A DNA stretch of 64,000 bases from NCBI GenBank assembly GCA_963745035.1, contig CAVUVW010000011.1:224001-288000 (forward strand). The letters are read 5' to 3'. The translations under genes and the position numbers were made by a program. Positions within the stretch are counted from its first letter, which is position 1. Each line of letters begins with the position of its first letter. This document shows positions 1 through 64,000 of this stretch, piece after piece. The notes beneath the pieces are model-generated. The model was given only the letters and a program-made list of their open reading frames with translations, was not told where the DNA came from and searched no databases. The stretch is from an uncultured delta proteobacterium (GTDB taxonomy: Bacteria > Desulfobacterota > Binatia > UBA9968).

Positions 1-187
1 GGCGATGAAACAGCTCAAGGCCGACCCCGGCACAACAAGCATTCCGGTCATCGCGATCACCGCGTCGGCGATGACGCACAACAGGACGACTATGCTGGCG
101 GAGGGATTCGACGGCTACCAGACCAAGCCGATCAGTCTGAAAGATTTTATCGGGGAAATTGAAAGAGTGCTTTCAGTACACAAGTAA
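1..187 (+). CDS. Single-domain response regulator (CheY/DivK-like), 5'-truncated by the window edge
   Basis: C-terminal REC motifs LKADP..IPVIAITASAM..GFDGYQTKPI. Confidence 0.85.
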   Translation, partial: AMKQLKADPGTTSIPVIAITASAMTHNRTTMLAEGFDGYQTKPISLKDFIGEIERVLSVHK

Positions 188-793
188 ATCCGAAGCACGA
201 ATTTCGAAATCCGAAACAAATTTCCAATGCTTAAATAACAGAAAATACAAAACTGCAGCTAAAGATTCGCTAGCATAAGATACAAATGGAAACCGTCGGG
301 CTAGGCACAGCCAAAACGAAGCCACCAAGAAAATATGATCTGGAAGATCGGACCCTTGAGTTCGCCAAAAATGTGCGGACATTTGTTCGGCAAATTCCGA
401 AAACCATAGCGAATATTGAAGATTCTAAGCAAGTCGTTCGATCGTCCGGCTCCATTGGCGCAAATTACATAGAAGCGAATGAATCTATCGGCAAGAAGGA
501 CTTCCTGATGAGAATCCGAATCTGCCGCAAGGAAGCTAAGGAAACTCGTTATTGGTTGCGCTTGATTGAAATCGTCGACAATCCGACTCTGGAGAAATAT
601 AGGGTTGAGCTCATCGGGGAGGCGACCGAGTTAATGAATATATTCGGCGCTATTCTTCGTAAAAGCGAATAGATCTTTGAAATTCAGAAGGCCCCGAAGG
701 ATCTAATTCGGAGTTCGAAGTTTTGAATTTTCTTCGTTTGACATGCATTTGATTGTAATTTGATTCGGATTTCGAGATTCGGATTTCGATATT
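186..793. mobile_element. Inverted heptamer-repeat cassette (arms 186-220 and 759-793) enclosing the four-helix-bundle gene
   Basis: Left arm aaatccgaagcacgaatttcgaaatccgaaacaaa matches the reverse complement of the right arm at 27/35. Inner stem 241-254 vs 719-732 matches at 13/14. Mobility is inferred only. Confidence 0.6.
286..672 (+). CDS. Four helix bundle protein (23S rRNA intervening-sequence protein / TIGR02436-like)
   Basis: 128 aa with family motifs DLEDRTLEFA, QVVRSSGSIGANYIEA, DFLMRIRICRKEAKETRYWLRLI; AT-richer than its neighbours. Confidence 0.9.
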   Translation: METVGLGTAKTKPPRKYDLEDRTLEFAKNVRTFVRQIPKTIANIEDSKQVVRSSGSIGANYIEANESIGKKDFLMRIRICRKEAKETRYWLRLIEIVDNPTLEKYRVELIGEATELMNIFGAILRKSE

Positions 794-798
794 ATTGA

Positions 799-1914
799 AT
801 GAATACACCTCCCAAAATTCTCGTGGTCGATGACACGCCGCGGAATGTAAAACTTCTCGCGGATCTGTTGGTCGTGAAGGGCTACGGCGTCATCACCGCG
901 GATTCCGGACGCGAGGCTTTGATCAAGCTCGATGCCGAGCAGCCGGACTTGGTCTTGCTCGACGTCGTCATGCCGGAGATGAGCGGCTACGAGGTGTGCC
1001 GCAAGATCCGTGAAAACTCCGCGACGGCGATGCTGCCGGTCGTCATGGTAACGGCGCTCGATCCCGCCGAGGAGCGAGTTAAGGGGATCGATGCCGGCGC
1101 TGATGATTTTCTCAGCAAGCCGATCAATCAAACTGAACTGCTTGCCCGCGTCAAGTCGCTGCTTAGAATCAAGGAGCTGCACGATACCGTGCGAACCCAA
1201 TCCACGCAGCTTGCCGAGTGGAATCAAAGGTTAGAGGGGCGTGTTCAGGAACAAGGGGAACAGCTGGAACGTTTGGAGCGACTGAAACAATTCTTCTCGC
1301 CGCAGCTTGCGGAGATGATCGTCAACGGCGGGGCCGAGGATCCGCTGAAAACGCACAGGCGAGATCTGACCGTCGTTTACTTGGATCTGCGCGGGTTTAC
1401 CGCCTTCGCTGAGAGCGCCGAGCCGGAAGAAGTGATGGACATCTTGCATGAGTATCACGCGGCGATGGGAAAATTGATCGACGAGTACGAGGGGACCGTC
1501 GAGCACTTCGCCGGCGACGGCATGATGATTTTCTTCAACGATCCGGTGCCGGTCGATAACCCGGCGGAGCGGGCGGTGCAAATGGCGCTGGCGATGCGCG
1601 CGCAGGTGAAAGAACTGACGGTCAAATGGCGCAAGCTTGGCCACGATCTTGACTTCGGCGTCGGCATCGCCCAGGGGTACGCCACCATCGGCGCCATCGG
1701 ATTCGAAGGGCGCTGGGAGTACGGCGCGATAGGAAGCGTCCCGAATTTGGCTGCTCGTCTTTGCGGTGAGGCGAAGCCGGGAGAAATCTTGGTTCCGCAG
1801 CGCTTGCTCGGCAAGGTGGAAGACGTGGTAGAGGCTGAATCTGCCGGTGAATTAACTCTGAAAGGTTTTCATCGACCCGTGAGCGCATACAATGTTCTGC
1901 GACTCAAAGTGTAG
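799..1914 (+). CDS. Response regulator-adenylate/guanylate cyclase (REC + class III cyclase)
   Basis: REC: ILVVDD, DLVLLDVVMP, DDFLSKP. Cyclase: YLDLRGFT, GDGMM, GIAQG, NLAARL. Confidence 0.92.
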   Translation: MNTPPKILVVDDTPRNVKLLADLLVVKGYGVITADSGREALIKLDAEQPDLVLLDVVMPEMSGYEVCRKIRENSATAMLPVVMVTALDPAEERVKGIDAGADDFLSKPINQTELLARVKSLLRIKELHDTVRTQSTQLAEWNQRLEGRVQEQGEQLERLERLKQFFSPQLAEMIVNGGAEDPLKTHRRDLTVVYLDLRGFTAFAESAEPEEVMDILHEYHAAMGKLIDEYEGTVEHFAGDGMMIFFNDPVPVDNPAERAVQMALAMRAQVKELTVKWRKLGHDLDFGVGIAQGYATIGAIGFEGRWEYGAIGSVPNLAARLCGEAKPGEILVPQRLLGKVEDVVEAESAGELTLKGFHRPVSAYNVLRLKV

Positions 1915-1917
1915 CAA

Positions 1918-2077
1918 AAAGTCGAAGCACGAAATCCGAAATCCGAAACAAATTCGAATGGTCAAAAAAAATGGAATGTTCCAAACGGTGCTGATTTCTG
2001 ATTCCGCGTTTGGAATTTGCCCGCGTTTTGGATTTGTCTGTCTTTGTTTCGGATTTCGAAATTCGAATTTCGGGTTT
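1918..2077. repeat. Gene-less copy of the heptamer (nnnCGAA) inverted-repeat element
   Basis: Arms aaagtcgaagcacgaaatccgaaatccgaaacaaa and tttgtttcggatttcgaaattcgaatttcgggttt; inner stem ttccaaacg/cgtttggaa. Confidence 0.85.
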
Positions 2078-2096
2078 TGAGGTAGTAGGAGATGCC

Positions 2097-2549
2097 ATGC
2101 GAGATCAGGCTACGGTTCTTGAGGCAGGTCAGGGCACGGTATTTTCCGCGCGCGGCAGCATGATGTTCTTCAAAGCCACAAGGTCGAGCACCAACGGTGC
2201 GTTTTCCCTGATGGAGCGCACGCTGCCTCCGGGAGGCAGAAAGCCGCCGCCGCATATTCATACGAACTGCGAGGAGGCATTCTACGTGCTCGACGGCGAG
2301 GTGGAGTTTTCCCTGGGAGAAACGACAACCATCGGACGCCCTGACACATTCGTGCTGGTGCCGGGCGGCGTCTCTCATACGTTCGGTAACGCCGGTGCGA
2401 CACAGGCGCGGCTGCTGGTCATGCACGCGCCGGCGATGGATGCCTACTTTGAAGAGCTTCAGACACTGTGGGCGCGAGAGGTTCCGCCTAGTCGTGAAGA
2501 TGAGTTGGAATTGATGCGCCGGCACGGCATGGAGCCGGTAGAACGATAG
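2097..2549 (+). CDS. Cupin domain protein
   Basis: PPPHIHTNCEEAFYVLDG...VPGGVSHTF cupin motifs. ATG at 2097 follows aggag; the ORF-track N-terminal extension is translated repeat. Confidence 0.88.
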   Translation: MRDQATVLEAGQGTVFSARGSMMFFKATRSSTNGAFSLMERTLPPGGRKPPPHIHTNCEEAFYVLDGEVEFSLGETTTIGRPDTFVLVPGGVSHTFGNAGATQARLLVMHAPAMDAYFEELQTLWAREVPPSREDELELMRRHGMEPVER

Positions 2550-2706
2550 TCTGCAGATCCATTTACTCCGATTCGCCCAAGTCTATCCATTTACTCTGCT
2601 AGAAATTGCCACCCGTTCAATAAAGAGCACGCCGAGTAGGCGCGGTTGGTCTTCACCGCACATCGGTGTTATTTAACAATTCGAAGTTCGTATCGAGGAG
2701 ACGACA

Positions 2707-3753
2707 ATGAATGTGCTCTTGATGGGTTTACTCGCTCTTTTCGCATGGACGGCATCCACTTCGGCGCAGGCCGGGAAGCCGGTGTCGATGGCCGAGCTCG
2801 CGGCCTATAACAAACCGGACCGGGAAAAAGTGCTCTACGAAGGCGCGAAAAAAGAAGGCCGGTTGATGTGGTACACCTCGCTTACCGGCGGGCCGAACAG
2901 CGATGCGCCCAAGGTGTTCGAGGCGAAGTACCCGGGCCTGAAGCTCGAAGTTTACCGCGGTGACAGCGACGCGATCATTCAGCGAGTGCTGCAAGAGGCT
3001 CAAGCGAAGCGCTTCCTCGTCGACGTGATCGAAACCACGTTCCCCGTGCTCAAGGTGATGCAGGAGTACAAGCTGCTGGCGCCGTACTTTTCGCCGCACC
3101 TGGCGCAGTATCCGGACGAGGCAAAGGAAAAAGCCGAAAAAGAGTTGGTCTATTGGGCGACCGATCGCGAGTCGTATATCGGTCTCGCGTATAATACAAA
3201 TTCCGTCCAGGGAAACGCAGTGCCGAAGGGCTTCGAAGATCTGCTCAAACCCGAGCTGCGCGGCAAGATCGGCTTTGCCACGACGGACACCGGCGCGCGC
3301 GTCATCGGCGCAATGATTGCGAGCAAAGGCGCCGAGTTCGTGCAGAAACTGAAAGCGCAGCAGATCACGCTGCATTCGGTATCCGGACGAGCGATTCTCG
3401 ACATGGTGATTTCCGGCGAGCTGGGTGTGTCGCCGACGGTTTTTCTCAGTCATTCAAGAGTATCGATTGCCAAAGGAGCGCCGATCAAGTGGGTGCCGAT
3501 GGAATTCGTGCCGACCAACGCCGGCGGCGTGGCCGTGCCTGCCAATGCGCCGCGCCCGCACGCGGGACTGCTATTCAGCGATTTTCTGCTCAGCCCGGAA
3601 GGACAGAAATTCCTCGGCAAGTACGGCCTGGACAGCGCGATGAACAAGCCGAGTTTCCAGCGCTACTACGCCGAAGCGGGAATGACCGCGGCGCAGTACG
3701 AGAAAGAAAACGAGAAATGGGAGAAGCTGCTCCGGGAAATCGGCAGGAAGTAG
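2707..3753 (+). CDS. ABC transporter substrate-binding protein (Fe3+/thiamine/polyamine-like, SBP_bac_6/8)
   Basis: Signal peptide; GAKKEG.L.WYTS, YNT..V...P..FEDLL.P, APRPHA..LF.DFLLSPEGQ. Confidence 0.85.
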   Translation: MNVLLMGLLALFAWTASTSAQAGKPVSMAELAAYNKPDREKVLYEGAKKEGRLMWYTSLTGGPNSDAPKVFEAKYPGLKLEVYRGDSDAIIQRVLQEAQAKRFLVDVIETTFPVLKVMQEYKLLAPYFSPHLAQYPDEAKEKAEKELVYWATDRESYIGLAYNTNSVQGNAVPKGFEDLLKPELRGKIGFATTDTGARVIGAMIASKGAEFVQKLKAQQITLHSVSGRAILDMVISGELGVSPTVFLSHSRVSIAKGAPIKWVPMEFVPTNAGGVAVPANAPRPHAGLLFSDFLLSPEGQKFLGKYGLDSAMNKPSFQRYYAEAGMTAAQYEKENEKWEKLLREIGRK

Positions 3754-3779
3754 AAGCGAGGAACTTCTCGGATTTATCG

Positions 3780-3803
3780 CGCAAAGGCGCAAAGACGCGA
3801 AGG
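3780..3803 (+). repeat. 8-bp period tandem repeat CGCAAAGG/CGCAAAGA/CGCGAAGG
   Basis: Read directly from the sequence; adjacent to the element at 3814. Confidence 0.55.
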
Positions 3804-3813
3804 TAGGAGAATC

Positions 3814-3973
3814 AAATTCGAAGCACGAAATTCGAAATCCGAAACAAATCCGAATGACCGAAAACCAGAAATCTGAAACGAGTCTGAAATCGGATTTATT
3901 TTGAAAATTTCTTCCGATTTTGACTTATTGCTTCCAACTTTGTTTCGGATTTCGATATTCGGATTTCGGATTT
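3814..3973. repeat. Second gene-less copy of the heptamer inverted-repeat element
   Basis: Arms aaattcgaagcacgaaattcgaaatccgaaacaaa and tttgtttcggatttcgatattcggatttcggattt; inner stem aaatcgga/tccgattt. Confidence 0.85.
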
Positions 3974-3983
3974 ATGTTTAAAG

Positions 3984-4695
3984 ATGGTTCGTCCGCGCTT
4001 TGCTTCGACCGTCGTACTGCTTCGGCCCGATGACGAACAGCGGCTTCGAGGTTCTCTTGACGCGCCGGCCCGAAGAGATGCGCTTTCTCGGCGGCTTTTA
4101 CGTCTTTCCGGGCGGCACCGTTCACACAACGGACTATTCGCCAAAAATCATCGAGCGCTGCCGCGGCATTTCGGGTGCGCAGGCGCAAAAGATTCTTGGC
4201 GGCCACCATGAGGCGGATGAAGCGGTCGGGCACTGGGTGGCGGTTGTGCGCGAGTTGTTCGAGGAAGTCGGCGTGTTGCTCTGCGTCAACGAGAAGGGTG
4301 AAGCGATTCAATTCAACAATCCTACGGAGAACCGGCGCATCGAGCTTGCGCGCCGGGCGATCGTTGCGGGAGAGGTCGATTTCGGCGACTTTCTGCAGTC
4401 GGAAAATTTATTCTGCGATCTCACCAAGACGAAGTACTTCGACCATTGGGTGACGCCCGAGATTTATTCCATGCGCTTCGACACTCGCTTCTATGTTGCG
4501 GTCCTGCCGGCCGCCCAAAGTGCGCTCACTCACTCAGAGGAGGTGTCGCATAGCTTGTGGATCAAAGCCGGCACAGCGCTCGCACGAATGGACCGTCGAG
4601 ATTTTCCGATCCTACCGCCAACCACAACGGTCTTGCAGCGCCTTTCTCGTATTTCGACCTGGGATCATCTGCGGACCGATTTCGAGCTACCTTAG
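3984..4695 (+). CDS. NUDIX hydrolase (Nudt19-like); frameshift near 4030
   Basis: MVRPRFASTVVLLR joins EVLLTRR..MRFLGGFYVFPGG, Nudix box VRELFEEVG, HWVTP..RFDTRFY. Confidence 0.82.
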
Positions 4696-4794
4696 ACGGC
4701 GTGTTAAGTGTGTGTTCTTGCCCTTGATAGTTCATTGGTAAGTGTTAAAAGGGTGTCGAGCTGGAACCATCAACTAATCTAAAGGAGGAACATC

Positions 4795-5298
4795 ATGGCT
4801 ACAGTAAAATTCAAGGATGCTACCTTGACGCTTTTGGGCAACGAAGTGAAGGCGGGTCAAGGCGCGCCCGACTTCAAGGTGCAGAAGAGCGCTGACATGA
4901 GTGACTACACTTTGGCGAGCGGGGCAGGCAAGACTCGCATCATCGCCACCGTGCCGTCGCTTGACACACCGGTCTGCGATCTGGAGGCAAAAAGGTTTAA
5001 CGAGGAAGCGAGCAAGCTGCCCAACGTCGAAGTCGTTGTCGTCAGCATGGATTTGCCGTTTGCGCAAAAGCGCTGGTGCGGTGCCGCCAATGCCGACAAA
5101 GTCATCACGGCAAGCGATCATCGCGAAGGTTCCTTCGGCAAGAATTACGGCCTGCTGATTTCCGGCGGTCCGCTCGATCGCGTGCTCGCGCGCGCGGTTT
5201 TCGTCGTCGGGCCGGACAACAAGCTCAAACACGTCGAATATGTCCCCACCATCGGCGAGCATCCCAATTACGACGCCGCCCTCGCCGCGGCGAAATAG
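4795..5298 (+). CDS. tpx: Thiol peroxidase (Tpx)
   Basis: VPSLDTPVC (peroxidatic Cys), SMDLPFAQKRWC (resolving Cys), LARAVFV, EHPNYDAA; RBS aggagg. Confidence 0.95.
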   Translation: MATVKFKDATLTLLGNEVKAGQGAPDFKVQKSADMSDYTLASGAGKTRIIATVPSLDTPVCDLEAKRFNEEASKLPNVEVVVVSMDLPFAQKRWCGAANADKVITASDHREGSFGKNYGLLISGGPLDRVLARAVFVVGPDNKLKHVEYVPTIGEHPNYDAALAAAK

Positions 5299-5310
5299 GT
5301 CAAGCCAGAT

Positions 5311-5352
5311 GGCAGCTCGAAGGCCGGTCTACGCCGCCGGTTTCGAGCTGCC
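5311..5352 (+). other. GC-rich hairpin after tpx (possible terminator or stabiliser)
   Basis: ggcagctcgaa...ttcgagctgcc stem with no immediate U-tract. Confidence 0.4.
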
Positions 5353-5374
5353 GCCTCGTTATTTTCCGCCCGCG

Positions 5375-5402
5375 TTGAATTCCGGCGCTCAGCCTCTATA
5401 CT
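5375..5402 (+). promoter_or_regulatory. Candidate sigma70 promoter for the Sec-peroxiredoxin/glutaredoxin pair
   Basis: TTGAAT-16 bp-TATACT, 50 bp upstream of ATG 5453. Confidence 0.4.
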
Positions 5403-5452
5403 AAAATTGAGCGTTCATCCGAGCGCTTAATTTTTAGTGAGGAGAAATCATC

Positions 5453-5923
5453 ATGATTGAAGTCGGCAAGGAAGCGCCGGATTTCGAATTAGTCAGTCAT
5501 TTGGGCGGAACCAAGTTCACGTTGGGCCAGTTCAAGAACAAGAAAAACGTCATGCTGGTGTTCTATCCGCTGGATTGGACACCCACTTGAACCCGCGAGA
5601 TTCCGGCTCTGGAAGCTCTCAAGGAAGAGTTCAAAGCCTGTGACACCCAAGTTATGGGTGTGAGCATCGATAGCAGATTCTCTCACGATAATTGGGCGAA
5701 ATCGTGCGGCGGGATTTCTTTCCCCCTACTGCAGGATTTTCATCCCAAGGGGGAGATGGCGAAGAAATATGGCGTTTTTCTAGAGGATAAAGGGATTACG
5801 GACCGGGCGACGGTAATCATTGATAAGCAGGGAATCGTTCGCTACTCGAAATCGGTAACGCCCGCCGGTGAACGCAACCCCAAAGAGCTGTTGGCCGAGG
5901 CGCAAAAAATCAACAACGGATAA
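5453..5923 (+). CDS. Selenocysteine-containing peroxiredoxin (AhpC/TSA, AhpE-like), 156 aa, Sec46 encoded by in-frame TGA 5588-5590
   Basis: RBS gaggag + ATG 5453; MIEVGKEAPDFEL...VMLVFYPLDWTPT-TGA-TREIP continues in frame into ORF 5654-5923 (GVSIDS, RATVIIDKQGIVR). The TGA occupies the peroxidatic Cys position of PxxxTxxC. Confidence 0.9.
5597..5620 (+). promoter_or_regulatory. Putative bacterial SECIS hairpin
   Basis: GAGA-TTCCG-[GCTC]-TGGAA-GC-TCTC stem-loop; G-initiated apical loop starts about 16 nt after the UGA. Confidence 0.6.
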
Positions 5924-5924
5924 T

Positions 5925-6164
5925 ATGGCGCTGGAACTTTATTTCTACAACGAATGCGGTGTTTCGCAGACGGTGCTGAACTGCATGACGAATCTTCACT
6001 GCGAAGATCAAATCGTCAAGAAGGATATTCGGGAGAATCCCGAATATGAAAGCGAGCTCATCGCCCTGACCGGAGCCAAAACGGTGCCCGTGCTCGTGAT
6101 CGACGGCAAGCCGCTCAAGGGCTCCGAGGAGATCAACCAATTTCTAGTGGGAAAGTTCCTGTAG
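5925..6164 (+). CDS. Glutaredoxin-like protein (CxxS)
   Basis: MALELYFYNECGVS...TGAKTVPVLVIDGKPL (cis-Pro TVP motif); starts 1 nt after the Prx stop. Confidence 0.82.
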   Translation: MALELYFYNECGVSQTVLNCMTNLHCEDQIVKKDIRENPEYESELIALTGAKTVPVLVIDGKPLKGSEEINQFLVGKFL

Positions 6165-6185
6165 TCGTAAGTCCACGATTGGCAG

Positions 6186-6218
6186 AGGGGGCGAAACGTT
6201 TGTTTCGTCCCCTTTTTT
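6186..6218 (+). terminator. Rho-independent terminator
   Basis: agggggcgaaac-gttt-gtttcgtcccct followed by a T-run. Confidence 0.75.
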
Positions 6219-6277
6219 GTTGTGAGCGCTAGGGGCTTAGTTTTCAGTTTGTCAAAGCTGATCTATTAGTAGTCCGT

Positions 6278-7081
6278 ATGGAAGCCGGGACCTCATTGGT
6301 CGTCGCGACCTACAATGTTCTCGCCAGCGCGTACATCCAGCGCGCGCGTTACCCTCGCTCGCCGGCGATGGTCTTGAGTCCGGCATGGCGTATTCCCGCG
6401 CTTGTTCAAGCGATCGCAAGTCTCGAAGCAGATATCCTGTGCCTCCAGGAAGTCGAACCGGAAACCCTGGCTGCGATCAATGCCCGTTTGTGCTCGCGCG
6501 GATATGCTAGCCGTTATGCGCGCAAACGCGGCGGGAGCCCCGAGGGCTGCGCAATTTTTTATCGGGAGGATCTCGCTTCGCTCAAAGAAGAAACCGTTGT
6601 CGTCTTTGCTCCGGATGGTGGGATGGGGGACAGAGGAAACATCGCTCAGATAGTCACACTATGGCATCTCGGGCCATCGTCTCGGCATCATCAATACCCA
6701 TCTGACCTGGGATCCGCCGGGGACGGCGCGGGAAAATCAGCAAGGTTTACGGCAAGTCGACTCAATTATTGCGCGCGTATGAAGAGATCGCCGCAACCGC
6801 GGACGGCTGGCTTATCGCGGGCGATCTGAATGTTACCCCCGGCAGTGAAGTCGTGGCGGTCATCGAAGCAACCGGCTTTCGCTTCGCTCACCGTGATCGC
6901 GCGGCAATGAACACCTGCAGCTTCAATGGCGAGGCCAAGATGATCGATTATCTTTTTCATTCCCCCCAATCGCTGCCCGGCCGGCCGACAGGCCGCCATC
7001 GATGCACAAACCATACTGCCTTCCGCTGAACAACCGTCGGATCACATCCCGGTGGTCGCGCGGTTTCGCTGGCTGCCTTAA
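6278..7081 (+). CDS. Endonuclease/exonuclease/phosphatase (CCR4/nocturnin-like); multiple frameshifts
   Basis: ATYNVLA, DILCLQEV, EGCAIFY, INTHL, AGDLN, IDYLF and PSDHIPV spread over several frames. Confidence 0.8.
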
Positions 7082-7083
7082 GC

Positions 7084-8494
7084 CTAGAGATCCAGCCGCC
7101 AGGCGGCGCGAAGATCCTCCTGAATCCGTTTCACGATGATAAAGGCGTCGCGAAGTTGCTTGCGCTCGAACTGGAGAAATCATCGCGGGGTCGATGCGGT
7201 TGTCGATGGTGACGCGATTGTTGTATTCGGCGAGCTGCGCGCCGAGCCGCAGGCGCAGAAGGAACGGGAAGATTTCGCTCAGGGAACGCGCGCTCTCGGA
7301 GCTGATCAACGCTGTCCGCACGACCGGCAAGAGAAAGTCGCTCCAAAGTGGAGCGTTCGCGCGATCCGGCTGCCAACCCATGACACGCGCGATGGAGACG
7401 ATCGGAGCGATACCGCCCATTTTGATGTCAATCTCGCCATTTGTCGCGCGCAGCCGGTTAAAGAAGCCGAGTGGCGGGCGAAACGCGAGCGCTCCGTTCA
7501 GCATGTGGGCGAGAAAACGCCGCTCGTCTTTGGCGGGCGCGATAGTTTCTTCCAAGGAATCGAGCGAAAGGCTGCCGGCGACGGGGCGGAAGTCGAAAAA
7601 GATAGCGGCGTCGAGCAGCGCCTGCGGTTCGGGCAGGCGAATCCATTGCGTGAAAAGTTGCCGCCATTCGAAGAGCGGCTTGCACCAGTTGGTGGCCATG
7701 AACCCGTCCGGCGCAAGGCGGAAAGCCGGCCTGAATCAGTCCATCAACCACCCGTTTCGAAAGCGCCCCAAAGTACTCTCGGTTCTGTCGGTATCTTCGC
7801 TGGAAAACGACCGCGTTGTCCTGGTCGGTGAGCAATGTTTGCTCCATGCGCCCTTCCGAGCCGAAAACGATCCAAGCGTACGGTGCCGGCGGCGGGCCCA
7901 ACGCTTGCTCGGCAAGCCCCACCAGCCGTCTGACTGAGAGCATCGTTAAGACTGGAGACGATCTCGGCAATCTGCAAGGCGCCGAGCCCGCTCTGAAAAA
8001 GCGCTTCGGCGAGGGCGCCGATCGCCGACGCATAGCTGCCGATGCTGCCGCTCGCCGAGCCCGTCGATGACACCGCGCAGATAGACCGGGTTGTTGGTCT
8101 GATGAAACAACAAATCAGTGGAGCTGATGACGCCGACAATTTTTCCTTCTTCAACCACAGGCAAGTGATGGATGTTCTCCTCGACCATCAAACGCAACGC
8201 GCTGAAGGCGAGCCTATCGGAGTCGATGGTCTTGATCGGGCGTGTCATGATGGCCGTCACCGGGGTTTCCGGCCCTAAGCCCGAGGCCAGGACGCGGCCG
8301 CGCAGGTCGCGGTCGGTAACAATGCCCGGCGGCTCGGTTGAGACGAGGACCGAGCCAATACGCGCACGCTGCATCTGCCGCGCGGCGTCGCCGACGCTGG
8401 CATCTGCCGCGATGAATACCGGCGCTGCTTTAATGAGATTTTTGACCGCCAGCGTGAGAGTACTGTCGAGCTGGGTGGCATTCTGGTCGGCCAT
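7084..8494 (-). CDS. CBS-pair + DUF294 putative nucleotidyltransferase; frameshifted
   Basis: CBS GIVTDRDLR and IHHLPVV; NTase GSEGRMEQTLLTDQDNA; IFFDFR, DIKMGGIAPIV; C-terminus ERKQLRDAF. Confidence 0.85.
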
Positions 8495-8608
8495 GGCGGG
8501 GCCCTGGATTCGTCGACGTGTCGGGATATTCGACCTTAGCTAGAGCGGCGAATGCCGGATGAACCACGAAGAACGCGAAAGGCACGAATTGGCGCCGCGA
8601 CGCCCGCG

Positions 8609-8895
8609 TTAGCGCGACCGGAGTGAGCATCCTGCCCATGACGATGAAGCAGAGCCACAACAATCCGTAGAAAAGCAGCGACTTGGAGAGAAGCTCGCTC
8701 TCCGAACTGCCTGGCCCGAGCAAAGCTCGGACGGGGCGGATCAGCGGCGCCGTGAGCACGCCGAAAAACCATAGCAGCTTGCTGCTTGGGTTTTTGGCTC
8801 AAGCGCGCGACGAGTTTGTGCAGCGCCAGATAAAAGAAGGCCATGAAACAGAGGAAACGGCCAAGAAATACAATCTGAGAAAGCGGATCGATCAC
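8609..8895 (-). CDS. Small membrane protein (YggT-like); frameshifted, 3' end uncertain
   Basis: IDPLSQIVFLGRFLCFMAFFYLAL...KLLWFFGVLTAPLIRPVR hydrophobic segments within the symporter operon. Confidence 0.45.
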
Positions 8896-8958
8896 TACGC
8901 AGCGACCGACCGGACGAGAAGATCGACTTGGCAATCTTCCCGTCCGGATATGAAAACG

Positions 8959-10893
8959 TTAGTGGGCGCCAGCGGGCAGATCGCGTCCCAACGGATCGCC
9001 CGTGACGGCCTGGCCGCTCTTGGGATAGCGCACGCTGGCGACAAGATCCTGCACTTGCTGCGGCGGCGCTTCGGTCATCAGCGAAACCAGCCAGATGGTG
9101 ATGAAGCCGACAGGCAGTCCGAAAACCGCCGAAGCGATGGTCTGAGTGCCAAACCAGGAGACGCCGTAGAAACGGCTGCCGATCATGTAGTAGGCGGTTA
9201 CGGCCAAGCCGGCGATCATGCCGACGCAGGCGCCGGTCTTGTTCGCCCGCTTCCACCAGATGCCCATGACCAGCGCCGGGAAAAAAGAAGCGCCGGCCAA
9301 ACTGAAAGCCCATGCCACCAGCTCGACGATGATGGCGATGCGAAAAGTGGCGACCCAGGCGGCGATCAGAGCGGTTACGACCAGGAGTATCTTGGTGATG
9401 GTCAGTCGCTTGGTCAGCGACGCCGTGCGGATCGATGACGTTGTAATACAGATCATGGGAGAACGCGTTGGCGATGGTCAGCAAGAGGCCATCCGCCGTG
9501 GATAGCGCCGCCGCCAAACCGCCGGCCATCACCAATCCCGTGATCACGAACGGCAAGCCCGGCGACCTCAGGCATCGAGAGAACGACGAAGTCGGTGGAC
9601 TTCACGACGAAGTCCGCCCACTGCACGATGCCGTCGCCGTTCTTGTCGATGACTTCGAAGAGGCCGGCCGGCTGCCACAAGCGTGACCCAGCGCGGCAGC
9701 TCCGCGATCTGCGTGCCGACCAGTTTGGCGTAGATCACGAAGCGGGCGAAGGCGGCATAAGCCGGCGCGGTGAAATAAAGCAGGAAGATAAAAAACAGCG
9801 ACCAAGCCACCGAGGTGCGCGCTTCGCGCACCGAAGGCGTGGTGTAGTAGCGCGTCAGGATGTGCGGCAGCCCCGCGGTGCCGACCATCAAGCAGAACGT
9901 CAGCGCAAGGAAATTCCACATGCCCACTCCGCTCGGCACCGTCAGGTACCGGCCGATTTTGGCGTCGTCGCTGGCGGCCGGAGCGGTTGCCTGCTGGGTG
10001 GCGGTTTTCGCGGCGGCTCTAAGCTTGTCGGCCTCCGTCGTCATTGAGATTGCCCATCTTGATCTTGGCGTTGGCCTCGTCGGCGTCTTTTTTCCACAAC
10101 GCGCGCGTCTCCTTCTCCTTGGCGTCGCGCGTGATCTCGATCGCTTTGGCGTTGTTCGTCTGCAGACAGCCTGCCGTAGGTGAGCTCGGGGATCGGAATC
10201 GCGAACAGCTGGTAGGAAAGGTAGACCACCGGAACCAGATAGGAGACGATCAGAATGATGTACTGCGCCACCTGGGTCCAGGTGACCGACTTCATGCCGC
10301 CGAGCACCGAACAAAACAGCACGCCGATCAGACCGACGAAAACGCCGATGTTGAAATCCAATCCGATGAAGCGCGACACGATCAATCCGACGCCGGTGAC
10401 CTGAGCGATCAGGTAAGTGAAGGAGCAGGCGATCGCGGCGACGACGCCGATGATGCGCGCGAAATTGCCGCCATAGCGGGCGCCGAGAAAGTCCGGAATC
10501 GTGTAGGCGCCGAATTGCCGCAGGTAGGGTCCCAAAAATACCGCGAGCAAGAGATAGCCGCCGGTCCAGCCCATGACATAGGCAAGACCGGCGAATCCCT
10601 GGGCGGACAAGCGCGCCCGCCATGGAGATAAATGAAGCGGCGGACATCCAGTCCGAGCCCGTCGCCATGCCGTTGAACACGGCCGGAACGCCGCGTCCGG
10701 CGACGTAGTATTGATCGGGATTCGAAGTGCGAGTGATGATGCCGATGACGACGTAGATGCCCAGCGAGAGACCCATGAAGATCCAGCCGATCCACTGCGG
10801 CGACAAACCGAAGAGTTGTTCGGCGATGCCGATGAGGACAGTCACGCCCAGGAAAGAGATCGTATAGAGACCGAAAATTTTAGCTAGGCTCAT
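8959..10893 (-). CDS. Sodium:solute symporter, ActP/VC_2705-like (cation/acetate symporter family); frameshifted
   Basis: YYVAGR..PAVFNGMATGSDWMSAASF, GGMKSVTWTQVAQY, MVGTAGLPHILTRYYT, GGLAAALSTADGLLL, WWKRAN. Confidence 0.9.
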
Positions 10894-10896
10894 GGT

Positions 10897-11166
10897 TTAT
10901 CCCTCCTCTCGGATGCCGTACTGAAGATCGAGCTTGTTCATCAAATAGGCGTACACCGCAATCTCGATGACGAAGATCGCCAGCGAGCCCTGTGCCGCCA
11001 TGTAGTAACCGAGCGGGAATCCCCAGAAGGAAAATTGATTTAGCCAGCCGGCCCAAAGACCCGAAATCAGATAGGTGACGACGAACCAGATGATCAGCAG
11101 GATGGTCGTCAGGGTGATGTTGTAACGCCAATACGACTTCTTTTGCTCTTCCGTGAGATCAGCCAT
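10897..11166 (-). CDS. DUF4212/DUF485 small membrane partner of the solute symporter
   Basis: YWRYNI..LIIWFVV..GFPLGYYMAAQGS..MNKLD; RBS gaggagg. Confidence 0.9.
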   Translation of the reverse strand: MADLTEEQKKSYWRYNITLTTILLIIWFVVTYLISGLWAGWLNQFSFWGFPLGYYMAAQGSLAIFVIEIAVYAYLMNKLDLQYGIREEG

Positions 11167-11490
11167 AAGCACCTCCTCGATGCAGATTGGAATCTGATGC
11201 TACGAGCGAAAACTGTCGTTTCCGGAGCTATGATCTCGATCGACGCTCTCGCGTTACTCAAGATTCGAGCGCTGACCGAGGGAAGGAGTGATCATCCCCG
11301 CCGGACGGAGTGGCAGAATCGACCGTCCAGATCGAGCGGGAAGTTGCATGTGCTGGCCTTTAGCAAAGGCCGTAACAAAGTGTCAAGCGAATTCGTAGTC
11401 GCGAGTTGACGGCTCATTGATGACGCTGGCATAGGGTATTCGGATCGACTAGTAAGATTCAAATTCTCGTCGACAGGAGCTCAAAGCTGC

Positions 11491-12372
11491 ATGGAAAATC
11501 GCCGCTACGATTATTCACCGATTATTCGCCGGCCGAAGATCGAATGGCCCGATCATGGGCGTATCGCGCTCTGGGTGGCGCCGAACATCGAATACTTTCA
11601 CTTCGACATGCCGATCCGCGGCTCGGGCAGCAATCATACGCCGGACGTGCCGGGCTACACCTTGCGCGATTACGGCTCGCGCGTGGGCGTGTTTCGCATC
11701 ATGGACGTGCTCGATAAGTATGGCATCCGCGCCAGCGTTCTTCTCAATGCCGAAGTGTGCGAGCAGCATCCGCCGATCATCGAGGAGGGCAATAAACGAA
11801 AATGGGAATGGCTCGGCCACGGCATGACCAACAGCGTTTCGATGCTCGATTACAAGCCGGAGGAAGAGCGCTCGATCATTCACAAAGTCAAAGAGATCAT
11901 CACCAAGGGCACCGGCAAGGCGCCGAAGGGCTGGCTCGGTCCGGGGCTGGGCGAGACCGCTGATACTCCAGATCACCTCGCGGCGGAGGGATTCGAATAC
12001 GTCTGCGACTGGGGCAACGACGAGCAGCCGACGCCGATGCGCGTCAAGAGCGGCCGGATGATCGTCGTGCCTTACGAGTTGGGCGTCAACGATATTCGCG
12101 TCTTTATCCGCGAGAACCACACGCCGGAGCAATACTACCGCATGGTGTGCGACCACTTCGACACGCTCTACAAAGACAGCGCCTCGGGCGGGCGCGTGCT
12201 CTGCCTGCCGCTTCATCCGTTCGTCATCGGCATGCCGTTCCGCATCAACTATCTCGACAAGGCGCTGGACTATATGTGCTCGCACGAAGGCGTGTGGCGC
12301 ACGACGAGCGGTGATATCGCGGAGTGGTACTACAAGAACTATTATAAAGATCCGGGGCGGTATGAAGGGTAG
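11491..12372 (+). CDS. Polysaccharide deacetylase family protein (PuuE/allantoinase-like)
   Basis: RYDYSPI.RP..WP, DYGSRVG..RI, WEWLGHG, GWLGPG, LHPFVIG.PFR. Confidence 0.88.
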   Translation: MENRRYDYSPIIRRPKIEWPDHGRIALWVAPNIEYFHFDMPIRGSGSNHTPDVPGYTLRDYGSRVGVFRIMDVLDKYGIRASVLLNAEVCEQHPPIIEEGNKRKWEWLGHGMTNSVSMLDYKPEEERSIIHKVKEIITKGTGKAPKGWLGPGLGETADTPDHLAAEGFEYVCDWGNDEQPTPMRVKSGRMIVVPYELGVNDIRVFIRENHTPEQYYRMVCDHFDTLYKDSASGGRVLCLPLHPFVIGMPFRINYLDKALDYMCSHEGVWRTTSGDIAEWYYKNYYKDPGRYEG

Positions 12373-12389
12373 GGTCGAGTGAGTAAAAT

Positions 12390-12518
12390 TGGAGTGTTGG
12401 AGTGATGAAGCATGTGGAGTGATGGGTTTCGGAGTCGGGCGCTGCGCAAGGTCGAGTAGGTTGCGCAAGTTTCGGGCTTGGAACCAACACTCCATCACTC
12501 CAATACTCCACCACTCCA
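12390..12518. repeat. Octamer (TGGAGTRN) inverted-repeat hairpin element
   Basis: tggagtgttggagtgatg..tggagtgatgg versus ccaacactccatcactccaatactccaccactcca; inner tgcgcaa/ttgcgca. Confidence 0.8.
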
Positions 12519-12537
12519 TTCTTCTAGGAGTTCGCTT

Positions 12538-13978
12538 ATGAGCGATCCGAAAGCAGTTTGTCTTTGATACCGTCGAGCGCAACCGCGAGGCGATCGCGCT
12601 GTTGTGCGACAATATTTTTTACTTCGCTGAGCTTGGCATGCAGGAATTCGAGACCTCGAAGATGATGATGGACTTGCTGGAAAAAGCCGGGTTCGAGGTC
12701 GAAAGAAACCTGTCGGGCATGCCGACCGGTTTCGTGGCGAGTTATGGCTCGGGCAAACCGGTGATCGCGCTGCATACCGAGTTCGACGCGACGCCGGCCT
12801 GTTCGCAAAAGGCGGGCGTGACCGAGCCGACGCCGATCGTCGACGGCGCGCCCGGACATACAGAGGGACATAACGTCAACGGCGCAGTGATGATCGGGGC
12901 GGCTTTCGCGATCAAAAAAGCGATGGATCAATTCGGTCTGAAAGGCACTCTGAAAGTATTCGGCGCGCCGGCCGAGGAGCAACTGGTGAGCCGGCCTTAT
13001 TTCGTGCGCGACGGCCATTTCCAAAATGTCGACGTGGCGCTCCACGATCACATCGGCAAGGAGTTCGGCAGCGTTTACGGCCTGCGCCAGTATGCGCTCA
13101 TCTCCGCCGAGTTTACCTTCAAAGGGCAATCGGCCCATGCCGCTACGGCGCCGTGGAATGCCAAAGATGCTTTGGATGCCGTGGTGTTGATGGATATCGG
13201 CTGGGACAAGCTGCGCGAACACTTGGAGCCGACGCAAAGGAGCCATCGGGTGATCACCAACGGGGGCGACCAGCCCAACGTTATTCCCAACCGTTCATCG
13301 ATCTGGTGGTTTTTCCGCGAGGCGACAGCCGAGAAAACCCGCGCCCTGTTTGAAAGAGCGAAGCGCGTCGCCGAAGGCGCCGCGCTCATGACCGACACGA
13401 GCTATTCAGTCAATGTTTTGAGCGCGGTGTGGCCGACGCGGGCAAACCGCACGCTCGGAGAAATCATCCAAAAGAACGTCGAGCAAATCGGCATGCCGCA
13501 GTGGTCGGAAAGCGAGCAAGGCATGGTTCACGAGCTGCAGGCGAAATTGAAAATCAAGCCGACCGGCATGCCGGCGAAGATCACCCCGCTCAAGGAGTGC
13601 GTTCAGTCCGTATCTGCCAACGATTCGGGAGAAGTTTCCTGGGTGGTGCCCACGGGGCTCATCACTTTTCCCTCTAATATTCCCGGCGTGTCGTATCATC
13701 ACTGGTCGGCGGGAGTGTCGCTGGCAACTTCCATCGCGCACAAAGGGGCGGTGGCGGGCGCCAAGGCCATGGCCGGCGCGGCGGTGGATCTGTTCTCGGA
13801 CCCGAAGCTCGTCGCGCAAGCGAAGGAAACGTTCAAAGAAGAAATCGGCGATACGGAATATCGGCCGCTGCTGCCGCCCGATCAGAAGCCGCCGCTCGAG
13901 CTAAACCGAGTTCTCATGGAACGCTACCGGCCGGCGATGCGGGAGCACTACGTCAAAGAAAAGCCGGTGTTCAGTTAA
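12538..13978 (+). CDS. M20 amidohydrolase (aminobenzoyl-glutamate utilisation AbgB-like); indel near 12552
   Basis: AELGMQEFETS, PTGFVASYGSGKPVI, GHTEGHN, PAEE, KGQSAHAA..PW..ALDAV; RBS aggag before ATG 12538. Confidence 0.88.
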
Positions 13979-13994
13979 CCGGTTAAGCAATCGA

Positions 13995-14708
13995 TTACTT
14001 ATCGCTGACCTCGACCGTCATGGCGACAGTCGAGCGTATCTCGACGGTTCCCGGTTCGATCGGCGTCGGCGCCGAGGCGGCTTCGGCTCGCGCCGCCATG
14101 GCCTGACGGAAAACCGGTTGCACCGCGCGCTCGCCTTCATTGACGGCGGTGATGCGGACGATCTTCAATCCCAGCGAGGAAGCGATCGCTTCGGCTTTGG
14201 CCTTGGCTTTCGCCGTTGCCGTCTTTAACGCTTCGAGCTGCGCCGACAGTTCATCTTTCAAAGTAAACACCAGCCTCTGAACATTGTTGGCGCCGGCTTG
14301 CATGGCGCCATCGATCAACTGGCCGACGAGGTTCAAGTTCGTCGTCTTGATGCGCAGCGTGTTGCTGGCGGTGTAGCCGACAATCTCGGGTTTCCCGCCC
14401 TGCGGGTAGCGGTAGTTCGGCGCGAGGGAATAGCCGCTGGTTTTTACCTCGTCGCTTTTGCCGAGCTGCTTTTTGACTTCGGCGAGCACGCGCGCAAATC
14501 TTTCGGCGTTTTCTTTGGAGGCTTCGGGAGCGGTGCGGGCTTGGGTAACCACTCCGATGTCGATCTCGGCCTGGTCCGGTTCGGCGGAAATCACGGCTTC
14601 TCCGCTGACCGTTATGGACGGCGGCCTGGGCCGATCATTTGCCTGCTGAGCATGAGTCGTTGACCCGAGTAACAGAATCATGCCGAAAATCGCCAGAAGT
14701 TTGCTCAT
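13995..14708 (-). CDS. SIMPL (DUF541/YggE) periplasmic protein
   Basis: Signal peptide; ITVSGEAVISAEPDQA, GYTASNTL, AGANNV, IEPG. Confidence 0.9.
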   Translation of the reverse strand: MSKLLAIFGMILLLGSTTHAQQANDRPRPPSITVSGEAVISAEPDQAEIDIGVVTQARTAPEASKENAERFARVLAEVKKQLGKSDEVKTSGYSLAPNYRYPQGGKPEIVGYTASNTLRIKTTNLNLVGQLIDGAMQAGANNVQRLVFTLKDELSAQLEALKTATAKAKAKAEAIASSLGLKIVRITAVNEGERAVQPVFRQAMAARAEAASAPTPIEPGTVEIRSTVAMTVEVSDK

Positions 14709-14948
14709 AAAATTCCTCGGACCGCCGCGCTCGTCTCAAGGCTAGCGCAAAAGTCTTTGTTTCGCACTACAGAGCCGCGGTGACAATCGGAGATTTAGAC
14801 GCCGTGGACGTGAAAAAGTTCATCTTCGCCATCTTGTTTTTTTGTCGATCGGCTGCGCGACGCATCCCTCGCCGCGAGCGGCGAAAGGGCGAACAAATCC
14901 AAACGATGACGGCCGCCTTGTTACAGCAGGTTCGTCTCAGCCGGGCCA

Positions 14949-16298
14949 GTGATTCAATTGCATGTGCAGATGTATCCCTGCTACACCGATGATGTGGAGA
15001 CGGCAGCTCGGAGTGAACAGCGATTCAAGAATCCCGGTATTTTTTACGGCTGGTACATCGTCGGCGTCGGCTTTCTCGCCAATGTCGCTTCATCATTCGC
15101 GCTCGCCAGCACGCTCAGCATATTTCTCAAACCTTTGACCGCGGAGCTGGGCATCTCGCGCGGCGTGTTTTCTTTGTTGCGCTCGGGCGAGGGCATCATC
15201 GCGGCCTGCTTGGCGCCGCTGGTCGGGACACTGGTGGACCGCTACGGCGGGCGCTGGCTCATGGTGAGCGGGGCGGCGATCGCGGGCGTCGGTTTTTTGT
15301 TTCTTGGCTACATCGAGAATTTCGTTCAATTCACGGCGGTTCGCTTGACCTTGATAACGTTTGGCGACGTGTTGATGGGCTACATGGTCGTCAACGTGGT
15401 CGTCGCGCAATGGTTCGTGCGCATGCGCGGGCGCGCCTTTGCGTTCACGAGCATGGGCGTCGGTTTCGCCAAGGTGTGCATGCCGATCCTGGCGGCCTGG
15501 CTCCTGGTGTCGGTCGGCTGGCGACAGACCTGGATGGTGTTCGGCGTGCTCACGATGGCTTTGCTGGTGCTTGCCGGCGCTGCTCGTGGTGCGGCGCACG
15601 CCCGAGGATATGGGGCTTCGTCCCGACGGGGCCGCTGAGCCGATAACAGATACCGATCCGTTCGCGCGTGGCAAAAGAACCGGGCATGAGTTCTCGGCGC
15701 AACGATCCGGACACGCTCTGGACTCGCGCTGAAGCCGCGCGCACGAGCGCGTTCTGGTTGCTCGTCATCACGTTCGGTATTTCCAGCGTCGGCGTGACGG
15801 GGCTCAACCTGCACGTCTATCCCTACGTCACCGATATCGGTCATTCGCCGGTCGTAGCCGCCACCGTGATGAGCGTGATTGCGTCGATGCAGCTCGCTTC
15901 GCCGCTCGTCTGGGGATTGGTCGCCGAGCGCATCGACCCGCGCATCGCGGCCATGCTGCGCTTTGTCGTTCAAGGGCATCGGTCTCGCACTGGCAATCTC
16001 GACCAGCAGTCTGATTTGTCTCTATGCGGGATTTTTTCTCTACGGCATCGGCCTAGGCGGCAATATGGTCTTGCCCGATCTCCTGTGGGCCAACTATTTC
16101 GGCCGCCGCTCGCTCGGAAAAATTCGCGGCATGGGGTTGCTGATATCGCACTTCCTCGCTGCTTTGGGCCCGCCGTTTTTTGGTTTCTTGTTCGACATCA
16201 CCGGCGGCTATGGCCTCTCGTTCGCGATCTTCGGCGCGGCTTTGGCGACTTCGGCGGTGCTGAGCCTGATGCTGCGGCCGCCAAGGAAAACGGAATGA
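14949..16298 (+). CDS. MFS transporter; frameshifted
   Basis: IFYGWYIV, GTLVDRYGGR, QWFVRMRGRA, RRTPEDMGLRPDG, YFGRRSLG; start may be near 14994. Confidence 0.85.
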
Positions 16299-16303
16299 GG
16301 TGA

Positions 16304-16382
16304 TGGAGTGTTGGAGTAATGGAGTATTGGGGAATCCAATCCGGAACCAACACTCCACCACTCCAGTACTCCAACACTCCAA
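16304..16382. repeat. Octamer (TGGAGTRN) inverted-repeat hairpin element
   Basis: tggagtgttggagtaatggagtattgg versus ccaacactccaccactccagtactccaacactcca. Confidence 0.85.
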
Positions 16383-16453
16383 TCTTTTCCGCCTTGCCGC
16401 CCATTGCAACTTTTTGATAGGAAGGGAGCAATTCGCAGAGAAAGGATCTCTCC

Positions 16454-17449
16454 ATGATCATTGACGTTCATAATCATATCGTTGCCGGCGAGCAGCTACA
16501 GACCTTTCAGGCGGGGCTGATCAACAGCGCTGGATTCCACCGGCCGCGCGGCGCGGTGGTGACGGAAAAGCATATCCAGGAAGCGAAGTGGCACGGCCAC
16601 CGCCATTCGGAAGTCTTGGGCGAAGTGGGAACGGATTACGCCTTTATCTCCCCGCGGCCTTATACGATGATGCATTCGGCCAAGCCGGAAAAGATCGTGC
16701 ACTGGTACTGCGAGGCGGTGAACGATGCGCTCGCGCTGCAGGTCAAGATGGAGCCCAAGAAATTTCGCGCCATCGGCGGTCTGCCGCAAAACGGCGGCGT
16801 GCCGGTCACCAACACGTTCGATGAGATCGATCGCTGCATCAACGATCTGGGATTTGTCGGCATTATGATCAATCCGGACCCGGGCGAAGGCGACGGGCAA
16901 ACGCCGGCCATGGGCAATGAATACTGGTACCCGCTTTACGAAAAGATGGTGAAGATGGACATTCCCGGACTCGTGCACGCGGCGAGCTGCAAGAACCCGC
17001 GCGAGTCGTTTCACGGCCATTTCATCACCGAAGAGAGCATCGCGATTCTCTCGCTCGTCGATTCCAAGGTTTTTCAAGATTTTCCCAAATTGAAATTGAT
17101 CATTTCCCATGGCGGGGGCTCGGTGCCCTATCAAGTCGGGCGCTGGCGCTCGCAGCTCCGCGGCCCGAACGATACCGAAACTTTTGATCAGCGGCTGAAG
17201 CAGCTCTACTTCGATACCGCGCTTTACAACGTCGAGTCGCTGAAGCTGCTTTTTCGCATCGTCGGGCCGGAGCGCTGCCTCTTCGGCACCGAGCGGCCCG
17301 GCGCCGGCTCCAAGACCGATCCGCGCACCGGCAAGTGGTACGACGACGTGCGGCCGAACATCGAAAGCATCCCGTGGCTGAAGACGGAGGACAAAGAAAA
17401 GATTTTTCAGAAGAACGCCGAGCAGGTGTTCAGCCGGTTCAAGCAGTAA
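16454..17449 (+). CDS. Amidohydrolase_2 family protein (LigJ 4-oxalomesaconate hydratase-like)
   Basis: MIIDVHNH, GLPQ, INPDP, YWYPLYEKM, HGGGSVPY, LFGTE. Confidence 0.8.
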   Translation: MIIDVHNHIVAGEQLQTFQAGLINSAGFHRPRGAVVTEKHIQEAKWHGHRHSEVLGEVGTDYAFISPRPYTMMHSAKPEKIVHWYCEAVNDALALQVKMEPKKFRAIGGLPQNGGVPVTNTFDEIDRCINDLGFVGIMINPDPGEGDGQTPAMGNEYWYPLYEKMVKMDIPGLVHAASCKNPRESFHGHFITEESIAILSLVDSKVFQDFPKLKLIISHGGGSVPYQVGRWRSQLRGPNDTETFDQRLKQLYFDTALYNVESLKLLFRIVGPERCLFGTERPGAGSKTDPRTGKWYDDVRPNIESIPWLKTEDKEKIFQKNAEQVFSRFKQ

Positions 17450-17460
17450 GCGGGAAGATG

Positions 17461-17488
17461 TGGAGTGATGGAGTAGTGGAGTATTGGG
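17461..17488 (+). repeat. Single arm of the TGGAGTRN octamer repeat
   Basis: tggagtgatggagtagtggagtattggg, 11 bp after a stop codon. Confidence 0.7.
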
Positions 17489-17537
17489 TCGATTCTCCGC
17501 AGCTCGCTGCATTAAGTAAATCGGCTATCCGAAGTCC

Positions 17538-17592
17538 GTCATTTCCGCATGTCTTAAGCGGGAATCCAGGCGGACTCGAAATTGGACGCCCG
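17538..17592. repeat. REP-like GTCATT...GGAATCCA palindrome
   Basis: gtcatttccgcatgtcttaagcgggaatcca followed by a degenerate tggacgccc. Confidence 0.5.
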
Positions 17593-17618
17593 ACCCATTA
17601 ATTGATTCAATAACCTCG

Positions 17619-18878
17619 ATGTCGCCAGAAATTGTTAATCTGGACTTTGCCGATCTCACGCCCGACCAGCAGGTAGGCCGGCTCAAGGATCAATTCGTTT
17701 TATTGCGCGGCCAAGACGCCGTCGTGCGGGCGCGAGTCGGCGAGTTACCCGTGCGCCAGTATATCTCGATGTTGGAGCGCGGTTATCGAATCGGGCTGGA
17801 ACGAGACGGCGAAAGCTTCACGCTTGTCCTTCGGCCCGACGGCTCGACCCCGCGTTTGGGCCTTCGCGGCGCGCATTCAGTGGTGAGCCACGCTGACGGG
17901 CGCGTCTATACCAATACGAGTGACAATCGGATCGCGGTCATCGACGCCTCGACGCGACAGGTGCAAAGGCATATCTCATCCGGCGACGATCCGTCGCATT
18001 TGGAATTGTCTCATGACGGCAAACGGCTTTACGTCGCCAACAGCGGCTCCAACGACGTCACGATTATCGATACGACGACCGATCAAACGCTTGCGACGGT
18101 TTCAACGGGAAGGCGGCCGCTGCTTCCGTGCGTGGCTGCAAATGGCAAGTCGGTCTATTTGCCGAGCGGGCCGGACCGGAATGTGACCGTGCTCGGAAGC
18201 GACGGGGAATTTCGCGCAAAAGTTCCAGTCGGGCTCGCGCCGCACGACATCGCCGTTTCCCCTGATAGCCGTTGGGCCTATCAACCCAACTCCGGCTCAC
18301 ACACGGTAACAGTCATTGACGGTTTGAATTACTCCGTGGCCGGCGAGATCACAGTCGGTCTCGGACCCGGGCACATCGCCTTCGACCCGGAGAGCCGCTA
18401 CGCCTATGTGGCCAACACGGTTTCGAATGACGTGACGGTCGTCAGGACGAGCGATCATGAAGTCGTGGCGACGATTCCCGCCGGCAAAGGCGCGCATCTT
18501 CCCGCGCTCAGCCCGGACGGGCGCTACGGCTATGTCGCCAATTTTGCGTCCGACGATCTGACGGTATGGGATTGCGGCGATCATCGCGTTGTCGCCACGA
18601 TCCGTGTCGGGATTTATCCACACTTCTTCGCCATCAGTCCAGATGGAAAGTGGATAGTGGTGTCGAACACAGGTGAATCGAGCATCTGCCTGATTGACGC
18701 CCACGATCACGAAACACGAGCACGACTCCCAGTCGGCGCCGCCCCGGCGCATCTCGCTTTCACCTCAGATAGCGAGTTGGCTTTCGTCGGCTGCGAGAGC
18801 ACGGATGAAGTGGCCGCGATCGACCTGCGAACGCAAACCGTCGTCGAGTTGATCAAAGCAGGAGAGGTCGTTCCGTGA
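17619..18878 (+). CDS. YVTN/YncE beta-propeller protein with a short N-terminal extra domain
   Basis: Eight repeats of the form P-H..SPDG..YVAN..SNDVTVID. Confidence 0.88.
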   Translation: MSPEIVNLDFADLTPDQQVGRLKDQFVLLRGQDAVVRARVGELPVRQYISMLERGYRIGLERDGESFTLVLRPDGSTPRLGLRGAHSVVSHADGRVYTNTSDNRIAVIDASTRQVQRHISSGDDPSHLELSHDGKRLYVANSGSNDVTIIDTTTDQTLATVSTGRRPLLPCVAANGKSVYLPSGPDRNVTVLGSDGEFRAKVPVGLAPHDIAVSPDSRWAYQPNSGSHTVTVIDGLNYSVAGEITVGLGPGHIAFDPESRYAYVANTVSNDVTVVRTSDHEVVATIPAGKGAHLPALSPDGRYGYVANFASDDLTVWDCGDHRVVATIRVGIYPHFFAISPDGKWIVVSNTGESSICLIDAHDHETRARLPVGAAPAHLAFTSDSELAFVGCESTDEVAAIDLRTQTVVELIKAGEVVP

Positions 18879-19015
18879 TCTGGTTTGCCAATCTCCCGTG
18901 ATCCCTTTTTGAAGTCCTCGGTCGACGACAAACCGACCTAGTATCTCGGAAAACTTTATTCCGAGGCGGTTTTGGTCTAAGAGGTAGAGAACGCAGCGAA
19001 GGACTCAACTCCCGA

Positions 19016-19813
19016 GTGAAAATAACTCCCGCCCTCGAACTTCGTAACGTCTCCCACGAAGCGAACGGCAAGCAGATTCTCGAGTCGATCAACTGGGTGG
19101 TTCAACCCGGCGAGCACTGGGCGATTCTCGGTCCCAATGGCTCGGGCAAAACGACGCTCGTCAAAATTGCCAGCGGCTATCTTTGGCCGAACCGCGGCGG
19201 CGAAGTTTACCGCAAAGGCAAGACGCTGACCCATCTTCCCGAACTGCGAAAAAGCATCGGTTGGGTAACCGCTTCGTTGGCGGGCGAAATCCCAATCCAT
19301 GAAAAAGCTCTGAACACCGTGGTTTCCGGGAAATTCGCCCAGATCGGTTATGTCGGTGGAACCTGGGGCGAGGCGAGCCGTTACGATTACACTTGCGCGC
19401 GGCAATATTTGAAAGAGCTCGGTTGCGAGCACGTCGGCGAACAGTCGTTCGGCACACTGTCGCAAGGCGAGCAGCAAAAAGTTCTCATTGCGCGGGCGCG
19501 CATGACTAAACCCTATCTGATCATACTCGATGAGCCGTGCGCCGGCATGGACCCGGGCGCTCGGGAAAAATTTCTCGCGGCGCTGAGCAAAATCGGCCGG
19601 CAGAAGAGAATTCCGGCGCTTATCTATGTGACGCATCATATCGAAGAGATCCTGCCGCTGTTTCGTAAAACGCTGGTGCTGAACGCCGGTAAGGTGCTCT
19701 ATTCGGGGCCGACCGGCAGCGTTCTCAAGGGCGATGTGTTGAAAAAATTGTATGGAGTTTCTTTGACGATGATCAAGCGCAAGGGACGTTATTGGCCGGT
19801 GACAAAAAAATAA
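19016..19813 (+). CDS. ABC ATP-binding protein (ModF/YlmA-like)
   Basis: GEHWAILGPNGSGKTT, LSQGEQQK, ILDEP, YVTHH. Confidence 0.9.
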   Translation: MKITPALELRNVSHEANGKQILESINWVVQPGEHWAILGPNGSGKTTLVKIASGYLWPNRGGEVYRKGKTLTHLPELRKSIGWVTASLAGEIPIHEKALNTVVSGKFAQIGYVGGTWGEASRYDYTCARQYLKELGCEHVGEQSFGTLSQGEQQKVLIARARMTKPYLIILDEPCAGMDPGAREKFLAALSKIGRQKRIPALIYVTHHIEEILPLFRKTLVLNAGKVLYSGPTGSVLKGDVLKKLYGVSLTMIKRKGRYWPVTKK

Positions 19814-19937
19814 GAGAACCCGAGCAAGATTTATCCCTACGGGCGAAATGACAATTTGAGCCATTTGGACAGCCGCTTCTCCGGCTTTGAACCTCGAACC
19901 TTGCGACTTTGACGCCCGCATCCTTCGTTAATCGCAG

Positions 19938-21411
19938 ATGGCGCCGCCACAAGAATCATCATCATCACCCGGCCGCAGTCGCTGGTGGTCGCTGTCGGTT
20001 GCTTCGGTGGCGACTTTGATCGTCACCTTGGACACCGGACAATTGAGCATTGCTTTGCCTTTGATCATCCGGGAGTTCAACGCCGAGCTCGCGCTGGCGA
20101 GTTGGATGGCGCTCGTTTACGCTCTGATCACGGCGTCGCTTTACCTGCCTTGCGGAAGAATGTCCGACCTGTTCGGTCTGGGAAAGTTATTTCTCGGCGG
20201 ATTTATTTTGTACTCGCTGAGCTCATTCGCCGCGGGGGCCGCCCAAGGCGCGGGGCAGCTAATTTTTTGCCGCGCGCTTCAAGCCGCCGGCAGCGCGCTG
20301 ATCATGGCGAACAACTTTGCCTTGGTCACGGCGCTGTTTCCGCCGGAGGAGCGCGGCCGGGCGATGGGTATCGCCGGCGGCACGATTTCCGCGCTAGGAT
20401 ATTCGCTGGGCCCGGTGATTGGCGGCCTGCTTACTCATGCTTTCGGTTGGCGCTCCAATTTCTTTCTGTCCGGCACCCTGGCATTGGCGGGCTTTGCCGC
20501 GGCGCGCGCGCTGCTGCCGCCGGAGAGTTTTCGCGGCTCGAATCAAAGAAAGGAGCCGTTCGATTTTGTCGGCGCGCTCAGTTTCGCGTTAGCCATTTCG
20601 GCGCTTCTGACGGCCCTGGCTTTGGCGCAAAAAGGAGAGTGGCAGGATGCCTTAGTCGTGCAGCGTGGCTCTCGGCGGGGCCGGCGTGCTGGGATTTTTC
20701 ATCTGGTGGGAAAAACGCATCGACTACCCGCTGCTCGATCTCGCGATTTTTCGTATTCCCGCGTTCACCCTCGGCAACGCGGCGCGATGGTTGAGCTTCA
20801 TCACGATGAGCGTCAGCAACTTGCTGATGCCATTTGTTCTGCAGCTCGGCATGGGCCTCGATCCGCTGCGCACTGGGATTCTCGTGGCGCCGACGTCGGT
20901 GGCGATGGCGCTGCTGGCGCCGCTCACCGGCTGGATGTCGGAAAAATTCGCGCCCGAGCGTCTCTGCGCCGCCGGTCTCGCGGTGAATGGCGTAGCGCTG
21001 ATTTCTCTCAGTTTCCTTGCCCCCGATTCGAGCGCGATGGAAGTCGTCTTCGGATTGGGCCTGATGGGCGTAGGAATGGGAATTTTTCAAACTCCGAACA
21101 ATAATCTGCTCATGAGCTCGGTGCCGCGGCACCGGCTGGGCGTGGGATCGTCGGTGTTATCGATCGTGCGCAGCCTCGGTTACTCCATCGGCGCCACCCT
21201 GGCCACCATGATCGTCAGCTATTCTTTATTGAGCTCGACGGGAGCCGCGTCATTGCAGAGCCTCGCGGTCGGTTCAGGTGCCGGTTTCGATGGGCTCGTG
21301 CTTGCCGCGTTCCTGCGCGGGTACCGTTACGCATTTCTCACCGCCGCGGTCGTGGCATTCGCCGGCGCGCTGATCAGTCTCTGGCCGGCGCGCCGGGATG
21401 ATTTCAATTGA
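19938..21411 (+). CDS. MFS DHA2 (EmrB/QacA-like) transporter; frameshift near 20660
   Basis: LDTGQLSIALP, GRMSDLFG, FPPEERGRAMG, PFDFVG, PLLDL.IF, FQTPNN. Confidence 0.88.
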
Positions 21412-21424
21412 TTCCGCCGATCGG

Positions 21425-22733
21425 TTAAAGCTTTGGACTGGACGGCGAGACGCAGTCCGCGGATGGCCAAAGCTGCTGGAGTCGCGCGAGTAACCCGACG
21501 AATAGAACCAGGAGGATCAGCTCCAGAACGAGTGGAACGATCTTCCACCCTGCGAAGACGAGAAGAATCGGCAGGAACACGCTCACCGCCACCCAGCCGG
21601 CGAGAGCAAGATCGTGAGAAACAATTTGCTTGGGCACGGGACCGTGATTTGCCAGCAAGAGGACGCCCGCCGGGAGCAAAACGCAGAGATCGTAATAAAG
21701 GAGGTGCGGCAGGGTGAGCGAGCAAAGCAAAACCCCGATGATGAGCGCGAGCGAGATCCATGTTCCATCGGCAAGCTTGGCGCGCGCGAGCTTCAGAGCG
21801 TAGCCGAATCCCACCAGCCAAAGCAGCGCGGCGCCTAGATAAAGCGGCCATTTGACCGCCGCTCTCAGCTCGGGCGGGAAGAGAATCATCAGATTGGCCG
21901 GCAAGACCGGTGATGAGGTGCGTCGGGATGCCGTGCAAGCCGCTGGAAAAGATCGAATCGCTCACGCGATGGCTTTGCAGCCAGCGCAAGGTCAGCTCCG
22001 GCGAAAAGAACATGACCGTCAAGCCCAGTAGAACGATCACTCCCAGCGCCATTCCGGCAAACGTGCGATAGCGGCCCGTGAGCGCGAGCACGAGCGCGAC
22101 GAAAGCGGCGGCGAGAAAATACTGCGGCTTAAGCAGCAGGAGCGACCAGACAAACCCCGCGGCGAGCGGCCATTGGCGCAGCAGCAAGAAGTAGCCGGCG
22201 CAAAGCGGCGCGACTCCGAACGCGAGACCGAGCTGCCCGGCCCAAAGCGTGAGGAAGACGGGGAAGTACAAGGAGGCAAGAAAAAAAATCTCGCCGGGTT
22301 TTCCCGATGTAACCTGGGCGAGGAGCCAGCAGGAAAAGGCCAGCGCGAGGACGGAAAGCGCTTGCCAGATCAGCAATGAATAATTTGGTCCGGCCAGGCT
22401 CAGCGGCGCAAAAAAGCCGGCGACGAGCGGCGTGTACATGTAGGCGCCGGTGGATCCTTTGGGTAAATGCGGCAGGAACTCGTGAGCGGCTTTGTCGAAT
22501 GGAGAGTTTACAAAGGATTTTGCGTCCGGCTCGGGATACAGCTCAGCGCCCCGCCCGGCCAGCACCAACTGCCCGGCGACGTAAAAAGTCATGATAAAAT
22601 CCGACTCTTGGAAGCGCTCGCGTTGGGAAAAAAGATTGTTGTCGACGAGGAAAATCCATGTGGCCACGGTCCAGACGGCGGCGACGAAAAGCGCGGCGCG
22701 GACCAAACGCGAAGACGGTGGAGTTTCCGCCAT
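21425..22733 (-). CDS. Glycosyltransferase family 87 (DUF2029) membrane protein; frameshift near 21900
   Basis: SDFIMTFYVAG, YMYTP, WAGQLG, LLKPQY, PHLLYYD. Confidence 0.78.
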
Positions 22734-22767
22734 TCGAGAGATAGATCGTCAGGCTAAGAAAATCTGC

Positions 22768-23514
22768 TCAGTGCTCGCTGACGCCGATACGGCCGATGAA
22801 CGGCAGTCGAAGGGCCGGTTTGGCGAAGTCGATGCCGAAATTCAACCCGAGCAAATTGAGCTCGAAGCCCTCTTCGCGGCCCATCGCCACGCCGAGGAGA
22901 CCCAGCATCGAAACCTGATAACCGGTGCCGCTGGGCGTGCAATCGAGCAGCGAGCCGTTGATCGGATAGTCCTTGCCGATCGCCGTCGCCGGCAAATCCA
23001 TGCGCAGCTCGGGCGTCTGGCGGCCGATGTAGGCCATAAACGTATTGCTATTCGGACCGGGCCAGACCTTGTACTCGTTGGCGTAGGGATAACTCGCCAC
23101 GGCTTCGAGTATTTTTGGTATGGCCCCGGCGGCTTCATCGCCGCTTAGCTCGGCCACCAAAGTCGGCTCGTTGCCGAACCAGCGGGCATCGGGAATGCCG
23201 GGCGCGGAAACCACCGACGAAAGACCGCGGTACAGGCGCCAGCCGATCACTTGATGAACCAGATACTCCGCCGCGTTCTCGGGTTTGGTCGCGATCCACG
23301 TATGAACGCCGAAGATACCGCGCCAGTTGAGCGCGCGGGCGTGGTAAACCTGCACGATCGCTTCGGGAGTATTCTCCGCGCGCGGCGCAAGGCCGGCGCT
23401 GGAGCGATCGGCGGTGCGAAAATCGCGGCCCAACGGCGCCTGCCCGGAAAGCACCGTGTAGAGAGGCAGGGCAACAAACAACAAGAGGCAGATGAGCAGC
23501 ACTTGAGATCGCAT
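22768..23514 (-). CDS. DUF3750 domain protein
   Basis: [53 protein letters not shown]. Confidence 0.85.
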
Positions 23515-23662
23515 GGCGATGAGCTTGCCGCGGATTATAGCTCAGGGCACGGGCCAACTCCAGACGGCCTGCGCCGTCTATTTTGCCGCTCGGTTTTCGC
23601 TTATATTGCATGTCGAGGCTGTTGGAGTGATGATACGAGCGGCGCATTCTTCGGCCGCGGCA

Positions 23663-24141
23663 ATGGATATTCGCATCGGACATGGCTTCGACGTGCACCG
23701 TTTTCAGCGCGGGCGAAAACTGATTCTCGGCGGCGTCGAGATCCCGCACGATCGCGGCCTGGCCGGCCATTCCGACGCCGATGCCGTGCTGCACGCGCTG
23801 ATCAACGCCATTCTTGGGCGCGCTCGGCGATGGCGATATCGGCGCGCATTTTCCTGACAGCGACCCGCGCTACAAAGATATCGCGAGCGGCAAACTACTG
23901 AAGGAAACCTTGCGCATCATGCGCCGCCGGCGGTTCAAGATCATCAACGCGGACGTGACCTTGGTTGCCCAGCGCCCGAAGCTGGCGCCCTATTATGGGC
24001 GAATGCGGCAAAGCGTCGCGCGCCTGTGCAGGGTTGCGGAAGGCCGGATCAATATCAAGGCAACGACTACCGAGAAGCTCGGCTGGGCGGGCGCCGGCAA
24101 AGGGCTTGGCCGCGACTGCGGTGGTTTTGCTGGCTCGGTGA
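23663..24141 (+). CDS. ispF: 2-C-methyl-D-erythritol 2,4-cyclodiphosphate synthase; frameshifts near 23817 and 24108
   Basis: [48 protein letters not shown]. Confidence 0.95.
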
Positions 24142-24209
24142 GCGCCGTTTTCGACCGCGGTTTGTTGACATTGAAAAATTTCTATAATAATCAACGACTC
24201 TAATCTCAT

Positions 24210-24560
24210 GTGACATCCGATCCTGCCAAACCAGCGCCCGAAGCGCGTGAACAAGAGATCGAAAGGTTAGCTCAAGAGCTTGGCCGTCTGATTCAGGGCG
24301 CCGACCCTGAGCGACGCGAAGATCTCAAAGAGCTTGCGTTCGCCCTGATCCGCGAGGAGTTCATCCACAAGGCCGGCGACGAAAGCAGCGCGGCGGCAGG
24401 TTCGGCTCCGGCGCCGTTCAATCCACTGGGCACCGGAGTGTTGATATTCGTTTTGGGAGCGGGCTTGTCGTTTGTGTTCGGTCCGGTAGGGTTGGTGTTG
24501 ATGCTTGGCGGGATCATTTTTGTAGTCTGGGGCGCCCTGATTAGCTGGATTAAAGGATAG
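24210..24560 (+). CDS. Hypothetical protein with two C-terminal transmembrane helices
   Basis: Charged helical N-terminus and hydrophobic C-terminus; lies directly upstream of the Rieske gene. Confidence 0.65.
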   Translation: MTSDPAKPAPEAREQEIERLAQELGRLIQGADPERREDLKELAFALIREEFIHKAGDESSAAAGSAPAPFNPLGTGVLIFVLGAGLSFVFGPVGLVLMLGGIIFVVWGALISWIKG

Positions 24561-24566
24561 GCAATT

Positions 24567-25087
24567 ATGGCAGAGCCTGAGAAAGAAAAACGCGGTATCT
24601 GGTCGCGGCGGGATTTTTTTACACGCCTCGGGTGGGGCGGCTTCGGTATCTTTGGCGGGCTGAGCTCTGTTCGGATTTCTCCGATCAGCATTCCCGCGGG
24701 TATTATTCCAACCGCCAGCTACTTTTAAGGCCGGTCTGCCGGGCGATTACGCGCTCGGGCGAGGTCAGCGAAAAATACAAGCAGGACCAGCGCGTCTGGA
24801 TCGTGCGCGAGGACACCGGCTTCTATGCGATCTTCGCCAAATGCACCCACCTGGGCTGCACGCCGCGCTGGCTCGCCTCGGAGAACAAGTTCAAGTGCCC
24901 CTGCCACGGCAGCGGCTTCTTCAAGTCCGGCCTGAACTTCGAAGGGCCGGCGCCGCGGCCGCTCGACCGGTTCCAGATCACCGTCGGTGAGGACGGCCAG
25001 TTGGTCGTCGATAAGAGTAAAGTATTCAAAATGGGGCCGGGGGGCGAGCCCGACGAGCAGCATGCCGAGAGCATCCTCAAAGTCTAA
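24567..25087 (+). CDS. Rieske [2Fe-2S] subunit of a Rieske/cytochrome b complex; frameshifted N-terminus
   Basis: Tat motif SRRDFF after ATG 24567; CTHLGC, CPCHGS, GPAPRPL. Confidence 0.92.
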
Positions 25088-25098
25088 CGGATAAAACA

Positions 25099-25871
25099 AT
25101 GAGCCTTATCGATAAAATCAAAAGCGATATCGTCGAGAGCCACGTCTGGAAGTCGATCTTTCGCCACGGCTACGAGGACACGCCGCGCAACCGCGTGATG
25201 ATGGTGACGGCCAACGTCTTTCTGCATCTTCATCCCGCCAAGGTGCGGCGCCACGCGGTGCGCATGCGCTTTACCTGGTGCATGGGCGGCCTCACCTTTC
25301 TCATGTTTCTCATCACCGCCGTGACCGGCATCTACCTGATGTTCTACTACCGCCCGGTGGCGGAATACGCCTACGCCGACATGAAGTATCTCGAGTTCGA
25401 CATGCCCTTCGGCATGCTCATGCGCAACATGCACCGCTGGGCGGCGCACGCGATGATCGTGTTCGTCTGGCTGCATATGTTTCGGGTCTTCCTCACCGGC
25501 TCCTACAAGCCGCCGCGCGAGTTCAACTGGATCGTCGGCGTGCTTGCTGCTGGTGCTGACGCTTGCTTTTGAGCTTCACCGGCTACCTGCTGCCGTGGGA
25601 TCAGCTCGCCATCTGGGCCGTCACCGTCGGCTCCAACATGGCGCGCGCCACTCCGTTGCTGGGCTATGAGGGACCGTTCGCCGAGTTCGTCGGCGCCAAT
25701 CCGATCTATGATGCGCGCGCTTTCTTATTTGGCGGCGGCGAGATCGGGCCGCACACGCTGCTGCGCTTCTACATCCTGCACTGCATCTTCATCCCGCTCG
25801 TCGCCAGCATCTTGATGGCCGTGCATTTCTGGCGCATCCGCCGCGACGGTTTCTCCGGTCCGTCGCTCTAG
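25099..25871 (+). CDS. Cytochrome b, N-terminal (b6-like) subunit; frameshift near 25545
   Basis: WCMGG (heme ci Cys), [43 protein letters not shown]. Confidence 0.93.
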
Positions 25872-25895
25872 CAATTACCCGATCGAGGAAGGCAC

Positions 25896-26668
25896 ATGGC
25901 AGAGGCCGCCCGCGAAAAAAAGCTCCCGCTCGACGATAAGGTCCATACCTGGCCGCACCTGGTGCGCATGGAGTTTCTCTGCGCGCTGTTCATCATGGTC
26001 GCGTTGTCGCTGTGGTCGATCACGATCGACGCGCCGTTGGAAGAGCCGGCCAATCCGACGCGCACGCCCAATCCGTCGAAGGCGCCGTGGTACTTTCTCG
26101 GTTTGCAGGAAATGCTGGTGTACTTCGATCCCTGGCACGCCGGCGTGGTGCTGCCGAGTCTCATCATCGTCGGATTGATGGTGATCCCGTACATCGACAT
26201 CAATCCGCGCGGCAACGGCTACTACTGCTTCAAGGATCGAAAGTGGGAGATCCTCACGTTCTATCTTCGGCTTCCACATTCTCTGGATCGTCATGATCAT
26301 CATCGGCACGTTCTTTCGCGGCCCGGGATGGAACCTGTTCTGGCCGTGGCAGCGCTGGGACCCGCACAAGGTCGTGGCGCTGACCAACGTCGATTTGCCG
26401 TATCTGCTCGGCTTTCGCGATTACTGGCTGTCGGCGGCCTTCGGCCTGTTTTGCCATCGGCGTCTATTTTGTCGTGGGAATGATCGGCTTTTACTATTTC
26501 GTGCTTGAAAGTGAAGGGCAAAGATTTCCTCGAGCGCTGGGGCATGGTGCGCTTTACCATCGTCGGCCTCTTGATCGTGCTCATGATGTCGCTGCCGGTC
26601 AAAATGTTTCTGCGGCTGGTCTTTAACGTCAAGTACGTTCTTAGTCGACTCCCTGGATCAATATCTAA
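25896..26668 (+). CDS. Cytochrome b C-terminal / subunit IV-like protein with extra TM helices; frameshifted
   Basis: WPHL, APLEEPANPTRTPNPSKAPWYFLGLQE, PYID.NP, GTFFRGPGW. Confidence 0.88.
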
Positions 26669-26837
26669 ATGTTCTACGTGGCGAAGATTCTCCAGGCCTT
26701 GGGGCTCGCGGATATCGGCTACGCGCTCTATGTGGGCGTCATGAAAAATTCTTCCATGGCTGAAGAAATCGTGCTCGACGTTGATCGGTCTCGGGATTTT
26801 TTCCCTGGGACGCGCGCTCGAGCGCAAAGCAGCGTAA
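26669..26837 (+). CDS. Small two-TM membrane protein in the cytochrome bc operon; frameshifted
   Basis: MFYVAKILQALGL...LIGLGIFSLGRALERKAA; abuts the neighbouring genes. Confidence 0.55.
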
Positions 26838-26847
26838 GGGAGTCGGG

Positions 26848-29543
26848 ATGGCGGAGCGAGGCATCGACCAAAAAGAAGAGAAAAAATCCTACGGCAGCAT
26901 CTTTGTTATCGGCATCGCTCTGTTGGTGGCGTCTGATCCTTTTGGGCTTTCTGGGACGATAACTTCACGCGCCGGCCGTGGAAAAGCGTGCAGGCGAGGT
27001 TCTACCGGCTCGATTACAACAAGGCCAAGGCGGCCTACGAAGAAGAGGACAAGAAGCTTCAAGCCGACGCCAATTACCAGGAGCTTTCGAAAAAACTCGC
27101 GGCGTTCCGCTCCAATCTCGACAACGGCGATTTGGGCAAAAAGCTCAGGGCGCTGGAAAGCGAAGAACAGCGCGCCACGGTCAGGTTTCAAGAGATCGAT
27201 CAAAAGGTCAAGGACGTAAAGAGCGAGCTCGAAGAAGCCTGGTACGAGCACGACCACGCGGTCCAGCAAAAGCGTGATCCGAAACCGTATCTCGAGATCA
27301 TCGCCGAGCTCGACAAACGCCGAGCTCCAACTCGAAAAGGAGCTCGAACCGGCGCGCGCCAAGCGCAATCAGCTCAAGGAAGAAATCAAAACAATTCAGT
27401 CCGGCGCCAAGGAGATCGAGGACGAGCTCACTAAGCTCTCGGCGGAGCGCGATAAATGGGTTCGGGTGATGGACAATGCGACCCTCAAGCTCGGACCCCT
27501 GACCTTGCCGAAGATCCCGAGCATTCAGCAGGTCTCTCTGGATGAATTCGATCGCAACCGCTTCGATCAGCCGGTGGCGCGCGTGGACCGCTGCGTCACC
27601 TGTCACCTGGCGATCAACCGGCCGGGATTCGAAAAGGAGCCCCATCCCTACAGAACTCATCCGCGCCGCGAAGTGCTACTGGCGGATAACGCTCACCCGC
27701 CGGAGAAATTCGGCTGCACCGGCTGCCACGAAGGCCAGGGCGTAGCCGTCAACAGCGTCAAGCAGGCGCACGGCGAAGTTCATCTCTGGGAGTTTCCGCT
27801 GCTGCGCGGCGATAAGGCGCAATCGAGCTGCACGTCCTGCCATCTCGACGTGCAGAAGTTCGCCGAGGACGCGCCGCTGCTGGCCGAAGGGCAGCGGCTC
27901 TTCGAGCAGGTGGGCTGCACGGGCTGCCACTTGGTGAAAGGATACGAAAACATTCCGAAGATCGCGCCGAGCCTGCTCAAAATCAGCGCCAAAGTCGATC
28001 CGAGCTGGATGGTGCGCTGGATCGAGAATCCGCACAAGTTCCGTCCGAAAACGCGCATGCCGAATTTCGAGCTCAAGCAGGACGAGGCGCTGGCGATCGC
28101 GTCGTATATTTGGTCGCAATCGAAGGAAGAAGGCGACAAGTGGACTAAAGAGCATCCCATGCCCGCTTCTTTCCGCGAGGGCGACGCCAACGCGGCGGCG
28201 CGCAGGGAAAGAAACTCGTGGAAACGATCGGCTGCAAGGGCTGTCACGGCTTTGCCGACGGCGAGTTTTCCACGCCGCTCGGCAAAGAAAAGGACCTGGT
28301 GCCCAATCTGAAAGACATCGCGGCGAAAAGCGGACCGCAGTGGATTTATCACTGGATCAAAGATCCGCGCGGCTTTCAGCCGGACACGCGCATGCCGAGC
28401 CTCCGTCTGACTGACGAGGAAGCCGGAGCGATTACTGACTTATCTTACGACGCTGGGGTCAAAGGCGGAGCCGATAGCGGGCATTGAAGAAAAACTCGCC
28501 GATCCGGCCAATATCAAGCGCGGCGAGTCGGCTGGTGCGGCGGTGGGGCTGTTTCGGCTGTCACGAGATCAAGGGCATGGAGAAGGAGTCGCGCATCGGC
28601 GCGGAGCTGACTACTTTCGGCTCGAAAACGGTCGAGGAGCTTTCTTTCGGTAACCGAACCGATGTGAAGCATACCTGGGACGATTGGACGTACCATAAAC
28701 TCAAGTCGCCGCGCGGCTACGCGACGGAGCGGGTCGAGCAGCTCATGCCGCAGTTCAATTTGGCCGATGAGGACATCAAGGCGTTGCGTATCTTGCTCGG
28801 CGGGTTCCGCGAGCGAAAAGTCGCCCAGCGCTACTTGGCCGACCAGGGACTGCGCGTGGAGCAAGTTGTCGAAGGGCGGCGCTTGATGCAGCAATATAAC
28901 TGCGTCGGCTGCCATGAGATTGAAAACCGAGGCGGGTTTGTTAGAAAGTACTACAAGGATAACGAGGCATCTGCGCCGCCGCCGCTCAACGGTGAAGGAG
29001 AAAAAGTCCAGTCGCCGTGGTTTTTTGGATTTCTCAAGGCGCCGATCACCCTGCGGCCCTGGTTGGAGATTCGGATGCCGACTTTCGGTCTTTCCGACGA
29101 CCATACGAATCAGCTGGTGAGCTATTTCAATGGTCTTTCCAAAGTGGATATTCCGTATGCCTACATCGATGACGGAAAGATTCCACCGGGAGCATATCGA
29201 CGCCGCGAAAATTCTCGTATCGAAGGACTATTTCAATTGCTTTAGCTGCCATGTGCAGGGCGGGCGCACTCCGGAAGGCCCCAAAGAAGGCTGGGCGCCC
29301 GATCTGGCCATGGCACGCCAGCGTCTCAATCCCAACTGGATCATCAAGTGGATAAAGGATCCGCAAAAAATTCAACCAGGGACGAAGATGCCGTCATTTT
29401 ATCCAGGCGGCCCCGATGACGTTCTCGGCGGCAAAGAGGATTTGCAGATTCAGGCGTTGCGCGATTATTTGGTCACTCTTGGCCGAAACGGCACGGCTCC
29501 AGCGCCAGCCGCGGCAGCAGTCAAAGTTAAACCAGCGAAATAG
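26848..29543 (+). CDS. Membrane-anchored multiheme cytochrome c (8 CxxCH); multiple frameshifts
   Basis: CVTCH, CTGCH, CTSCH, CTGCH, CKGCH, CFGCH, CVGCH, CFSCH across successive frames; N-terminal TM helix plus coiled coil. Confidence 0.85.
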
Positions 29544-29608
29544 TGAATAACGCGGCGCTTGGTTTCGTCAGAATGGTGATGGGTCGTTAAAAGCGAAGGA
29601 GGAAAATC

Positions 29609-30322
29609 ATGAGAAAATTGGGCTCTTTAGTTTTATCGACGGCGCTGATGGCGGTGCCGGTTAGCGGCGTGGCAGCCTATCAAGCCGGCGATGTCAAAGA
29701 CGGCGGCAGCATTTCAGGAACGGTAAAGTTCAAAGGTAATGCGCCGGCGCCGAAAAAGCTCGACGTGGGAAAGGATAAGGAAGTTTGCGACAAGTCTCCC
29801 AAGATGGACCAATCGCTGGTCGTCAATAACGGCAATTTGGCAAATGCCGTGGTCACGATCACGGATATTCAAAAGGGCAAAAAGATTGCGACTCAAAAGG
29901 TAAAGTTGGATCAAAAGGGCTGCGAGTATCAGCCCCACGTGCTGGCCTTTCCCGCGGGAAGCACCGTCGAAATCGTGAACCCGGACGGCATTCTCCACAA
30001 CGTGCATTCTTACAGCAAGGCGAACAGCCCGTTTAATCAGGCGATGCCGAAGTTCAAGAAAACCCTGGACGTTAAGATCGACAAGCCTGAGGTCATCGAA
30101 GTCAAATGCGACGTGCATGGCTGGATGCACGGCTGGCTGGTCTCGGCGCCGACTCCGTATGTCGCGGTGACCGACAACTCGGGTGCTTTCAAGATGACCG
30201 ATGTTCCGGCTGGGTCATACACGGTCGAAGTATGGCACGAGAAGCTCGGTAAGAACACGCAGAAGGTTACCGTCAAAGCGAAGGACGACGCAAAAGTAAA
30301 CTTTGAAATGGCCGGCAAATAG
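29609..30322 (+). CDS. Secreted protein with carboxypeptidase-regulatory-like and cupredoxin-like domains
   Basis: Signal peptide; GSISGTV, LDQKGCEYQPHV, ILHNVH, KCDVHGWM, VTDNSGAF..DVPAGSY..VWHEKLG. Confidence 0.8.
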   Translation: MRKLGSLVLSTALMAVPVSGVAAYQAGDVKDGGSISGTVKFKGNAPAPKKLDVGKDKEVCDKSPKMDQSLVVNNGNLANAVVTITDIQKGKKIATQKVKLDQKGCEYQPHVLAFPAGSTVEIVNPDGILHNVHSYSKANSPFNQAMPKFKKTLDVKIDKPEVIEVKCDVHGWMHGWLVSAPTPYVAVTDNSGAFKMTDVPAGSYTVEVWHEKLGKNTQKVTVKAKDDAKVNFEMAGK

Positions 30323-30345
30323 CCGCGTTCAGGCTCGCTTTACAC

Positions 30346-30380
30346 ACGGCGCCCGGATCTAATCCGGGCGCCGTTTTTTT
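30346..30380 (+). terminator. Rho-independent terminator of the cytochrome bc operon
   Basis: acggcgcccggat-cta-atccgggcgccgt followed by a T-run. Confidence 0.85.
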
Positions 30381-30416
30381 GTGCGCAGTGGCGCGCTTCG
30401 AAAAACCTTGTGCGCG

Positions 30417-31106
30417 TCATCTTCTGGTATTCTCAACTCGGTGTTTGAAGAAATTCCACGCGCGTTCCATATCGACGGGGGGCAGCGCCTCGATCTGGCG
30501 CTGCTTTGATTCGTCAGGGGTAAGCGGGATCGGCTTGCCGATCTGGAGAGCGCCGTAAAGTATTTCGGCCGCTTCCTCTAAATAGATCGCCATCATCACC
30601 GCTTCGGGAATGGTTCGCCCTACCGTGACCTGGCCATTGCCGCGCAGCAGAATGGCGGGCTTATCGCCCAGCGCCTGAGCCACTTGGTTGCCCAATTGTT
30701 CAGTCGTTATCAGGTCCGGCGTGTGAAAGACCGGGACGCCGCCGGCAAAGAAACTCCCGTGGTTGTGCACCGGCTCAAGGCTGCAATCCGTCACGGAAAA
30801 TATATTCGCCACTCGGGCGTGAATTCGCGCGATCGCATGGACCCGCGGCATGGATTTCATGACCGCGGTATGAAGCCAGCTCTCGGATGGCGTTTGCCGG
30901 TGGCCTTCGACCACTTCGCCGCGAAAATTTAGGGTCAGCAGGTCGGATTCGTCGATCAGAGCCAAGCCGATGCGCGGAGTCATGATGAAAAGCTCGGTGC
31001 CGGGGATGCGGGCGCTGACGTGGCCGAAGCCTTCAACGAGTGTTTTATACGAAAGAATCCGGCAGGCACTGATGATGTCTCGTTTTAAGCCGCTGACGGT
31101 GTCCAT
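30417..31106 (-). CDS. Class II aldolase/adducin family protein
   Basis: EGFGHVSARIP, PSESWLH, GVPVF, AILLRGNG, YLEEAA. Confidence 0.85.
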   Translation of the reverse strand: MDTVSGLKRDIISACRILSYKTLVEGFGHVSARIPGTELFIMTPRIGLALIDESDLLTLNFRGEVVEGHRQTPSESWLHTAVMKSMPRVHAIARIHARVANIFSVTDCSLEPVHNHGSFFAGGVPVFHTPDLITTEQLGNQVAQALGDKPAILLRGNGQVTVGRTIPEAVMMAIYLEEAAEILYGALQIGKPIPLTPDESKQRQIEALPPVDMERAWNFFKHRVENTRR

Positions 31107-31179
31107 GGCGCTCCTTTAAAATCTATTATTTTTGCGTTATATTGCGGTCCTGCACGATGCGGGCAAGGATGAGTCGCAC

Positions 31180-31449
31180 ATGAAGATCAAAGTAGAGTCC
31201 CAATCCGACTCCAAAGGACAAGAGAGTCCTACCCGGTTTACGCTCGGAACGCGAACAATCGAAGTGGAAGCATGCGTCGATCGCTGGCATGGCGAGCTGG
31301 CATGTTACTATCGCGTGCTCGGGAGAGACGAAAACTCCTACATCCTTAAAGGCCCCCTCGGCGACGGCTCCTGGGAGTTGGTTTCTTTTACCCATAAAGA
31401 TTCCCGCGGCACCGAATTGGAATACGAAGGCAAAAGGGAACTTCAATAG
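31180..31449 (+). CDS. Conserved hypothetical small protein
   Basis: P.RF.LG.R.IEV...DRW.G....YYRV...D...YIL......WEL pattern. Confidence 0.6.
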   Translation: MKIKVESQSDSKGQESPTRFTLGTRTIEVEACVDRWHGELACYYRVLGRDENSYILKGPLGDGSWELVSFTHKDSRGTELEYEGKRELQ

Positions 31450-31536
31450 AATCCCTCCTTTTGCTTCCCCGCTCGTCTTCTTTCATAATTCTTTCAGCGG
31501 TGAGAGAAATTTCTTGGCACTGAGGTAGGTAGGACT

Positions 31537-32880
31537 ATGTCGGAACAGCACTTAGTCGTTGTGGTCGGCGCGGGGCCCGCCGGAATCTACGGCACGCGCA
31601 AGCTCACCGAAGCGGGACATCGCGTCGTCTTGCTCAACCGCGATATCAAGCCCGGCGGTCTGGCTGAATACGGCATCTTCGTCGATAAGGAAAAGATGAA
31701 GACCGGGCTGCGAAAACAATTCAAGCGTATTCTCGCCGATCCGAAGGTCTTTTATCTGGGCCACGTCACCGTCGGGCGGAACCAGGCGGTAACCCTCGAC
31801 GATTTGAGAGGCATGGGCTTTGGCGCCATCGTCGTTACCGCAGGGGCGCAGGGCACCAAGAAACTGGGCATCGAGGGCGAGGACAATCTCGGCGTCTATC
31901 ATGCCAAAGACGTCGTCTACTACTACAATTCGCTGCCGCCGTTTAGCGAGCAGACTTTCGAGATCGGCAGGCGGGTCGCCATCATCGGCATGGGCAACGT
32001 CATGGTCGATATCGCCAACTGGCTGCTCAATTTGAAAAAAATCGATCAAGTTGTCGTCGTCGCCCGGCGCGGGCCGCTGGAAAAGGCCTATGACGACAAT
32101 GAATTCGAGTACGTCGAGCAGTATCTCGACAACGCCGACATGAAACGGGAAATCGAGCGCATTGCGCCGCAGCTCGCAGCGGTAGGGCAAGACGTCGAGG
32201 AGATCACGCAAAAGTTCGTCAAGCAGGGCGAGCCCGCCGAAGGGCGGCGCATCACGTTTCGCTATCTCTGCTCGCCGACTAAAGTGATCGCCAACGATCA
32301 AGGCCGCGTGGTCGCGCTCGAGGCGGAAGAGAACGAGATGGTTTTGCAGGACGGCAAGACCGTCGCGAAAGGAAGCGGCAAAAGCCGGAGAATCGACGTC
32401 GATTGCGTCATCTACGCGATCGGCGATCAGGTCGATGCCGGGCTCGGTCTGCCGTTCTCGCGCGGCGCCTTCGTGACCAATCCCGAGAAGCTGCCGGGCG
32501 ATCCCAATCCGGCGGCTTATCAGCCTTACGATCCCGCGGCGCAAAAAGCCCTCGAAGGGATTTTCGTCGCCGGCTGGTCGCGCAACGCCAGCGTCGGTCT
32601 GGTCGGCGTCGCCAAGCAAGACGCCGAGCGCGGTATGAAGGTGGTCAACGAGTACCTCAAAACAAAACCGGGTCTGTCGAGCGGCGAGATGGAAGAGCGA
32701 ATCGAGGCCCTGATCGATACGTTCCAAAAAAAAGCCGCAACGGTCGTCACCAAAGAAGACGTCGAGCTACTCGAAAGCGCCGAGCAGGAGGAAGCCCGCG
32801 CGAGAAAGACCTGGGATTTCAAATATACCAACGACGACAAGATGCTCGAAGTGATCGCTGCGAGAAAAGCCGCGAGATAA
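31537..32880 (+). CDS. Ferredoxin-NADP+ reductase (FprA/adrenodoxin reductase-like)
   Basis: VVGAGPAG, GGLAEYG, IIGMGNVMVD, ARRGP, AGWSR...GLVG. Confidence 0.85.
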   Translation: MSEQHLVVVVGAGPAGIYGTRKLTEAGHRVVLLNRDIKPGGLAEYGIFVDKEKMKTGLRKQFKRILADPKVFYLGHVTVGRNQAVTLDDLRGMGFGAIVVTAGAQGTKKLGIEGEDNLGVYHAKDVVYYYNSLPPFSEQTFEIGRRVAIIGMGNVMVDIANWLLNLKKIDQVVVVARRGPLEKAYDDNEFEYVEQYLDNADMKREIERIAPQLAAVGQDVEEITQKFVKQGEPAEGRRITFRYLCSPTKVIANDQGRVVALEAEENEMVLQDGKTVAKGSGKSRRIDVDCVIYAIGDQVDAGLGLPFSRGAFVTNPEKLPGDPNPAAYQPYDPAAQKALEGIFVAGWSRNASVGLVGVAKQDAERGMKVVNEYLKTKPGLSSGEMEERIEALIDTFQKKAATVVTKEDVELLESAEQEEARARKTWDFKYTNDDKMLEVIAARKAAR

Positions 32881-32984
32881 AGGTTTTCTGTTTCATTTCA
32901 AATGCGCTGACGGCGGGAGTGTCGTCGATTTCTTCCGTTTTTTGGTTCTCATTCATTTATTTGTCTTGAGAAGCTATCTCAGAA

Positions 32985-33067
32985 TGTCATTCTGAGCGGC
33001 GCGCGAAGAATCTGCTTTAGGCAAGTTGTCGGAAAAAGCAGATGCTTCGCTTGCGCTCACCATGACA
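32985..33067. repeat. REP-like inverted doublet (TGTCATTCTGAGC...GAAGAATCT)
   Basis: tgtcattctgagcggcgcgcgaagaatctgctt ... aagcagatgcttcgcttgcgctcaccatgaca between convergent genes. Confidence 0.7.
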
Positions 33068-33113
33068 TGCAAATCATTTGTAGTCTTGCGATAGCGTCTC
33101 TGGTTTCCCACGG

Positions 33114-33854
33114 CTACGTCATGATCCGCCCGCCGTTTACATGAATCGTTTGCCCCGTTACATGCTTGGCCGCGTCGCTTGCTAAATAGGCGACCGCTTC
33201 CGCCACGTCCTCCGGCTGGCCGGCGTGGCCGATGGGGATGCGTTTCGCTGCGGCTTCCCACTCGGCGTCGGTGTAGCTCGCTCTTACTCGCGGCGTCTCG
33301 ATCCGTCCAGGGGCGACGGCGTTGACGCGCACGCCGCTGGTCGCGAGCTCGAGCGCCAGCGAGCGCGTGAGGCCGAGGATGCCCGCCTTGGCCGCCGCGT
33401 AAGCCGAGCGGCCGGCATCGCCGCTGAAAGCAATATCGGACGAGATGTTCACGATGGCACCGGATTTCTGCCTCTTCATCAGCGGCGTCACTGCCCGGGA
33501 GCAGAGAAAAGTCGAGGTGAGGTTGGCGTCGATGACCGTTTGCCAGTGGGCAAGCGGAAACTCATCGAGCGGATGCCTGTGCATGCTGCCGCCGGCGACG
33601 TTGATCAAAGCGTCGATGCGGCCGTGTTCGCGGATGATCTTGTCGAAGGCCGTTTGCACTTCGAATTCTTGAGTTACATCGACGCGCGAGAACGACAGTG
33701 GCATGCCGCGCTTGTAAAACTCGGCGGCGACTTCATTGGCGGCTTCGGCATTGACGTCGAGAATGACGACGGTTTGTTTTTCTCCAACGAAACGATTGGC
33801 GACGGCACGTCCGATTCCTCCGGCTCCTCCGGTTATGACTGTGATTTTGCTCAT
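33114..33854 (-). CDS. Short-chain dehydrogenase/reductase (FabG-like)
   Basis: TGGAGGIG, NISS, YAAAK, VNAVAPG, VTGQTIHVNGG. Confidence 0.92.
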   Translation of the reverse strand: MSKITVITGGAGGIGRAVANRFVGEKQTVVILDVNAEAANEVAAEFYKRGMPLSFSRVDVTQEFEVQTAFDKIIREHGRIDALINVAGGSMHRHPLDEFPLAHWQTVIDANLTSTFLCSRAVTPLMKRQKSGAIVNISSDIAFSGDAGRSAYAAAKAGILGLTRSLALELATSGVRVNAVAPGRIETPRVRASYTDAEWEAAAKRIPIGHAGQPEDVAEAVAYLASDAAKHVTGQTIHVNGGRIMT

Positions 33855-34054
33855 AGCGCGTCCTTCCAAACAAGCTAGATGTCCACTATCGCGTGTCGCC
33901 GTGATTCGTCAACCGATGCACGATCTCGAAACGCGAGACTTTATACACTAGAGCCGAGACTCTTGCGGCTGCGGCTCTTGCCAACCTCCGGATGCTCAAA
34001 TAGAATTCGTAGCGTTTTTGCAGCGGGTGAATTTTTTCGAAGGAGGCGCGCATC

Positions 34055-35999
34055 ATGGCAGACAAAGCGATCGAGGTGTTGCTCAACGAGAAGCGAAGTT
34101 TCCCGCCGCCCAGGGAATTCAAAAAAAACGCCAACATGAAAAGCGCAGGCGCGTTCAACACCGCGCGCAAAAATCCCCAAGCCTTCTGGGCCAAGGCGGC
34201 TAAAGAGCTTCACTGGTTCAAGCCGTGGAAGAAAGTTCTGGAGTGGAACTCGCCCTGGGCAAAGTGGTTTATCGGCGGCAAGCTGAATGCCTCGTACAAT
34301 TGCCTCGATCGCCATGTCCAAACGAGTCGCAAGAACAAAGCGGCGATTATTTGGGAAGGAGAGCCGGGCGATGAGCGCGTGCTGACTTATCGCGATGTCT
34401 GGCGCGAGGTAAACAAGTTTGCCAACGTATCTAAAGAAACTCGGCGTCAAGAAAGGCGACCGCGTCTGCCTTTATATGGGCATGATTCCCGAGCTGGTGA
34501 TCGCCATGCACGCGTGCAATCGCATCGGCGCGCCGCACAGCGTGGTCTTCGGCGGATTTAGCGCGGAGGCCCTGCGCGACCGTATTAATGATGCTCAAGC
34601 AAAAGTGCTCGTCACCGCAGACGGCGGTTACCGGCGTGGTTCCATAGTGCCGCTCAAGAAAAATGCCGACGAGGCGCTTCGCGATACGCCTTCGATCGAG
34701 CATTGCGTAGTCGTCAAGCGAGTCGGCGAAGAGTCCGGCGCGCACATGAAATATGGCCGCGATCACTGGTGGCACGATATGATGGACGATGCGCCGCTAT
34801 GGTGCGAGCCGGAGCCGATGGATAGCGAGGACATGCTCTACATCCTCTATACCAGCGGCACTACGGGTAAACCCAAAGGCATTGTCCACACCACCGGCGG
34901 CTATCTTACCGGAGTCACTCTGGTCAATAAGTGGATCTTCGACATGAAGGAAGACGACGTCTTCTGGTGCGCGGCGGACATCGGCTGGGTGACCGGCCAT
35001 ACGCACATCGTTTACGGCCCCATGGCCAATGGCGTTACGCAAGTGATGTACGAGGGTACGCCCGACTGGCCCGACAAGGACCGCCTCTGGCGCATCGTGG
35101 AAAAATACGGCGTGACGATTTTCCATACCGCCCCGACAGCGATTCGAACTTTCATGCGTTGGGGGACGGAGTTCCCCGGCAAGCACGATTTGGAATCTCT
35201 ACGGCTGCTTGGCAGCGTCGGCGAGCCAATCAACCCTGAGGCATGGGTGTGGTATCACAAGTATATCGGCGGCGGGCGCTGCCCGGTGATGGATACCTGG
35301 TGGCAGACGGAAACGGGTCACCCGCTAATTTCGCCGCTTCCGGCCATCACCAAGTTGAAGCCGGGGTCGGCGACCATGCCTTTACCCGGTATTGAAGCCG
35401 ATATCGTCGATGAAAGCGGCAAGTCGGTTCCCAAAGGCGGCGGCGGTTACCTGGTGCTGACCAAACCTTGGCCGGCGATGATGCGGACGATTTACGGCGA
35501 TCCCGATCGCTTCGTGCAAACTTACTGGAGCCGCTTCCCGGGAAAATATTTCGCCGGCGACGGCTGCAAGCGCGATAAGGACGGCTATTTTTGGCTGCTT
35601 GGCCGGGTCGATGATGTCATGAACGTGGCCGGCCATCGTATCAGCACGATGGAGGTCGAGAGCGCCCTTGTGGATCATCAGAAAGTCGCGGAATCCGCGG
35701 TGATCGGTAAAGCGCACGACATCAAGGGCCAGGCGATCTGTGCTTTCGTTTCGTTGAAAGGTGGCGTCAACGGCAGTGATGCTCTCATCGATGAACTCAA
35801 AGCTCATGTCGCGAAGAAGATCGGTCCGATCGCCCGGCCCGACGAGATTCTTTTTACGGCGGAGTTGCCGAAGACGCGCAGCGGTAAAATCATGCGCCGG
35901 CTGCTCCGTGATATTGCCGACCGGCGCGCGTTGGGTGATACGACAACCTTGGCAGACCCGGCGGTGGTGGCGAAGTTGAAGGAACAGTATGAAGAATAG
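34055..35999 (+). CDS. acs: Acetyl-CoA synthetase; frameshift near 34430
   Basis: [57 protein letters not shown]. Confidence 0.96.
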
Positions 36000-37050
36000 T
36001 CAGAAGGCAATAGGCAATAGGCAACCGGCAACAGTTCAAACGAGGAAGGAACTCTATCGTGACTCGTTCGGTATATTAGTCCTTATTGGCTTATTACTTT
36101 CGCCGGAGATTGGCTCCACGCAAACGCGCGAAAAGATCCGGGTTGCGCTGGGATCGATCTCGGTCAATTCGAGCGTAATCCCGATCGGCGCGCAGCATGG
36201 GCTTTTTGCCAAGCATGGCGTCGATCTGGAGCCGATCTATTTCGGCGGGGGGATGAATTCCATTGCGGCGCTTACCTCGAATTCCGTGCAGCTGCTGGCC
36301 GCGGGGTCGACCGCGACGGTGGGCGCGCGCGTTGGCGGCATCGACATCACCATGTTGGCCATGCAATCGAGCAAACTCGACTATTCGGTCTTGGTCGCGC
36401 CTGATGTGAAAATGCCTCAGGACCTCAAAGGCAAGATTGTCACGGGCACTCGAACCGGGGCGTCGGCGGATACCGCCTTGCGTTTGTATTTGCAAAAACA
36501 CGGGCTCGTCCCCGATAAAGACGTCATCTTCATTTCCGTGGCCGACAGCCAGCAGGGGCGTTTCAATGCTTTGGTGCGTGGTGTCGTCGCCGGGACGGTA
36601 TTGCCGCCGCCTTACAGCACGGTGGCCAAACAGCAGGGGTTCCGTGAGCTCGCCGATCTGCGCAAAACCGACATCGAATATTCAGGGACGTCTATTGCCG
36701 GCATCGGCTCCTACATCAAGGCTCACCCCGCTGCGATGGAAGGTTTTCTGAAGGGCTACATCGAGTCGCTGCATTTCTTCCGAACCCAAAAAGAAAAGAC
36801 CATGGCGGGCATCATGAAATACATGCGCATCAGCGAGCGGGCGCGCGCCGAAGAGGGATACGACTACTATGTCGAGATGATGCCTGTGATGCCCTACGCC
36901 AGCCCTGCCGGTGTGAAAGCGGTCCTGCATTTTCTCGGCACGCGGAATCCCAAGGCGGCGAGCGCGAATCCCGAGGAGTTCTACGATCATAGTTTTCTCA
37001 AGCGAATCGAAGATAGCGGCTTTGCCAAGCCCTTTGCGATTCGACGTTAG
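35989..37050 (+). CDS. ABC substrate-binding protein (NMT1/SsuA/TauA-like); true start possibly GTG 36059 with an indel
   Basis: [29 protein letters not shown]; RBS gaggaagg upstream of 36059. Confidence 0.85.
36005..36034 (+). repeat. Heptamer AGGCAAY tandem repeat
   Basis: aggcaataggcaataggcaaccggcaacag immediately after the acs stop. Confidence 0.75.
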
Positions 37051-37084
37051 AATTAGCGCGACGAAAGCAGATTCGGAGGCAGCC

Positions 37085-38095
37085 ATGAACATGCGACGCG
37101 CAGGCAGAATATTTTGGGTTGTGCTGCTGGCGGGTTTGGCCGGTTCGTTTCTGCCGGCACAGGGCCAAGACAAGCCGCTCAAGAAAATCAGTTGGGGCGT
37201 GACCTCCTTATCCGCTTCCAATTGGATTCCATGGATCGCCAAGGAAGCGAAGATCTACGAAAAGCACGGTCTCGACGTCGAGTTGATTCTGGTCAAAGGC
37301 TCGGGCCAAACGTCGGCGGCGATTCTCGGCGGCAGTCTCTTCGCCGCGCCAGTCGCGGTTCCTCAGGTGATGATGGCGAATCTCGGCGGCGCCGATCTGG
37401 TCAATATCGCTCACACGGTTCCTGGCGTTCAGAGCAAGCTGCTCGTCAAGCAGGAGATCAGGAGGCCCGAAGACATCAAGGGCAAGAGGATTGCGACTTC
37501 GAGTTTAGGCTCGCTCGGCGATTTCCTGTTCAAGTACATCATCCGCAAGCATGGCATGGACCCGATTCGCGATGTGACGTGGCTTTCCATCGGTACCCCG
37601 GGCGAGCGTCTCCAGGCATTGGCGGCGGGGCGGGTGGATGCCGCGGACCTATCGCATCCCGATGATGCTCGCGGCGTGCGCATGGGATACCGGATCCTCT
37701 GGGATGCGAGGAAAGAAGTGGTCTATCCTTCGATGTCCGTGGTGACCCGGCGCAAAACGCTGCAGGACGATCGCGATACCGTGATGCGCATGCTCAGGTC
37801 TCACATCGAGGGAATCGCCTACTTCAAAACGCATAAGGACTTCAGCATCAAAGTATTGAGCAAGTATCTTAGAAACAACGATCAAGAGCTGTTGGAGAGC
37901 TCGTACGAAATTTTTAAGCAGGATTTCATATCCGTGCCCTATCCGATCATGAAAGGCTTGGAGGCGACCTATGAATACGTCGCCGCCAGCCGGCCGGAAA
38001 TCCGCGGCCGCAAACCGGAAGAGTTCATGGACCCGAGCCTGGTCGCCGAACTGGACAAGAGCGGATTTATCAAGAAGCTCTACGAGCAGAAGTGA
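37085..38095 (+). CDS. ABC substrate-binding protein (NMT1/SsuA-like), paralog 1 of a tandem triplet
   Basis: WIPWIAKEAKIYEK, ATSSLGSLGDFLF, ELDKSGFIKKLYEQK. Confidence 0.88.
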   Translation: MNMRRAGRIFWVVLLAGLAGSFLPAQGQDKPLKKISWGVTSLSASNWIPWIAKEAKIYEKHGLDVELILVKGSGQTSAAILGGSLFAAPVAVPQVMMANLGGADLVNIAHTVPGVQSKLLVKQEIRRPEDIKGKRIATSSLGSLGDFLFKYIIRKHGMDPIRDVTWLSIGTPGERLQALAAGRVDAADLSHPDDARGVRMGYRILWDARKEVVYPSMSVVTRRKTLQDDRDTVMRMLRSHIEGIAYFKTHKDFSIKVLSKYLRNNDQELLESSYEIFKQDFISVPYPIMKGLEATYEYVAASRPEIRGRKPEEFMDPSLVAELDKSGFIKKLYEQK

Positions 38096-38100
38096 GAAGA

Positions 38101-38131
38101 AGGCAACAGGCGTTAGGCAACAGGCAATAGC
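38101..38131 (+). repeat. Heptamer AGGCAAY tandem repeat
   Basis: aggcaacaggcgttaggcaacaggcaatagc after a stop codon. Confidence 0.7.
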
Positions 38132-38148
38132 AAGAATAGGATAAATTC

Positions 38149-39195
38149 GTGCCAAGTTCGTGCTTGCGTCTTTTAGTCATTGCCGCGGTACTTTCTAGTC
38201 TCGCCAATTCATCGTCCGGGTGGCCGCAGGACAAGCCGTTAAAAAAGATCAATTGGGGCGTTACATCCCTGTCAGCGGGGAACTGGATTCCTTGGATCGC
38301 CAAGGAAGCCAAAATATACGAGAAGCACGGCCTGGACGTCGAGCTGATTCTGCTGCGCGGGTCGGGGCAGACTTCGGCGGCGCTCCTGGGCGGCAGTATC
38401 TTCGCCTCACCCGTCGCGCTCCCTACCGTGATGCTCGCCGATCTCAGCGGCGCCGACTTGATCAACGTGGCGCATACCGTGCCCGGCGTTCAGACCAAGA
38501 TGCTGGTCAAGCCGGAGATTAAGAGGCCGGAAGATCTGCGCGGCAAACGGGTCGCCACTTCGAGTCTGGGCTCTCTTGGAGATTTCCTTTTCAAGCATTT
38601 ATTGCGCAAGCACGGCCTGGATCCCAACCGGGAAATTATCTGGCTTTCCATCGGGACGCCGCCGGAACGTCTGCAGGCGCTGTTTACGGGCGCGGTGGAC
38701 GCTACCGAAGTATCTTATCCCTTCGACGCCCAAGCGGAGCGTAAAGGGTTTCGCGTTTTGTTCGACGCGCGAAAAGAGGTGGTTTATCCGTCCATGTCGA
38801 TCGTAACCCGGCGCAAGAATATCGTCGAAGACCGCGACACCGTGATGCGCATGGTCAAAGCGCACGTCGAAGGCATTGCGTATTTCAAGAACAACAAAGA
38901 CTTCAGCATCCGAGTCCTGAGCAAGCAATTGAGAATAAACGATCGCGATACTCTGGAGAATTCTTACGAAACCTTCAAGCAGGATTTCATCTCGGTTCCC
39001 TATCCGATTACAAAAGGATTGGAAGCGACCTACGACTACGTCGCGCAGACGCGGCCGGAAATCCGCAATCGCAAACCCGAGGAGTTCGTCGACGCGAGCT
39101 TCATCGCCGAGCTGGACAAGAGCGGCTTTATCAAGAAGCTGTACGAAGCGAAAATAGGGGTAGAGGCGGGTTTTAGACCCGACCCCGACGTGTAA
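38149..39195 (+). CDS. ABC substrate-binding protein, paralog 2; real stop probably TAG 39155-39157 (extra A in a homopolymer)
   Basis: Near-identical motifs to its neighbours, which end ...KKLYEQK. Confidence 0.88.
   Translation: MPSSCLRLLVIAAVLSSLANSSSGWPQDKPLKKINWGVTSLSAGNWIPWIAKEAKIYEKHGLDVELILLRGSGQTSAALLGGSIFASPVALPTVMLADLSGADLINVAHTVPGVQTKMLVKPEIKRPEDLRGKRVATSSLGSLGDFLFKHLLRKHGLDPNREIIWLSIGTPPERLQALFTGAVDATEVSYPFDAQAERKGFRVLFDARKEVVYPSMSIVTRRKNIVEDRDTVMRMVKAHVEGIAYFKNNKDFSIRVLSKQLRINDRDTLENSYETFKQDFISVPYPITKGLEATYDYVAQTRPEIRNRKPEEFVDASFIAELDKSGFIKKLYEAKIGVEAGFRPDPDV
39160..39185 (+). repeat. GTAG-type REP palindrome
   Basis: GTAG followed by the imperfect palindrome aggcgggttttagacccgaccc. 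Confidence 0.55.
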
Positions 39196-39224
39196 CTCGA
39201 CGTGAGGGACTGAGCGACTAAGGA

Positions 39225-40223
39225 ATGGCGCGATGTATTCGGTTGGTGCTGTGGATCAGTGTTCTCATCGGCGCAGCGACACATAGCGCGGCGCAGGAAC
39301 CGGCGCTCAAGAAAATCAACTGGGGACAAACAGCCCTTTCTGCCTCCATGTGGATTCCCTGGATCGCCAAGGAAGCGAAGATCTATGAGAAGAACGGACT
39401 CTCCGTGGAGATCGTTTTACTGCGTGGTTCGGGACAGAGCTCGCAGGCGATGCTGGGCGGCAGTTTGTTCGCCGCACCGGTGGCGCTGCCGCAGGTCATG
39501 CTGGCAAACCTCAACGGCGCGGACATGGTAAATGTCGCCCACACCATTGCCGTCGCGAGCAGCAAACTGCTGGTCAAACCGGAGATCAGAAAGCCCGAGG
39601 ATCTGCGCGGCAAGAAGGTTGCGACCTCGAGCATCGGCTCCCTCGGCGACTTTCTGTTCCGTTACGCGCTGCGCAAGCACGGTATCAATCCCGACCGTGA
39701 GATTGCCTGGCTTTCCATCGGCACCAACGCCGAGCGGCTGCAGGCTTTGCTCAGCGGCGCCATCGACGGCGCCGACGTCACCTATCCGGCCGACATTCAG
39801 GCGGAACGAAAAGGATACCGCGTTCTGATCGATGCCAGAAAGGAGATCACCTTTCCGACCACGTCCGTTGTCACCCGCCGGAAAACCATTCGCGAAGATC
39901 GCGACACCGTGATGCGCATGGTGCGCTCCCATGTCGAAGGCATCGCGTTTCACAAGCAGAATAAAGAGTTCGCCCTGAAAGTCCTGACCAAGTACGTAAG
40001 AACGACTGATGCGGAGTTTTTAGAGGGCTCGTACAATATGTTCAAGCAGGATTTTATCGCAGCGCCCTACCCGATCACCAAAGGATTGGAGCCGACCTAC
40101 GATTACGTCGCGCAAACGCGGCCCGATATCCGCAATCACAAACCGGAAGAGTTCGTCGACGCGAGCTTTATCTCCGAATTGGACAAGAGCGGCTTTATCA
40201 AGAAGCTGTACGAGCAAAAATGA
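39225..40223 (+). CDS. ABC substrate-binding protein, paralog 3
   Basis: Same motif set as 37085 and 38149. Confidence 0.88.
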   Translation: MARCIRLVLWISVLIGAATHSAAQEPALKKINWGQTALSASMWIPWIAKEAKIYEKNGLSVEIVLLRGSGQSSQAMLGGSLFAAPVALPQVMLANLNGADMVNVAHTIAVASSKLLVKPEIRKPEDLRGKKVATSSIGSLGDFLFRYALRKHGINPDREIAWLSIGTNAERLQALLSGAIDGADVTYPADIQAERKGYRVLIDARKEITFPTTSVVTRRKTIREDRDTVMRMVRSHVEGIAFHKQNKEFALKVLTKYVRTTDAEFLEGSYNMFKQDFIAAPYPITKGLEPTYDYVAQTRPDIRNHKPEEFVDASFISELDKSGFIKKLYEQK

Positions 40224-40227
40224 GTAG

Positions 40228-40256
40228 CGGCATCAGGCAAGAGGCACAGGCAACAG
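40228..40256 (+). repeat. Degenerate AGGCAA heptamer repeat
   Basis: cggcatcaggcaagaggcacaggcaacag after a stop codon. Confidence 0.6.
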
Positions 40257-40323
40257 TAAGAGTCGTTCAGACTGAAGATGAAACCCTGGCGCCTCTACTG
40301 AGTCGCTGGGTGATGTCCCGACG

Positions 40324-40357
40324 TGTCATTCTGAAGAGCTTTGCGACGAAGAATCTG
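40324..40357 (+). repeat. REP-like TGTCATTCTGA...GAAGAATCT copy
   Basis: tgtcattctgaagagctttgcgacgaagaatctg. Confidence 0.6.
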
Positions 40358-40382
40358 TTTTCCGCACTTCGCAGTCGATTTT

Positions 40383-42390
40383 CTAAGGTTTCTTTACCAG
40401 CATTAATCTGCTCTTCTTTGCTTCGGCAATCATGCGCTCGGCGTCTTCCGCTAATAGGTAGCGTTGCTCAACGAGGATTCTTGCCGCGCGGCTGATTTTC
40501 TCGACATAATCGTTGCGATTGCTATAACGTTCCTCGATCGATAGCCGCGGATCGCCAGTTCGGCGTCGCTCGGCCTTTGTCTTCGCGAAGCGAATGAAGG
40601 AGCCGAGTCAAGCCCGCTAGCTCGCCTTCGGCCAGTCCGCGCGGCCGCAGGTTCCAGCCGGTGAAGGTGCCGATCGGGACTTGTACGGCCGGCAGGCGAA
40701 TACCCGCGAGATCATTGCCATCGGCATCGACTTTGGGAACAAGTATCGTGTAAGCCGCCTCGACCGATCGCTTGCGGCGGATGAACGGATATTTTGCCGC
40801 GCCGCGATACCTGGACCGTAGTCGAGAAAGAGTTGCCGGTTGTGCAGTGCCGCGAAGCGCACGCCGGGAATCTTCGGAAAGCCGGTGCCGTTCCGCTTTG
40901 GCGAAACCAGGGTGCGTTCACGCACGGTTGGATACCTGCTCGGCGGCGGCTCGATTCCGTGAGTGACCCACTGGTCGAGAGCGACCAAGAGCGCACGTAA
41001 AACGTCGCCGGCGGGCAGCGGATTGATCGGCAGTTGACTGTCGTCCTTCACCGGCTCGGAGCCGAACGGGCTGTTATGCTGGGCGCTGGCGATGACGTAA
41101 AGTCGAACATTATCCGGCAGGCGCAAGTCGTTCCCTCGGCCGTCGGTGTGCGCCAGGCAACCACGTTTCTGCCAGTACTCCGTCGAAGTTTGCGTGTGAA
41201 AAATCAGCGGGTCGGTTCTCGGTCGCTTGAGAATCCCGTCGCGTCTGCCGGTCTGCGCATCTTTGATAATGCTGTAGGCGTGCGGAAAGAGCTCAGGGTC
41301 GAGCTGGTTGGTGTGTTGCTGCGACGAGGTAACCGGACGAGCGAATTCGTAGTTCAAGAACAACCTGCCGCCGCCGGCGACGTGCGGCGCGACAGCGTCG
41401 AAGACTTTGCGATGGGCTTCGTCTTCGTTGAAGCCGTGATAGACGAGGTCGCGCAGGTAACGGCCGCTTTGTGAGCGTCCCCACGCGTAGGCATGGCTGA
41501 TGCTGTTTTTCTTTCCACGGGCGATGAGCGGATTCGATTTGCCTGCGCGATCTTTCTTTTCGTAGCGCAAAAAGGAAATCAGATCGCGCGCGACCGCGAA
41601 CCCTAATCCGAGCACCAGCGGGTTTTTTGCCGGATAGATGAATTCGTAAATGTGACCGGGTTTGAAACCCCCGGCGACAAAGAGATGACCGGCACTGGGC
41701 TTGACGGTTTCCTTGCCGCTCCGTGGATCTTTGATGCACTCAGCGAATTTCCACTCCGCTTCCGGCACGGGAAGTCGTTTACCATACGATTTCTCGCGCA
41801 CCGTCAACCTCGCTCGTGATTTATCTAACGACGCCGCTGGGTAGCTCTTGACCCGCGCGTCGCCGCTCAGCGGGTGAGACTTGATGCCTTTCTCATCGAC
41901 GACGATCTCCGTGCGGGTTTGTGCGACGATCGGCTTGTCGCCGTTCGCCGCGGCTGGAACCTTCAGCACCAGCCAATTTTTGAGCGGCAGCAAATCGCCC
42001 TGCCAGCCGCACCAGACGATGGTGTAGCCCTCGCGCATGAGAAAGCCGTTGCCGGCGTCTGCGAGCGTGCTCGGATCATTGGCTTCCGGTGCATCGTTGA
42101 GAAAAGCGAGAATGCGTTTGCCGCCGCGGTTGGGCGCGTCGAAGAAAATTTTTCCGTTGCTGCGCGCCATGTCCAGCGGTTTCAAGATGAAGAGGTCGCT
42201 CGAGTACTCGACGCGGCCGCGCCGATTGCGTGGCGCCTTGTCGAGATTGACGATGCGTCCGGTTCAGCCGGTGCTGCGGAGCGACTTCGCCGTAAAGCTT
42301 GCCGACGAGCTTCTCGTAGGCTCCGGTAATCGGAAACTCGTGACCGCCGGCAAATGGTTCTCTTTTTTGAATGACGAGGCGCGTGATCAT
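40383..42390 (-). CDS. Alpha/beta hydrolase domain-containing protein; frameshifted
   Basis: GAYEKLVG, PNRGGK, GYTIVWCGWQGD, WGRSQSGRYLR, TSTEYWQ; C-terminus GIRLP..TGWNLR..DPRLSIEERY in other frames. Confidence 0.82.
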
Positions 42391-42411
42391 AAGTTCATAA
42401 GTAGGCGACTA

Positions 42412-43356
42412 TCAGTACTCGTTAAACATTCTTTGCAGTTCGCGCGGATCCTTGGTTTTCGTCAGGCCCAGCATGAGCAGGATGCGCGCTTTGTGGGGGA
42501 CCAAACTGTCGCCCTGGATGAACGGATCGTCCCAGTTAACCGGGATGCGTCCGCGGCCGCCGCGGTTGGAGAGGACGACCGGAATTCCTGAACCGGCGAT
42601 TTTTTCGATTCCCGCGAGTTGATCGGCGGAAGGGCGGCCGTTGTAGGCGTAGCCGCTGATGACCAGCCCTTGCGCTCCGGCGGCGACGCAGGCCTGCGCG
42701 GCGACATCATCGCCGCCGACGTACGCTGCGATCACATCGACCCTCGGCAACTCGCGGATCTCGCGCATATCGAACTCGGAGCGAAATGTGTGCCGGCGAG
42801 TCGGCGCATAGTAGAAGCTCACTTGATCTTCCTCAATATGCCCGAGGATGCCGCGGCCCAAGGAATCAAATCCTCCGGGGCGCTGATTGGTTTTTACAAC
42901 CTCGCGGGCGGAATGGATCTCCTCGTGCAAGGTGACCAGAACGCCCTTGCCGCGAGCTTCAGGGCAAAGGGTGAGGCGGATCGCATCGAGCATGTTGCGA
43001 TCGCCGTCGTTGCCGACCTCATCGTGTTTGCGCTGCGAAGCGACGACCACCACCGGTTTTTGTGTCCGAACGGTCAAATGGAGAAAGTAAGCGGTCTCTT
43101 CCGTAGTAAAGGTTCCGTGGGTGACGATGATTGCATCGACTCGCGGGTCTTCGGCGGCGCCGTTTGCCATTCGCACGAGATCATACCAGTGAGGCAATTG
43201 CAGGGCTCCGCTTCTCACGCGGGTTGCCTCGGTAACTTCGAAATCTGCCAACGCGCGCGCCTGCGGAATGTCTTTTAGCACTTCATCGATGCTGATGAGA
43301 CCGCGGCCGGTATTGGCTATCGTTCCGCCGGTGGAGATGATTCTGATTCGCGGCAT
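42412..43356 (-). CDS. Asparaginase/glutaminase family protein
   Basis: ISTGGTIA, THGTFTTEETA, ASQR, HSAREVVKT, KARILLML. Confidence 0.88.
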   Translation of the reverse strand: MPRIRIISTGGTIANTGRGLISIDEVLKDIPQARALADFEVTEATRVRSGALQLPHWYDLVRMANGAAEDPRVDAIIVTHGTFTTEETAYFLHLTVRTQKPVVVVASQRKHDEVGNDGDRNMLDAIRLTLCPEARGKGVLVTLHEEIHSAREVVKTNQRPGGFDSLGRGILGHIEEDQVSFYYAPTRRHTFRSEFDMREIRELPRVDVIAAYVGGDDVAAQACVAAGAQGLVISGYAYNGRPSADQLAGIEKIAGSGIPVVLSNRGGRGRIPVNWDDPFIQGDSLVPHKARILLMLGLTKTKDPRELQRMFNEY

Positions 43357-43524
43357 TCTTTTTCGCTCCAAAAACGTCTGATGTATTTCCCGGGATTATC
43401 ATCTGACGATTCGGCGCGTCAACCGCATTATCAGGCGACAGTCTGAAAATTGTTTGCGTCACTATCACTAAGTTGTTAAGAGAGCAGTCACGGTAGAGGC
43501 ATGGGGTAAATTAAGGAGAGCGGC

Positions 43525-44643
43525 ATGTGCAAAAGGCCTCTCGGGGTCCTTAGCGTTCTCATACTCGCGCTTGCGTATCCTGCGTCGCTTTTTGCCGCGG
43601 ATGCGAAGCGCCCGCCGGAATGGGACAAAGTTCTCGAAGCCGCCAAGAAGGATGGCAAGATTGTCATCGCCATTCCACCGGCCGCCGAGCTGCGCAAAGA
43701 AATGGAGATCGTCATCAAGCAAAAGCTCGGTTTCGAAGCTGAGCTCGTTCCCAATCCGGGGCCGCGCAACGCGAGCCGGATCGCGGCGGAGCAAAAAGCC
43801 GGTGTGCGTTTTTTCGACGCATTGATCGTGGGTACCGGCACGGCGCTTGGCCTAGCTCACGACGATATGCTGGAGCCGCTCGAGCCGCTATTCGTCCTGC
43901 CGGAAGTGAAGGACCCCAAGCAGTGGTGGGGCGGGCATATCTGGGAAGACAATCTGAGCACCAACCGGTTCCTTTACTCGTTTCTCGCCGATGTGAGCAC
44001 GCACGGGGTATGGTACAACACCACCCTCGCCAAGCCCGAAGACTTCCGCTCGTTCGACGACTATCTCAATCCAAAATGGAAGGGCAAGATCGGCTTCAGC
44101 GATCCGCGCGTGCCGAGCTCCGGACAATCGATCTGGTCTTTCATGTGGGATCTCAAAGGCGAAGAATTCCTCAAGAAACTGGTTCAACAGGATCTATTCA
44201 TCACGCGTGATTTACGGCAGCTTACCGATTCACTCGCCAAGGGCAAAGTCGCGGTGGCTTTCGGCATCGGACGAAGCCAGGCCGATCCTTTCGTCACTGC
44301 GGGTTTGCCGTTGAAAACGGTGCCGCCGCCGAAAGAGGGATTGCCGGCAAGCAATAGCTTCGGCGTCATCGGTATTGTCAAAAATGCACCCCATGCCAAC
44401 GCCACCAAGGTATTCATCAACTGGTTTCTCAGCCGAGACGGTCAAGAGTGGTACGGCAAGCTTATGGAAAACGGCACGCGCCGGCTCGACGTCGATACGA
44501 AATGGTTGAATGCGCTTGGTGTCAGCGCGGCCAAGGACGCGTTGACGATTCAGGACTATCATCGCATGCGCAATCACCTCGAAGACAAATACACCAAGGT
44601 TAGAGTGCCGGCGGGTAAGTTTGCCGAGACCATCATCAAATAG
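43525..44643 (+). CDS. ABC substrate-binding protein (SBP_bac_6-like)
   Basis: EWDKVLEAAKKDG, YNT, LNPKWKGKI, APHANATKVFINWFLSRDGQ. Confidence 0.85.
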   Translation: MCKRPLGVLSVLILALAYPASLFAADAKRPPEWDKVLEAAKKDGKIVIAIPPAAELRKEMEIVIKQKLGFEAELVPNPGPRNASRIAAEQKAGVRFFDALIVGTGTALGLAHDDMLEPLEPLFVLPEVKDPKQWWGGHIWEDNLSTNRFLYSFLADVSTHGVWYNTTLAKPEDFRSFDDYLNPKWKGKIGFSDPRVPSSGQSIWSFMWDLKGEEFLKKLVQQDLFITRDLRQLTDSLAKGKVAVAFGIGRSQADPFVTAGLPLKTVPPPKEGLPASNSFGVIGIVKNAPHANATKVFINWFLSRDGQEWYGKLMENGTRRLDVDTKWLNALGVSAAKDALTIQDYHRMRNHLEDKYTKVRVPAGKFAETIIK

Positions 44644-44683
44644 ATCAAAATCCATTCATTCCACTTGGAGGAGGACCATCTCG

Positions 44684-45682
44684 ATGCCGCGTCTGATGTT
44701 TTTGGTTTTGGTGTTCTTCCTCAGCATGGTCCTTCGACTGCCGCATGGGCACGCTGCGTCCGCTAGTTTGACCAAGATCCGCGTGGGCTACCCATCGCCG
44801 AGCGCGAGCATGTATCCGCTCTTCGTCACCAAAGAAGCAGGGATCTTCGAGAAGTATGGTTTCGACGCCGAGCTGATTTACGTCCAAGGCGTTCAGATGG
44901 TTCACGTTCACACAGCGGGCCAACTCGACTTCACCAGCACCTCTGGAATCGTCACTCTGCAATCTTCGGTAGGCGGTTCGGACTTGATCCTGCTCGCTAA
45001 CTCCATCGAAACCCATCTCATGAAAGTGATCGCGCACCCGAGTATCGCCGGCCCTGCGGACCTGAAAGGAAAATCGATCGGCGTCACCCGCTTCGGCTCC
45101 CTGACCGATCTGGCGCTAAGGCCGATTTTGGAACAGTGGAAGCTGGAGCCAGGCAAGGACGTAAGCCTGGTACAGATCGGCAGGCTTTCGGATTTCGTGC
45201 CGGCGATCCAGCAAAAACGTATCGCCGCCGGTATGCTTTCCTTCCCTACATCCTTTTTCGCCGAGAAGTTGGGACTCAAATCGCTCTATGATCTGTCTGA
45301 ATCGGGAATCGAAGTGCCGACCACAACGATCGCCGTGAGCCGGGCTTATGCCAACGCCAATCGCGAGCGCGTGCTGAGATATATGCGGGCTTATCTTGAA
45401 GGAACGCACCGGCTCCTGACGGACAAGGAAGTCAGCATCAAAGCCCTGCGAAGGTACGGCGGCATTCAGGATCCGGAGGTACTTTCCGCGACGTACGATT
45501 TATTCTCGTCGAAATACATCAAGAAAGTTCCGATTCTTACGGTCAAGGCCGTGCAAAATGCGCTTCAGCTTGTAGGAGAGAGCAACCCAAAAGCCAAGGG
45601 TCGCCGGCCGGCTGAGTTCATGGATACGAGTTACATCGACGAGCTGGAGAAAAGCGGGTTTATAAAAAAACTCTGGCAGTAA
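44684..45682 (+). CDS. ABC substrate-binding protein (NMT1/SsuA-like)
   Basis: EAGIFEKYG, DLKGKSIGVTRFGS, EFMDTSYIDELEKSGFIKKLW; RBS ggaggag. Confidence 0.87.
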   Translation: MPRLMFLVLVFFLSMVLRLPHGHAASASLTKIRVGYPSPSASMYPLFVTKEAGIFEKYGFDAELIYVQGVQMVHVHTAGQLDFTSTSGIVTLQSSVGGSDLILLANSIETHLMKVIAHPSIAGPADLKGKSIGVTRFGSLTDLALRPILEQWKLEPGKDVSLVQIGRLSDFVPAIQQKRIAAGMLSFPTSFFAEKLGLKSLYDLSESGIEVPTTTIAVSRAYANANRERVLRYMRAYLEGTHRLLTDKEVSIKALRRYGGIQDPEVLSATYDLFSSKYIKKVPILTVKAVQNALQLVGESNPKAKGRRPAEFMDTSYIDELEKSGFIKKLWQ

Positions 45683-45702
45683 ACTTGGACAGGAGATTCT
45701 TC

Positions 45703-46785
45703 GTGAACTATGCAACGATATCCGTTACCGCGCTGATTGTATTGATTGCCGGCGCGTTTGTCGCAGCGCCCTCGCGCGCCGCATCCGTCGAGGAAATCGC
45801 GCTTTACAATAAACCGGACCGGCAAAAAGTTCTGATCGAAGGCGCCAAGAAGGAAGGCAAGATCTCCTGGTATACGTCCTTGATCGTCGATCAGGTCGTG
45901 CGCCCCGTCAAAGAGGCTTTCGAGAAGGAGTATCCATTTCTGCAAGTGGAATTTTTTCGCGGCAACTCCGAGCGGCTGGTGCAAAAAATGTTCGCCGAGT
46001 ATCAGGGAAAACGCTACGAGGTCGATATCGTCGACGGCACCGTGACCGCGCCGATGGTGAAGAAGGGCGGGTATTTGCAGCGCTTCTATTCGCCGTACCT
46101 GGGAGAGTATCCGGCGGAGCTCAAGGACTCGCAGGGATACTGGGCGGTGAGCAACGTCTATTTCTTCTCGCTCGGATACAACACGCGCATGGTGAAGCCC
46201 AACGAAGTTCCCAAGACCTATGAAGACCTTCTCAATCCGCGCTGGAAGGGCCAGATGATGTGGTCGACGAGCCGCGGCTCGGGCGCGCCCATGTTCATCG
46301 GCAACGTTTTGCAGACCATGGGACAAGAGAAGGGCAAAGCCTATCTACAAAAACTAAAAGCCCAAAACGTTGCCAAAACGACGGCGAGCAACCGGCAACT
46401 GCTCGATCTCGTCATTGCGGGGGAGTATCCGATCGCCGTCCACATTTTCAATCACCACGCCCATATCAGCAAATCCGCCGGCGCACCGGTCGACTGGCAG
46501 GCCCTGGAGCCAGCTTCGGCGACGATCAACACCATCTCGCCGGTGACGCGCGCGCCTCATCCGCACGCGACGATGCTGCTTCTCGATTTTATTTTGTCGG
46601 AGAAGGGCCAGCGAGTTTTTCAAGCCGTCAACTATTTGCCGTCCCATCCAAAAATTCCCGCCAAGCAGGCGGATCTCAAGCCCGGCGGCGGACGCTTCAA
46701 GCGCGCGCTGTATTTCACGCCCGACGCGCAATTCAACGAGGGCAACGCCTGGGTTGAATATTTCGAAAATAATTTCATGCGCTGA
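45703..46785 (+). CDS. ABC substrate-binding protein (Fe3+-type), tandem paralog A
   Basis: DRQKVLIEGAKKEG, PKTYEDLLNPRWKG, APHPHA. Confidence 0.87.
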   Translation: MNYATISVTALIVLIAGAFVAAPSRAASVEEIALYNKPDRQKVLIEGAKKEGKISWYTSLIVDQVVRPVKEAFEKEYPFLQVEFFRGNSERLVQKMFAEYQGKRYEVDIVDGTVTAPMVKKGGYLQRFYSPYLGEYPAELKDSQGYWAVSNVYFFSLGYNTRMVKPNEVPKTYEDLLNPRWKGQMMWSTSRGSGAPMFIGNVLQTMGQEKGKAYLQKLKAQNVAKTTASNRQLLDLVIAGEYPIAVHIFNHHAHISKSAGAPVDWQALEPASATINTISPVTRAPHPHATMLLLDFILSEKGQRVFQAVNYLPSHPKIPAKQADLKPGGGRFKRALYFTPDAQFNEGNAWVEYFENNFMR

Positions 46786-46801
46786 CTGGTGAGTTTGGGA
46801 A

Positions 46802-46870
46802 AGGTCTCTCACTTCGTTCGAGGTGATAGATCACTTGCTTAGTTGTCATTCCGAGCGGAAGCGAGGAATT
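46802..46870. repeat. REP-like doublet (TGTCATTCCGAGCGGAAGCGAGGAA and a degenerate inverted copy)
   Basis: aggtctctcacttcgttcgaggtgata ... tgtcattccgagcggaagcgaggaatt. Confidence 0.55.
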
Positions 46871-46996
46871 TTCTGTCTTGAGCCTCATTGCGGGACTGAA
46901 AATAAACTACGAGCTGAGCGTGAGTCATCTTGACAGAGTAAGGCGACTGAGAATAGCTTCGCTCTGATGGGCAAGCGCTTTCGCGCGCGAGGAGAT

Positions 46997-48091
46997 ATGC
47001 GTATGGCCAAGTCGAGATTCGGGCTTTTCTTCCTGTCTGTTGCAATGATGCTGGGTGCGATCTCAGCTTCTCGTTTGGTTTACGCCGCAACCGTCGAAGA
47101 AGTCGCGCTCATGAACCGCGCCGATCGACAGAAAATCCTCATCGAAGGCGCCAAAAAAGAAGGCAAGGTTTCGCTCTACACTACGCTGATCGTCGATCAG
47201 GTCGTGCGGCCGGTCAAAGAAGCCTTCGAAAAAGAGTATCCGTTTCTCCAGGTGGAGTTCTTCCGCGGCAACTCCGAGCGCCTCGTCCAAAAGATGATGG
47301 CCGAGTACCAAGCGAAGCGGTACGAGGTCGATATTATCGACGGGACGGTGTCGCCGACGATGGTGCGGCGCGCCAATCTGCTGCAGCGCTTTCATTCACC
47401 TGTGCTCGGCGAATATCCCGCCGAGCTGAAAGACCCACAGAGCTTTTGGGGTTCGACCAATCTCTATTTTTTCGCCAGCGGGTACAATACGAAGATGATC
47501 AAACCAGCGGAAGCGCCGAAGACCTATGAAGATCTTCTGAACCCGCGCTGGAAAGGGCAGATGATGTGGTCGACGAGCCGCGGCTCGGGCGCGCCGATCT
47601 TCACGGGCACGATTCTCAACACCATGGGAGCGGAAGCGGGCAAAGCCTATCTGCAGAAACTGCGAGCGCAGAACATCGCCAAAACGACCGCAAGCAACCG
47701 GCAGGTCTTGGATCTGACGATCGCCGGAGAGTATCCGCTGGCGCTGCAAATTTTCAACCACCATGCGTATATCAGCAAGACCGCCGGCGCTCCGGTGGAT
47801 TGGATTCCGCACGAGCCAGTGACGGCGACCATCCAGACCATCGCGTTGGCAAAAAATTCGCCGCACCCGCACGCGGCGATGCTGTTCATCGACTTTGCAA
47901 TTTCGGAGAAAGGGCAGAAGGTTTTTCAGCAGTCGAACTATCTGCCGTCTCATCCGAAAGTCCCGGCCAAGCAAGCGGATCTCAAACCCGGCGGCGGGCG
48001 TTTCAAGCGAGCGTACTACATCAATCCCGACGCGCAATACGACAAGGGCAACGAGTGGGTGGACTACTTCAACAACGTCTTCGTGAAATAG
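46997..48091 (+). CDS. ABC substrate-binding protein (Fe3+-type), tandem paralog B
   Basis: Long identical peptide blocks with 45703 (LIVDQVVRPVKEAFEKEYPFLQVEFFRGNSERLVQKM). Confidence 0.87.
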   Translation: MRMAKSRFGLFFLSVAMMLGAISASRLVYAATVEEVALMNRADRQKILIEGAKKEGKVSLYTTLIVDQVVRPVKEAFEKEYPFLQVEFFRGNSERLVQKMMAEYQAKRYEVDIIDGTVSPTMVRRANLLQRFHSPVLGEYPAELKDPQSFWGSTNLYFFASGYNTKMIKPAEAPKTYEDLLNPRWKGQMMWSTSRGSGAPIFTGTILNTMGAEAGKAYLQKLRAQNIAKTTASNRQVLDLTIAGEYPLALQIFNHHAYISKTAGAPVDWIPHEPVTATIQTIALAKNSPHPHAAMLFIDFAISEKGQKVFQQSNYLPSHPKVPAKQADLKPGGGRFKRAYYINPDAQYDKGNEWVDYFNNVFVK

Positions 48092-48097
48092 GAGAAT

Positions 48098-49880
48098 GTG
48101 AGCGCTGTGGCCAGACAAACAACTAGCGAGGCCTACGATTACCGGCGGCGGCGCGCGCTCGGCGCGGCGCTTCCTCGGACTCGGCGCTTCCCGGCATTTC
48201 GATGTCGCCGTCTTGGTGATGATCGGTGTATCTCTGGTGACGGCTTATCTGGTGTTGCCGCCGCTCTACTCCGTCATCCAAACCAGTCTGTTCACGACCA
48301 AGCTCACCGGCGAGATCGATCAGTTCACGTTTCAATACTACAGAAACCTCATAAGCGAGCTGCGGGTTCTCGGACCGTTTCTGAACACCGTTTACTTCTC
48401 TGTCGGAAGCGCGCTCTTGGCGACGGCAGTCGGCGGCACCATCGCGTGGATCGTCACGCGCACGGACACGCCGCTGCGCGGCCTGGGCTATTTTACCGCT
48501 TTCGCTTCGTTCGGCACGCCATTTATTTTGTATACCATCGGCTGGCTCTTGCTGCTCGGGAAAGCCGGGCCGGTCAACTATTGGTTGAAGGCGCTGCTCA
48601 ACCAAGCCGGACCGGTGATCAACATTTATTCGCTCGCCGGCATGATTTTCATCGAGTCCTTGCTCTGGTCGCCGTTTGTTTTTCTCATGCTGGCGGCGGC
48701 CTTTCGTTCGATGGATCCCTCGCTCGAAGAGGCATCTGCCGTTTGCGGAGCGCGCATTTGGCAGACCATGCGCCGGGTGTCGCTGCGCTTGATGCTGCCG
48801 GCTTTTTTCTCGGTGTTGCTGCTCATCTTCATCCGCTCCTTTGAAGCGTTCGAGATCCCGGCGTTGGTCGGACTGCCGGGCGACGTGCGCGTGCTCACTA
48901 CTTCGATCTATATCGACGCGCAAAAGTTGCCGCCGCAGTACGGCAGCGCCGGCGCGTTTTCCGTGCTCCTCATGCTGGTGGTAGCGGGCACGCTCTATCT
49001 CTATTTTCGCGTGACGCGCGAGGGCGACCGCTTTCAAACCGTGACCGGCAAAGGCTACCGCCCCACAGTTATTCAACTTGGGCGCTGGCGCTATCTTGCG
49101 GCGCTCGTTTTGATCACCTATGCCACGGTGCTCCTGGTTCTGCCTTTTTTGATCATCGTCTGGGCGTCACTCTTGCCGTTCTACATCCAGCCTTCATTCG
49201 AAGCGATCGACCGCTTCACCTTGAAGAACTATTTCACGGCGCTGCATTTCCCCAAGATCATCGACTCGATCAAGAACAGCATTCTGCTCGGACTCGGCAG
49301 CGCCAGCGCGGTGATGGTGCTGACCTTGCTCGCGTCCTGGCTGTTGGTCAGAACCAAAATGCGCGGGCGCTGGCTGCTCGATCTCTTGACGACGCTGCCG
49401 CTGCTCTTTCCCGGCATCGTCATGGGGCTCGCCATTTTGCGTTTCTATTTGTTCGTGCCGATTCCCGTCTACGGCACTTTGTGGATTCTGTTGATCGCAT
49501 TCGTTACGCGCTATATCCCGTACGGCATCCGTTATACCCATTCAGGGTTGTTGCAGCTCCATAAGGAGTTGGAGGAGGCCGCTTACACATCGGGCGCATC
49601 CTGGTCCAACTGCATGCGGAAAATCATTCTTCCCCTGATGACACCGTCGTTTCTCGGCGGCTGGGTCTTCATCTTTCTGCTATCGGCCAAAGAGCTTTCC
49701 ATGTCGGTCCTGCTCGTAAGCCCGCAGACGCCGGTCGTTTCGGTCGCGATCTTCGAGCTGTGGGAAAACGCACAGGTGGGGGAGCTCGCCGCCTTCGGCG
49801 TCCTCTGGACCGTGATCCTGGTTTCCATCGCTATAGTCTATTATCTCTTTGCGCGCCGCTATGGCATACAGCAGAGTTGA
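48098..49880 (+). CDS. ABC permease, FbpB-like double TMD; N-terminal frameshift
   Basis: Two EAA loops (MDPSLEEAS..CGA; LHKELEEAA..SGA), FEIPALVG, KELS. Confidence 0.9.
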
Positions 49881-49949
49881 CAAGATCAATCGAGAATTCC
49901 ATTCTGGCGCGAATCGACCCGGTGCGGTCCCTCGAAAGCTTTTCCAACG

Positions 49950-51212
49950 TTGCGAATAGCGAGTAGCCAAAGCGCCTTGGCATTTCTCTTACAGCTCCGC
50001 GTGCCATTGTCGTGGGCGTTCCACGCGATTTGCCCGCGCGTTTGTGCCTGGATGATATGCTTGCTCTTGGTGGCGCTCGGCCCGGCGGAGCTCTCCGCTC
50101 AGGATTTGCCGGTAGCTGAGCGCGCATCGACTCGCGACTTCGTTGAATACTGGTCAGCAGCTCGCCTTTTTATCGAGGGCGGCAATCCTTACTCGCCGGA
50201 CGAACTGATTGTCTTGCAGCGGACCGCCGGATGGGGTGGCGTTCAACCTCTGATCATGTGGAATCCGCCTTGGGCGCTGCCGCTTGTTCTACCCTTCGGC
50301 ATCGCGGACTTCACCACCGGACAGATGTTCTGGCTTGTCCTGCACGTTTGGCTGATATTGATTTCGGCGCAAGTTCTCTGGCGCATCTATAACGACGCCG
50401 ACTCGGCGTCAAGGTTCTCTTGGGTCCTGGCACTGACCTTTGTGCCCGTGGTCTTTGTTCTCGTTATCGGTCAAATCACGCCGCTAACGCTTGCCGGATT
50501 AGCACTGTTTCTGCATGGCGAGCGAAAACAAAAGTATTGGGCGTGGGGTGCTTCGTTGGTACTTCTTTCGATCAAGCCGCACGTTCTCTATTTATTTTGG
50601 ATCGTTCTTCTGTTCTGGATTTTCGACAGGCGTCCGCGCCGGCTACTGTTCTCGGCGGCTTTGTTTGGTCTCGGGGCGCTCCTCCTGCCTCTTTTGTTCG
50701 ATCCCGAAATTTATTCGAAATATCTTGTGTTGTACGGCGCTCCTGGAATTGACAAGCCCATGGATTGGCCAGCGCCGACGCTGCGCAACGTCATTCGAAT
50801 ATTTTTCGGGACAGGGGAGACTTGGCTGCAGATCGCGCCGACGGTCATTGCCGCTGGATGGTCGATCTATCATTGGACGAAGCACAGACACCAGTGGCTC
50901 TGGCGTGAGCAGCTGCCGCTTCTTTGTGTGGTGTCCGTCAGTACCAGTATATTTGTTTGGACTTACGATCACGTCGTTTTTCTGCCGGCAATCATGCAGG
51001 CGGCGGCATGGATGAGCCGAAGCCCCGTAGTGTGGCATAGGTACCTGTCGGCGCGCGTCTATATGGCGATCAACGGCTGCCATTTTTTACTTAGGTTTTG
51101 GCTGTCGCAAGAACTCTGGTATTTTTGGTTGGCACCGGCGCTACTGATCAACTACTTGATCTTTTGCCGGGAGCGAAAAGGACTGCGCTCGAATGAGGCC
51201 GCGATGCCATGA
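49950..51212 (+). CDS. GT87-like (DUF2029) glycosyltransferase; start possibly 50052
   Basis: DFVEYWSA, GGNPY, MWNPPW, GQIT, SIKPH, WTYDHVV. Confidence 0.78.
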   Translation: MRIASSQSALAFLLQLRVPLSWAFHAICPRVCAWMICLLLVALGPAELSAQDLPVAERASTRDFVEYWSAARLFIEGGNPYSPDELIVLQRTAGWGGVQPLIMWNPPWALPLVLPFGIADFTTGQMFWLVLHVWLILISAQVLWRIYNDADSASRFSWVLALTFVPVVFVLVIGQITPLTLAGLALFLHGERKQKYWAWGASLVLLSIKPHVLYLFWIVLLFWIFDRRPRRLLFSAALFGLGALLLPLLFDPEIYSKYLVLYGAPGIDKPMDWPAPTLRNVIRIFFGTGETWLQIAPTVIAAGWSIYHWTKHRHQWLWREQLPLLCVVSVSTSIFVWTYDHVVFLPAIMQAAAWMSRSPVVWHRYLSARVYMAINGCHFLLRFWLSQELWYFWLAPALLINYLIFCRERKGLRSNEAAMP

Positions 51213-52478
51213 ATCTCTCCTTGGCTACTGCTGTTATGTCACGGTCCGAGATCTCTAACCATGACACATTGACAGTCTCGGCACCCTGCCGAAGGCGACT
51301 TCTAGGACCGGCACACTGTGCATGGGTCGCCATTTCCCTAATCCTGGTGTTGTTGACCGGCGCTCGCTTGCTGTTGTCTCGGAGCCCGCTGCTTCCGGCG
51401 CATCAATGGACTTCATCGCGTACTGGGCGGCGGGCGCGTTTGCTCCTTAATGAATGAGGAAAACCCCTATTTGCCAAACCATCTTCTTGAAGTACAGCAA
51501 AAAGCAGGCGTAGAAGCCGCGGAGCCGTTGGTTATGTGGAATCCCCCCTTGGGCCTTTGCGGTGCCCTTTGGTTTTTTCCCCTACTCGTTGAGCCAATTG
51601 CTATGGCTGGCCATCAGCATTGCCGCAGTGTTGTTTTCATCTAATACACTCTGGCGAATTTACAGCGGCTCCGACAAATATTCGCGCGCGCCCTGGCTTC
51701 TTGCGTTGACTTATTTCCCGACCATCTTGGTTTTGTTGTTCGGCCAGATGTCTCCCGTGATTCTTCTAGGTTTAACGGCCTTTATCAGTCTCCCGCGACG
51801 ACAGCAGCATTTTGCTGCGGGTGCGGTATTGGCGATCGTTGCCGTAAAACCGCACTTTATTTATCTGTTTTGGATCGTTCTCGTTCTGTGGATCTGGCAC
51901 CAAGCACAGAGGCCGATCTTAAATGGCGCTTTGTTGGCGGGATTGGTCGCTGCCGCGCTGCCGCTGTTTTTTGATCCCGCGGTCTACTCCCACTTTTTCG
52001 AGCTTATCGCACAGCGTCCATACCTTTGCCGCTAGACTTGCCGGCGCCGACTTTGCGCAATACCGTAAAAATTTTCTTGTCGATCGATAGCTGGATGGTC
52101 GATTACCTATCGACCAGAATCGGTGTTGTTGGGCTTTAGTCTATCGGCATCGCCACAAGAACCACTGGAACTGGGAACAAGGGTTACCGCTCATTGTGCT
52201 CGTCTCATTTGTAACCGCGGCTCATACGTGGACGTTCGATCAGGTGATCTTATTGCCGCCAATGCACCGCATGGATCCGGGAGCGCACGATGCCGTGGTA
52301 TGGCACGGCAGCCGCTGTTACTTATTGCGCTGCGGATTTCTCTTATTTGGCTCCGAAAGTTCAGGCAGTTAGCGATTTCTATTATTTTTGGTTGGCGCCA
52401 GCGCTGTTGATCGTCTACTTGATGCTGAAACATGCCCACCTGGCGTCACCTGTTGCCGAGCGATCATCAGCGGCATGA
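51209..52478 (+). CDS. Second tandem GT87-like glycosyltransferase; heavily frameshifted
   Basis: DFIAYWA, ENPY, MWNPP, FGQMSP, AVKPHF, PAPTLRN, WTFDQV, YFWLAP across frames. Confidence 0.7.
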
Positions 52479-52706
52479 CGTCAACGACTGTCTTTAATTT
52501 ACTGGACCGATGCGCCGATGGCGAAGAAGCCCGGCTTTATTTCGCGCCGCCGTTGTTCGAAATGCGGATACTCGCTCAACGTCGACGGCGCGCTTGCCCC
52601 AATTGCGGCAAGCCGATCGAATCACCTGACAGCGACTTGCTTTCAAAGCCCCGTCATTTAGTAAGCCGTTGCAAGAGAAGCGAGCGAAGAACCGGTGAAG
52701 TTTAAC

Positions 52707-54051
52707 TCACGAAACTGATGCGGCCCGAAATTTCGACTGCCGGCGATAGACAAGCAGACCGACGGCAATGCCGGCAAGGCTTGCGTAGCGCGTCATCGCG
52801 CTCGAAAGCGCGATGCTGATGAGGCAAAGCACGACCGGCGGAGCGCTGAGCGCGACCAGGCCGGCAAGACCGAGCGGAATACGATACGGGCGAGGCATAT
52901 CGGGCTCGCGCACGCGCAGCCGGATCAGGGCGGCAAACTCAAGAATCAAGGCTGCCGCGTAAAGAAACATATCGAGCTCGATCAATTCCTGAAAAGAAAA
53001 TGGAATCAGCAGCGCGACTCCGGCGCTGTTGATCAGAATCGACTTCCACGGCGTGCCGTGGCGGGCGTGTAATCCGTCGAGCCAGCGCGGCAACATGCAG
53101 CGCCGCGCCATCGCGTAGGGCACCCGGGCGGAGGTGCACAAAAGCGCGTTGAGGAGGCCCGCCGCGCTCACCAACGCCGCCAAGGTAAGCCAGGTGCCCA
53201 ACCACGGTCCGCCGATTTGCGCCGCGACGACGGGAAAATATCCTTCCTTCCAGCTCGCGAAACTCGGTGTCGACGCCAACCCCCACCGCCACCGGCAGCA
53301 AGTACACGACGGTGACGATCGCCACGGTGATGAGCATGGCGCGGGGATAGGCTCGGCTCGGATCGGCGACTTCCGCGGCGCAGCAGCCGGCATTGTCCCA
53401 ACCCGAAGTATTCCACAACAAGATGCCGAGCAGCAGGGTCCAGTCGACCGAGTCGTTTTGCAGGAACCAATTGGCGGCGTGAACCTGGGGAAGCCCCAGC
53501 GCCACCAGTGCGGCGAACGGCGCCAGAACGATCAACAGGAAAATCATCAAGCTGATTCCGACCAGGCGGATGCCGCGTATGTTGAGCCAAGTGATGACGC
53601 CGATCAGCGACGCGCCGATCAACCAGCGCTCGGCCGGCGCCATGTCGCCGCGGAGATAGGCGAGATAGTCGACGAACATCACCGGATAGAGCGCGTTGTC
53701 GGCGAAGCTGCAGAGCCAGCTCAGCCAGCCTTCCTGAAAGCCCCAAAATCTGCCGAAAGCGCGCTCGACCCACGCGACGTAACCGCCTTCCTCCGGCATG
53801 GCGGTCGACAGCTCCGCGGTCATGAGCGCGGTGGGCAAGCTCCAGATCCACGGCAACACGATCAGGCCCAACAACACGATTGCAGGTCCGGCGGCGCCGA
53901 CCGCGTCTTCCAAGCCATAGGCGCCGCCGGCGACGCAGAAAAAACTCAGCGCAACGAGCGCCGGAAGGTTGAGATCGCGGCGCAGCCGCGGCGGCGCTGC
54001 ATTGGACGCAGTGAGAGCGCCGCCGAGGAGTTCCATTCGAGAGTCGGTCAT
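52707..54051 (-). CDS. APC family amino acid/polyamine permease; frameshift near 53270
   Basis: VAGGAYGLED, AELSTAMPEEGGY..WV, WNTSGWD, HGTPW, EPDMPRPYRIP. Confidence 0.88.
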
Positions 54052-54216
54052 TTCTTCGCGGCGAGAATAGCGACGGGCGCGCGGCGTTGTCAATCTGACG
54101 CCGTGTCGGGTAGGAAATCCCTTAGTCATTGCCCGCATCGGTTCTCCGGACCGCGACTTTGTCGTCGCCGTCAAAGCTGTTAAACTCGCCGCAAATACCA
54201 TTGCCAACCAGCTATC

Positions 54217-55590
54217 ATGGGTCCATCGATAAAAGAGCGCGGACGGTCGCTCGTGAAGATGCGCGTGAAGAAGATGCGCGTGAAGTTGTTCGATCAGCTC
54301 CTCGACGCGGAGTTGTCCGAGCTTACGCGCTTCAAACGGCTGCTCCAATCGTCGCTAAAAATCGTTGTCTGGGTGGCGCGCGATTTCATTCATAATCTGG
54401 TGAAGCTCCAGGCGATGGCGTTGGCGTTCAAGACATTACTTTCGCTCGCGCCGCTGCTGGCGGTGGTTTTCTCGCTGCTCAAAGCGTTCGGGGTGCACAA
54501 CCGCATGGAGCCGGCGCTGGTCGAGGCGCTCGCGCCGCTCGGCGAAAGAGGCCAGGAGATCACGGCGCACCTGATCGGCTTCGTCAATAAAATGAGCGCC
54601 GGGGCGCTCGGCAGCGTAGGCTTGGTAACGTTGTTCATTACCGTTTTGTCCTTGATGGGCACCATCGAGGAGGCGTTCAATCACATCTGGCGGGTAAAAG
54701 CGCCGCGGAAACTCGCGCGCCGCTTCAGCGATTATCTGAGCGCCATCCTGGTGGGGCCGGTGCTGATCTTTGCCGCCGTGACGATCACGGCGACGCTTCA
54801 GAACAACGCCATCGTGCAGGCGCTCCTGTCGCTCCAGGCATTGGGAGTGATGATCCTCGCGTTGCTGCGCCTGGTGCCCTATCTGACTCTCTGGGGCGCG
54901 TTTACCTTTGTTTACATGTTCATACCGAACACCCGCGTGCGGCTGCGCTCGGCGCTCCTCGGCGGACTGGTTGCCGCGATTCTCTGGCAAACCGTCGGCT
55001 GGGGGTTCGCGGTCTTTGTTGCTTCCTCGACCCGCTACTACGTCGTTTATTCGAGCTTTGCGATTCTCCTGCTCTTTCTTCTGTGGCTTCACGTCGGCTG
55101 GGTAATCGTCTTGCTGGGCGCGCAGGTGACTTATGCGCACCAGCATATTCATTATTTTTTCGGCGACCGGGATGCATTGGCGCAGAGCGCCGCCGGCCGG
55201 GAGAAGCTCGCGTTGTTGATGATGCTTCGGGTCGGGCAAAGTTTTCGCCATGGACAGCAGCCGCTCACCGTCGCCAATGTTGCCGCCGAGCTGCGTGTTC
55301 CCGCCGGAGTCGTTAAGGAGCTCCTGAGGCTGTTCACCGAACGGAAACTCCTTTTGCCTTTGGCCGACGATGATTCCTTCGTTCTCGGCCGTGATCCGGC
55401 GACCATCGGCATCAAGGAAATCATCGATTGCGTGCGCGGCGCCGCGAACGGCAGAATCCAGGGCAAGCGCGACGACCAAGAAAAGCTGATCGACGAGATC
55501 CTGCTAGAAACCGAGCAAGCCGCGGCGCGCAGCCTGGAAGGGAAAAATCTGCAAGCGCTCGTCCAGGCGCTTGAGTTGCCGCGGCGCTAA
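54217..55590 (+). CDS. YihY/BrkB (UPF0761) membrane protein with a C-terminal HTH-like domain
   Basis: QAMALAFKTLLSLAP, IEEAFNHIW, PNTRV, VYSSFA, WVIVLLGA; start may be later. Confidence 0.88.
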   Translation: MGPSIKERGRSLVKMRVKKMRVKLFDQLLDAELSELTRFKRLLQSSLKIVVWVARDFIHNLVKLQAMALAFKTLLSLAPLLAVVFSLLKAFGVHNRMEPALVEALAPLGERGQEITAHLIGFVNKMSAGALGSVGLVTLFITVLSLMGTIEEAFNHIWRVKAPRKLARRFSDYLSAILVGPVLIFAAVTITATLQNNAIVQALLSLQALGVMILALLRLVPYLTLWGAFTFVYMFIPNTRVRLRSALLGGLVAAILWQTVGWGFAVFVASSTRYYVVYSSFAILLLFLLWLHVGWVIVLLGAQVTYAHQHIHYFFGDRDALAQSAAGREKLALLMMLRVGQSFRHGQQPLTVANVAAELRVPAGVVKELLRLFTERKLLLPLADDDSFVLGRDPATIGIKEIIDCVRGAANGRIQGKRDDQEKLIDEILLETEQAAARSLEGKNLQALVQALELPRR

Positions 55591-55758
55591 CAGGCTGCTG
55601 AAAAAGACCCATACGCCGATTGCCCTGAGCAGCATCGAAGGGTGCGCTCAATCGCCTCGCGTCAACGTACTGCCGATGTACGCCTCCAGCATGTCCTGAG
55701 CGGAGTCGAAAGATCGTTTGATCGTGCGCCTCGCCTCGGAATCTTTTTGAGCAGCCTG
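55591..55758. mobile_element. 168-bp MITE-like element with 17-bp terminal inverted repeats
   Basis: caggctgctgaaaaaga versus tctttttgagcagcctg (16/17); two internal CCTGAGC..TCGAA repeats. Confidence 0.6.
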
Positions 55759-55793
55759 CGAGGTTTTTTCGCAATCCGCCGAAACTACAGCGC

Positions 55794-57368
55794 TTAGCGA
55801 CTGCGAAACAGCTGCCGGAAAAACGAGCCGACGCCTTTTTCGACATTTTGCGGCAAGCCGGTTTCGGCGAGCTTGCCGGCGTTCAGATCCACCGATGGAT
55901 TCTCCACCGGCCCGACAACTTTCAGCGGCACCACCATTCGGCCCTGCCTGTCTTTGAAAAAAGCCGTAACCCTCCCGCCGCCGGCGCGGCTCGAAGCGCG
56001 CTGTGAAAGGGCGGCGCTGATCGCCAAGTTCAGCGCCGGCCGCTCGATCGTCAGCGTGCCGTTGCCGGTGACTTCCATCTGCGAGTTCACGAGATAGAGG
56101 CGGGTAAACTCCGCGTAGCCGCCGCCGATGATGAAGTCCGCTTCCATGGTCTGAAACGTCGTCGCCTGGCGCTGTTCGTCCTTGGACAGGCCGATCATGC
56201 CCGTGGCGCGCTCGATCTTTCGTATCAAGTCGACGTTGGTGAGCTCGCCGTCGCGTGCGGCGAGCCTGCCGTTCCCCTGCATCCGATTGCCGGCGGCGCC
56301 GCCGCCCATCGGCAGGCGCAGCGAAATTTCGCCCCTCAGAGTGCCGCGGAAGGCGCGCTTGCCGCGCACTTTTATATCCTTGAAAAGACCGCGAACGTGG
56401 CTCACCAACTGAGTCGACGGCCCGGTGACGCTCATCTGCAGATTCATCGGGCCGGACACTTCGGTGTCTCTCGGCGCGAGCCCGAATACCGAAAGGATTT
56501 GAAATACCGGTTGGGCATCGACATCCTCGCTTCGCAGGTCGAGATTGAGCCGCGGCGCCGTGGACAGGTTGCTCACGCTGCCCGCAAGCGGCAAGGTCAA
56601 GTCATGGACTTTGAGTTGATTGTTTTTTAGCTGGAGGAGCGCCTTTTCCTCTTGATAAAGAATCTCGCCGGCGAGCGCGACGGTTTTCAAGCCGGGATAA
56701 CTAAACGATGCGCGAAACGGAAACGGAGCGCCGCTCGAAGCGTCGCGGAGCGAAAGCTCGATGTTTTTGAAGGTGACGGCGGACCGATCCTTGCCGATCA
56801 GATTGAGTTGGCCGTCGCGGATGCTCAGGTTGCCGGGAATGATGAACGGTACAGGCGCGCCGTCCGCCGGCCGCGGCGCTTCGGCGGGCTTTCTGGCCTC
56901 GCGGCGCTGGCCCGCCACAGTTTTTTTGCCGGCGATATCGGCATAATTGAACGTGCCGTCTGCTTGCTTGACCAGGTTGAAGCTGGGCTTGTCGAGCACC
57001 AATTCGGAAACTTCGAAGCGGCCCTTCAAGAGCGGCCAAAAACCCAGCCGCAGCCGCATCTGCGGCGCGAAGAAAAAGATATTGCCCGGCGCCGCCGACG
57101 GACTGTCGAAAACCTTGAAGTTGGATAAACGGATCGACGGCGTCGGGAAGAGGCTCAGCCGGACCTCGCCGACGTCGACGCGGCGTTGGAGCGTCTCTTC
57201 GATGCGCGGCAGATAGGTGCGCTTGAAGAGTCCGAGATCGACGAAATGGGGCACGACGACGAGCGCGGCGAGTGGGACGCCGACGAGCGCAAGGGCGATC
57301 CACGCGGCTTTCTTGATTTTGTGCGAAGACGGCAAGGCCACGCTCGGCGATGTCACTGCGCCAGACAT
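55794..57368 (-). CDS. AsmA family protein
   Basis: N-terminal TM helix; LSLFPTPSIRL, WPLLKG..V.EL.L.KP..NL..DGT.N; C-terminal G.GT...VPL.V.G..NP. Confidence 0.85.
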   Translation of the reverse strand: MSGAVTSPSVALPSSHKIKKAAWIALALVGVPLAALVVVPHFVDLGLFKRTYLPRIEETLQRRVDVGEVRLSLFPTPSIRLSNFKVFDSPSAAPGNIFFFAPQMRLRLGFWPLLKGRFEVSELVLDKPSFNLVKQADGTFNYADIAGKKTVAGQRREARKPAEAPRPADGAPVPFIIPGNLSIRDGQLNLIGKDRSAVTFKNIELSLRDASSGAPFPFRASFSYPGLKTVALAGEILYQEEKALLQLKNNQLKVHDLTLPLAGSVSNLSTAPRLNLDLRSEDVDAQPVFQILSVFGLAPRDTEVSGPMNLQMSVTGPSTQLVSHVRGLFKDIKVRGKRAFRGTLRGEISLRLPMGGGAAGNRMQGNGRLAARDGELTNVDLIRKIERATGMIGLSKDEQRQATTFQTMEADFIIGGGYAEFTRLYLVNSQMEVTGNGTLTIERPALNLAISAALSQRASSRAGGGRVTAFFKDRQGRMVVPLKVVGPVENPSVDLNAGKLAETGLPQNVEKGVGSFFRQLFRSR

Positions 57369-57499
57369 TTTCGATTCCGTGGCCGGGAATTATACGCGAT
57401 CCCTATGAGTTTCCCAATCATTCCTGCCACGTTCAAAAGCGCAACCTTCCCCGCGGAAACGAGCTCCAACTGTGGCGAGCGCGGCAACTATTTGTTAGC

Positions 57500-58498
57500 A
57501 TGGCGAACCTTGAAAGGTCCGCAGCGCTCTTGGAACTCGCACTGGAAATCCTCCCGCAAGTACTCTTGGACGGTCTCGTTCTGGGCTTCATGTACGCGTT
57601 GATCGCGCTCGGCTATACAATGGTGTACGGCGTCCTCGAGTTCATCAACTTCGCCCATAGCGAGATCTTTGTGCTAGGCGCGTTCGTCGGCGTCGAAGTG
57701 ATGCTGCTGCTGCAAAGCGCGGGCTTTCTCGGCACGCTTCATCCGGCGGTGATCTTAACGCTGGTCATCGGCGCCGCCATGATCATCAGCGGATGCGCCG
57801 CGATGGCACTCGAGCGGGTGGCGTATCGGCCGCTGCTGGGCGGGCCCCGTTTGGTGGCGCTGATTTCCGCGATCGGCGCGTCGTTTTTTCTGCAGGACGC
57901 GCTGCGGCTCTTCGAAAGTCTGTGGCGCAATACGTTTTACTTGAATTACCCCAGTTTGGATTTTCTCGACCGCGCCGTGCCGCTCGGCGAAAATCTGGTC
58001 ATTCCGGTCAAATCGCTGCTGGTGATCGCCACTGCGCTGGGCACCCTGTTTGCGCTCTATTTTTTCGTCAACCGCACCAAGCTCGGCATGGCCATTCGCG
58101 CCGTGGCGCAGGATCCGGATACGGCTTCGCTGATGGGTGTGCCGGTCAAACGCGTCATCGCGCTCACGTTTTTCGTCGGCGGCGCACTTGGCGGCCTAGC
58201 CGGCGTGCTGTTCGGCATTCACTATAGCCTGGTCAATCCCTACAGCGGCTTTATTCCCGGCATGAAAGCGTTCACCGCCGCGGTGCTCGGCGGCATCGGC
58301 AATATTCCCGGCGCGATGGTGGGCGGCATGATGCTGGGTCTGCTGGAAGCGTTCGCGGCTTCGTATTTGTCTTTGATTACCGACGGCACCTTCGGGGCCG
58401 AGTACAAGGACGTCGTCGCCTTCCTGGTTTTGATTTTGATTCTGATCTTCCGGCCCAAGGGATTGCTCGGCGAGACGGTGCGGGAGAGCAAGGCGTGA
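57500..58498 (+). CDS. livH: Branched-chain amino acid ABC permease LivH
   Basis: GLVLGFMYALIALGYTMVYGVLEFINFAH, GMAIRAVAQD, KAFTAAVLGGIGNIPGA, RPKGLLG. Confidence 0.92.
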   Translation: MANLERSAALLELALEILPQVLLDGLVLGFMYALIALGYTMVYGVLEFINFAHSEIFVLGAFVGVEVMLLLQSAGFLGTLHPAVILTLVIGAAMIISGCAAMALERVAYRPLLGGPRLVALISAIGASFFLQDALRLFESLWRNTFYLNYPSLDFLDRAVPLGENLVIPVKSLLVIATALGTLFALYFFVNRTKLGMAIRAVAQDPDTASLMGVPVKRVIALTFFVGGALGGLAGVLFGIHYSLVNPYSGFIPGMKAFTAAVLGGIGNIPGAMVGGMMLGLLEAFAASYLSLITDGTFGAEYKDVVAFLVLILILIFRPKGLLGETVRESKA

Positions 58499-59742
58499 GC
58501 GGCGCTCCGGCAGCGGCGGCTCTGTGCGGCTACATCGCCGCCAGTTGCGCGCTTGTGTTTTTTTTCCCGCAGTCGGTCCTGGCCTTTCTCGCGTTCCAAG
58601 CTTCGCTGCTGCTGCTCTACTACGTCGACGCGCCGCGCGCGGCAAAAGTCGTTCTCGGCGCGCTGTTGCTTTTCGTGCTCCTTCCGGTGTTGGGCGCTGT
58701 CAACGGCTACTATCTGGAGATCGCCATACAGATCGGCATCTTCGTCGCGCTGGCCCTGGGTCTCAACATCGTCGTCGGCTTCGTCGGCTTGCTCAATCTC
58801 GGATTCGTTGCCTTCTTCGCCATCGGCGCCTACCTCTGGGCGATCTTCGGCTCACCCCAGGCCAACGCCTTTATTCCGGGCGGATGGTTTCCGCTGTCGC
58901 CCAACTGGTTTTTCGTTTTTCTCCTGCTGAGCGTCGTAGTCGGCGCGCTGACCGGCGCGTTGCTGGGCCTGCCGGTGCTGCGCCTGCGCGGCGATTATCT
59001 CGCCATCGTCACCCTTGGTTTTGCCGAAGTCGTGCGCGCGCTGGTAAACAACCTCGACAAACCGGTCAATTTGACCAACGGTCCCCGAGGCATCGCCCCG
59101 ATCACCAAGCCGCCGCTGTTTTTCGAGCCGGCGCTCGAGCTCCTCGGCATCCAAGCGCCGCCGGCGACCCTTTACCCGCTTTATTTCTATTTTCTTATTC
59201 TCATCATCGTCGGCGTGATCATTCTGGTGACGCGCCGTCTGGAAAACTCGCGCGTGGGACGGGCGTGGAAAGCGATTCGCGAGGACGAAATCGCCGCGGC
59301 GGCGATGGGCGTGCCGGTGGTGCGCATGAAGTTGCTCGGTTTTGCGGTCGGCGCCTCGTTCGCTTCGGCCGTCGGCGTGCTGTTTGCCGCCAAGCAGGTC
59401 TTCATCAACCCGGAAAGTTTTACCTTCATGGAATCGATCGGCGTGCTTGCCATGGTGATCCTCGGCGGCATGGGCTCGATTCCGGGCGCGATCCTCGGCG
59501 CCGCCGGAGTGACGATCCTCAACTTGCAGTTGCTCAAAGGTTTGTCGCTGTGGCTCAACGGGCTGCGCCAGTCGGGCGCCGAGCTCGTGATTCCTTGGCT
59601 CGGCAGCTACTCCTTGAGCCAACTGCCGGCGCAGTTCGAGCCCGCCAAGTATGAGCGCATGGTGTTCGGTTTGATTCTGATTTTGATGATGATCTTCCGG
59701 CCCCAAGGCGTGCTGCCGCACGCGCGAAAGCGCAAAGATTGA
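58495..59742 (+). CDS. livM: Branched-chain amino acid ABC permease LivM
   Basis: LGLNIVVGFVGLL, LRLRGDYLAIVTLGF, GRAWKAIREDE, LGGMGS, RPQG. Confidence 0.92.
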   Translation: MSGAPAAAALCGYIAASCALVFFFPQSVLAFLAFQASLLLLYYVDAPRAAKVVLGALLLFVLLPVLGAVNGYYLEIAIQIGIFVALALGLNIVVGFVGLLNLGFVAFFAIGAYLWAIFGSPQANAFIPGGWFPLSPNWFFVFLLLSVVVGALTGALLGLPVLRLRGDYLAIVTLGFAEVVRALVNNLDKPVNLTNGPRGIAPITKPPLFFEPALELLGIQAPPATLYPLYFYFLILIIVGVIILVTRRLENSRVGRAWKAIREDEIAAAAMGVPVVRMKLLGFAVGASFASAVGVLFAAKQVFINPESFTFMESIGVLAMVILGGMGSIPGAILGAAGVTILNLQLLKGLSLWLNGLRQSGAELVIPWLGSYSLSQLPAQFEPAKYERMVFGLILILMMIFRPQGVLPHARKRKD

Positions 59743-59743
59743 T

Positions 59744-60515
<772 letters not shown>

Positions 60516-60529
<14 letters not shown>

Positions 60530-61217
60530 CGGCATTCACGTGTACTACGGTGCCATTCACGCGGTGAAAGGTCTGTCGTTCCAAGTCGGGCGCGGCGAGC
60601 TCGTGACCTTGCTCGGCGCCAACGGCGCGGGCAAAACCACGACGTTGAAGACGCTGTCCGGACTCTTGCGGCCGGCGCGCGGTTCTGTCGAGCTCGACGG
60701 CGCGGCGCTCGAAACGTTGGAGGCCCATGAAATCGTGCGCCGCGGCGTCGCGCACGTTCCCGAAGGGAGGAAAGTCTTCCCGCGTTTTACCGTGCTGGAG
60801 AATCTCAAGATCGGCGCGTACGCGCGCGGCCAGGGCGGCCTCCAGGCTGCCCTCGATCTGGTTTTTGAAAAGTTTCCGCGCTTGAAAGAGCGTCAGAAGC
60901 AATACGCCGGAACTCTCTCGGGCGGCGAGCAGCAGATGCTTGCCATCGGCCGCGCGCTTATGGCCGGGCCCAAACTGCTGCTGCTTGACGAACCGTCCAT
61001 GGGTCTGGCGCCGCGGATCGTCGAGCAGATTCTGGAAAACATCCGGGCGATCAATGAAGCCGGCGTTACGGTGTTGCTGGTCGAGCAAAATGCCGCCATG
61101 GCGCTGGCGATCTCGCATCGGGGCTACGTGCTGGAGACCGGGGCGGTCATTCTCGAAGGCGCCGCAAGCGAGCTGGCCGGCAACGACTTGGTGCGCCAGG
61201 CGTATTTGGGGGGGTAG
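60516..61217 (+). CDS. livF: Branched-chain amino acid ABC ATPase LivF
   Basis: GANGAGKTT, VPEGR, LSGGEQQMLAIGRAL, LDEPSMGLAP, VEQNA. Confidence 0.94.
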
Positions 61218-61270
61218 TTTTGTCCGCGCCGTCTTTAAACCGCGCTGGCGAACGGCTAGACTGAAACGCA

Positions 61271-61990
61271 ATGCAGTACCAGACGCGACAGATGACATTC
61301 GGTCCCGGCGCCATGACGCCCGCCGTCAAGTTTCTGCTGATCGCGAATACCGCCGTCTTCGTCCTGCAAACCCTGGTCAGCGCGGGGACCGACTACCGGC
61401 TCGAGCTTTACTTCGGCCTGGTTCCGCCGCTCGTGCTCGGGGAATTCTATCTCTGGCAACTCTTCACCTACCAGTTCCTGCACGGCGGGATTTTTCATAT
61501 CCTGTTCAACATGCTCGCGGTCTGGATGTTCGGCTGCGATCTCGAGCGGCGCTGGGGCAGCGGCTTTTTTCTCCGCTACTATTTCATCTCCGTGATCGGC
61601 GGCGGCGTCTTGAACACGCTCTTCGTTCCCGGGCAAATGGGCCCCAGCATCGGCGCGTCGGCGGGAGTGTACGGCATTCTCCTCGCTTACGCCTTGATCT
61701 ATCCCAATCGCATCATCTACTTCTATTTTCTGTTTCCGATCAAGATGAAGCACTTCGTCTGGATCATCGGCGCCATCGCGCTTTACTCTTCGATCACGGC
61801 GGGCCAAAGCGGCATCGCCCATCTGGCCCACCTCGGCGGCATGGTCTTCGGCTATCTCTACCTTCGCGGCGGCAATCCCTCGGATTGGCTCAAAGACTAT
61901 CTCGACCGCCGCCGACTCGCCCGCCTGAAGCGCCGTTTTCATCTTCACCCAGGCGGCAAGGACGACGACCGCGGTCCGACTATGCACTAA
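61271..61990 (+). CDS. Rhomboid family intramembrane serine protease
   Basis: WQLFTYQFLH..HILFNM, GASAG, AHLAHLGG. Confidence 0.93.
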   Translation: MQYQTRQMTFGPGAMTPAVKFLLIANTAVFVLQTLVSAGTDYRLELYFGLVPPLVLGEFYLWQLFTYQFLHGGIFHILFNMLAVWMFGCDLERRWGSGFFLRYYFISVIGGGVLNTLFVPGQMGPSIGASAGVYGILLAYALIYPNRIIYFYFLFPIKMKHFVWIIGAIALYSSITAGQSGIAHLAHLGGMVFGYLYLRGGNPSDWLKDYLDRRRLARLKRRFHLHPGGKDDDRGPTMH

Positions 61991-62070
61991 GCTCCAATCC
62001 GGCGCCGCCGGACGGATCGGAAGCTTCGTCTTCCTAAAAAGGTCGCGAAAGGCCGGCTGCAGCCCCGCAG

Positions 62071-62937
62071 TTAAAATTTCTCCCACGAGATCAAAAACAC
62101 ACCCAAGATCACGAGCAGCACTGCCGCGATTTTTCGCGGCGTCAGTTTTTCGACGTCCTTCAGAAAAAGCGCCGAGAGCGGCAATATGAACAGCGAGGAG
62201 CCGTTGATCAACGGCGACATGAGAGAGACCCGTTCCATGCTGAGCGCGGTGTAGGCGAAAACATAAGAGAGAAAATTCATGAATCCTGCACCGGCAAAAA
62301 GCTCCACACCACGCCGAACGGAGCTGCCGAGCGGTTTTTTTTCTTCAAACGCAAGATAGATGACCGACATCGTCGCGAACGAAGTCGTCGCGGCGATTCC
62401 GGCGCCGACGATCGGCGACTCGATCTGCAACAGGCCCAGGCGCACCAGATTGTCGCGGGCGGCGAAAAGAAACGCCGCGGTAACCGGAAACAACAGATCG
62501 CGCGTTTGCCAGGTCTTGGTCACGCCCTTCCAGGAAAGCGCAACGATACCCAAGACGATCAGCAATGTTCCGAGCAAATTCGTGGCCGTGGGGCGCTCGG
62601 CGAGAAACATCATGGCGAACAGCGTCGCGAAAAGCGGCGTGCTGTTGGTCAAACAAGAAGTAATGGATGCGCCGAGCCGCTCCATGCCTCTAAAAATGAA
62701 AAATCGCGCGACGCCGGGAACAAAAACGCCGACCAGTACGAAAATGAGGTTGGCCGGGATCCAGAGGTCGATGCGGTCGATAAACAGGAAAACGTAAAGC
62801 CAAAGGAAGAGCGCATTAATGCCGAGGTTCGTAAGCAAGCCGCGAAAGTAGTCGATAGCCAGCACGCCGCGGTTAATGAGGATCATCGACACGGCGAAGC
62901 AAAAGGAGGCAAAAAGAGCGAGGAGAATGGCGACCAT
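62071..62937 (-). CDS. DMT/EamA family transporter
   Basis: Two EamA repeats (PLFATLFA..FLAER; LFLKDVEK..IAAVLLVILG). Confidence 0.88.
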   Translation of the reverse strand: MVAILLALFASFCFAVSMILINRGVLAIDYFRGLLTNLGINALFLWLYVFLFIDRIDLWIPANLIFVLVGVFVPGVARFFIFRGMERLGASITSCLTNSTPLFATLFAMMFLAERPTATNLLGTLLIVLGIVALSWKGVTKTWQTRDLLFPVTAAFLFAARDNLVRLGLLQIESPIVGAGIAATTSFATMSVIYLAFEEKKPLGSSVRRGVELFAGAGFMNFLSYVFAYTALSMERVSLMSPLINGSSLFILPLSALFLKDVEKLTPRKIAAVLLVILGVFLISWEKF

Positions 62938-63098
62938 GCTTCGCGCGACCTTACTCCCTGGGGGGCCAGCGGCACAAATGCGCAAGCATTGCGGCAGGGG
63001 AGGCGCAATGAAATTGTGCTTCGAGCGTCTAATAACCGGGCGAAAAGCTCGGAAGGCGGCCGACGTTCCGATTGCGCTCGGCCAAATCGGGAGGCAAA

Positions 63099-63488
63099 AT
63101 GAAGGCGTTGATGATTCTCGCGATCATACTCACCTGGCTGGTTTCCCTGCCAACCGCGGCGGCGGCCGGGCAAAGCCATGCGATCCTCCAGCCAAGTCGT
63201 ACCCCTGCCAATTCCTCACCCCACGGCGGGATCAAGCCGCACCGGCCGTTTCATCGGCGCGGCGCAATCCGCCATCCGACGATCGTTATTTTACCCAGTG
63301 CCGGTTTTTACTATGTGCCGCCGACCGTGGTCGTTACATCGCCGTATTTCTGTGTGTTTCACAACGAGGCTTTCGTCAGTCGGATCGGCATGATTGATCA
63401 TTTGTCGGGCATGCACGGCGTGCCGCTCACCACCGCCGCCTCGATCTGTCCGGACGCCAACGGCAACTGTATTTTCCCGTCTGATTAA
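63099..63488 (+). CDS. Secreted hypothetical protein with a zinc-finger-like CHHH motif
   Basis: RBS ggagg; signal peptide MKALMILAIILTW; YFCVFHNEAFVSRIGMIDHLSGMH. Confidence 0.65.
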   Translation: MKALMILAIILTWLVSLPTAAAAGQSHAILQPSRTPANSSPHGGIKPHRPFHRRGAIRHPTIVILPSAGFYYVPPTVVVTSPYFCVFHNEAFVSRIGMIDHLSGMHGVPLTTAASICPDANGNCIFPSD

Positions 63489-63593
63489 GTTTTTGTTGCC
63501 GTCCGCGTTCCGCCTCCCGCGCGGTTGTACTGTTTGCCTCGTGTGCTACCAATTGGAATCGTTTGCCTTTTGCTTTCCGGGACCGTTTGAGTC

Positions 63594-64000
63594 ATGGCGG
63601 AAAAAAGCTTCACGCCCGCGGAACTGTACGACACCTGGCCGGTGCTCTCCCTCGAGGAGCGGGTCGAAGGGTTTGAGTTTTTATCACGCGATGCGGCCGA
63701 CGACTTTTTTCTACAACTTGGCACGCGCGAACGGGCGCAGCTTTTGCTGGCGCTGCCGTCGGGTGAGCGGCGTCTGTGGATGCGCATGCTCGCTCCTGAT
63801 GATGCCGCCGACCTGATTCAGGAAGCTCCCAGTGAACAGCGCGAGAGTATTCTCGCGCTCCTCGACGATCCGGTCCGAAGAGAAATCAAGGGACTGCTCG
63901 ACTACGCCGAGGACGAAGCCGGTGGGTTGATGAACACGCGCTACTCCCGCCTGCGCGCCGACATGACCGTCGACGAGGCGATCAGCTATCTGCGCAGGGA
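63594..64000 (+). CDS. mgtE: Magnesium transporter MgtE, N-terminal part (runs off the window)
   Basis: Manual translation: LAPDDAADLIQE...LLDYAEDEAGGLMNTRY..LRADMTVDEAISYLR. Confidence 0.9.
   Translation, partial: MAEKSFTPAELYDTWPVLSLEERVEGFEFLSRDAADDFFLQLGTRERAQLLLALPSGERRLWMRMLAPDDAADLIQEAPSEQRESILALLDDPVRREIKGLLDYAEDEAGGLMNTRYSRLRADMTVDEAISYLRR

Follow-up and report, generated by a model that had tools for sequence, protein, structure and literature searches.

PF05635/TIGR02436 proteins form a very common bacterial family of which the function is not known, and they have long been seen as the ORFs of rRNA inserts and as relatives of Avd. In the Coxiella burnetii 23S rRNA intervening sequence (IVS), an S23p ORF is combined with terminal inverted repeats and tandem GACAGAT heptamers, and RNase III cleaves inside the stem (PMC4990558). 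The same paper describes Xcc0516, a relative from this family, as a homopentamer (PMC4990558). Avd was reported to bind a stem-loop RNA located next to the avd gene itself (bioRxiv 10.1101/2023.10.23.563531). In addition, the cas loci are a published case of such genes within an unrelated operon (PMC3936711).

A gene of this family was found in the window, which is the whole 64,000-nt stretch of DNA analyzed here. Positions 186-793 form a 608-bp hairpin cassette that carries the gene and lies between a response-regulator gene (PF00072, E 6.9e-25 for the whole gene, L022:1311-1685) and a REC-cyclase gene in a two-component operon (Table 1). The TAA stop codon of the response regulator (185-187) runs two bases into the cassette, and the ATG of the cyclase (799) is located 5 nt past the end of the right arm; both borders proposed in the initial annotation hold. 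A Shine-Dalgarno sequence was absent from the 5 nt preceding this ATG, and no promoter-like or terminator-like site was seen within 186-793. The cassette is AT-rich, with a GC content of 41.8% compared with 54.6 and 58.2% in the adjoining genes. A literature search found no description of such a cassette outside rRNA.

Table 1. Features of the cassette, its host genes and the gene-less copies in the window.
Feature	Position	Strand	Details or evidence
Response-regulator gene, 3' end	2..187	+	PF00072 on the window piece; gene begins upstream of the window
Left arm	186..222	+	AAAT; CGAA cores (four, 7 nt apart); ACAAATT
Inner stem, left half	240..254	+	14/15 complementary to 719-733
Four-helix-bundle protein gene, 23S-rRNA-IVS / S23p family	286..672	+	PF05635, TIGR02436
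Inner stem, right half	719..733	+	Repeat search, pairing count, gene-less-copy profile
Right arm	757..793	+	Inverted left arm; TTCG cores at 7-nt spacing; tandem period 7/14
Receiver + adenylate/guanylate cyclase gene, downstream host	799..1914	+	PF00072 and PF00211
Gene-less copy, between cyclase and cupin genes	1918..2078	+	Loop of about 90 nt between arms 1922-1953 and 2043-2075
Second gene-less copy, past binding-protein gene	3814..3975	+	Inverted-repeat and copy-alignment searches

The outer arms (186-220 versus 759-793) form 27 Watson-Crick pairs over 35 positions plus 2 G.U pairs, and the inner stem (241-254/719-732) forms 13 of 14 pairs. Our recount of both stems was identical to that of the initial annotation, and the four nnnCGAA heptamers followed by ACAAA, which had been claimed for the arms, are present in the left one. 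The number of clear CGAA cores per arm is four, not five. A repeat search recovered both inverted pairs (outer, 32 nt, 84%; inner, 15 nt, 93%). When the flanks were compared for ungapped inverted matches, the top score was 19, while 500 shuffles gave a mean of 7.6 and a maximum of 13. In the minimum-energy RNA fold of 180-800, both the arms and the inner stem were paired, and the fold energy was -182.9 kcal/mol compared with -154.4 ± 7.8 for the shuffles (z = -3.65; 0 of 20 shuffles as low).

The 128-aa product of the cassette gene had been called IVS-protein-like from the sequence, and this assignment was confirmed by matches above the cut-off to PF05635 (E 1.9e-13, 51 bits, cut-off 33.8) and TIGR02436 (E 1.8e-19, 69.9 bits, cut-off 24). 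The threshold of the Avd model NF033474 was not reached. The structure model (pLDDT 85.9) has helices at residues 19-36, 41-65, 70-93, and 100-127, and its best Foldseek matches were 2rld_E (E 1.5e-5) and 2gsc_E (E 8.2e-4), followed by Avd (4dwl/8ub7). Among the fold matches, 2rld and 2gsc are each represented by five chains (A-E), and the sequence match in the PDB was 2rld as well (E 6.3e-15). The identities at codon positions 1, 2, and 3 were 0.70, 0.79, and 0.39, respectively, and the gene is under purifying selection.

The 186-793 cassette is a loaded (gene-carrying) copy of a dispersed element that is also present as gene-less copies. In the host genome, 64 occurrences of the motif TTCGGATTTCG were counted, where about 3.5 would be expected. 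Convergent motifs make up 18 arm pairs; the loop is 72-140 nt long in 17 of them and 559 nt in the remaining one, the 186-793 cassette. A whole-length alignment comprises 15 gene-less copies from the host genome, two of them in the window. When the profile of the gene-less copies was placed on the loaded cassette, its positions 15-86 matched 184-256 and its positions 62-172 matched 678-790. The left arm corresponds to profile positions 15-51 and agrees with the cross-phylum consensus, and the first of the two matches also covers the left half of the inner stem, which is thus present in the gene-less copies too. Since the profile matches both sides of 257-677, these 421 nt constitute a gene module at the apex of the hairpin. 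The gene-less derivatives have multiplied in the host genome.

The two gene-less copies in the window are located 1.1 and 3.0 kb downstream of the cassette and went unmentioned in the initial annotation. The operon runs in the order kinase, regulator, cyclase, and cupin, with a hairpin at each successive junction.

Arm matches were also counted in related genomes in which the cognate protein gene was not found, and reached 50 in G009, 23 in G023, 23 in G029, and 22 in G024. Because the gene-less copies are abundant without the cognate gene, the protein is not needed to keep them, and a role of the protein in spreading is unsupported. A census gave 139 inverted array pairs, counted without a shuffle control and with some classes (e.g., CCGGCG) that are probably coding or chance. 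The PF05635 copies of the host genome, many of them partial, crowd in an island together with toxin-antitoxin-like pairs and intron fragments. Other family members had been pointed out as a place to look for inverted flanks, and such short-period arms (score at least 14) were indeed present at 9 of the 20 PF05635 matches in the host genome, and at 8 of 10 when near-full-length matches were considered.

The arms extend well beyond this genome. An exact 25-nt arm core, which is part of the right arm, was found in at least 123 stretches, and its hosts among the matches listed were Planctomycetota, Verrucomicrobiota, Patescibacteria, Desulfobacterota, Aminicenantes, Nitrospirales, Proteobacteria, and Binatia. 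From these at least 123 stretches, 80 loci were examined and 5 were loaded cassettes, with proteins 61-69% identical to the 128-aa protein. The paralogues with other repeat units in the host genome showed at most 35% identity to it. In the reverse test, loci were chosen by the protein (61-73% identity), and 69 of 80 were usable. At least three tandem nnnCGAA units were present in both flanks of 47 of the 69 loci and in at least one flank of 59, and an inverted-repeat score of at least 14 was obtained in 51 of 69, compared with 1 of 69 shuffles. In a second PF05635 subfamily from other genomes of the phylum, all 24 usable loci had arms, which were composed of other repeat units. These results indicate that each protein clade has its own repeat unit. 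The element is a discrete unit in which the gene is framed by an arm and its inverted counterpart, and phyla far apart have it with the same arm sequence and an orthologue of the protein. It is widespread and has spread horizontally.

Relatives on plasmids and phages were only about 34-41% identical, and the transfer vehicle was not found among them. An inverted repeat of at least 14 nt was not found around the Nostoc plasmid copy (L227). The Anabaena plasmid copy runs antisense to cas1/cas2, and another gene of the family sits in a restriction-modification-like operon. According to Rfam, rRNA was found beside 0 of 80 related cassettes, and a tRNA gene was located downstream of two of the 80.

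The conservation of the arms was concentrated in the cores. The columns of CGAA were conserved at 83-100% and those of CGAAACAA at 91-100%, compared with 39-59% in the spacer triplets; the third codon positions of the cassette gene were 38.6% identical. At the variable columns, the pairing between the arms was 0.48, against 0.507 after permutation. As the observed pairing was not above the permuted value, the spacers do not co-vary between the arms, and the conserved feature is the spaced CGAA motif, not a perfect stem. Across 31 gene-less hairpins of other phyla, 63 of the arm mismatches were G.U and 51 were A.C. G.U was not clearly in excess, so the mismatches give no positive indication that the sense RNA is under selection.

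In 7 cassettes, CTAA replaces CGAA in the repeats of both arms. At the position of Arg125, R is present in 50 of 71 CGAA proteins, while the 7 CTAA cassettes have T six times and E once; this link comes from one clade and one further locus in a quick tree, and may have one origin. Going by the conservation pattern, the arm repeats look like reading sites for the cassette's own protein. We tentatively put forward a wider proposal, to which we give less than even odds, that PF05635 proteins may be ring-shaped, sequence-specific readers of cores placed every 7 (sometimes 8-9) bases, with a core specific to each clade. The arms, the gene-less offspring, and perhaps the heptamer arrays that have long gone unexplained in many bacterial genomes would then be binding arrays, the switch of the core from CGAA to CTAA would go with the loss of Arg125, and the whole would be a self-recognizing RNA/protein unit for which any gene junction or any helix that is transcribed could serve as a home.

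The loaded cassettes had the direction of the host genes at 107 of 110 decisive flanks (41/42 and 35/37, plus 14/14 and 17/17 in the second subfamily). In the host genome, all 16 copies were aligned with the direction of the flanking genes, and gene-less hairpins were rarely located in divergent spacers (5 of 83), although such spacers make up 16% of all spacers. For gene-less copies in other phyla, no orientation bias was seen, either by the strand of the pattern (upstream + 5 / - 8, downstream + 8 / - 6) or by the GAAGCACGAA marker (upstream + 7 / - 9, downstream + 11 / - 8), in a crude test in which the marker can lie in either arm and the gene direction was guessed from long ORFs. Among 54 cassettes, counted without a random-position control, an upstream stop codon lay within 60 nt in 41 and a downstream start codon within 60 nt in 39; 34 of these 41 stops fell between -2 and +6 nt relative to the left end, and 16 of the 39 starts were within 10 nt. 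Short RNA contigs from four of 8 runs matched the cyclase gene with 0-1 differences, and matched 215-366 and 571-806 with 7-8 differences, as from a relative; they yielded no usable RNA ends. A single contig joins 221 to 760 and probably derives from a gene-less copy elsewhere.

At the regulator/cyclase junction, the gene and the arms were present in four species of the genus. The relatives with the gene at the orthologous junction had the same arms in 3 of 3 cases, in line with the initial annotation, in which gene and arms were one unit. Together with the inverted flanks of the other family members in the host genome and of the second subfamily, this answers in its favor the refuting conditions which the initial annotation had set. 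Unrelated gene-less hairpins were found at 7 of 11 orthologous junctions, and on the cyclase tree the loaded state takes at least two changes. Nested elements, one inside another, were also observed at the orthologous junction.

We lean towards the reading that the cassette is a unit of the rRNA-IVS type in operon transcripts, with its own protein reading the repeats. Such a cassette would have no promoter of its own, and read-through would put it in the operon RNA. The folded arms would draw the upstream stop and the downstream start within a few bases at the foot of the stem, and with the two so close, the insertion would be cheap for the host, like an IVS that lengthens an rRNA helix. By analogy with the rRNA IVSs, the long stem may be a substrate of RNase III. 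The protein may be a homopentameric Avd-like ring in which each subunit takes one CGAA core at 7-nt spacing and the spacers are left free. Recognition of the cores would control folding, processing, or the translation of the protein itself, and possibly the spread of the element. Points that weigh against this reading are the abundance of gene-less copies where the cognate gene was not found, the G.U and A.C mismatch counts, the unbiased orientation of gene-less copies in other phyla, the antisense Anabaena plasmid copy, and the presence of four clear cores and not five.

The inverted termini, the numerous short gene-less copies whose interiors can be aligned, and the patchy spread across phyla would also suit a MITE-type DNA transposon. 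In that case, the arms would be TIRs bound by a transposase encoded elsewhere, the bundle gene would travel as a passenger or accessory, and ordinary MITEs would account for the gene-less copies. The persistence of gene-less copies in genomes without the cognate gene and the nested elements at the orthologous junction fit such a transposon as well, and the non-co-varying spacers fit two protein-binding ends better than a stem. However, there was no target-site duplication, as direct repeats of at least 4 nt were present in 9 of 54 cassettes, while permuted controls averaged 4.5 and reached at most 11. The cassette lacks a transposase, and the 5 Y1-transposase (PF01797) matches of the genome are without such arms, the best inverted match being only 8-11 at the four Y1 places (two neighbors merged). 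In addition, co-orientation at 107 of 110 flanks and the placement at stop codons are unexpected for a DNA cut-and-paste element, and the arm type follows the clade of the enclosed protein. We regard a transposon of this kind as unlikely.

That the hairpins are host-serving intercistronic RNA elements, acting as signals for processing, stabilization, or translational coupling with the protein as a domesticated RNA-binding regulator, is improbable in our estimate. The unrelated gene-less hairpins at the orthologous junctions and the at least two changes of the loaded state speak against it, and so do the AT-rich composition relative to the genome, the varied, unrelated neighbor genes that the same arms and protein have across many phyla, and the accumulation of the PF05635 copies in the toxin-antitoxin-like and intron-fragment island. 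Yet a service to the host would agree with the hairpins at the kinase/regulator/cyclase/cupin junctions, the 16 of 16 copies in the direction of transcription, the retention of gene and arms in four species, and the purifying selection on the gene (0.70/0.79/0.39). Chance complementarity of two AT-rich spacers, which only the low complexity of the arms would favor, was rejected with near certainty by the shuffles, the 64 versus about 3.5 motif matches, and the exact conservation across phyla.

Members of this family can now be assigned to a defined element. Its main home is the junctions of operons, it passes from phylum to phylum, and hairpins lacking the gene are what it leaves in its wake. 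This also explains the occurrence of such genes in unrelated operons; their neighbors should not be taken for functional partners. The conservation pattern also gives a concrete guess at the target of the protein, namely a clade-specific core that recurs every 7 bases and is separated by free spacers that do not co-vary. Annotators can regard the dense hairpins between the genes of this genus as remnants or relatives of such cassettes.

Among the known systems, REPIN-RAYT reportedly consists of dispersed short hairpin-forming intergenic repeats, each population of which is tied to one repeat-flanked protein gene. The element described here likewise has a population of hairpin repeats, and these repeats also frame its protein gene. 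However, RAYT is a Y1 transposase, while the cassette protein is a small helical bundle without a known catalytic motif. The cassette repeats are moreover arrays of 7-9-nt units, and gene-less copies exist where the cognate gene was not found.

The cassette protein shares its fold with Avd (4dwl, 8ub7), and solved relatives are pentameric barrels. Unlike in Avd and its diversity-generating retroelement, the neighbors of the cassette gene are a response regulator and a cyclase and not a reverse transcriptase, and no template/variable repeat of the TR/VR kind was found in 100-900. TRAP of Bacillus is a ring protein that acts on spaced GAG repeats. A short conserved core, a fixed spacing, and free spacers, beside the gene of a homo-oligomeric ring, are common to both, with binding being predicted for the cassette. 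Cores at a fixed spacing with free spacers would be expected of a protein in which every subunit recognizes a single core. The fold of TRAP is unrelated, however, and there are four cores for the presumed pentamer.

The rRNA IVSs of Coxiella burnetii and Leptospira resemble the cassette in having a PF05635 ORF in the loop of a stem formed by terminal inverted repeats. Tandem heptamers between the element end and the start codon are shared with the Coxiella IVS, and the AT-rich composition relative to the host, the sporadic distribution suggesting horizontal transfer, and the same direction as the host transcript are shared with the ORF-bearing 23S rRNA IVSs. The reading as an IVS-like unit in an mRNA operon, which the initial annotation had suggested, was thus borne out for the gene family, the terminal-inverted-repeat stem, and the tandem heptamers, but not for the arm spacers, which lack co-variation. 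In contrast to the rRNA IVSs, the cassette is located between protein-coding genes of an mRNA operon rather than in an rRNA helix, adjoins a stop codon and a start codon, and is accompanied by numerous gene-less copies within its genome. The rRNA IVSs are excised by RNase III, and the same may hold for the cassette.

As listed in the table, the cassette lies between a response-regulator gene and a REC-cyclase gene, and its arms are inverted runs of nnnCGAA heptamers in which spacer triplets separate the CGAA cores. The 35-bp arms and inner stem reported in the initial annotation were present: the two flanks gave a top inverted-match score of 19, whereas 500 shuffles averaged 7.6 and never exceeded 13, and both stems were paired in the RNA fold of 180-800 (z = -3.65), with 0/20 shuffles equally stable. 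The borders it described could also be read in the sequence. The response-regulator stop codon shares the first two bases of the cassette, and the cyclase ATG lies 5 nt past its end, with no Shine-Dalgarno sequence in these 5 nt. The GC content was 41.8%, compared with 55-58% for the neighbouring genes, and no promoter-like or terminator-like sites were found within the cassette. The family assignment of the protein was likewise borne out. Its predicted structure is a four-helix bundle (pLDDT 85.9), and the closest structures were BT_0352 (2rld), Xcc0516 (2gsc) and then Avd (4dwl, 8ub7); 2rld was also matched by sequence profile (E 6.3e-15). The cassette is real and the structural reading of the initial annotation holds; RNA processing, protein binding and mobility of the cassette are put forward as hypotheses.

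Coordinates of the cassette and related features (window positions unless prefixed; C, own-genome contigs, C11 holding the window; L, fetched loci; G, related genomes)
Feature	Location	Remarks
Cassette	186-793	
Arms	186-220 / 759-793	27/35 complementary + 2 G.U pairs
Inner stem	241-254 / 719-732	13/14 complementary
Four-helix-bundle gene	ORF 286-672	128 aa; PF05635 / TIGR02436 match
Recurring arm motif	1929-2067; 3832-3969	complete hairpins with the cassette's arms, ~90-100 nt loop, no gene
Solitary GCGCAAAG octamer array	3779-3803	directly 5' of gene-less heptamer hairpin 3814-3975; unit is the arm unit of the GxxExxY cassette
TGGAGTG / CCAACACT octamer hairpins and half-hairpin	12389-12518; 16303-16382; 17461-17487	gene junctions
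Solitary AGGCAAY heptamer arrays	36005-36031; 38101-38127; 40229-40256	no inverted partner nearby; the last two come after genes with similar end sequences
PF05635 gene flanked by AGGCAAY unit	C2:83036-83469	contig 2
GxxExxY / PD-(D/E)XK gene in one census loop		CGCAAAGG octamer arms; TIGR04256 E 1.7e-42; PF13366 E 7.8e-42
Gene-less CGCAAAGG hairpin, then loaded GxxExxY cassette	L022:729-1295 = C11:223228-223794	~0.2 kb upstream of window
PF05635 cluster	C13:1772500-1799000 (L013, L014)	about a dozen matches in 25 kb, several decayed; interspersed with toxin-antitoxin-like gene pairs and pieces that by eye resemble a group II intron reverse transcriptase
Cognate cassette	G012:C110:22162-23844	immediately 5' of a paralogous REC-cyclase gene (66% identical) rather than at the orthologous junction
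CTAA cassettes	L187, L191, L196, L197, L198, L216, L225	metagenome loci
Second-subfamily cassette	L241:1444-1900	same-class genome; between two co-oriented genes, type I restriction-modification R and M-like (by eye)
'Four helix bundle protein' gene	L226:400-1170	Anabaena cylindrica PCC 7122 plasmid pANACY.01; between cas2 and cas1, opposite strand; within inverted arrays of AAAAGTA heptamers

The same arms also occur without the gene (gene-less copies, the gene-carrying one being called loaded). The window held 12 arm-motif matches against 1.04 expected, a number reached in 0/100 shuffles. Across all 28 contigs of the genome (7.4 Mb), the 11-nt arm motif was found 64 times against about 3.5 expected, and 17 of the 18 convergent motif pairs had loops of 72-140 nt, the remaining one being the cassette itself with 559 nt. 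Fifteen gene-less copies could be aligned over their full length, and most share an asymmetry, with GAAGCACGAA in the left arm opposite TTCGATATTC in the right. The profile built from these 15 copies aligned with the loaded copy as two collinear segments, positions 15-86 at 184-256 (E 4e-13) and positions 62-172 at 678-790 (E 1e-14). Hence the loaded copy is a complete gene-less element that carries a 421-nt gene module at the apex; in equivalent wording, the gene-less copies would be internal-deletion derivatives that multiplied afterwards.

The genome had 20 PF05635 matches. Inverted arms with a score of 14 or more flanked nine of them; among the 10 near-full-length matches, which span 95 or more of the 106 profile positions, eight had such arms, and the remaining two scored 12 and 13 with arms of the same kind. 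These arms are built of tandem 6-9 nt units that vary gene by gene (AGGCAAT, CGTGATT, GTTCAAnnn, AATGGAT, AAGGATA, ATTTCCG and TAGTGAGT). The contig 13 cluster may be an island or graveyard of cassettes. A Tandem Repeats Finder census, made without a shuffle control, gave 139 pairs of inverted arrays belonging to 59 unit classes, mostly with loops below 140 nt, the PF05635 genes lying in loops of about 370-520 nt. The commonest class was TGGAGTG / CCAACACT, with about 25 pairs over four related classes, and no loaded copy of it was found in the genome. GxxExxY / PD-(D/E)XK genes form a second family of cargo in cassettes of this architecture. In the cassette upstream of the window, the arms directly adjoin the gene's start and stop codons, and a second, decayed GxxExxY gene has like arms, so that arms occur at 2/3 GxxExxY loci. 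The cassette upstream of the window lies, beside a gene-less copy of itself, between the histidine-kinase and response-regulator genes, which gives the operon the order kinase, octamer hairpin and GxxExxY cassette, regulator, the cassette at 186-793, cyclase, gene-less copy and cupin.

The orthologous regulator/cyclase junction was read in 10 other same-genus loci. In three genomes (G015, G019 and G004) an orthologous PF05635 gene, 68-71% identical, was present together with the cassette's arm family, the cyclase being 77-83% identical. The other seven junctions carried unrelated gene-less hairpins, often nested, the outer arms being TAAGGAG heptamers whose start is the stop codon and the inner ones CGCAAAGG octamers; none of the 10 junctions was truly empty. 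In a quick cyclase tree the loaded state did not form one clade, and well-supported branches require at least two changes, which makes the junction a site of turnover. In G019 (L008) and G004 (L009), the right arm is separated from the gene by an additional complete gene-less hairpin of the cassette's family. The gene of L009 may be broken, because its protein match does not begin before residue 33 and, by eye, there is an indel when it is compared with L008.

The arms were then followed beyond the genus. The exact 25-nt core TTCGGATTTCGANATTCGRATTTCG occurred in at least 123 stretches of a species-representative genome collection, the hosts among the matches listed being Planctomycetota, Verrucomicrobiota, Lentisphaerae, Patescibacteria, Desulfobacterota, Aminicenantes, Nitrospirales, Acidobacteriota, Proteobacteria, Calditrichota and Binatia. 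In most of 80 of these loci, a corresponding left arm lay 50-120 nt upstream; five loci were loaded, with proteins 61-69% identical to the window protein, and own-genome paralogues carrying different units do not exceed 35% identity to it. In the reverse test, metagenome loci were chosen by protein alone (61-73% identity), and 69/80 had at least 150 nt on each side. At least three tandem nnnCGAA heptamers were found on both flanks in 47/69 and on at least one in 59/69, and 51/69 had an inverted-repeat score of at least 14, compared with 1/69 in the shuffled control. A second subfamily, comprising relatives of the AAGGATA-armed gene (33-55% identical) from 21 other genomes of the phylum and excluding five own-genome loci and one with too short a flank, served as replicate. 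Arms scored at least 14 in 24/24 usable loci (controls at most 13), with a period of 7 in 18 loci and 9-10 in six, and the units differed again.

Loaded cassettes were co-oriented with their neighbours at 107/110 decisive flanks, namely 41/42 upstream and 35/37 downstream for metagenome cassettes of the window-protein clade (leaving out undecided flanks, 28 upstream and 26 downstream), and 14/14 and 17/17 for the second subfamily. By a crude home-made gene caller, all 16 own-genome copies of the cassette's arm family were oriented with the flanking genes; these are not independent, because several share one region of contig 11. Gene-less hairpins lay in co-directional spacers in 63/83 cases, in convergent ones in 15 and in divergent ones in 5, divergent spacers making up 16% of all. 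Among 54 cassettes with recognisable arm ends, the raw counts, taken without a random-position control, gave an upstream stop within 60 nt in 41 (34 of them at -2 to +6 nt from the left end) and a downstream start within 60 nt in 39 (16 within 10 nt). The stop overlaps the left end as TAA|AT in nine cassettes, like that of the window. None of 80 related cassettes lay in rRNA.

In the same 54 cassettes, the CGAA columns were 83-100% and the terminal CGAAACAA 91-100% conserved, compared with 39-59% for the triplets separating the cores. Identity at codon positions 1, 2 and 3 of the gene was 0.70, 0.79 and 0.39, so the gene evolves under purifying selection; conservation of the arm cores far exceeds that of its saturated third positions. 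The variable columns showed no co-variation between arms (paired fraction 0.48 versus 0.507 ± 0.019 with right arms randomly dealt). The sole co-varying position was the G of each core, because seven cassettes read CTAA/TTAG for CGAA/TTCG in repeats of both arms. Six of these formed a weakly supported group in a quick tree (SH-aLRT 88) and one stood apart, and the switch may have had a single origin. Position Arg125 was T in six and E in one of the seven CTAA proteins and R in 50/71 CGAA proteins, and position Asn118 was H in 6/7 CTAA proteins. A fixed core and spacing, free spacers that do not co-vary and a concerted switch would be expected of a homo-oligomer reading one core per subunit, and would not be expected from selection for a plain duplex. 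This sequence pattern suggests, without proving, a protein acting on the heptamer stems, as the initial annotation had proposed in one of its two readings.

Arms with at most two mismatches were found in 25/41 related genomes, the reversed-pattern control giving 0 everywhere, and the cognate protein clade (E at most 1e-25) in only 5/41, in fragmented assemblies where absence is not proof. The 93% complete G009 had 50 arm matches and no cognate gene was found in it; G023, G029 and G024 had 22-23 arm matches each. Evidently, gene-less copies persist without the cognate gene. The 41-genome tallies include the unpublished G005, and publishing anything from it needs its depositors' consent. No target-site duplication was found at the cassettes, and none of the Y1-transposase genes tested in the genome had such arms.

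Searches of the literature outside subscription journals and supplements found no description of such mRNA-operon cassettes, gene-less copies or clade-specific repeats. One report places 18 genes of the PF05635-type family within cas loci, for example in the cmr3/cmr2 gap, read there as a possible associated function (PMC3936711). A Nostoc plasmid gene (L227) like that on the Anabaena plasmid had no arms of at least 14 nt. In CPR bacteria, the four-helix-bundle IVS family is noted in insertions of both 16S and 23S genes (PMC11270868). According to PMC4990558, the Coxiella IVS has a 28-bp stem of terminal inverted repeats, within which RNase III cuts in vitro, and two or three tandem GACAGAT heptamers plus a degenerate one ahead of the S23p start. 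The same paper describes S23p relatives as homopentamers of four-helix bundles, and bioRxiv 10.1101/2023.10.23.563531 describes an Avd pentamer together with conserved Avd-binding RNA stem-loops.

Follow-up and report, generated by a model that had tools for sequence, protein, structure and literature searches.

The window, a 64,000-nucleotide stretch of DNA from an uncultured delta proteobacterium, contains three related plus-strand elements within its first 4 kb. The first is a gene-bearing, IVS-like hairpin cassette (185..797), which is recognized by an element HMM at both ends (185-256 and 678-794) and follows immediately on the stop codon (185-187) of the gene upstream. Its left arm (188..220) is a run of tandem heptamers that ends in CGAAATCCGAAACAAA, with an exact core at 205-220 and CGAAGCACGAA at 191-201. 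The right arm (759..795) consists of inverted heptamers, carries the core on the minus strand with one mismatch (759-774) and base-pairs with its left-hand counterpart in the predicted fold. Past the left arm we read from the sequence a leftover canonical start codon (227..238; an ATG at 227-229, three codons, then TAA), followed by a gene for a 128-aa four-helix-bundle (4HB, or "S23p") protein (286..672).

The other two elements, referred to here as elements 2 and 3, contain no gene. Both are imperfect palindromes of ~165 bp whose arms are common to the cassette, and in all three elements the arm unit is a tandem array of CGAAATC-like heptamers. Element 2 (1914..2079; nhmmer, 136 bits) has exact cores, a left arm at 1923-1952, a leftover ATG at 1958-1960 and a right arm at 2043-2072; element 3 (3812..3976; 130 bits), likewise with exact cores, has the same parts at 3819-3848, 3854-3856 and 3939-3968. 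The original prediction, made from this DNA alone, had assigned the two gene-less copies to the cassette's family on the basis of common arms and the AATG after them. This assignment holds: the three elements have the arms, the inner flanks and a leftover start codon in common, and each has AATG next to its left arm.

Exact matches to the CGAAATCCGAAACAAA core begin at 205, 1937 and 3833 on the plus strand and at 2043 and 3939 on the minus strand, with a single-mismatch copy at 759 (minus). When up to three mismatches are allowed, the core has seven matches against 1.16 expected, a number reached in 0 of 100 shuffles. CGAAGCACGAA occurs three times (191, 1923 and 3819), always on the plus strand and, as predicted, only in the left arm. 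The count of this 11-mer is within chance (2.85 expected at up to one mismatch), and the informative part is its placement.

Each element lies past the stop codon of a plus-strand gene (stops at 185-187, 1912-1914 and 3751-3753), in agreement with the earlier description; flanking genes are defined here as the longest stop-free frames, not as gene-finder calls. A response regulator fused to an adenylate/guanylate cyclase (799..1914, plus strand; PF00072, PF00211) has the cassette upstream and element 2 downstream. The 3' intergenic space of a gene for an extracellular solute-binding protein (2707..3753, plus strand; PF13531, PF13343, PF01547) holds element 3.

The four-helix-bundle gene and its arms

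The ORF at 286-672 matches TIGR02436 with 69.9 bits (cut-off 24; E 1.8e-19), PF05635 with 51 bits (cut-off 33.8) and PDB 2rld with an E value of 3e-13. Among the best 80 of 458 metagenomic relatives (61-98% identical), 70 had at least 150 nt of sequence on both sides. CGAAATC-type arms flanked the gene on both sides in 64 of these 70 homologs, on one side in six and on neither side in none, bearing out the anticipated association with four-helix-bundle genes. The 4HB gene is also the only gene that we found between these arms. The cassette had been described as free of transposase, and consistent with this, none of the five Y1 transposase (PF01797) loci in the genome has these arms within 1.5 kb.

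In 48 of the 70 cassettes, the first in-frame ATG of the ORF stands 6 nt after GAAACAA. This identifies the AATG of the empty elements as the remnant of a start codon and the elements themselves as ORF-deleted derivatives. An ATG at offset 6 is retained in 17 of 68 gene-less copies, as compared with 4 of 68 at the opposite arm.

Arm type is strictly paired with 4HB protein subfamily. The 4HB paralogs in the window's genome are at most 34% identical over their full length. For 7 of the 13 4HB genes of the genome the flanking inverted-repeat score exceeds the maximum of 286 control ORFs, each of the seven having its own 7-8-mer arm type, and two further genes are flanked as judged by eye. In a Gemmataceae MAG, the arms of the window cassette surround a protein 65% identical to the window 4HB. 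In a second 4HB subfamily, all five homologs (51-70% identical) are flanked by 7-8-mer repeats; by eye, the repeat unit varies among the five, and one array seems direct rather than inverted. A quick-method tree of 85 proteins places five genus sequences in an 11-member clade (SH-aLRT 95) that includes the Gemmataceae sequence; the tree has 119 columns only, so it permits no conclusion on transfer. PADLOC defence models did not match, blastn with the cassette returned no match in plasmids, and tblastn with the 4HB protein gave two weak matches in phages (34-41% identity).

Copy number, dispersal and age

The element HMM detects ~23 loci in the window's genome, and occupancy of sites differs among species, in line with the MITE-like family that had been proposed. 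Of 41 relatives, 28 have the arms but only 5 yielded the cognate 4HB gene, so arms persist without the gene; MAGs from many phyla contain the arms as well. The two gene-less copies had been reported to measure exactly 150 bp from the first CGAA to the last TTCG. This is correct for both (1923-2072 and 3819-3968) but is not a property of the family: measured from core to core, the genome's 13 gene-less pairs span anything between 105 and 130 bp, which does not support the accompanying suggestion that length is under selection. A span of 122 bp recurs in four of the 13 pairs, all on one contig within 13 kb.

By sequence comparison, the gene-less elements are old residents rather than recent insertions. 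Within the genome, no pair of copies exceeds 81% identity (median 70%). The site of element 3 is occupied in some relatives and empty in others; in one relative (G043), the element occupies the same site, its arms conserved but its interior diverged, and a DNA contig of run X3 has 88 other letters in place of the stretch between positions 3752 and 3984. More generally, orthologous sites hold different hairpin types, or none, depending on the species. A search for target-site duplications in 13 copies, with occupied and empty sites compared, revealed no direct repeat at the ends; as the ends are A-rich or T-rich and part of the palindrome, a 2-3 bp duplication could be hidden. The 23S gene (G000:C14:326867-329870) lies on a contig other than the window's and is without a large insert. 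Small shares of the stretch are contained in five RNA runs, and two RNA and two DNA runs were compared as assembled contigs; these contigs carry no end or strand information and are dominated by other arm copies, and bins 281-700, uncovered in all of them, have no evidential value.

One reading of this distribution is that the gene-less hairpins are REPIN/RAYT-like, i.e., non-autonomous mobile DNA that is copied or maintained in trans by a cognate 4HB protein reading its own heptamer arms, with the 4HB gene itself single-copy, vertically inherited and arm-flanked. We consider this possible, though doubtful. The five genus members with the cognate gene have a single copy each, invariably at one syntenic site ahead of the response-regulator/cyclase gene, and each 4HB arm type of the window's genome has gene-less hairpin loci as well. 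Copies cluster near the cassette (eight loci on a 327-kb contig vs. 1.1 expected), and within the genome their loops look alike by eye, suggesting amplification of the gene-less form. In a 300-genome sample of the phylum, the four highest arm counts (125, 79, 54 and 53) all fall within the 14 gene-bearing genomes, which hints at a dependence of this kind. At least 10 arm hits are found in 5 of the 14 genomes with the gene and in 12 of the 286 without it (odds ratio 12.7; Fisher p 4.6e-4, relatedness uncorrected), a statistic that is confounded by relatedness and to which the gene itself adds two arms. However, arm-rich genomes without the gene also occur in the genus, such as G009 (95 hits in a fragmented assembly of 670 contigs). 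Moreover, no target-site duplication is recognizable at the ends, and the 81% ceiling on identity between copies argues against a recent burst. 4HB proteins are not known to have nuclease or transposase activity, which also counts against such a reading.

Orientation, folding and structural constraint

Elements start 2-60 nt past stop codons. In 60 of 65 cassette loci, the 4HB ORF points the same way as the ORF upstream of it; the ORF downstream is co-directional in 34 loci and opposed in 19. With respect to flanking genes, the gene-less copies in the window's genome are distributed as ++ 12, -- 3, +- 2 and -+ 1. Gene-less copies outside this genome, sampled across phyla, exhibit no orientation bias (++ 11, -- 14, +- 13, -+ 7), and the constant orientation to transcription that had been anticipated is not supported for them.

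Elements 2 and 3 fold as long hairpins of -53.9 kcal/mol (z -3.7) and -54.7 kcal/mol (z -5.8), respectively, with 0 of 200 shuffles equally stable in either case. In the RNA MFE fold of the whole cassette, the ends pair around the ORF (-182.5 kcal/mol, z -3.07). Half-by-half shuffling of the interiors of elements 2 and 3, which keeps the A-rich left and T-rich right halves, yields z values of -0.23 (40 of 100 shuffles as stable) and -1.57 (9 of 100), neither of them significant; across the family, interior stability has a mean z of -1.3, with z < -2 in 18 of 61. The inner stems that had been proposed thus do appear in the folds of both empty elements, but the selection proposed to maintain them is not borne out by these values.

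Among 69 cassettes of known sense strand, G.U pairs are no commoner than A.C mismatches (250 vs. 258); with wobble asymmetry absent, RNA-level selection on pairing is not demonstrable. Nor did the expected covariation emerge. RNAalifold, applied to 58 of 68 elements (10 with large insertions or truncations were left out), predicts 15 pairs, of which one has a compensatory change, with a covariation term of 0.14; the test is uninformative because the arms are near-invariant and the interiors align poorly. Inner arm positions are mostly at least 90% conserved, vs. 36% identity at third codon positions of the ORF, although the arm value is inflated by the choice of arms through matches with up to two mismatches, the unbiased figure being the 64 of 70 homologs with both arms. 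Rfam gave no match at gathering score in the whole window. An E-value search of 100-4100 returned plant and animal miRNA hairpin models only, at 20-24 bits against thresholds of 100-211, and we rejected these as spurious. Terminator-like sites number seven in 1-4800, none of them inside an element, and the elements lack a short GC-rich stem followed by a T-run. A promoter scan detected nothing at the elements.

The position of the elements just past stop codons would suit a host-serving 3'-UTR element, whether a terminator, an mRNA-stabilizing hairpin or a processing site under host selection, in which the 4HB gene is an occasional passenger. Of the 45 cross-phylum loci for which both flanking genes could be called, 13 involve convergent gene pairs, orthologous copies keep their arms across species, and the sense orientation gives the better fold in 15 of 18 copies of the window's genome, all of which fit this explanation. 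Nevertheless, we regard it as quite improbable, given the missing terminator-like hairpin with T-run, the absent wobble bias, the lack of oriented placement across phyla and the variation of hairpin type at orthologous sites; moreover, it would not predict so strict a match between arm type and 4HB subfamily. Very improbable, in our view, is that these are double-stranded DNA sites (heptamer iteron arrays for a DNA-binding factor, or cruciform palindromes acting as DNA) with an incidental RNA hairpin: conservation of sequence and not of pairing alone, the symmetry of G.U and A.C mismatches and the irrelevance of orientation for gene-less copies agree with this, but the sole candidate factor is the 4HB protein, the 60 of 65 bias in ORF orientation points to transcription, and the solved precedent, the rRNA IVS, works as RNA according to PMC4990558.

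Discussion

The interpretation that we favor, and consider probable, is that elements 2 and 3 are ORF-less derivatives of a 4HB hairpin cassette, an extra-rRNA counterpart of the S23p-encoding IVS of 23S rRNA. The unit is an imperfect palindrome with arms of four to five tandem CGAAATC-like heptamers; it is found just 3' of the stop codon of a host gene that reads in the same direction. In complete copies the loop is taken up by the 4HB ORF, which starts within the left stem strand, 6 nt past the innermost heptamer, and stops ~30 nt ahead of the right arm. Empty copies have lost this ORF but still show both arms, a leftover ATG and the post-stop flank.

In this reading, the unit probably lacks its own promoter and depends on transcription running through from the gene before it. 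The RNA would then form a long interrupted stem, which, by analogy to the rRNA IVS, may be cut by an RNase III-type enzyme. In the full form, the predicted cut in the stem would release a 4HB message, whereas in the empty forms it would leave merely a processed or stabilized 3' end. A partner with sequence specificity, for which the cognate 4HB pentamer is the likeliest candidate, may recognize the arm sequence.

A more sweeping idea, which we think unlikely, is that 4HB (S23p/Avd-family) genes across bacteria are the cargo of one unrecognized class of hairpin element, in which the heptamer arms of each subfamily co-evolve with its protein and a pentamer reads about five heptamers. Acting with a reverse transcriptase, in the way that Avd works with the DGR transcriptase, or with some host enzyme, the protein would insert hairpin copies into the loops of existing hairpins, both at gene 3' ends and in rRNA. 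A single mechanism would thereby account for the rRNA IVS, the heptamer hairpins of Xanthomonas and cyanobacteria, and the gene-less elements described here.

Where rRNA IVSs and the large S23p/4HB family come from, whether they move and what purpose they serve have been standing questions since the early 1990s. Ralph and McClelland proposed that the IVS ORF supplies a mobility function, as recounted in the discussion of PMC4990558. The locus described here adds an IVS architecture outside rRNA, in many copies and many phyla, along with the strict pairing of arm type and protein subfamily, gene-less derivatives and a copy number correlated with the gene. These added facts make the questions of heptamer binding, RNase III cutting and 4HB-driven hairpin movement testable. 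They also offer a possible explanation for the over-abundant heptamer repeats of bacterial genomes and flag a repeat class that genome annotation leaves blank at present. The original prediction held the cargo-bearing and empty pair to be outside the standard element classes. The gene-bearing form in fact matches the architecture of the S23p-type 23S rRNA IVS; the extra-rRNA version and the gene-less derivatives do appear undescribed. Our literature search, with subscription journals and supplements outside its scope, returned no paper tying 4HB/S23p genes to dispersed extra-rRNA heptamer hairpins.

Comparison with known systems

REPIN/RAYT systems, as Bertels and Rainey reportedly set out in 2011, combine REP doublets with a REP-associated tyrosine transposase. 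They share with the present family hairpins of 100-170 bp in intergenic 3' regions, a single-copy, vertically inherited cognate gene between the same repeats, and a higher copy number where the gene is present. They differ in that the flanked gene here encodes a four-helix bundle and not an HUH/Y1 transposase, identical master copies are absent, and the arms are tandem heptamers instead of one short GC-rich palindrome. MITEs are likewise small, with inverted termini, many dispersed copies and a longer gene-bearing relative. In contrast to MITEs, our elements have no target-site duplication that we could see, their longer relative lacks a transposase, and the palindrome covers the whole element rather than the ends alone.

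DGR targets lie at gene 3' ends, beside a hairpin. The DGR accessory protein Avd resembles PF05635 and has its fold and family neighborhood in common with the window 4HB, according to PMC10053308. Unlike in a DGR, a reverse transcriptase, template repeat and variable repeat are absent beside the cassette in the window.

The GGGAATC heptamers of Xanthomonas form 70-75 inverted pairs, and the STRR of Nostoc and Calothrix are likewise heptamers. As described in PMC4692102, both are intergenic tandem arrays, often in convergent inverted pairs and capable of forming stem-loops, as are our elements; unlike ours, they are G-rich and discussed as quadruplex-forming. That paper mentions neither S23p nor four-helix-bundle genes (PMC4692102), and a link between the Xanthomonas and Nostoc heptamers and 4HB genes is conjecture on our part.

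The closest counterpart is the S23p-encoding 23S rRNA IVS of Coxiella, Leptospira and others. The window elements differ from it in lying between protein-coding genes and not in helix 25 or 45 of 23S rRNA, and in belonging to a multi-copy family of ~23 loci; RNase III cutting is here predicted by analogy. In Coxiella, the IVS has a 28-bp terminal stem in which RNase III cuts, and tandem heptamers (GACAGAT) stand ahead of the S23p start (PMC4990558). The resemblances drawn from that same text extend to a long stem made by terminal inverted repeats, a PF05635 four-helix-bundle ORF in the loop and in sense with the host transcript, tandem heptamers ahead of the start codon, and the absence of an obvious ribosome-binding site. 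ORF-less forms of this IVS are also known (PMC4990558), just as the window contains two empty elements beside its gene-bearing cassette.

A family of heptamer-bounded hairpins in the window and its genome

Three elements bounded by inverted tandem CGAAATC-like heptamers (arms) lie near the start of the window: a gene-bearing cassette (185-797) and two gene-less elements, element 2 (1914-2079) and element 3 (3812-3976). These elements, as observed, are real. In window 1-6000, the 16-base arm core CGAAATCCGAAACAAA matches the + strand exactly at 205, 1937 and 3833, and its reverse complement is found without mismatch at 2043 and 3939, and with a single mismatch at 759. At up to three mismatches we count 7 matches against 1.16 expected, a number reached in 0 of 100 shuffles; the two gene-less elements thus share their ends with the cassette, as originally predicted, with the core exact in both arms of each. 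The 11-mer CGAAGCACGAA occurs three times in the window, each time within a left arm, a count that by itself is not beyond chance.

The gene-less elements are 81% identical overall, with near-identical arms and diverged interiors, and both spans (1923-2072 and 3819-3968) are indeed 150 bp. Each folds into a single long interrupted hairpin (-53.9 kcal/mol, z -3.7; -54.7 kcal/mol, z -5.8), and the two ends of the cassette pair around its open reading frame (ORF; fold of 183-800). All three elements share the placement described for them, downstream of the stop codon of a + strand gene; the adjoining genes encode a response regulator/cyclase, a cupin, a solute-binding protein and a NUDIX protein. 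Further along, at 5453-5923, the raw sequence and ORF list reveal a peroxiredoxin-like reading frame apparently broken by an in-frame TGA at about 5589. Peroxiredoxin-like proteins usually have Cys or Sec at the position matching that TGA.

The window's own genome spans 7.43 Mb in 28 contigs, the window being positions 224001-288000 of contig C11. Across this genome, the arm core occurs 32 times at up to one mismatch; the reversed control gives 0. A census with an element HMM built from 10 copies returned 25 regions, including 18 full-length gene-less copies (at least 135 bp), four partial loci and the cassette. The original prediction held that gene-less copies have a fixed length, which does not survive this census: core-to-core spans of 13 clean gene-less pairs range from 105 to 130 bp, and only four (both window elements and two about 10 kb upstream) measure 122 bp. 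Element length is therefore not fixed. Identity between copies reaches 81% at most (median 70%). The copies are clumped: contig C11 (327 kb) has 8 loci where 1.1 would be expected, and contig C13 (1.97 Mb) has none of this type.

Arms and four-helix-bundle genes form one unit

The cassette ORF (286-672, + strand) matches TIGR02436 ("four helix bundle protein", E 1.8e-19) and PF05635, the 23S rRNA intervening-sequence protein family. The nearest solved structure to its product is 2rld, an entry with five chains, and the other four-helix-bundle paralogues of this genome are at most 34% identical to it over full length. Among the matches listed from a scan of species-representative genomes, 30 partial loci contained 108 ORFs, one of which matched PF05635; this ORF, from a Gemmataceae MAG, is located exactly between arms and is 65% identical to the window protein. 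A metagenome scan with the window protein recovered 458 relatives. Among the 80 best (61-98% identical), 70 had at least 150 nt on both sides. CGAAATC-type arms stand at both ends of 64 of these and at one end of the other 6, so that none lacks them, which bears out the predicted association of the element with four-helix-bundle genes. Four of the best 80 carry an in-frame stop within the matched part (two inside the conserved region); the rest are open. ORF third positions are saturated across cassettes (36% identical), whereas inner arm positions are mostly at least 90% conserved, a figure inflated by the choice of arms at up to two mismatches. The arm sequence, and not merely its ability to pair, is therefore constrained.

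The first in-frame ATG of 48 of the 70 cassettes falls exactly 6 nt after GAAACAA, within the left stem strand, and in most cassettes the ORF ends about 30 nt short of the right arm. The AATG that the original prediction saw after the left arm is common to all three window elements and matches this position; it is a start codon. In the window cassette itself, the frame opened by the ATG at 227-229 runs for three codons to a TAA, and the ORF begins anew at 286. Gene-less copies retain an ATG at this offset in 17 of 68 cases, as against 4 of 68 in the opposite arm; they are therefore cassettes minus the ORF, from its first codons to the flank beyond the stop. We conclude that the gene-less elements are ORF-less members of an old, widespread, intervening-sequence-like family of four-helix-bundle hairpins with constrained arm sequence.

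Distribution and site occupancy

Of 41 related genomes, 28 have the arms, among them 22 of the 24 members of the genus and all 5 from a second family; none of the 11 from a third family does. An exact-match scan of species-representative genomes for the 16-mer core found at least 127 stretches; by our own estimate a random 16-mer has a few hundred chance matches in 596 Gb, so single exact matches mean little. The whole-element HMM matches 73 of 80 loci retrieved among the matches listed, 50 of them over at least 140 of 173 positions, in source MAGs labeled Planctomycetota, Desulfobacterota/"delta proteobacterium", Aminicenantes, Verrucomicrobia, Patescibacteria and others. In 58 aligned copies, arm columns are at least 90% identical and interiors hardly align.

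The element 3 site holds a CGAAATC-type element in the window's genome (G000) and relatives G043, G012, G015 and G020; in G045, G014, G013, G008 and the unpublished G005 it is taken by short hairpins built of other heptamers. In a DNA contig from sequencing run X3 with about 98% identical flanks, 88 other letters replace 3753-3983. At the element 2 site, relatives have an element in one orientation or the other, a truncated one, or none. No target-site duplication was recognized at the element ends, which are A-rich/T-rich and palindromic.

A live rival is that the elements depend on the cognate four-helix-bundle protein, much as REP doublets pair with the REP-associated tyrosine transposase (REPIN/RAYT). 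We found the cognate gene in 5 of the 41 relatives, every time in one and the same syntenic position. In a 300-genome sample of the phylum, 14 carry it, including the four genomes with the highest arm counts. Genomes with 10 or more arm matches number 5 among these 14 and 12 among the 286 that lack the gene (Fisher p 4.6e-4, with no correction for relatedness).

Orientation and the case for RNA

All flanking genes were called from longest stop-free frames without a gene finder. For the ORF-bearing members of the hairpin family, the upstream gene is co-directional with the ORF at 60 of 65 loci, and the downstream gene is co-directional at 34 and opposed at 19. This pattern fits a promoter-less ORF that is placed last in a transcription unit and depends on read-through for its expression. 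A shared orientation relative to transcription, claimed for the window elements, holds for all three (each after a + strand gene) and for most gene-less copies of this genome (flank classes ++ 12, -- 3, +- 2, -+ 1) but not across phyla, where gene-less copies have no orientation bias (++ 11, -- 14, +- 13, -+ 7). The sense orientation folds better in 15 of 18 copies from this genome, and in 41 versus 27 over all 68. In 69 cassettes whose ORF defines the sense strand, G.U pairs (250) equal A.C mismatches (258), so selection specifically for RNA pairing is not shown. No Rfam family matches the elements, and a terminator scan found no terminator-like motif within them. On the rRNA precedent and the ORF orientation bias, we infer that the elements would be transcribed as a hairpin, the stem of which may be cut by RNase III.

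Other arm types

Of the 13 PF05635 genes examined in this genome, 7 have flanking inverted-repeat scores over 29, the highest value among 286 control ORFs; two more are flanked as judged by eye, their scores missed because starts were set too far upstream. Each repeat-flanked gene has its own 7-8-mer unit, and most units recur as gene-less hairpin loci. In a second subfamily, 7-8-mer repeats (by eye) flank each of five homologues from other families of the phylum, with a different unit in each.

TTGAACG-type arms have 206 forward and 177 reverse matches in this genome (8 for the reversed control), CACGAnC arms 104/106 (32 for the control), and TTTCGAT-type arms form 13 hairpin loci; GGATAAA, GGATAAT, GGCAnTA and GCAAAGAC types form 5-7 each. 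A short GCGCAAAGACGC-like repeat, which elsewhere in the genome has its own inverted pairs (7 hairpin loci), precedes the CGAAATC-type element at site 3 in several species, namely in the window (3760-3810) and in related loci L189, L196 and L199. Otherwise typical elements of several genomes, at L109, L182 (G003), L183 (G009), L085, L087 and L123, contain small GC-rich palindromic insertions within their arms that look like a second, smaller nested repeat.

On contig C13, positions 1773800-1797000 (L296, L297) form a 24-kb run of short ORFs, most of them on the minus strand, with other heptamer/octamer arrays and a recurring palindrome between them. The run contains at least 8 PF05635 matches, three ParE/Phd pairs, an MqsA-like protein, DUF4258, Zeta toxin, ORF6N and a group II intron maturase fragment. 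Upstream lie PRTase-CE+AAA, SF1 helicase, DNA methylase, RadC, an IS3 integrase-core gene and a Y1 transposase; no integrase is among the scanned ORFs of the run. The region resembles a cassette array or a defense/toxin-antitoxin island.

Comparison with known systems

Our literature search, its scope exclusive of subscription journals and supplements, found no description of four-helix-bundle genes in dispersed heptamer hairpins outside rRNA. Xanthomonas and Nostoc carry 70-75 inverted heptamer pairs per genome, according to a paper that calls detailed literature on such repeats nonexistent at its time and does not mention S23p (PMC4692102). PF05635 resembles Avd, a protein of diversity-generating retroelements (PMC10053308). 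The 23S rRNA gene of the window's genome (C14:326867-329870) is 3004 nt long against 2925 model positions, about 80 nt extra, and has no large intervening sequence.

The closest parallel is the 23S rRNA intervening sequence of Coxiella, described in PMC4990558 as having a 28-bp terminal stem that RNase III cuts, a loop holding an S23p ORF, tandem heptamers ahead of the start codon and a poor ribosome-binding site; an older idea cited there is that the ORF serves mobility. The window cassette agrees in architecture (stem, S23p ORF in the loop, heptamers before the start, no obvious ribosome-binding site), and by analogy RNase III may cut it too. It differs in location: the Coxiella sequence sits in 23S rRNA, whereas the cassette lies outside rRNA genes.

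Follow-up and report, generated by a model that had tools for sequence, protein, structure and literature searches.

The DNA analysed here, a 64,000-nucleotide stretch from an uncultured delta proteobacterium (hereafter the window), carries what is best explained as a gene for an AhpE-like peroxiredoxin (Prx) with a single selenocysteine (Sec), whose UGA codon would be decoded by way of a SECIS made up of two hairpins and whose product would be reduced by a glutaredoxin-like (Grx-like) protein. To this explanation as a whole, which is drawn from comparative sequence analysis, a probability of about 0.68 is given. That this is a genuine selenoprotein gene, of a type already known and encoding the Sec form of an AhpE-like peroxiredoxin, can be stated with great confidence. 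On a wider scale, the evidence leans towards a widespread family of Sec-peroxiredoxins with a two-hairpin SECIS, in which a spacer of about 35 nt, free of fixed sequence, would be looped out, and in which the arrangement could be swapped for a SECIS at about 20 nt. The features concerned are collected in the table.

Features of the selenoprotein locus, with window positions (RNA positions, where given, count the T of the TGA as +1)
Feature	Positions	Strand	Basis
Cys-type thiol peroxidase Tpx, upstream neighbour	4795..5298	+	NF001808, 195.5 bits, cutoff 123
Sigma-70-like promoter candidate TTGAAT-16-TATACT	5375..5402	+	consensus match only, 9/12 positions
Shine-Dalgarno AGGAG, 8 nt upstream of ATG 5453	5440..5444	+	sequence
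AhpE-like peroxiredoxin ORF, 156 aa if TGA46 is read through	5453..5923	+	PF00578, AhpE match, AlphaFold/Foldseek
In-frame TGA, codon 46, peroxidatic position (putative Sec46)	5588..5590	+	TGA in 79/80 related loci, GGA in 1
Proximal hairpin of the sequence-only reading, loop 15 nt past UGA, overlapping and competing with the spacer hairpin	5597..5620	+	folding; not conserved
Spacer hairpin, register and loop variable between relatives, stability conserved	5605..5638 (+18..+51)	+	z vs synonymous shuffles
Distal SECIS-like hairpin, 7-bp stem, 5-nt loop A-G-U-U-A 59 nt after UGA	5643..5661 (+56..+74)	+	covariation
Glutaredoxin-like protein, 79 aa, CGVS (CxxS), 1 nt past the Prx stop	5925..6164	+	PF00462, 32.3 bits
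Intrinsic-terminator-like hairpin closing the two-gene unit	6184..6215	+	14 pairs + T tract

The list of open reading frames gives only an 89-aa piece of the peroxiredoxin gene (5654-5923), as had been remarked in the sequence-only reading that this analysis followed up. The longer frame proposed there, together with its ribosome-binding site, was reconfirmed along with the AGGAG: from the ATG it reads MIEVGK...FYPLDWTPT-TGA-TREIP..., ending in a TAA at 5921-5923, and it contains a PxxxTxxU motif and the catalytic Arg118. In the region upstream, two sigma-70-like sites were found versus 0.8 expected. The TGA had also been described as a clean in-frame stop, unlike the broken genes of the window, and this holds, since the frameshifts with respect to relatives lie at about 15114-16316 and 19953-21408. 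The genes split there are intact in relatives and likely owe their state to assembly indels; their presence meant that a sequencing error at TGA46 had to be excluded. For comparison, GTDB was scanned with two peptide patterns, both far from the TGA and the hairpin, yielding at least 554 relatives among at least 599 matched stretches, and the best 80 of these at least 554 (50-92% identity) were retained. The 80 loci span Binatia, SAR324, Myxococcota, Planctomycetota, Acidobacteriota and others, the nearest relatives among them, which share neighbour genes, being Candidatus Binatia and related deltaproteobacterial MAGs. Two contigs of one MAG (L004 and L008) each hold a TGA copy, and the encoded proteins share 89% and 83% identity with that of the window.

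The window protein scores 126 bits with Pfam PF00578 (AhpC-TSA); no NCBIfam model reached its cutoff, and no AhpE-specific model was among the NCBIfam/Pfam matches. It has the features of the AhpE subfamily, namely PxxxTxxC/U with the catalytic Arg, a length of about 150-160 aa and an AhpE-like fold. The best PDB relative is AhpE of M. tuberculosis (E 7.7e-26), with residue 46 opposite the peroxidatic Cys45, the catalytic position to which the TGA had been assigned from the sequence alone. In addition, an AlphaFold model with U modelled as C attained a pLDDT of 94, and the top 10 Foldseek matches to it were all AhpE chains (TM 0.86-0.92). The mycobacterial enzyme, a 1-Cys Prx (PDB 1xxu, 4x0x), is closest in both sequence and structure (35% identity, TM about 0.92, rmsd 1.4-1.5 A), is of equal length and shares the D-F-x-P-x-G segment, and the lack of a conserved resolving Cys may be a further likeness; it differs in having Cys45 where Sec would stand here, and the likely partner here is a CGFS-like Grx domain, either encoded alongside or fused. 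P39, T43 and R118 are invariant in 80/80 relatives. A second Cys occurs at C63 in 14/80, at C85 in 5/80 and at positions 77 and 150 in 36/80, no column being higher, and the window protein itself carries C63 and C85.

PrxU of Peptoclostridium (Eubacterium) acidaminophilum is an experimentally verified Sec-Prx. Its peroxidatic codon, too, is UGA, and the identity amounts to 36% over 159 columns, but the window protein falls outside its family NF040737 (91.9 bits vs a cutoff of 270, PrxU itself scoring 408). PrxU is AhpC/Prx1-like, has 240 aa and extends into a long C-terminal tail, and the distal hairpin is absent from its gene (-3.0 kcal/mol). With the Sec-containing bacterial peroxiredoxins termed TxxU, of which Table 3 of PMC5029168 counts 91 genes in 78 organisms and of which 43 COG1225 genes are given for the Sargasso Sea in PMC1088965, the window gene has in common PxxxTxxU, PF00578 and the pairing of UGA with Cys, a likeness of motif and domain; it differs from the published genes in its SECIS-like loop at 59 nt, outside the 16-37 nt model. 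In a more remote Prx gene, on a plasmid of Planococcus lenghuensis (NZ_CP019641.1, L092:577-1062; 34% identity), the peroxidatic codon is likewise TGA and the annotation runs across it, but the distal hairpin is missing.

The second loop base of the distal hairpin, G64 in the numbering of the table, is position 5651. When synonymous codons were shuffled in a sliding comparison, excess structure was found in segments that begin at +3/+15 and +39/+51, with mean z values of -1.0 to -1.5. Over 77 distinct sequences the distal hairpin has a mean pair probability of 0.72-0.79; its stem is paired in 93.6% of cases vs 87.8% when shuffled, with 46 both-side changes (0/500 shuffles) affecting 5/7 stem pairs, and controls slid along the sequence are 15-47% paired. 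This covariation extends to synonymous third positions, of which 65/76, 72/79, 67/70 and 67/79 pair vs 37, 33, 32 and 21 expected from the codon usage of the loci, in a test whose z values treat related loci as independent. Moreover, it links silent and non-silent sites: Asp GAC goes with Val G (37) and GAT with Ile A (27), and, in a second link, Thr A goes with Gly GGT (50) and Ala G with GGC (17). Loop positions 2-3 are G-U in 73/79 distinct sequences, which is the pattern of bSECIS loops according to the Fig. 2 legend of PMC13188914. The bSECIS model of that figure comprises a loop of 3-9 nt, a stem of 4-16 bp, G in the first two loop positions, an MFE <= -7.5 and a loop 16-37 nt away. A comparison with this model gave a divided outcome: the distal hairpin agrees in its 5-nt loop, its 7 bp, its G in second place and its -9.3 kcal/mol, and it departs in spacing, with the loop at 59 nt (that of the proximal hairpin lying at 15 nt), while an ungapped-stem scan of the window at 16-37 nt after the UGA found no hairpin passing the model.

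A search with a covariance model built on the distal hairpin recovered all 81 Prx genes and detected no second gene with the element; its two best outside matches (L024 and L026, E about 6e-4) fall in an upstream ORF that is unrelated and offers no suitable in-frame TGA, and were rejected. Gene-wide mutual information, calculated on unaligned in-register columns, ranked pair 57-73 at 24 of 42,778 and pair 58-72 at 2,114, and was not counted as evidence since it is dominated by indel and kinship noise. On the comparative evidence, the distal hairpin is likely to be a working SECIS, whose loop SelB would bind.

Natural controls are provided by loci in which the hairpin has been lost. In 10/80 TGA rows it has decayed, and 10/10 of these carry a canonical hairpin instead, whose loop (GGA or TGGAT) lies at 19-20 nt and whose energy is -9.6 to -14.2 kcal/mol; such a hairpin (<= -7.5 kcal/mol, 16-37 nt, G loop) is found in only 4/70 rows that keep the distal one. 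The ten switched loci all fall within one 22-member clade, so that the Fisher p of 6e-10 overstates the association. On a tree built without the trait's own codons, the best solution has 4 changes (bootstrap 3-5), with one independent pair on supported branches. Several independent distal-to-proximal switches are not demonstrated, a single origin having a p-AU of 0.39, and the exchange is to be counted as at least one event, not ten. As for the peptide, the hairpin-compatible [TA]QVx[GS] is present in 37/38 W forms and in 72/77 fragments covering it, and in 19/132 Cys homologues (4/11 at 50% identity or more). Cys-coding DNA controls were available as 8 distant plasmid genes (10 of 540 plasmid matches were sampled, 2 of which were TGA forms), and a distal-register fold of <= -6 kcal/mol is formed by 72/80 TGA rows vs 1/8 of these genes. 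Nevertheless, 3/8 of the controls can form 7/7 distal pairs when G-U wobbles are allowed, and one of the Cys controls (L084) forms a hairpin of -8.2 kcal/mol whose loop reads A-G-U. The main caveat is therefore that the beta-strand peptide predisposes to the distal hairpin, and may be its origin.

An alternative along these lines would have Sec inserted with the distal hairpin not being the SelB site: the pairing would reflect self-complementarity of the D-T-Q-V-x-G-V codons, or a role in pausing or mRNA stability, and each gene would use a loose hairpin of its own at 20-35 nt. The pairing of 3/8 Cys controls in that register agrees with it, as do a weak G-loop hairpin at 27-29 nt in many loci, whose 4-bp register covaries (58.9% vs 47.5%), and the retention of the distal hairpin at L043, where there is no TGA. 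It is made doubtful by the 21/70 distal-hairpin rows, the window included, in which the ungapped scan found no G-loop hairpin at 16-37 nt, and by the finding that the distal stem has decayed in just those loci that possess a strong canonical SECIS, together with the relaxation of the peptide in Cys homologues. Locus L043, from a Planctomycetota MAG, has GGA (Gly) at the catalytic codon (L043:10133-10135) and a perfect distal hairpin; either the codon has mutated recently, inactivating the enzyme, or it has been misassembled.

The distal hairpin as SelB site, which is the preferred reading, calls for a path shorter than 59 nt, and the spacer hairpin could provide it. Folding from +15 onward, and with about +16..+52 taken as the spacer region, the spacer attains a mean z of -2.16 in the 69 distinct rows with a distal hairpin (83% below -1), where the distal hairpin itself attains -2.89 (100% below -1); the respective values are -0.54 and -0.23 in the 10 switched loci, and -1.17 and -2.14 in the window. 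According to PMC4605307, the canonical SECIS has a 6-8 bp stem with a conserved G about 20 nt after the UGA, and SelB binds it near the mRNA entrance, a model there separating the loop from the A-site codon by about 57 A, or some 13 nt; in PMC4513850, the part of the SECIS near the UGA is described as unwinding into the tunnel. While UGA46 occupies the A site, roughly the next dozen bases would be covered by the ribosome, and the mRNA beyond would fold into the spacer hairpin and, directly after it, the 7-bp hairpin with the G-U loop. Were the spacer looped out, the path to the loop would be about 14 + 4 + 7 = 25 nt; as this is inside the canonical range of 16-37 nt, SelB could bind the loop at the mRNA entrance and, from there, deliver the Sec-tRNA to UGA46.

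In the sequence-only reading, the SECIS had been seen in a stem-loop right after the TGA. The stem-loop exists (5597-5620), but its assignment as a SECIS is probably wrong. Although the first 43 nt reach their lowest energy in this stem-loop (-10.2 kcal/mol), its stability is about that expected by chance (z 0.17, equalled by 107/200 shuffles), its loop falls 1 nt short of the 16-37 nt consensus, and over 76 sequences 48.8% of cells pair vs 48.1% when shuffled. RNAalifold found no common structure for +1..+54 across relatives, and Rfam gave no match in the window. As the SECIS of the family it was thus rejected, being unconserved and no better than shuffles. It might still insert Sec in the window alone, the distal hairpin being a by-product or an enhancer, and in favour of this it has a loop starting with G and only 1 nt off in spacing, keeps 7-8/9 of its pairs in the 4 nearest relatives (with no compensatory change) and dominates the window's free mRNA (P 0.95), where the distal stem has a P of 0.16. 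However, when +1..+11 are withheld, as by the ribosome, its P falls to 0.00, and the spacer and distal hairpins rise to 0.99 and 1.00; loci L002-L004 take the spacer and distal fold at every start tried, a hairpin of the 5597-5620 type having P 0.00 in all of them. Given also that its lower stem sits where the ribosome unwinds mRNA (PMC4513850), and that conservation and covariation are lacking in the 76 sequences, such a role is unlikely.

With regard to the amino acid inserted, TGA stands at codon 46 in 79/80 related loci with both gene flanks intact, and it aligns with the catalytic Cys of 132 Cys homologues among 269 proteins compared. The Cys/TGA pairing that an alignment of homologues had been expected to reveal is thus present, and the selenoprotein claim of the earlier reading, to which the three invariant residues also contribute, emerges strongly supported. 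Of 792 protein homologues, the top 120 comprise 75 that start after the site and 36 with W there, besides 6 with C, 1 with G and 2 with a deletion, the W presumably stemming from code-4 gene calling. The terminal stop codon of the relatives is TGA in 33, TAG in 27 and TAA in 20 (n=80), which indicates that UGA still terminates in these organisms; in the window, the ORF 17619-18878 terminates in TGA, and the related loci L001 and L003 stop there too. Since TxxU peroxiredoxins are listed as a verified selenoprotein family in the table of PMC13188914, Sec is the likely reading of UGA46 and, judged from the conserved TGA and the intact fold in the comparison, Sec rather than Cys is very probably what it would encode. 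The source genome would then possess the Sec machinery; as had been stated for selA, selB, selC and selD in the window, searches with E. coli SelA, SelB and SelD and with ARAGORN found no selA, selB, selD or tRNA-Sec there or in 1.24 Mb of flanks, whole genomes being outside the search, and no tRNA gene of any kind in the 64 kb.

Recoding of UGA46 as cysteine by the SECIS-dependent tRNA-ReC/SelC* would fit with the machinery not being seen in that span, and the system, which needs a downstream SECIS, is known (PMC13582414, citing Vargas-Rodriguez 2018). It is nonetheless very improbable, as tRNA-ReC is reported in about 2-17% of the Sec-type genome sets examined, alongside canonical tRNA-Sec (PMC13582414), the TxxU family is a verified one, and the trait is spread over several phyla. 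Frameshifted genes elsewhere in the window and the W output at the site might suggest a sequencing error, a nonsense pseudogene or a Trp/Gly codon under code 4/25, but the conservation of TGA in intact genes and the terminal use of TGA next to TAG and TAA exclude these readings for practical purposes. Furthermore, Trp at the peroxidatic site of a Prx would be inactive.

The base 3' of the UGA is A in 77/77 distinct sequences with TGA, and Ser at that place is always AGY, never TCN, which suggests selection on stop-codon context. Table 1 of PMC5029168 records two SAR324 single-cell genomes with an 'orphan SelD'; this SelD may not be orphan, as SAR324 genomes in the present set, different from those two, carry the UGA gene. 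When the window was scanned for redox motifs with TGA read as U, no further convincing selenoprotein appeared among the matches listed, and a screen of the flanks for other TGA/Cys genes, with 18,110 candidates dominated by shadow frames, was uninformative.

The distal hairpin fits the canonical bacterial SECIS in its 7-bp stem, its 5-nt loop with G then U and its energy, and differs from it in a loop at about 3 times the usual distance and in the separate spacer hairpin before it. The literature searched, mainly non-subscription text, yielded no account of a bacterial SECIS that is distal or consists of two hairpins, and an earlier one may exist; the layout is probably new. According to section 5 of PMC13188914, the SECIS consensus is not matched by some of the bacterial selenoprotein genes, and there must be distinct classes; in one test cited in PMC12013277 bSECISearch missed 13% of known genes. 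Sec-peroxiredoxins being already known, the protein alone amounts to a modest but broad correction of annotation (75/120 truncated, 36/120 with W). The RNA element matters more, as a candidate defined at base level for an atypical SECIS class missed by consensus searches, for which the compensatory variants and the natural revertants to the canonical type represent ready-made controls. If the reading is right, the distance between UGA and SECIS in bacteria would be set by folded geometry and not by nucleotide count, the strategy for searching bacterial SECIS elements would change, and the codon constraint due to SelB binding could be moved some 20 residues from Sec in recombinant selenoproteins.

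The 79-aa CxxS protein is likely, by analogy, the reductant partner of the Sec-Prx. Comparison of the loci reveals a Grx-like partner within about 1.5 kb at 37/81 of them (23 fused, 14 separate; CGFS in 24), none being found nearby at the other 44/81. AhpE of M. tuberculosis is recycled by the monothiol mycoredoxin-1 (PMC8113037), which makes an analogous role plausible here: Sec46, held by P39, T43 and R118, would reduce peroxides and would probably be recycled by the adjacent or fused CxxS domain through a monothiol route. The Prx5-Grx hybrid of Haemophilus (PDB 1NM3, PMC8113037) has a C-terminal Grx-like fusion, as in 23/80 relatives; it is, however, Cys-based and of the Prx5 subfamily, whereas the window has two separate genes and an AhpE-like protein with a putative Sec. 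A glutaredoxin-family gene also lies directly 3' of the Cys-type AhpE-like genes L084, L085 and L087 (Phenylobacterium and sphingomonad plasmids), and the Prx-Grx pairing thus extends beyond the Sec forms.

On the other side of the gene, a long GC-rich inverted repeat (5311-5352) between tpx and the promoter candidate of the Sec-prx is probably the end of the tpx transcript, which is probably separate from that of the Sec-prx. Tpx is possibly a selenium-independent back-up peroxidase, and it is likewise found upstream in the related loci L001, L006 and L008.
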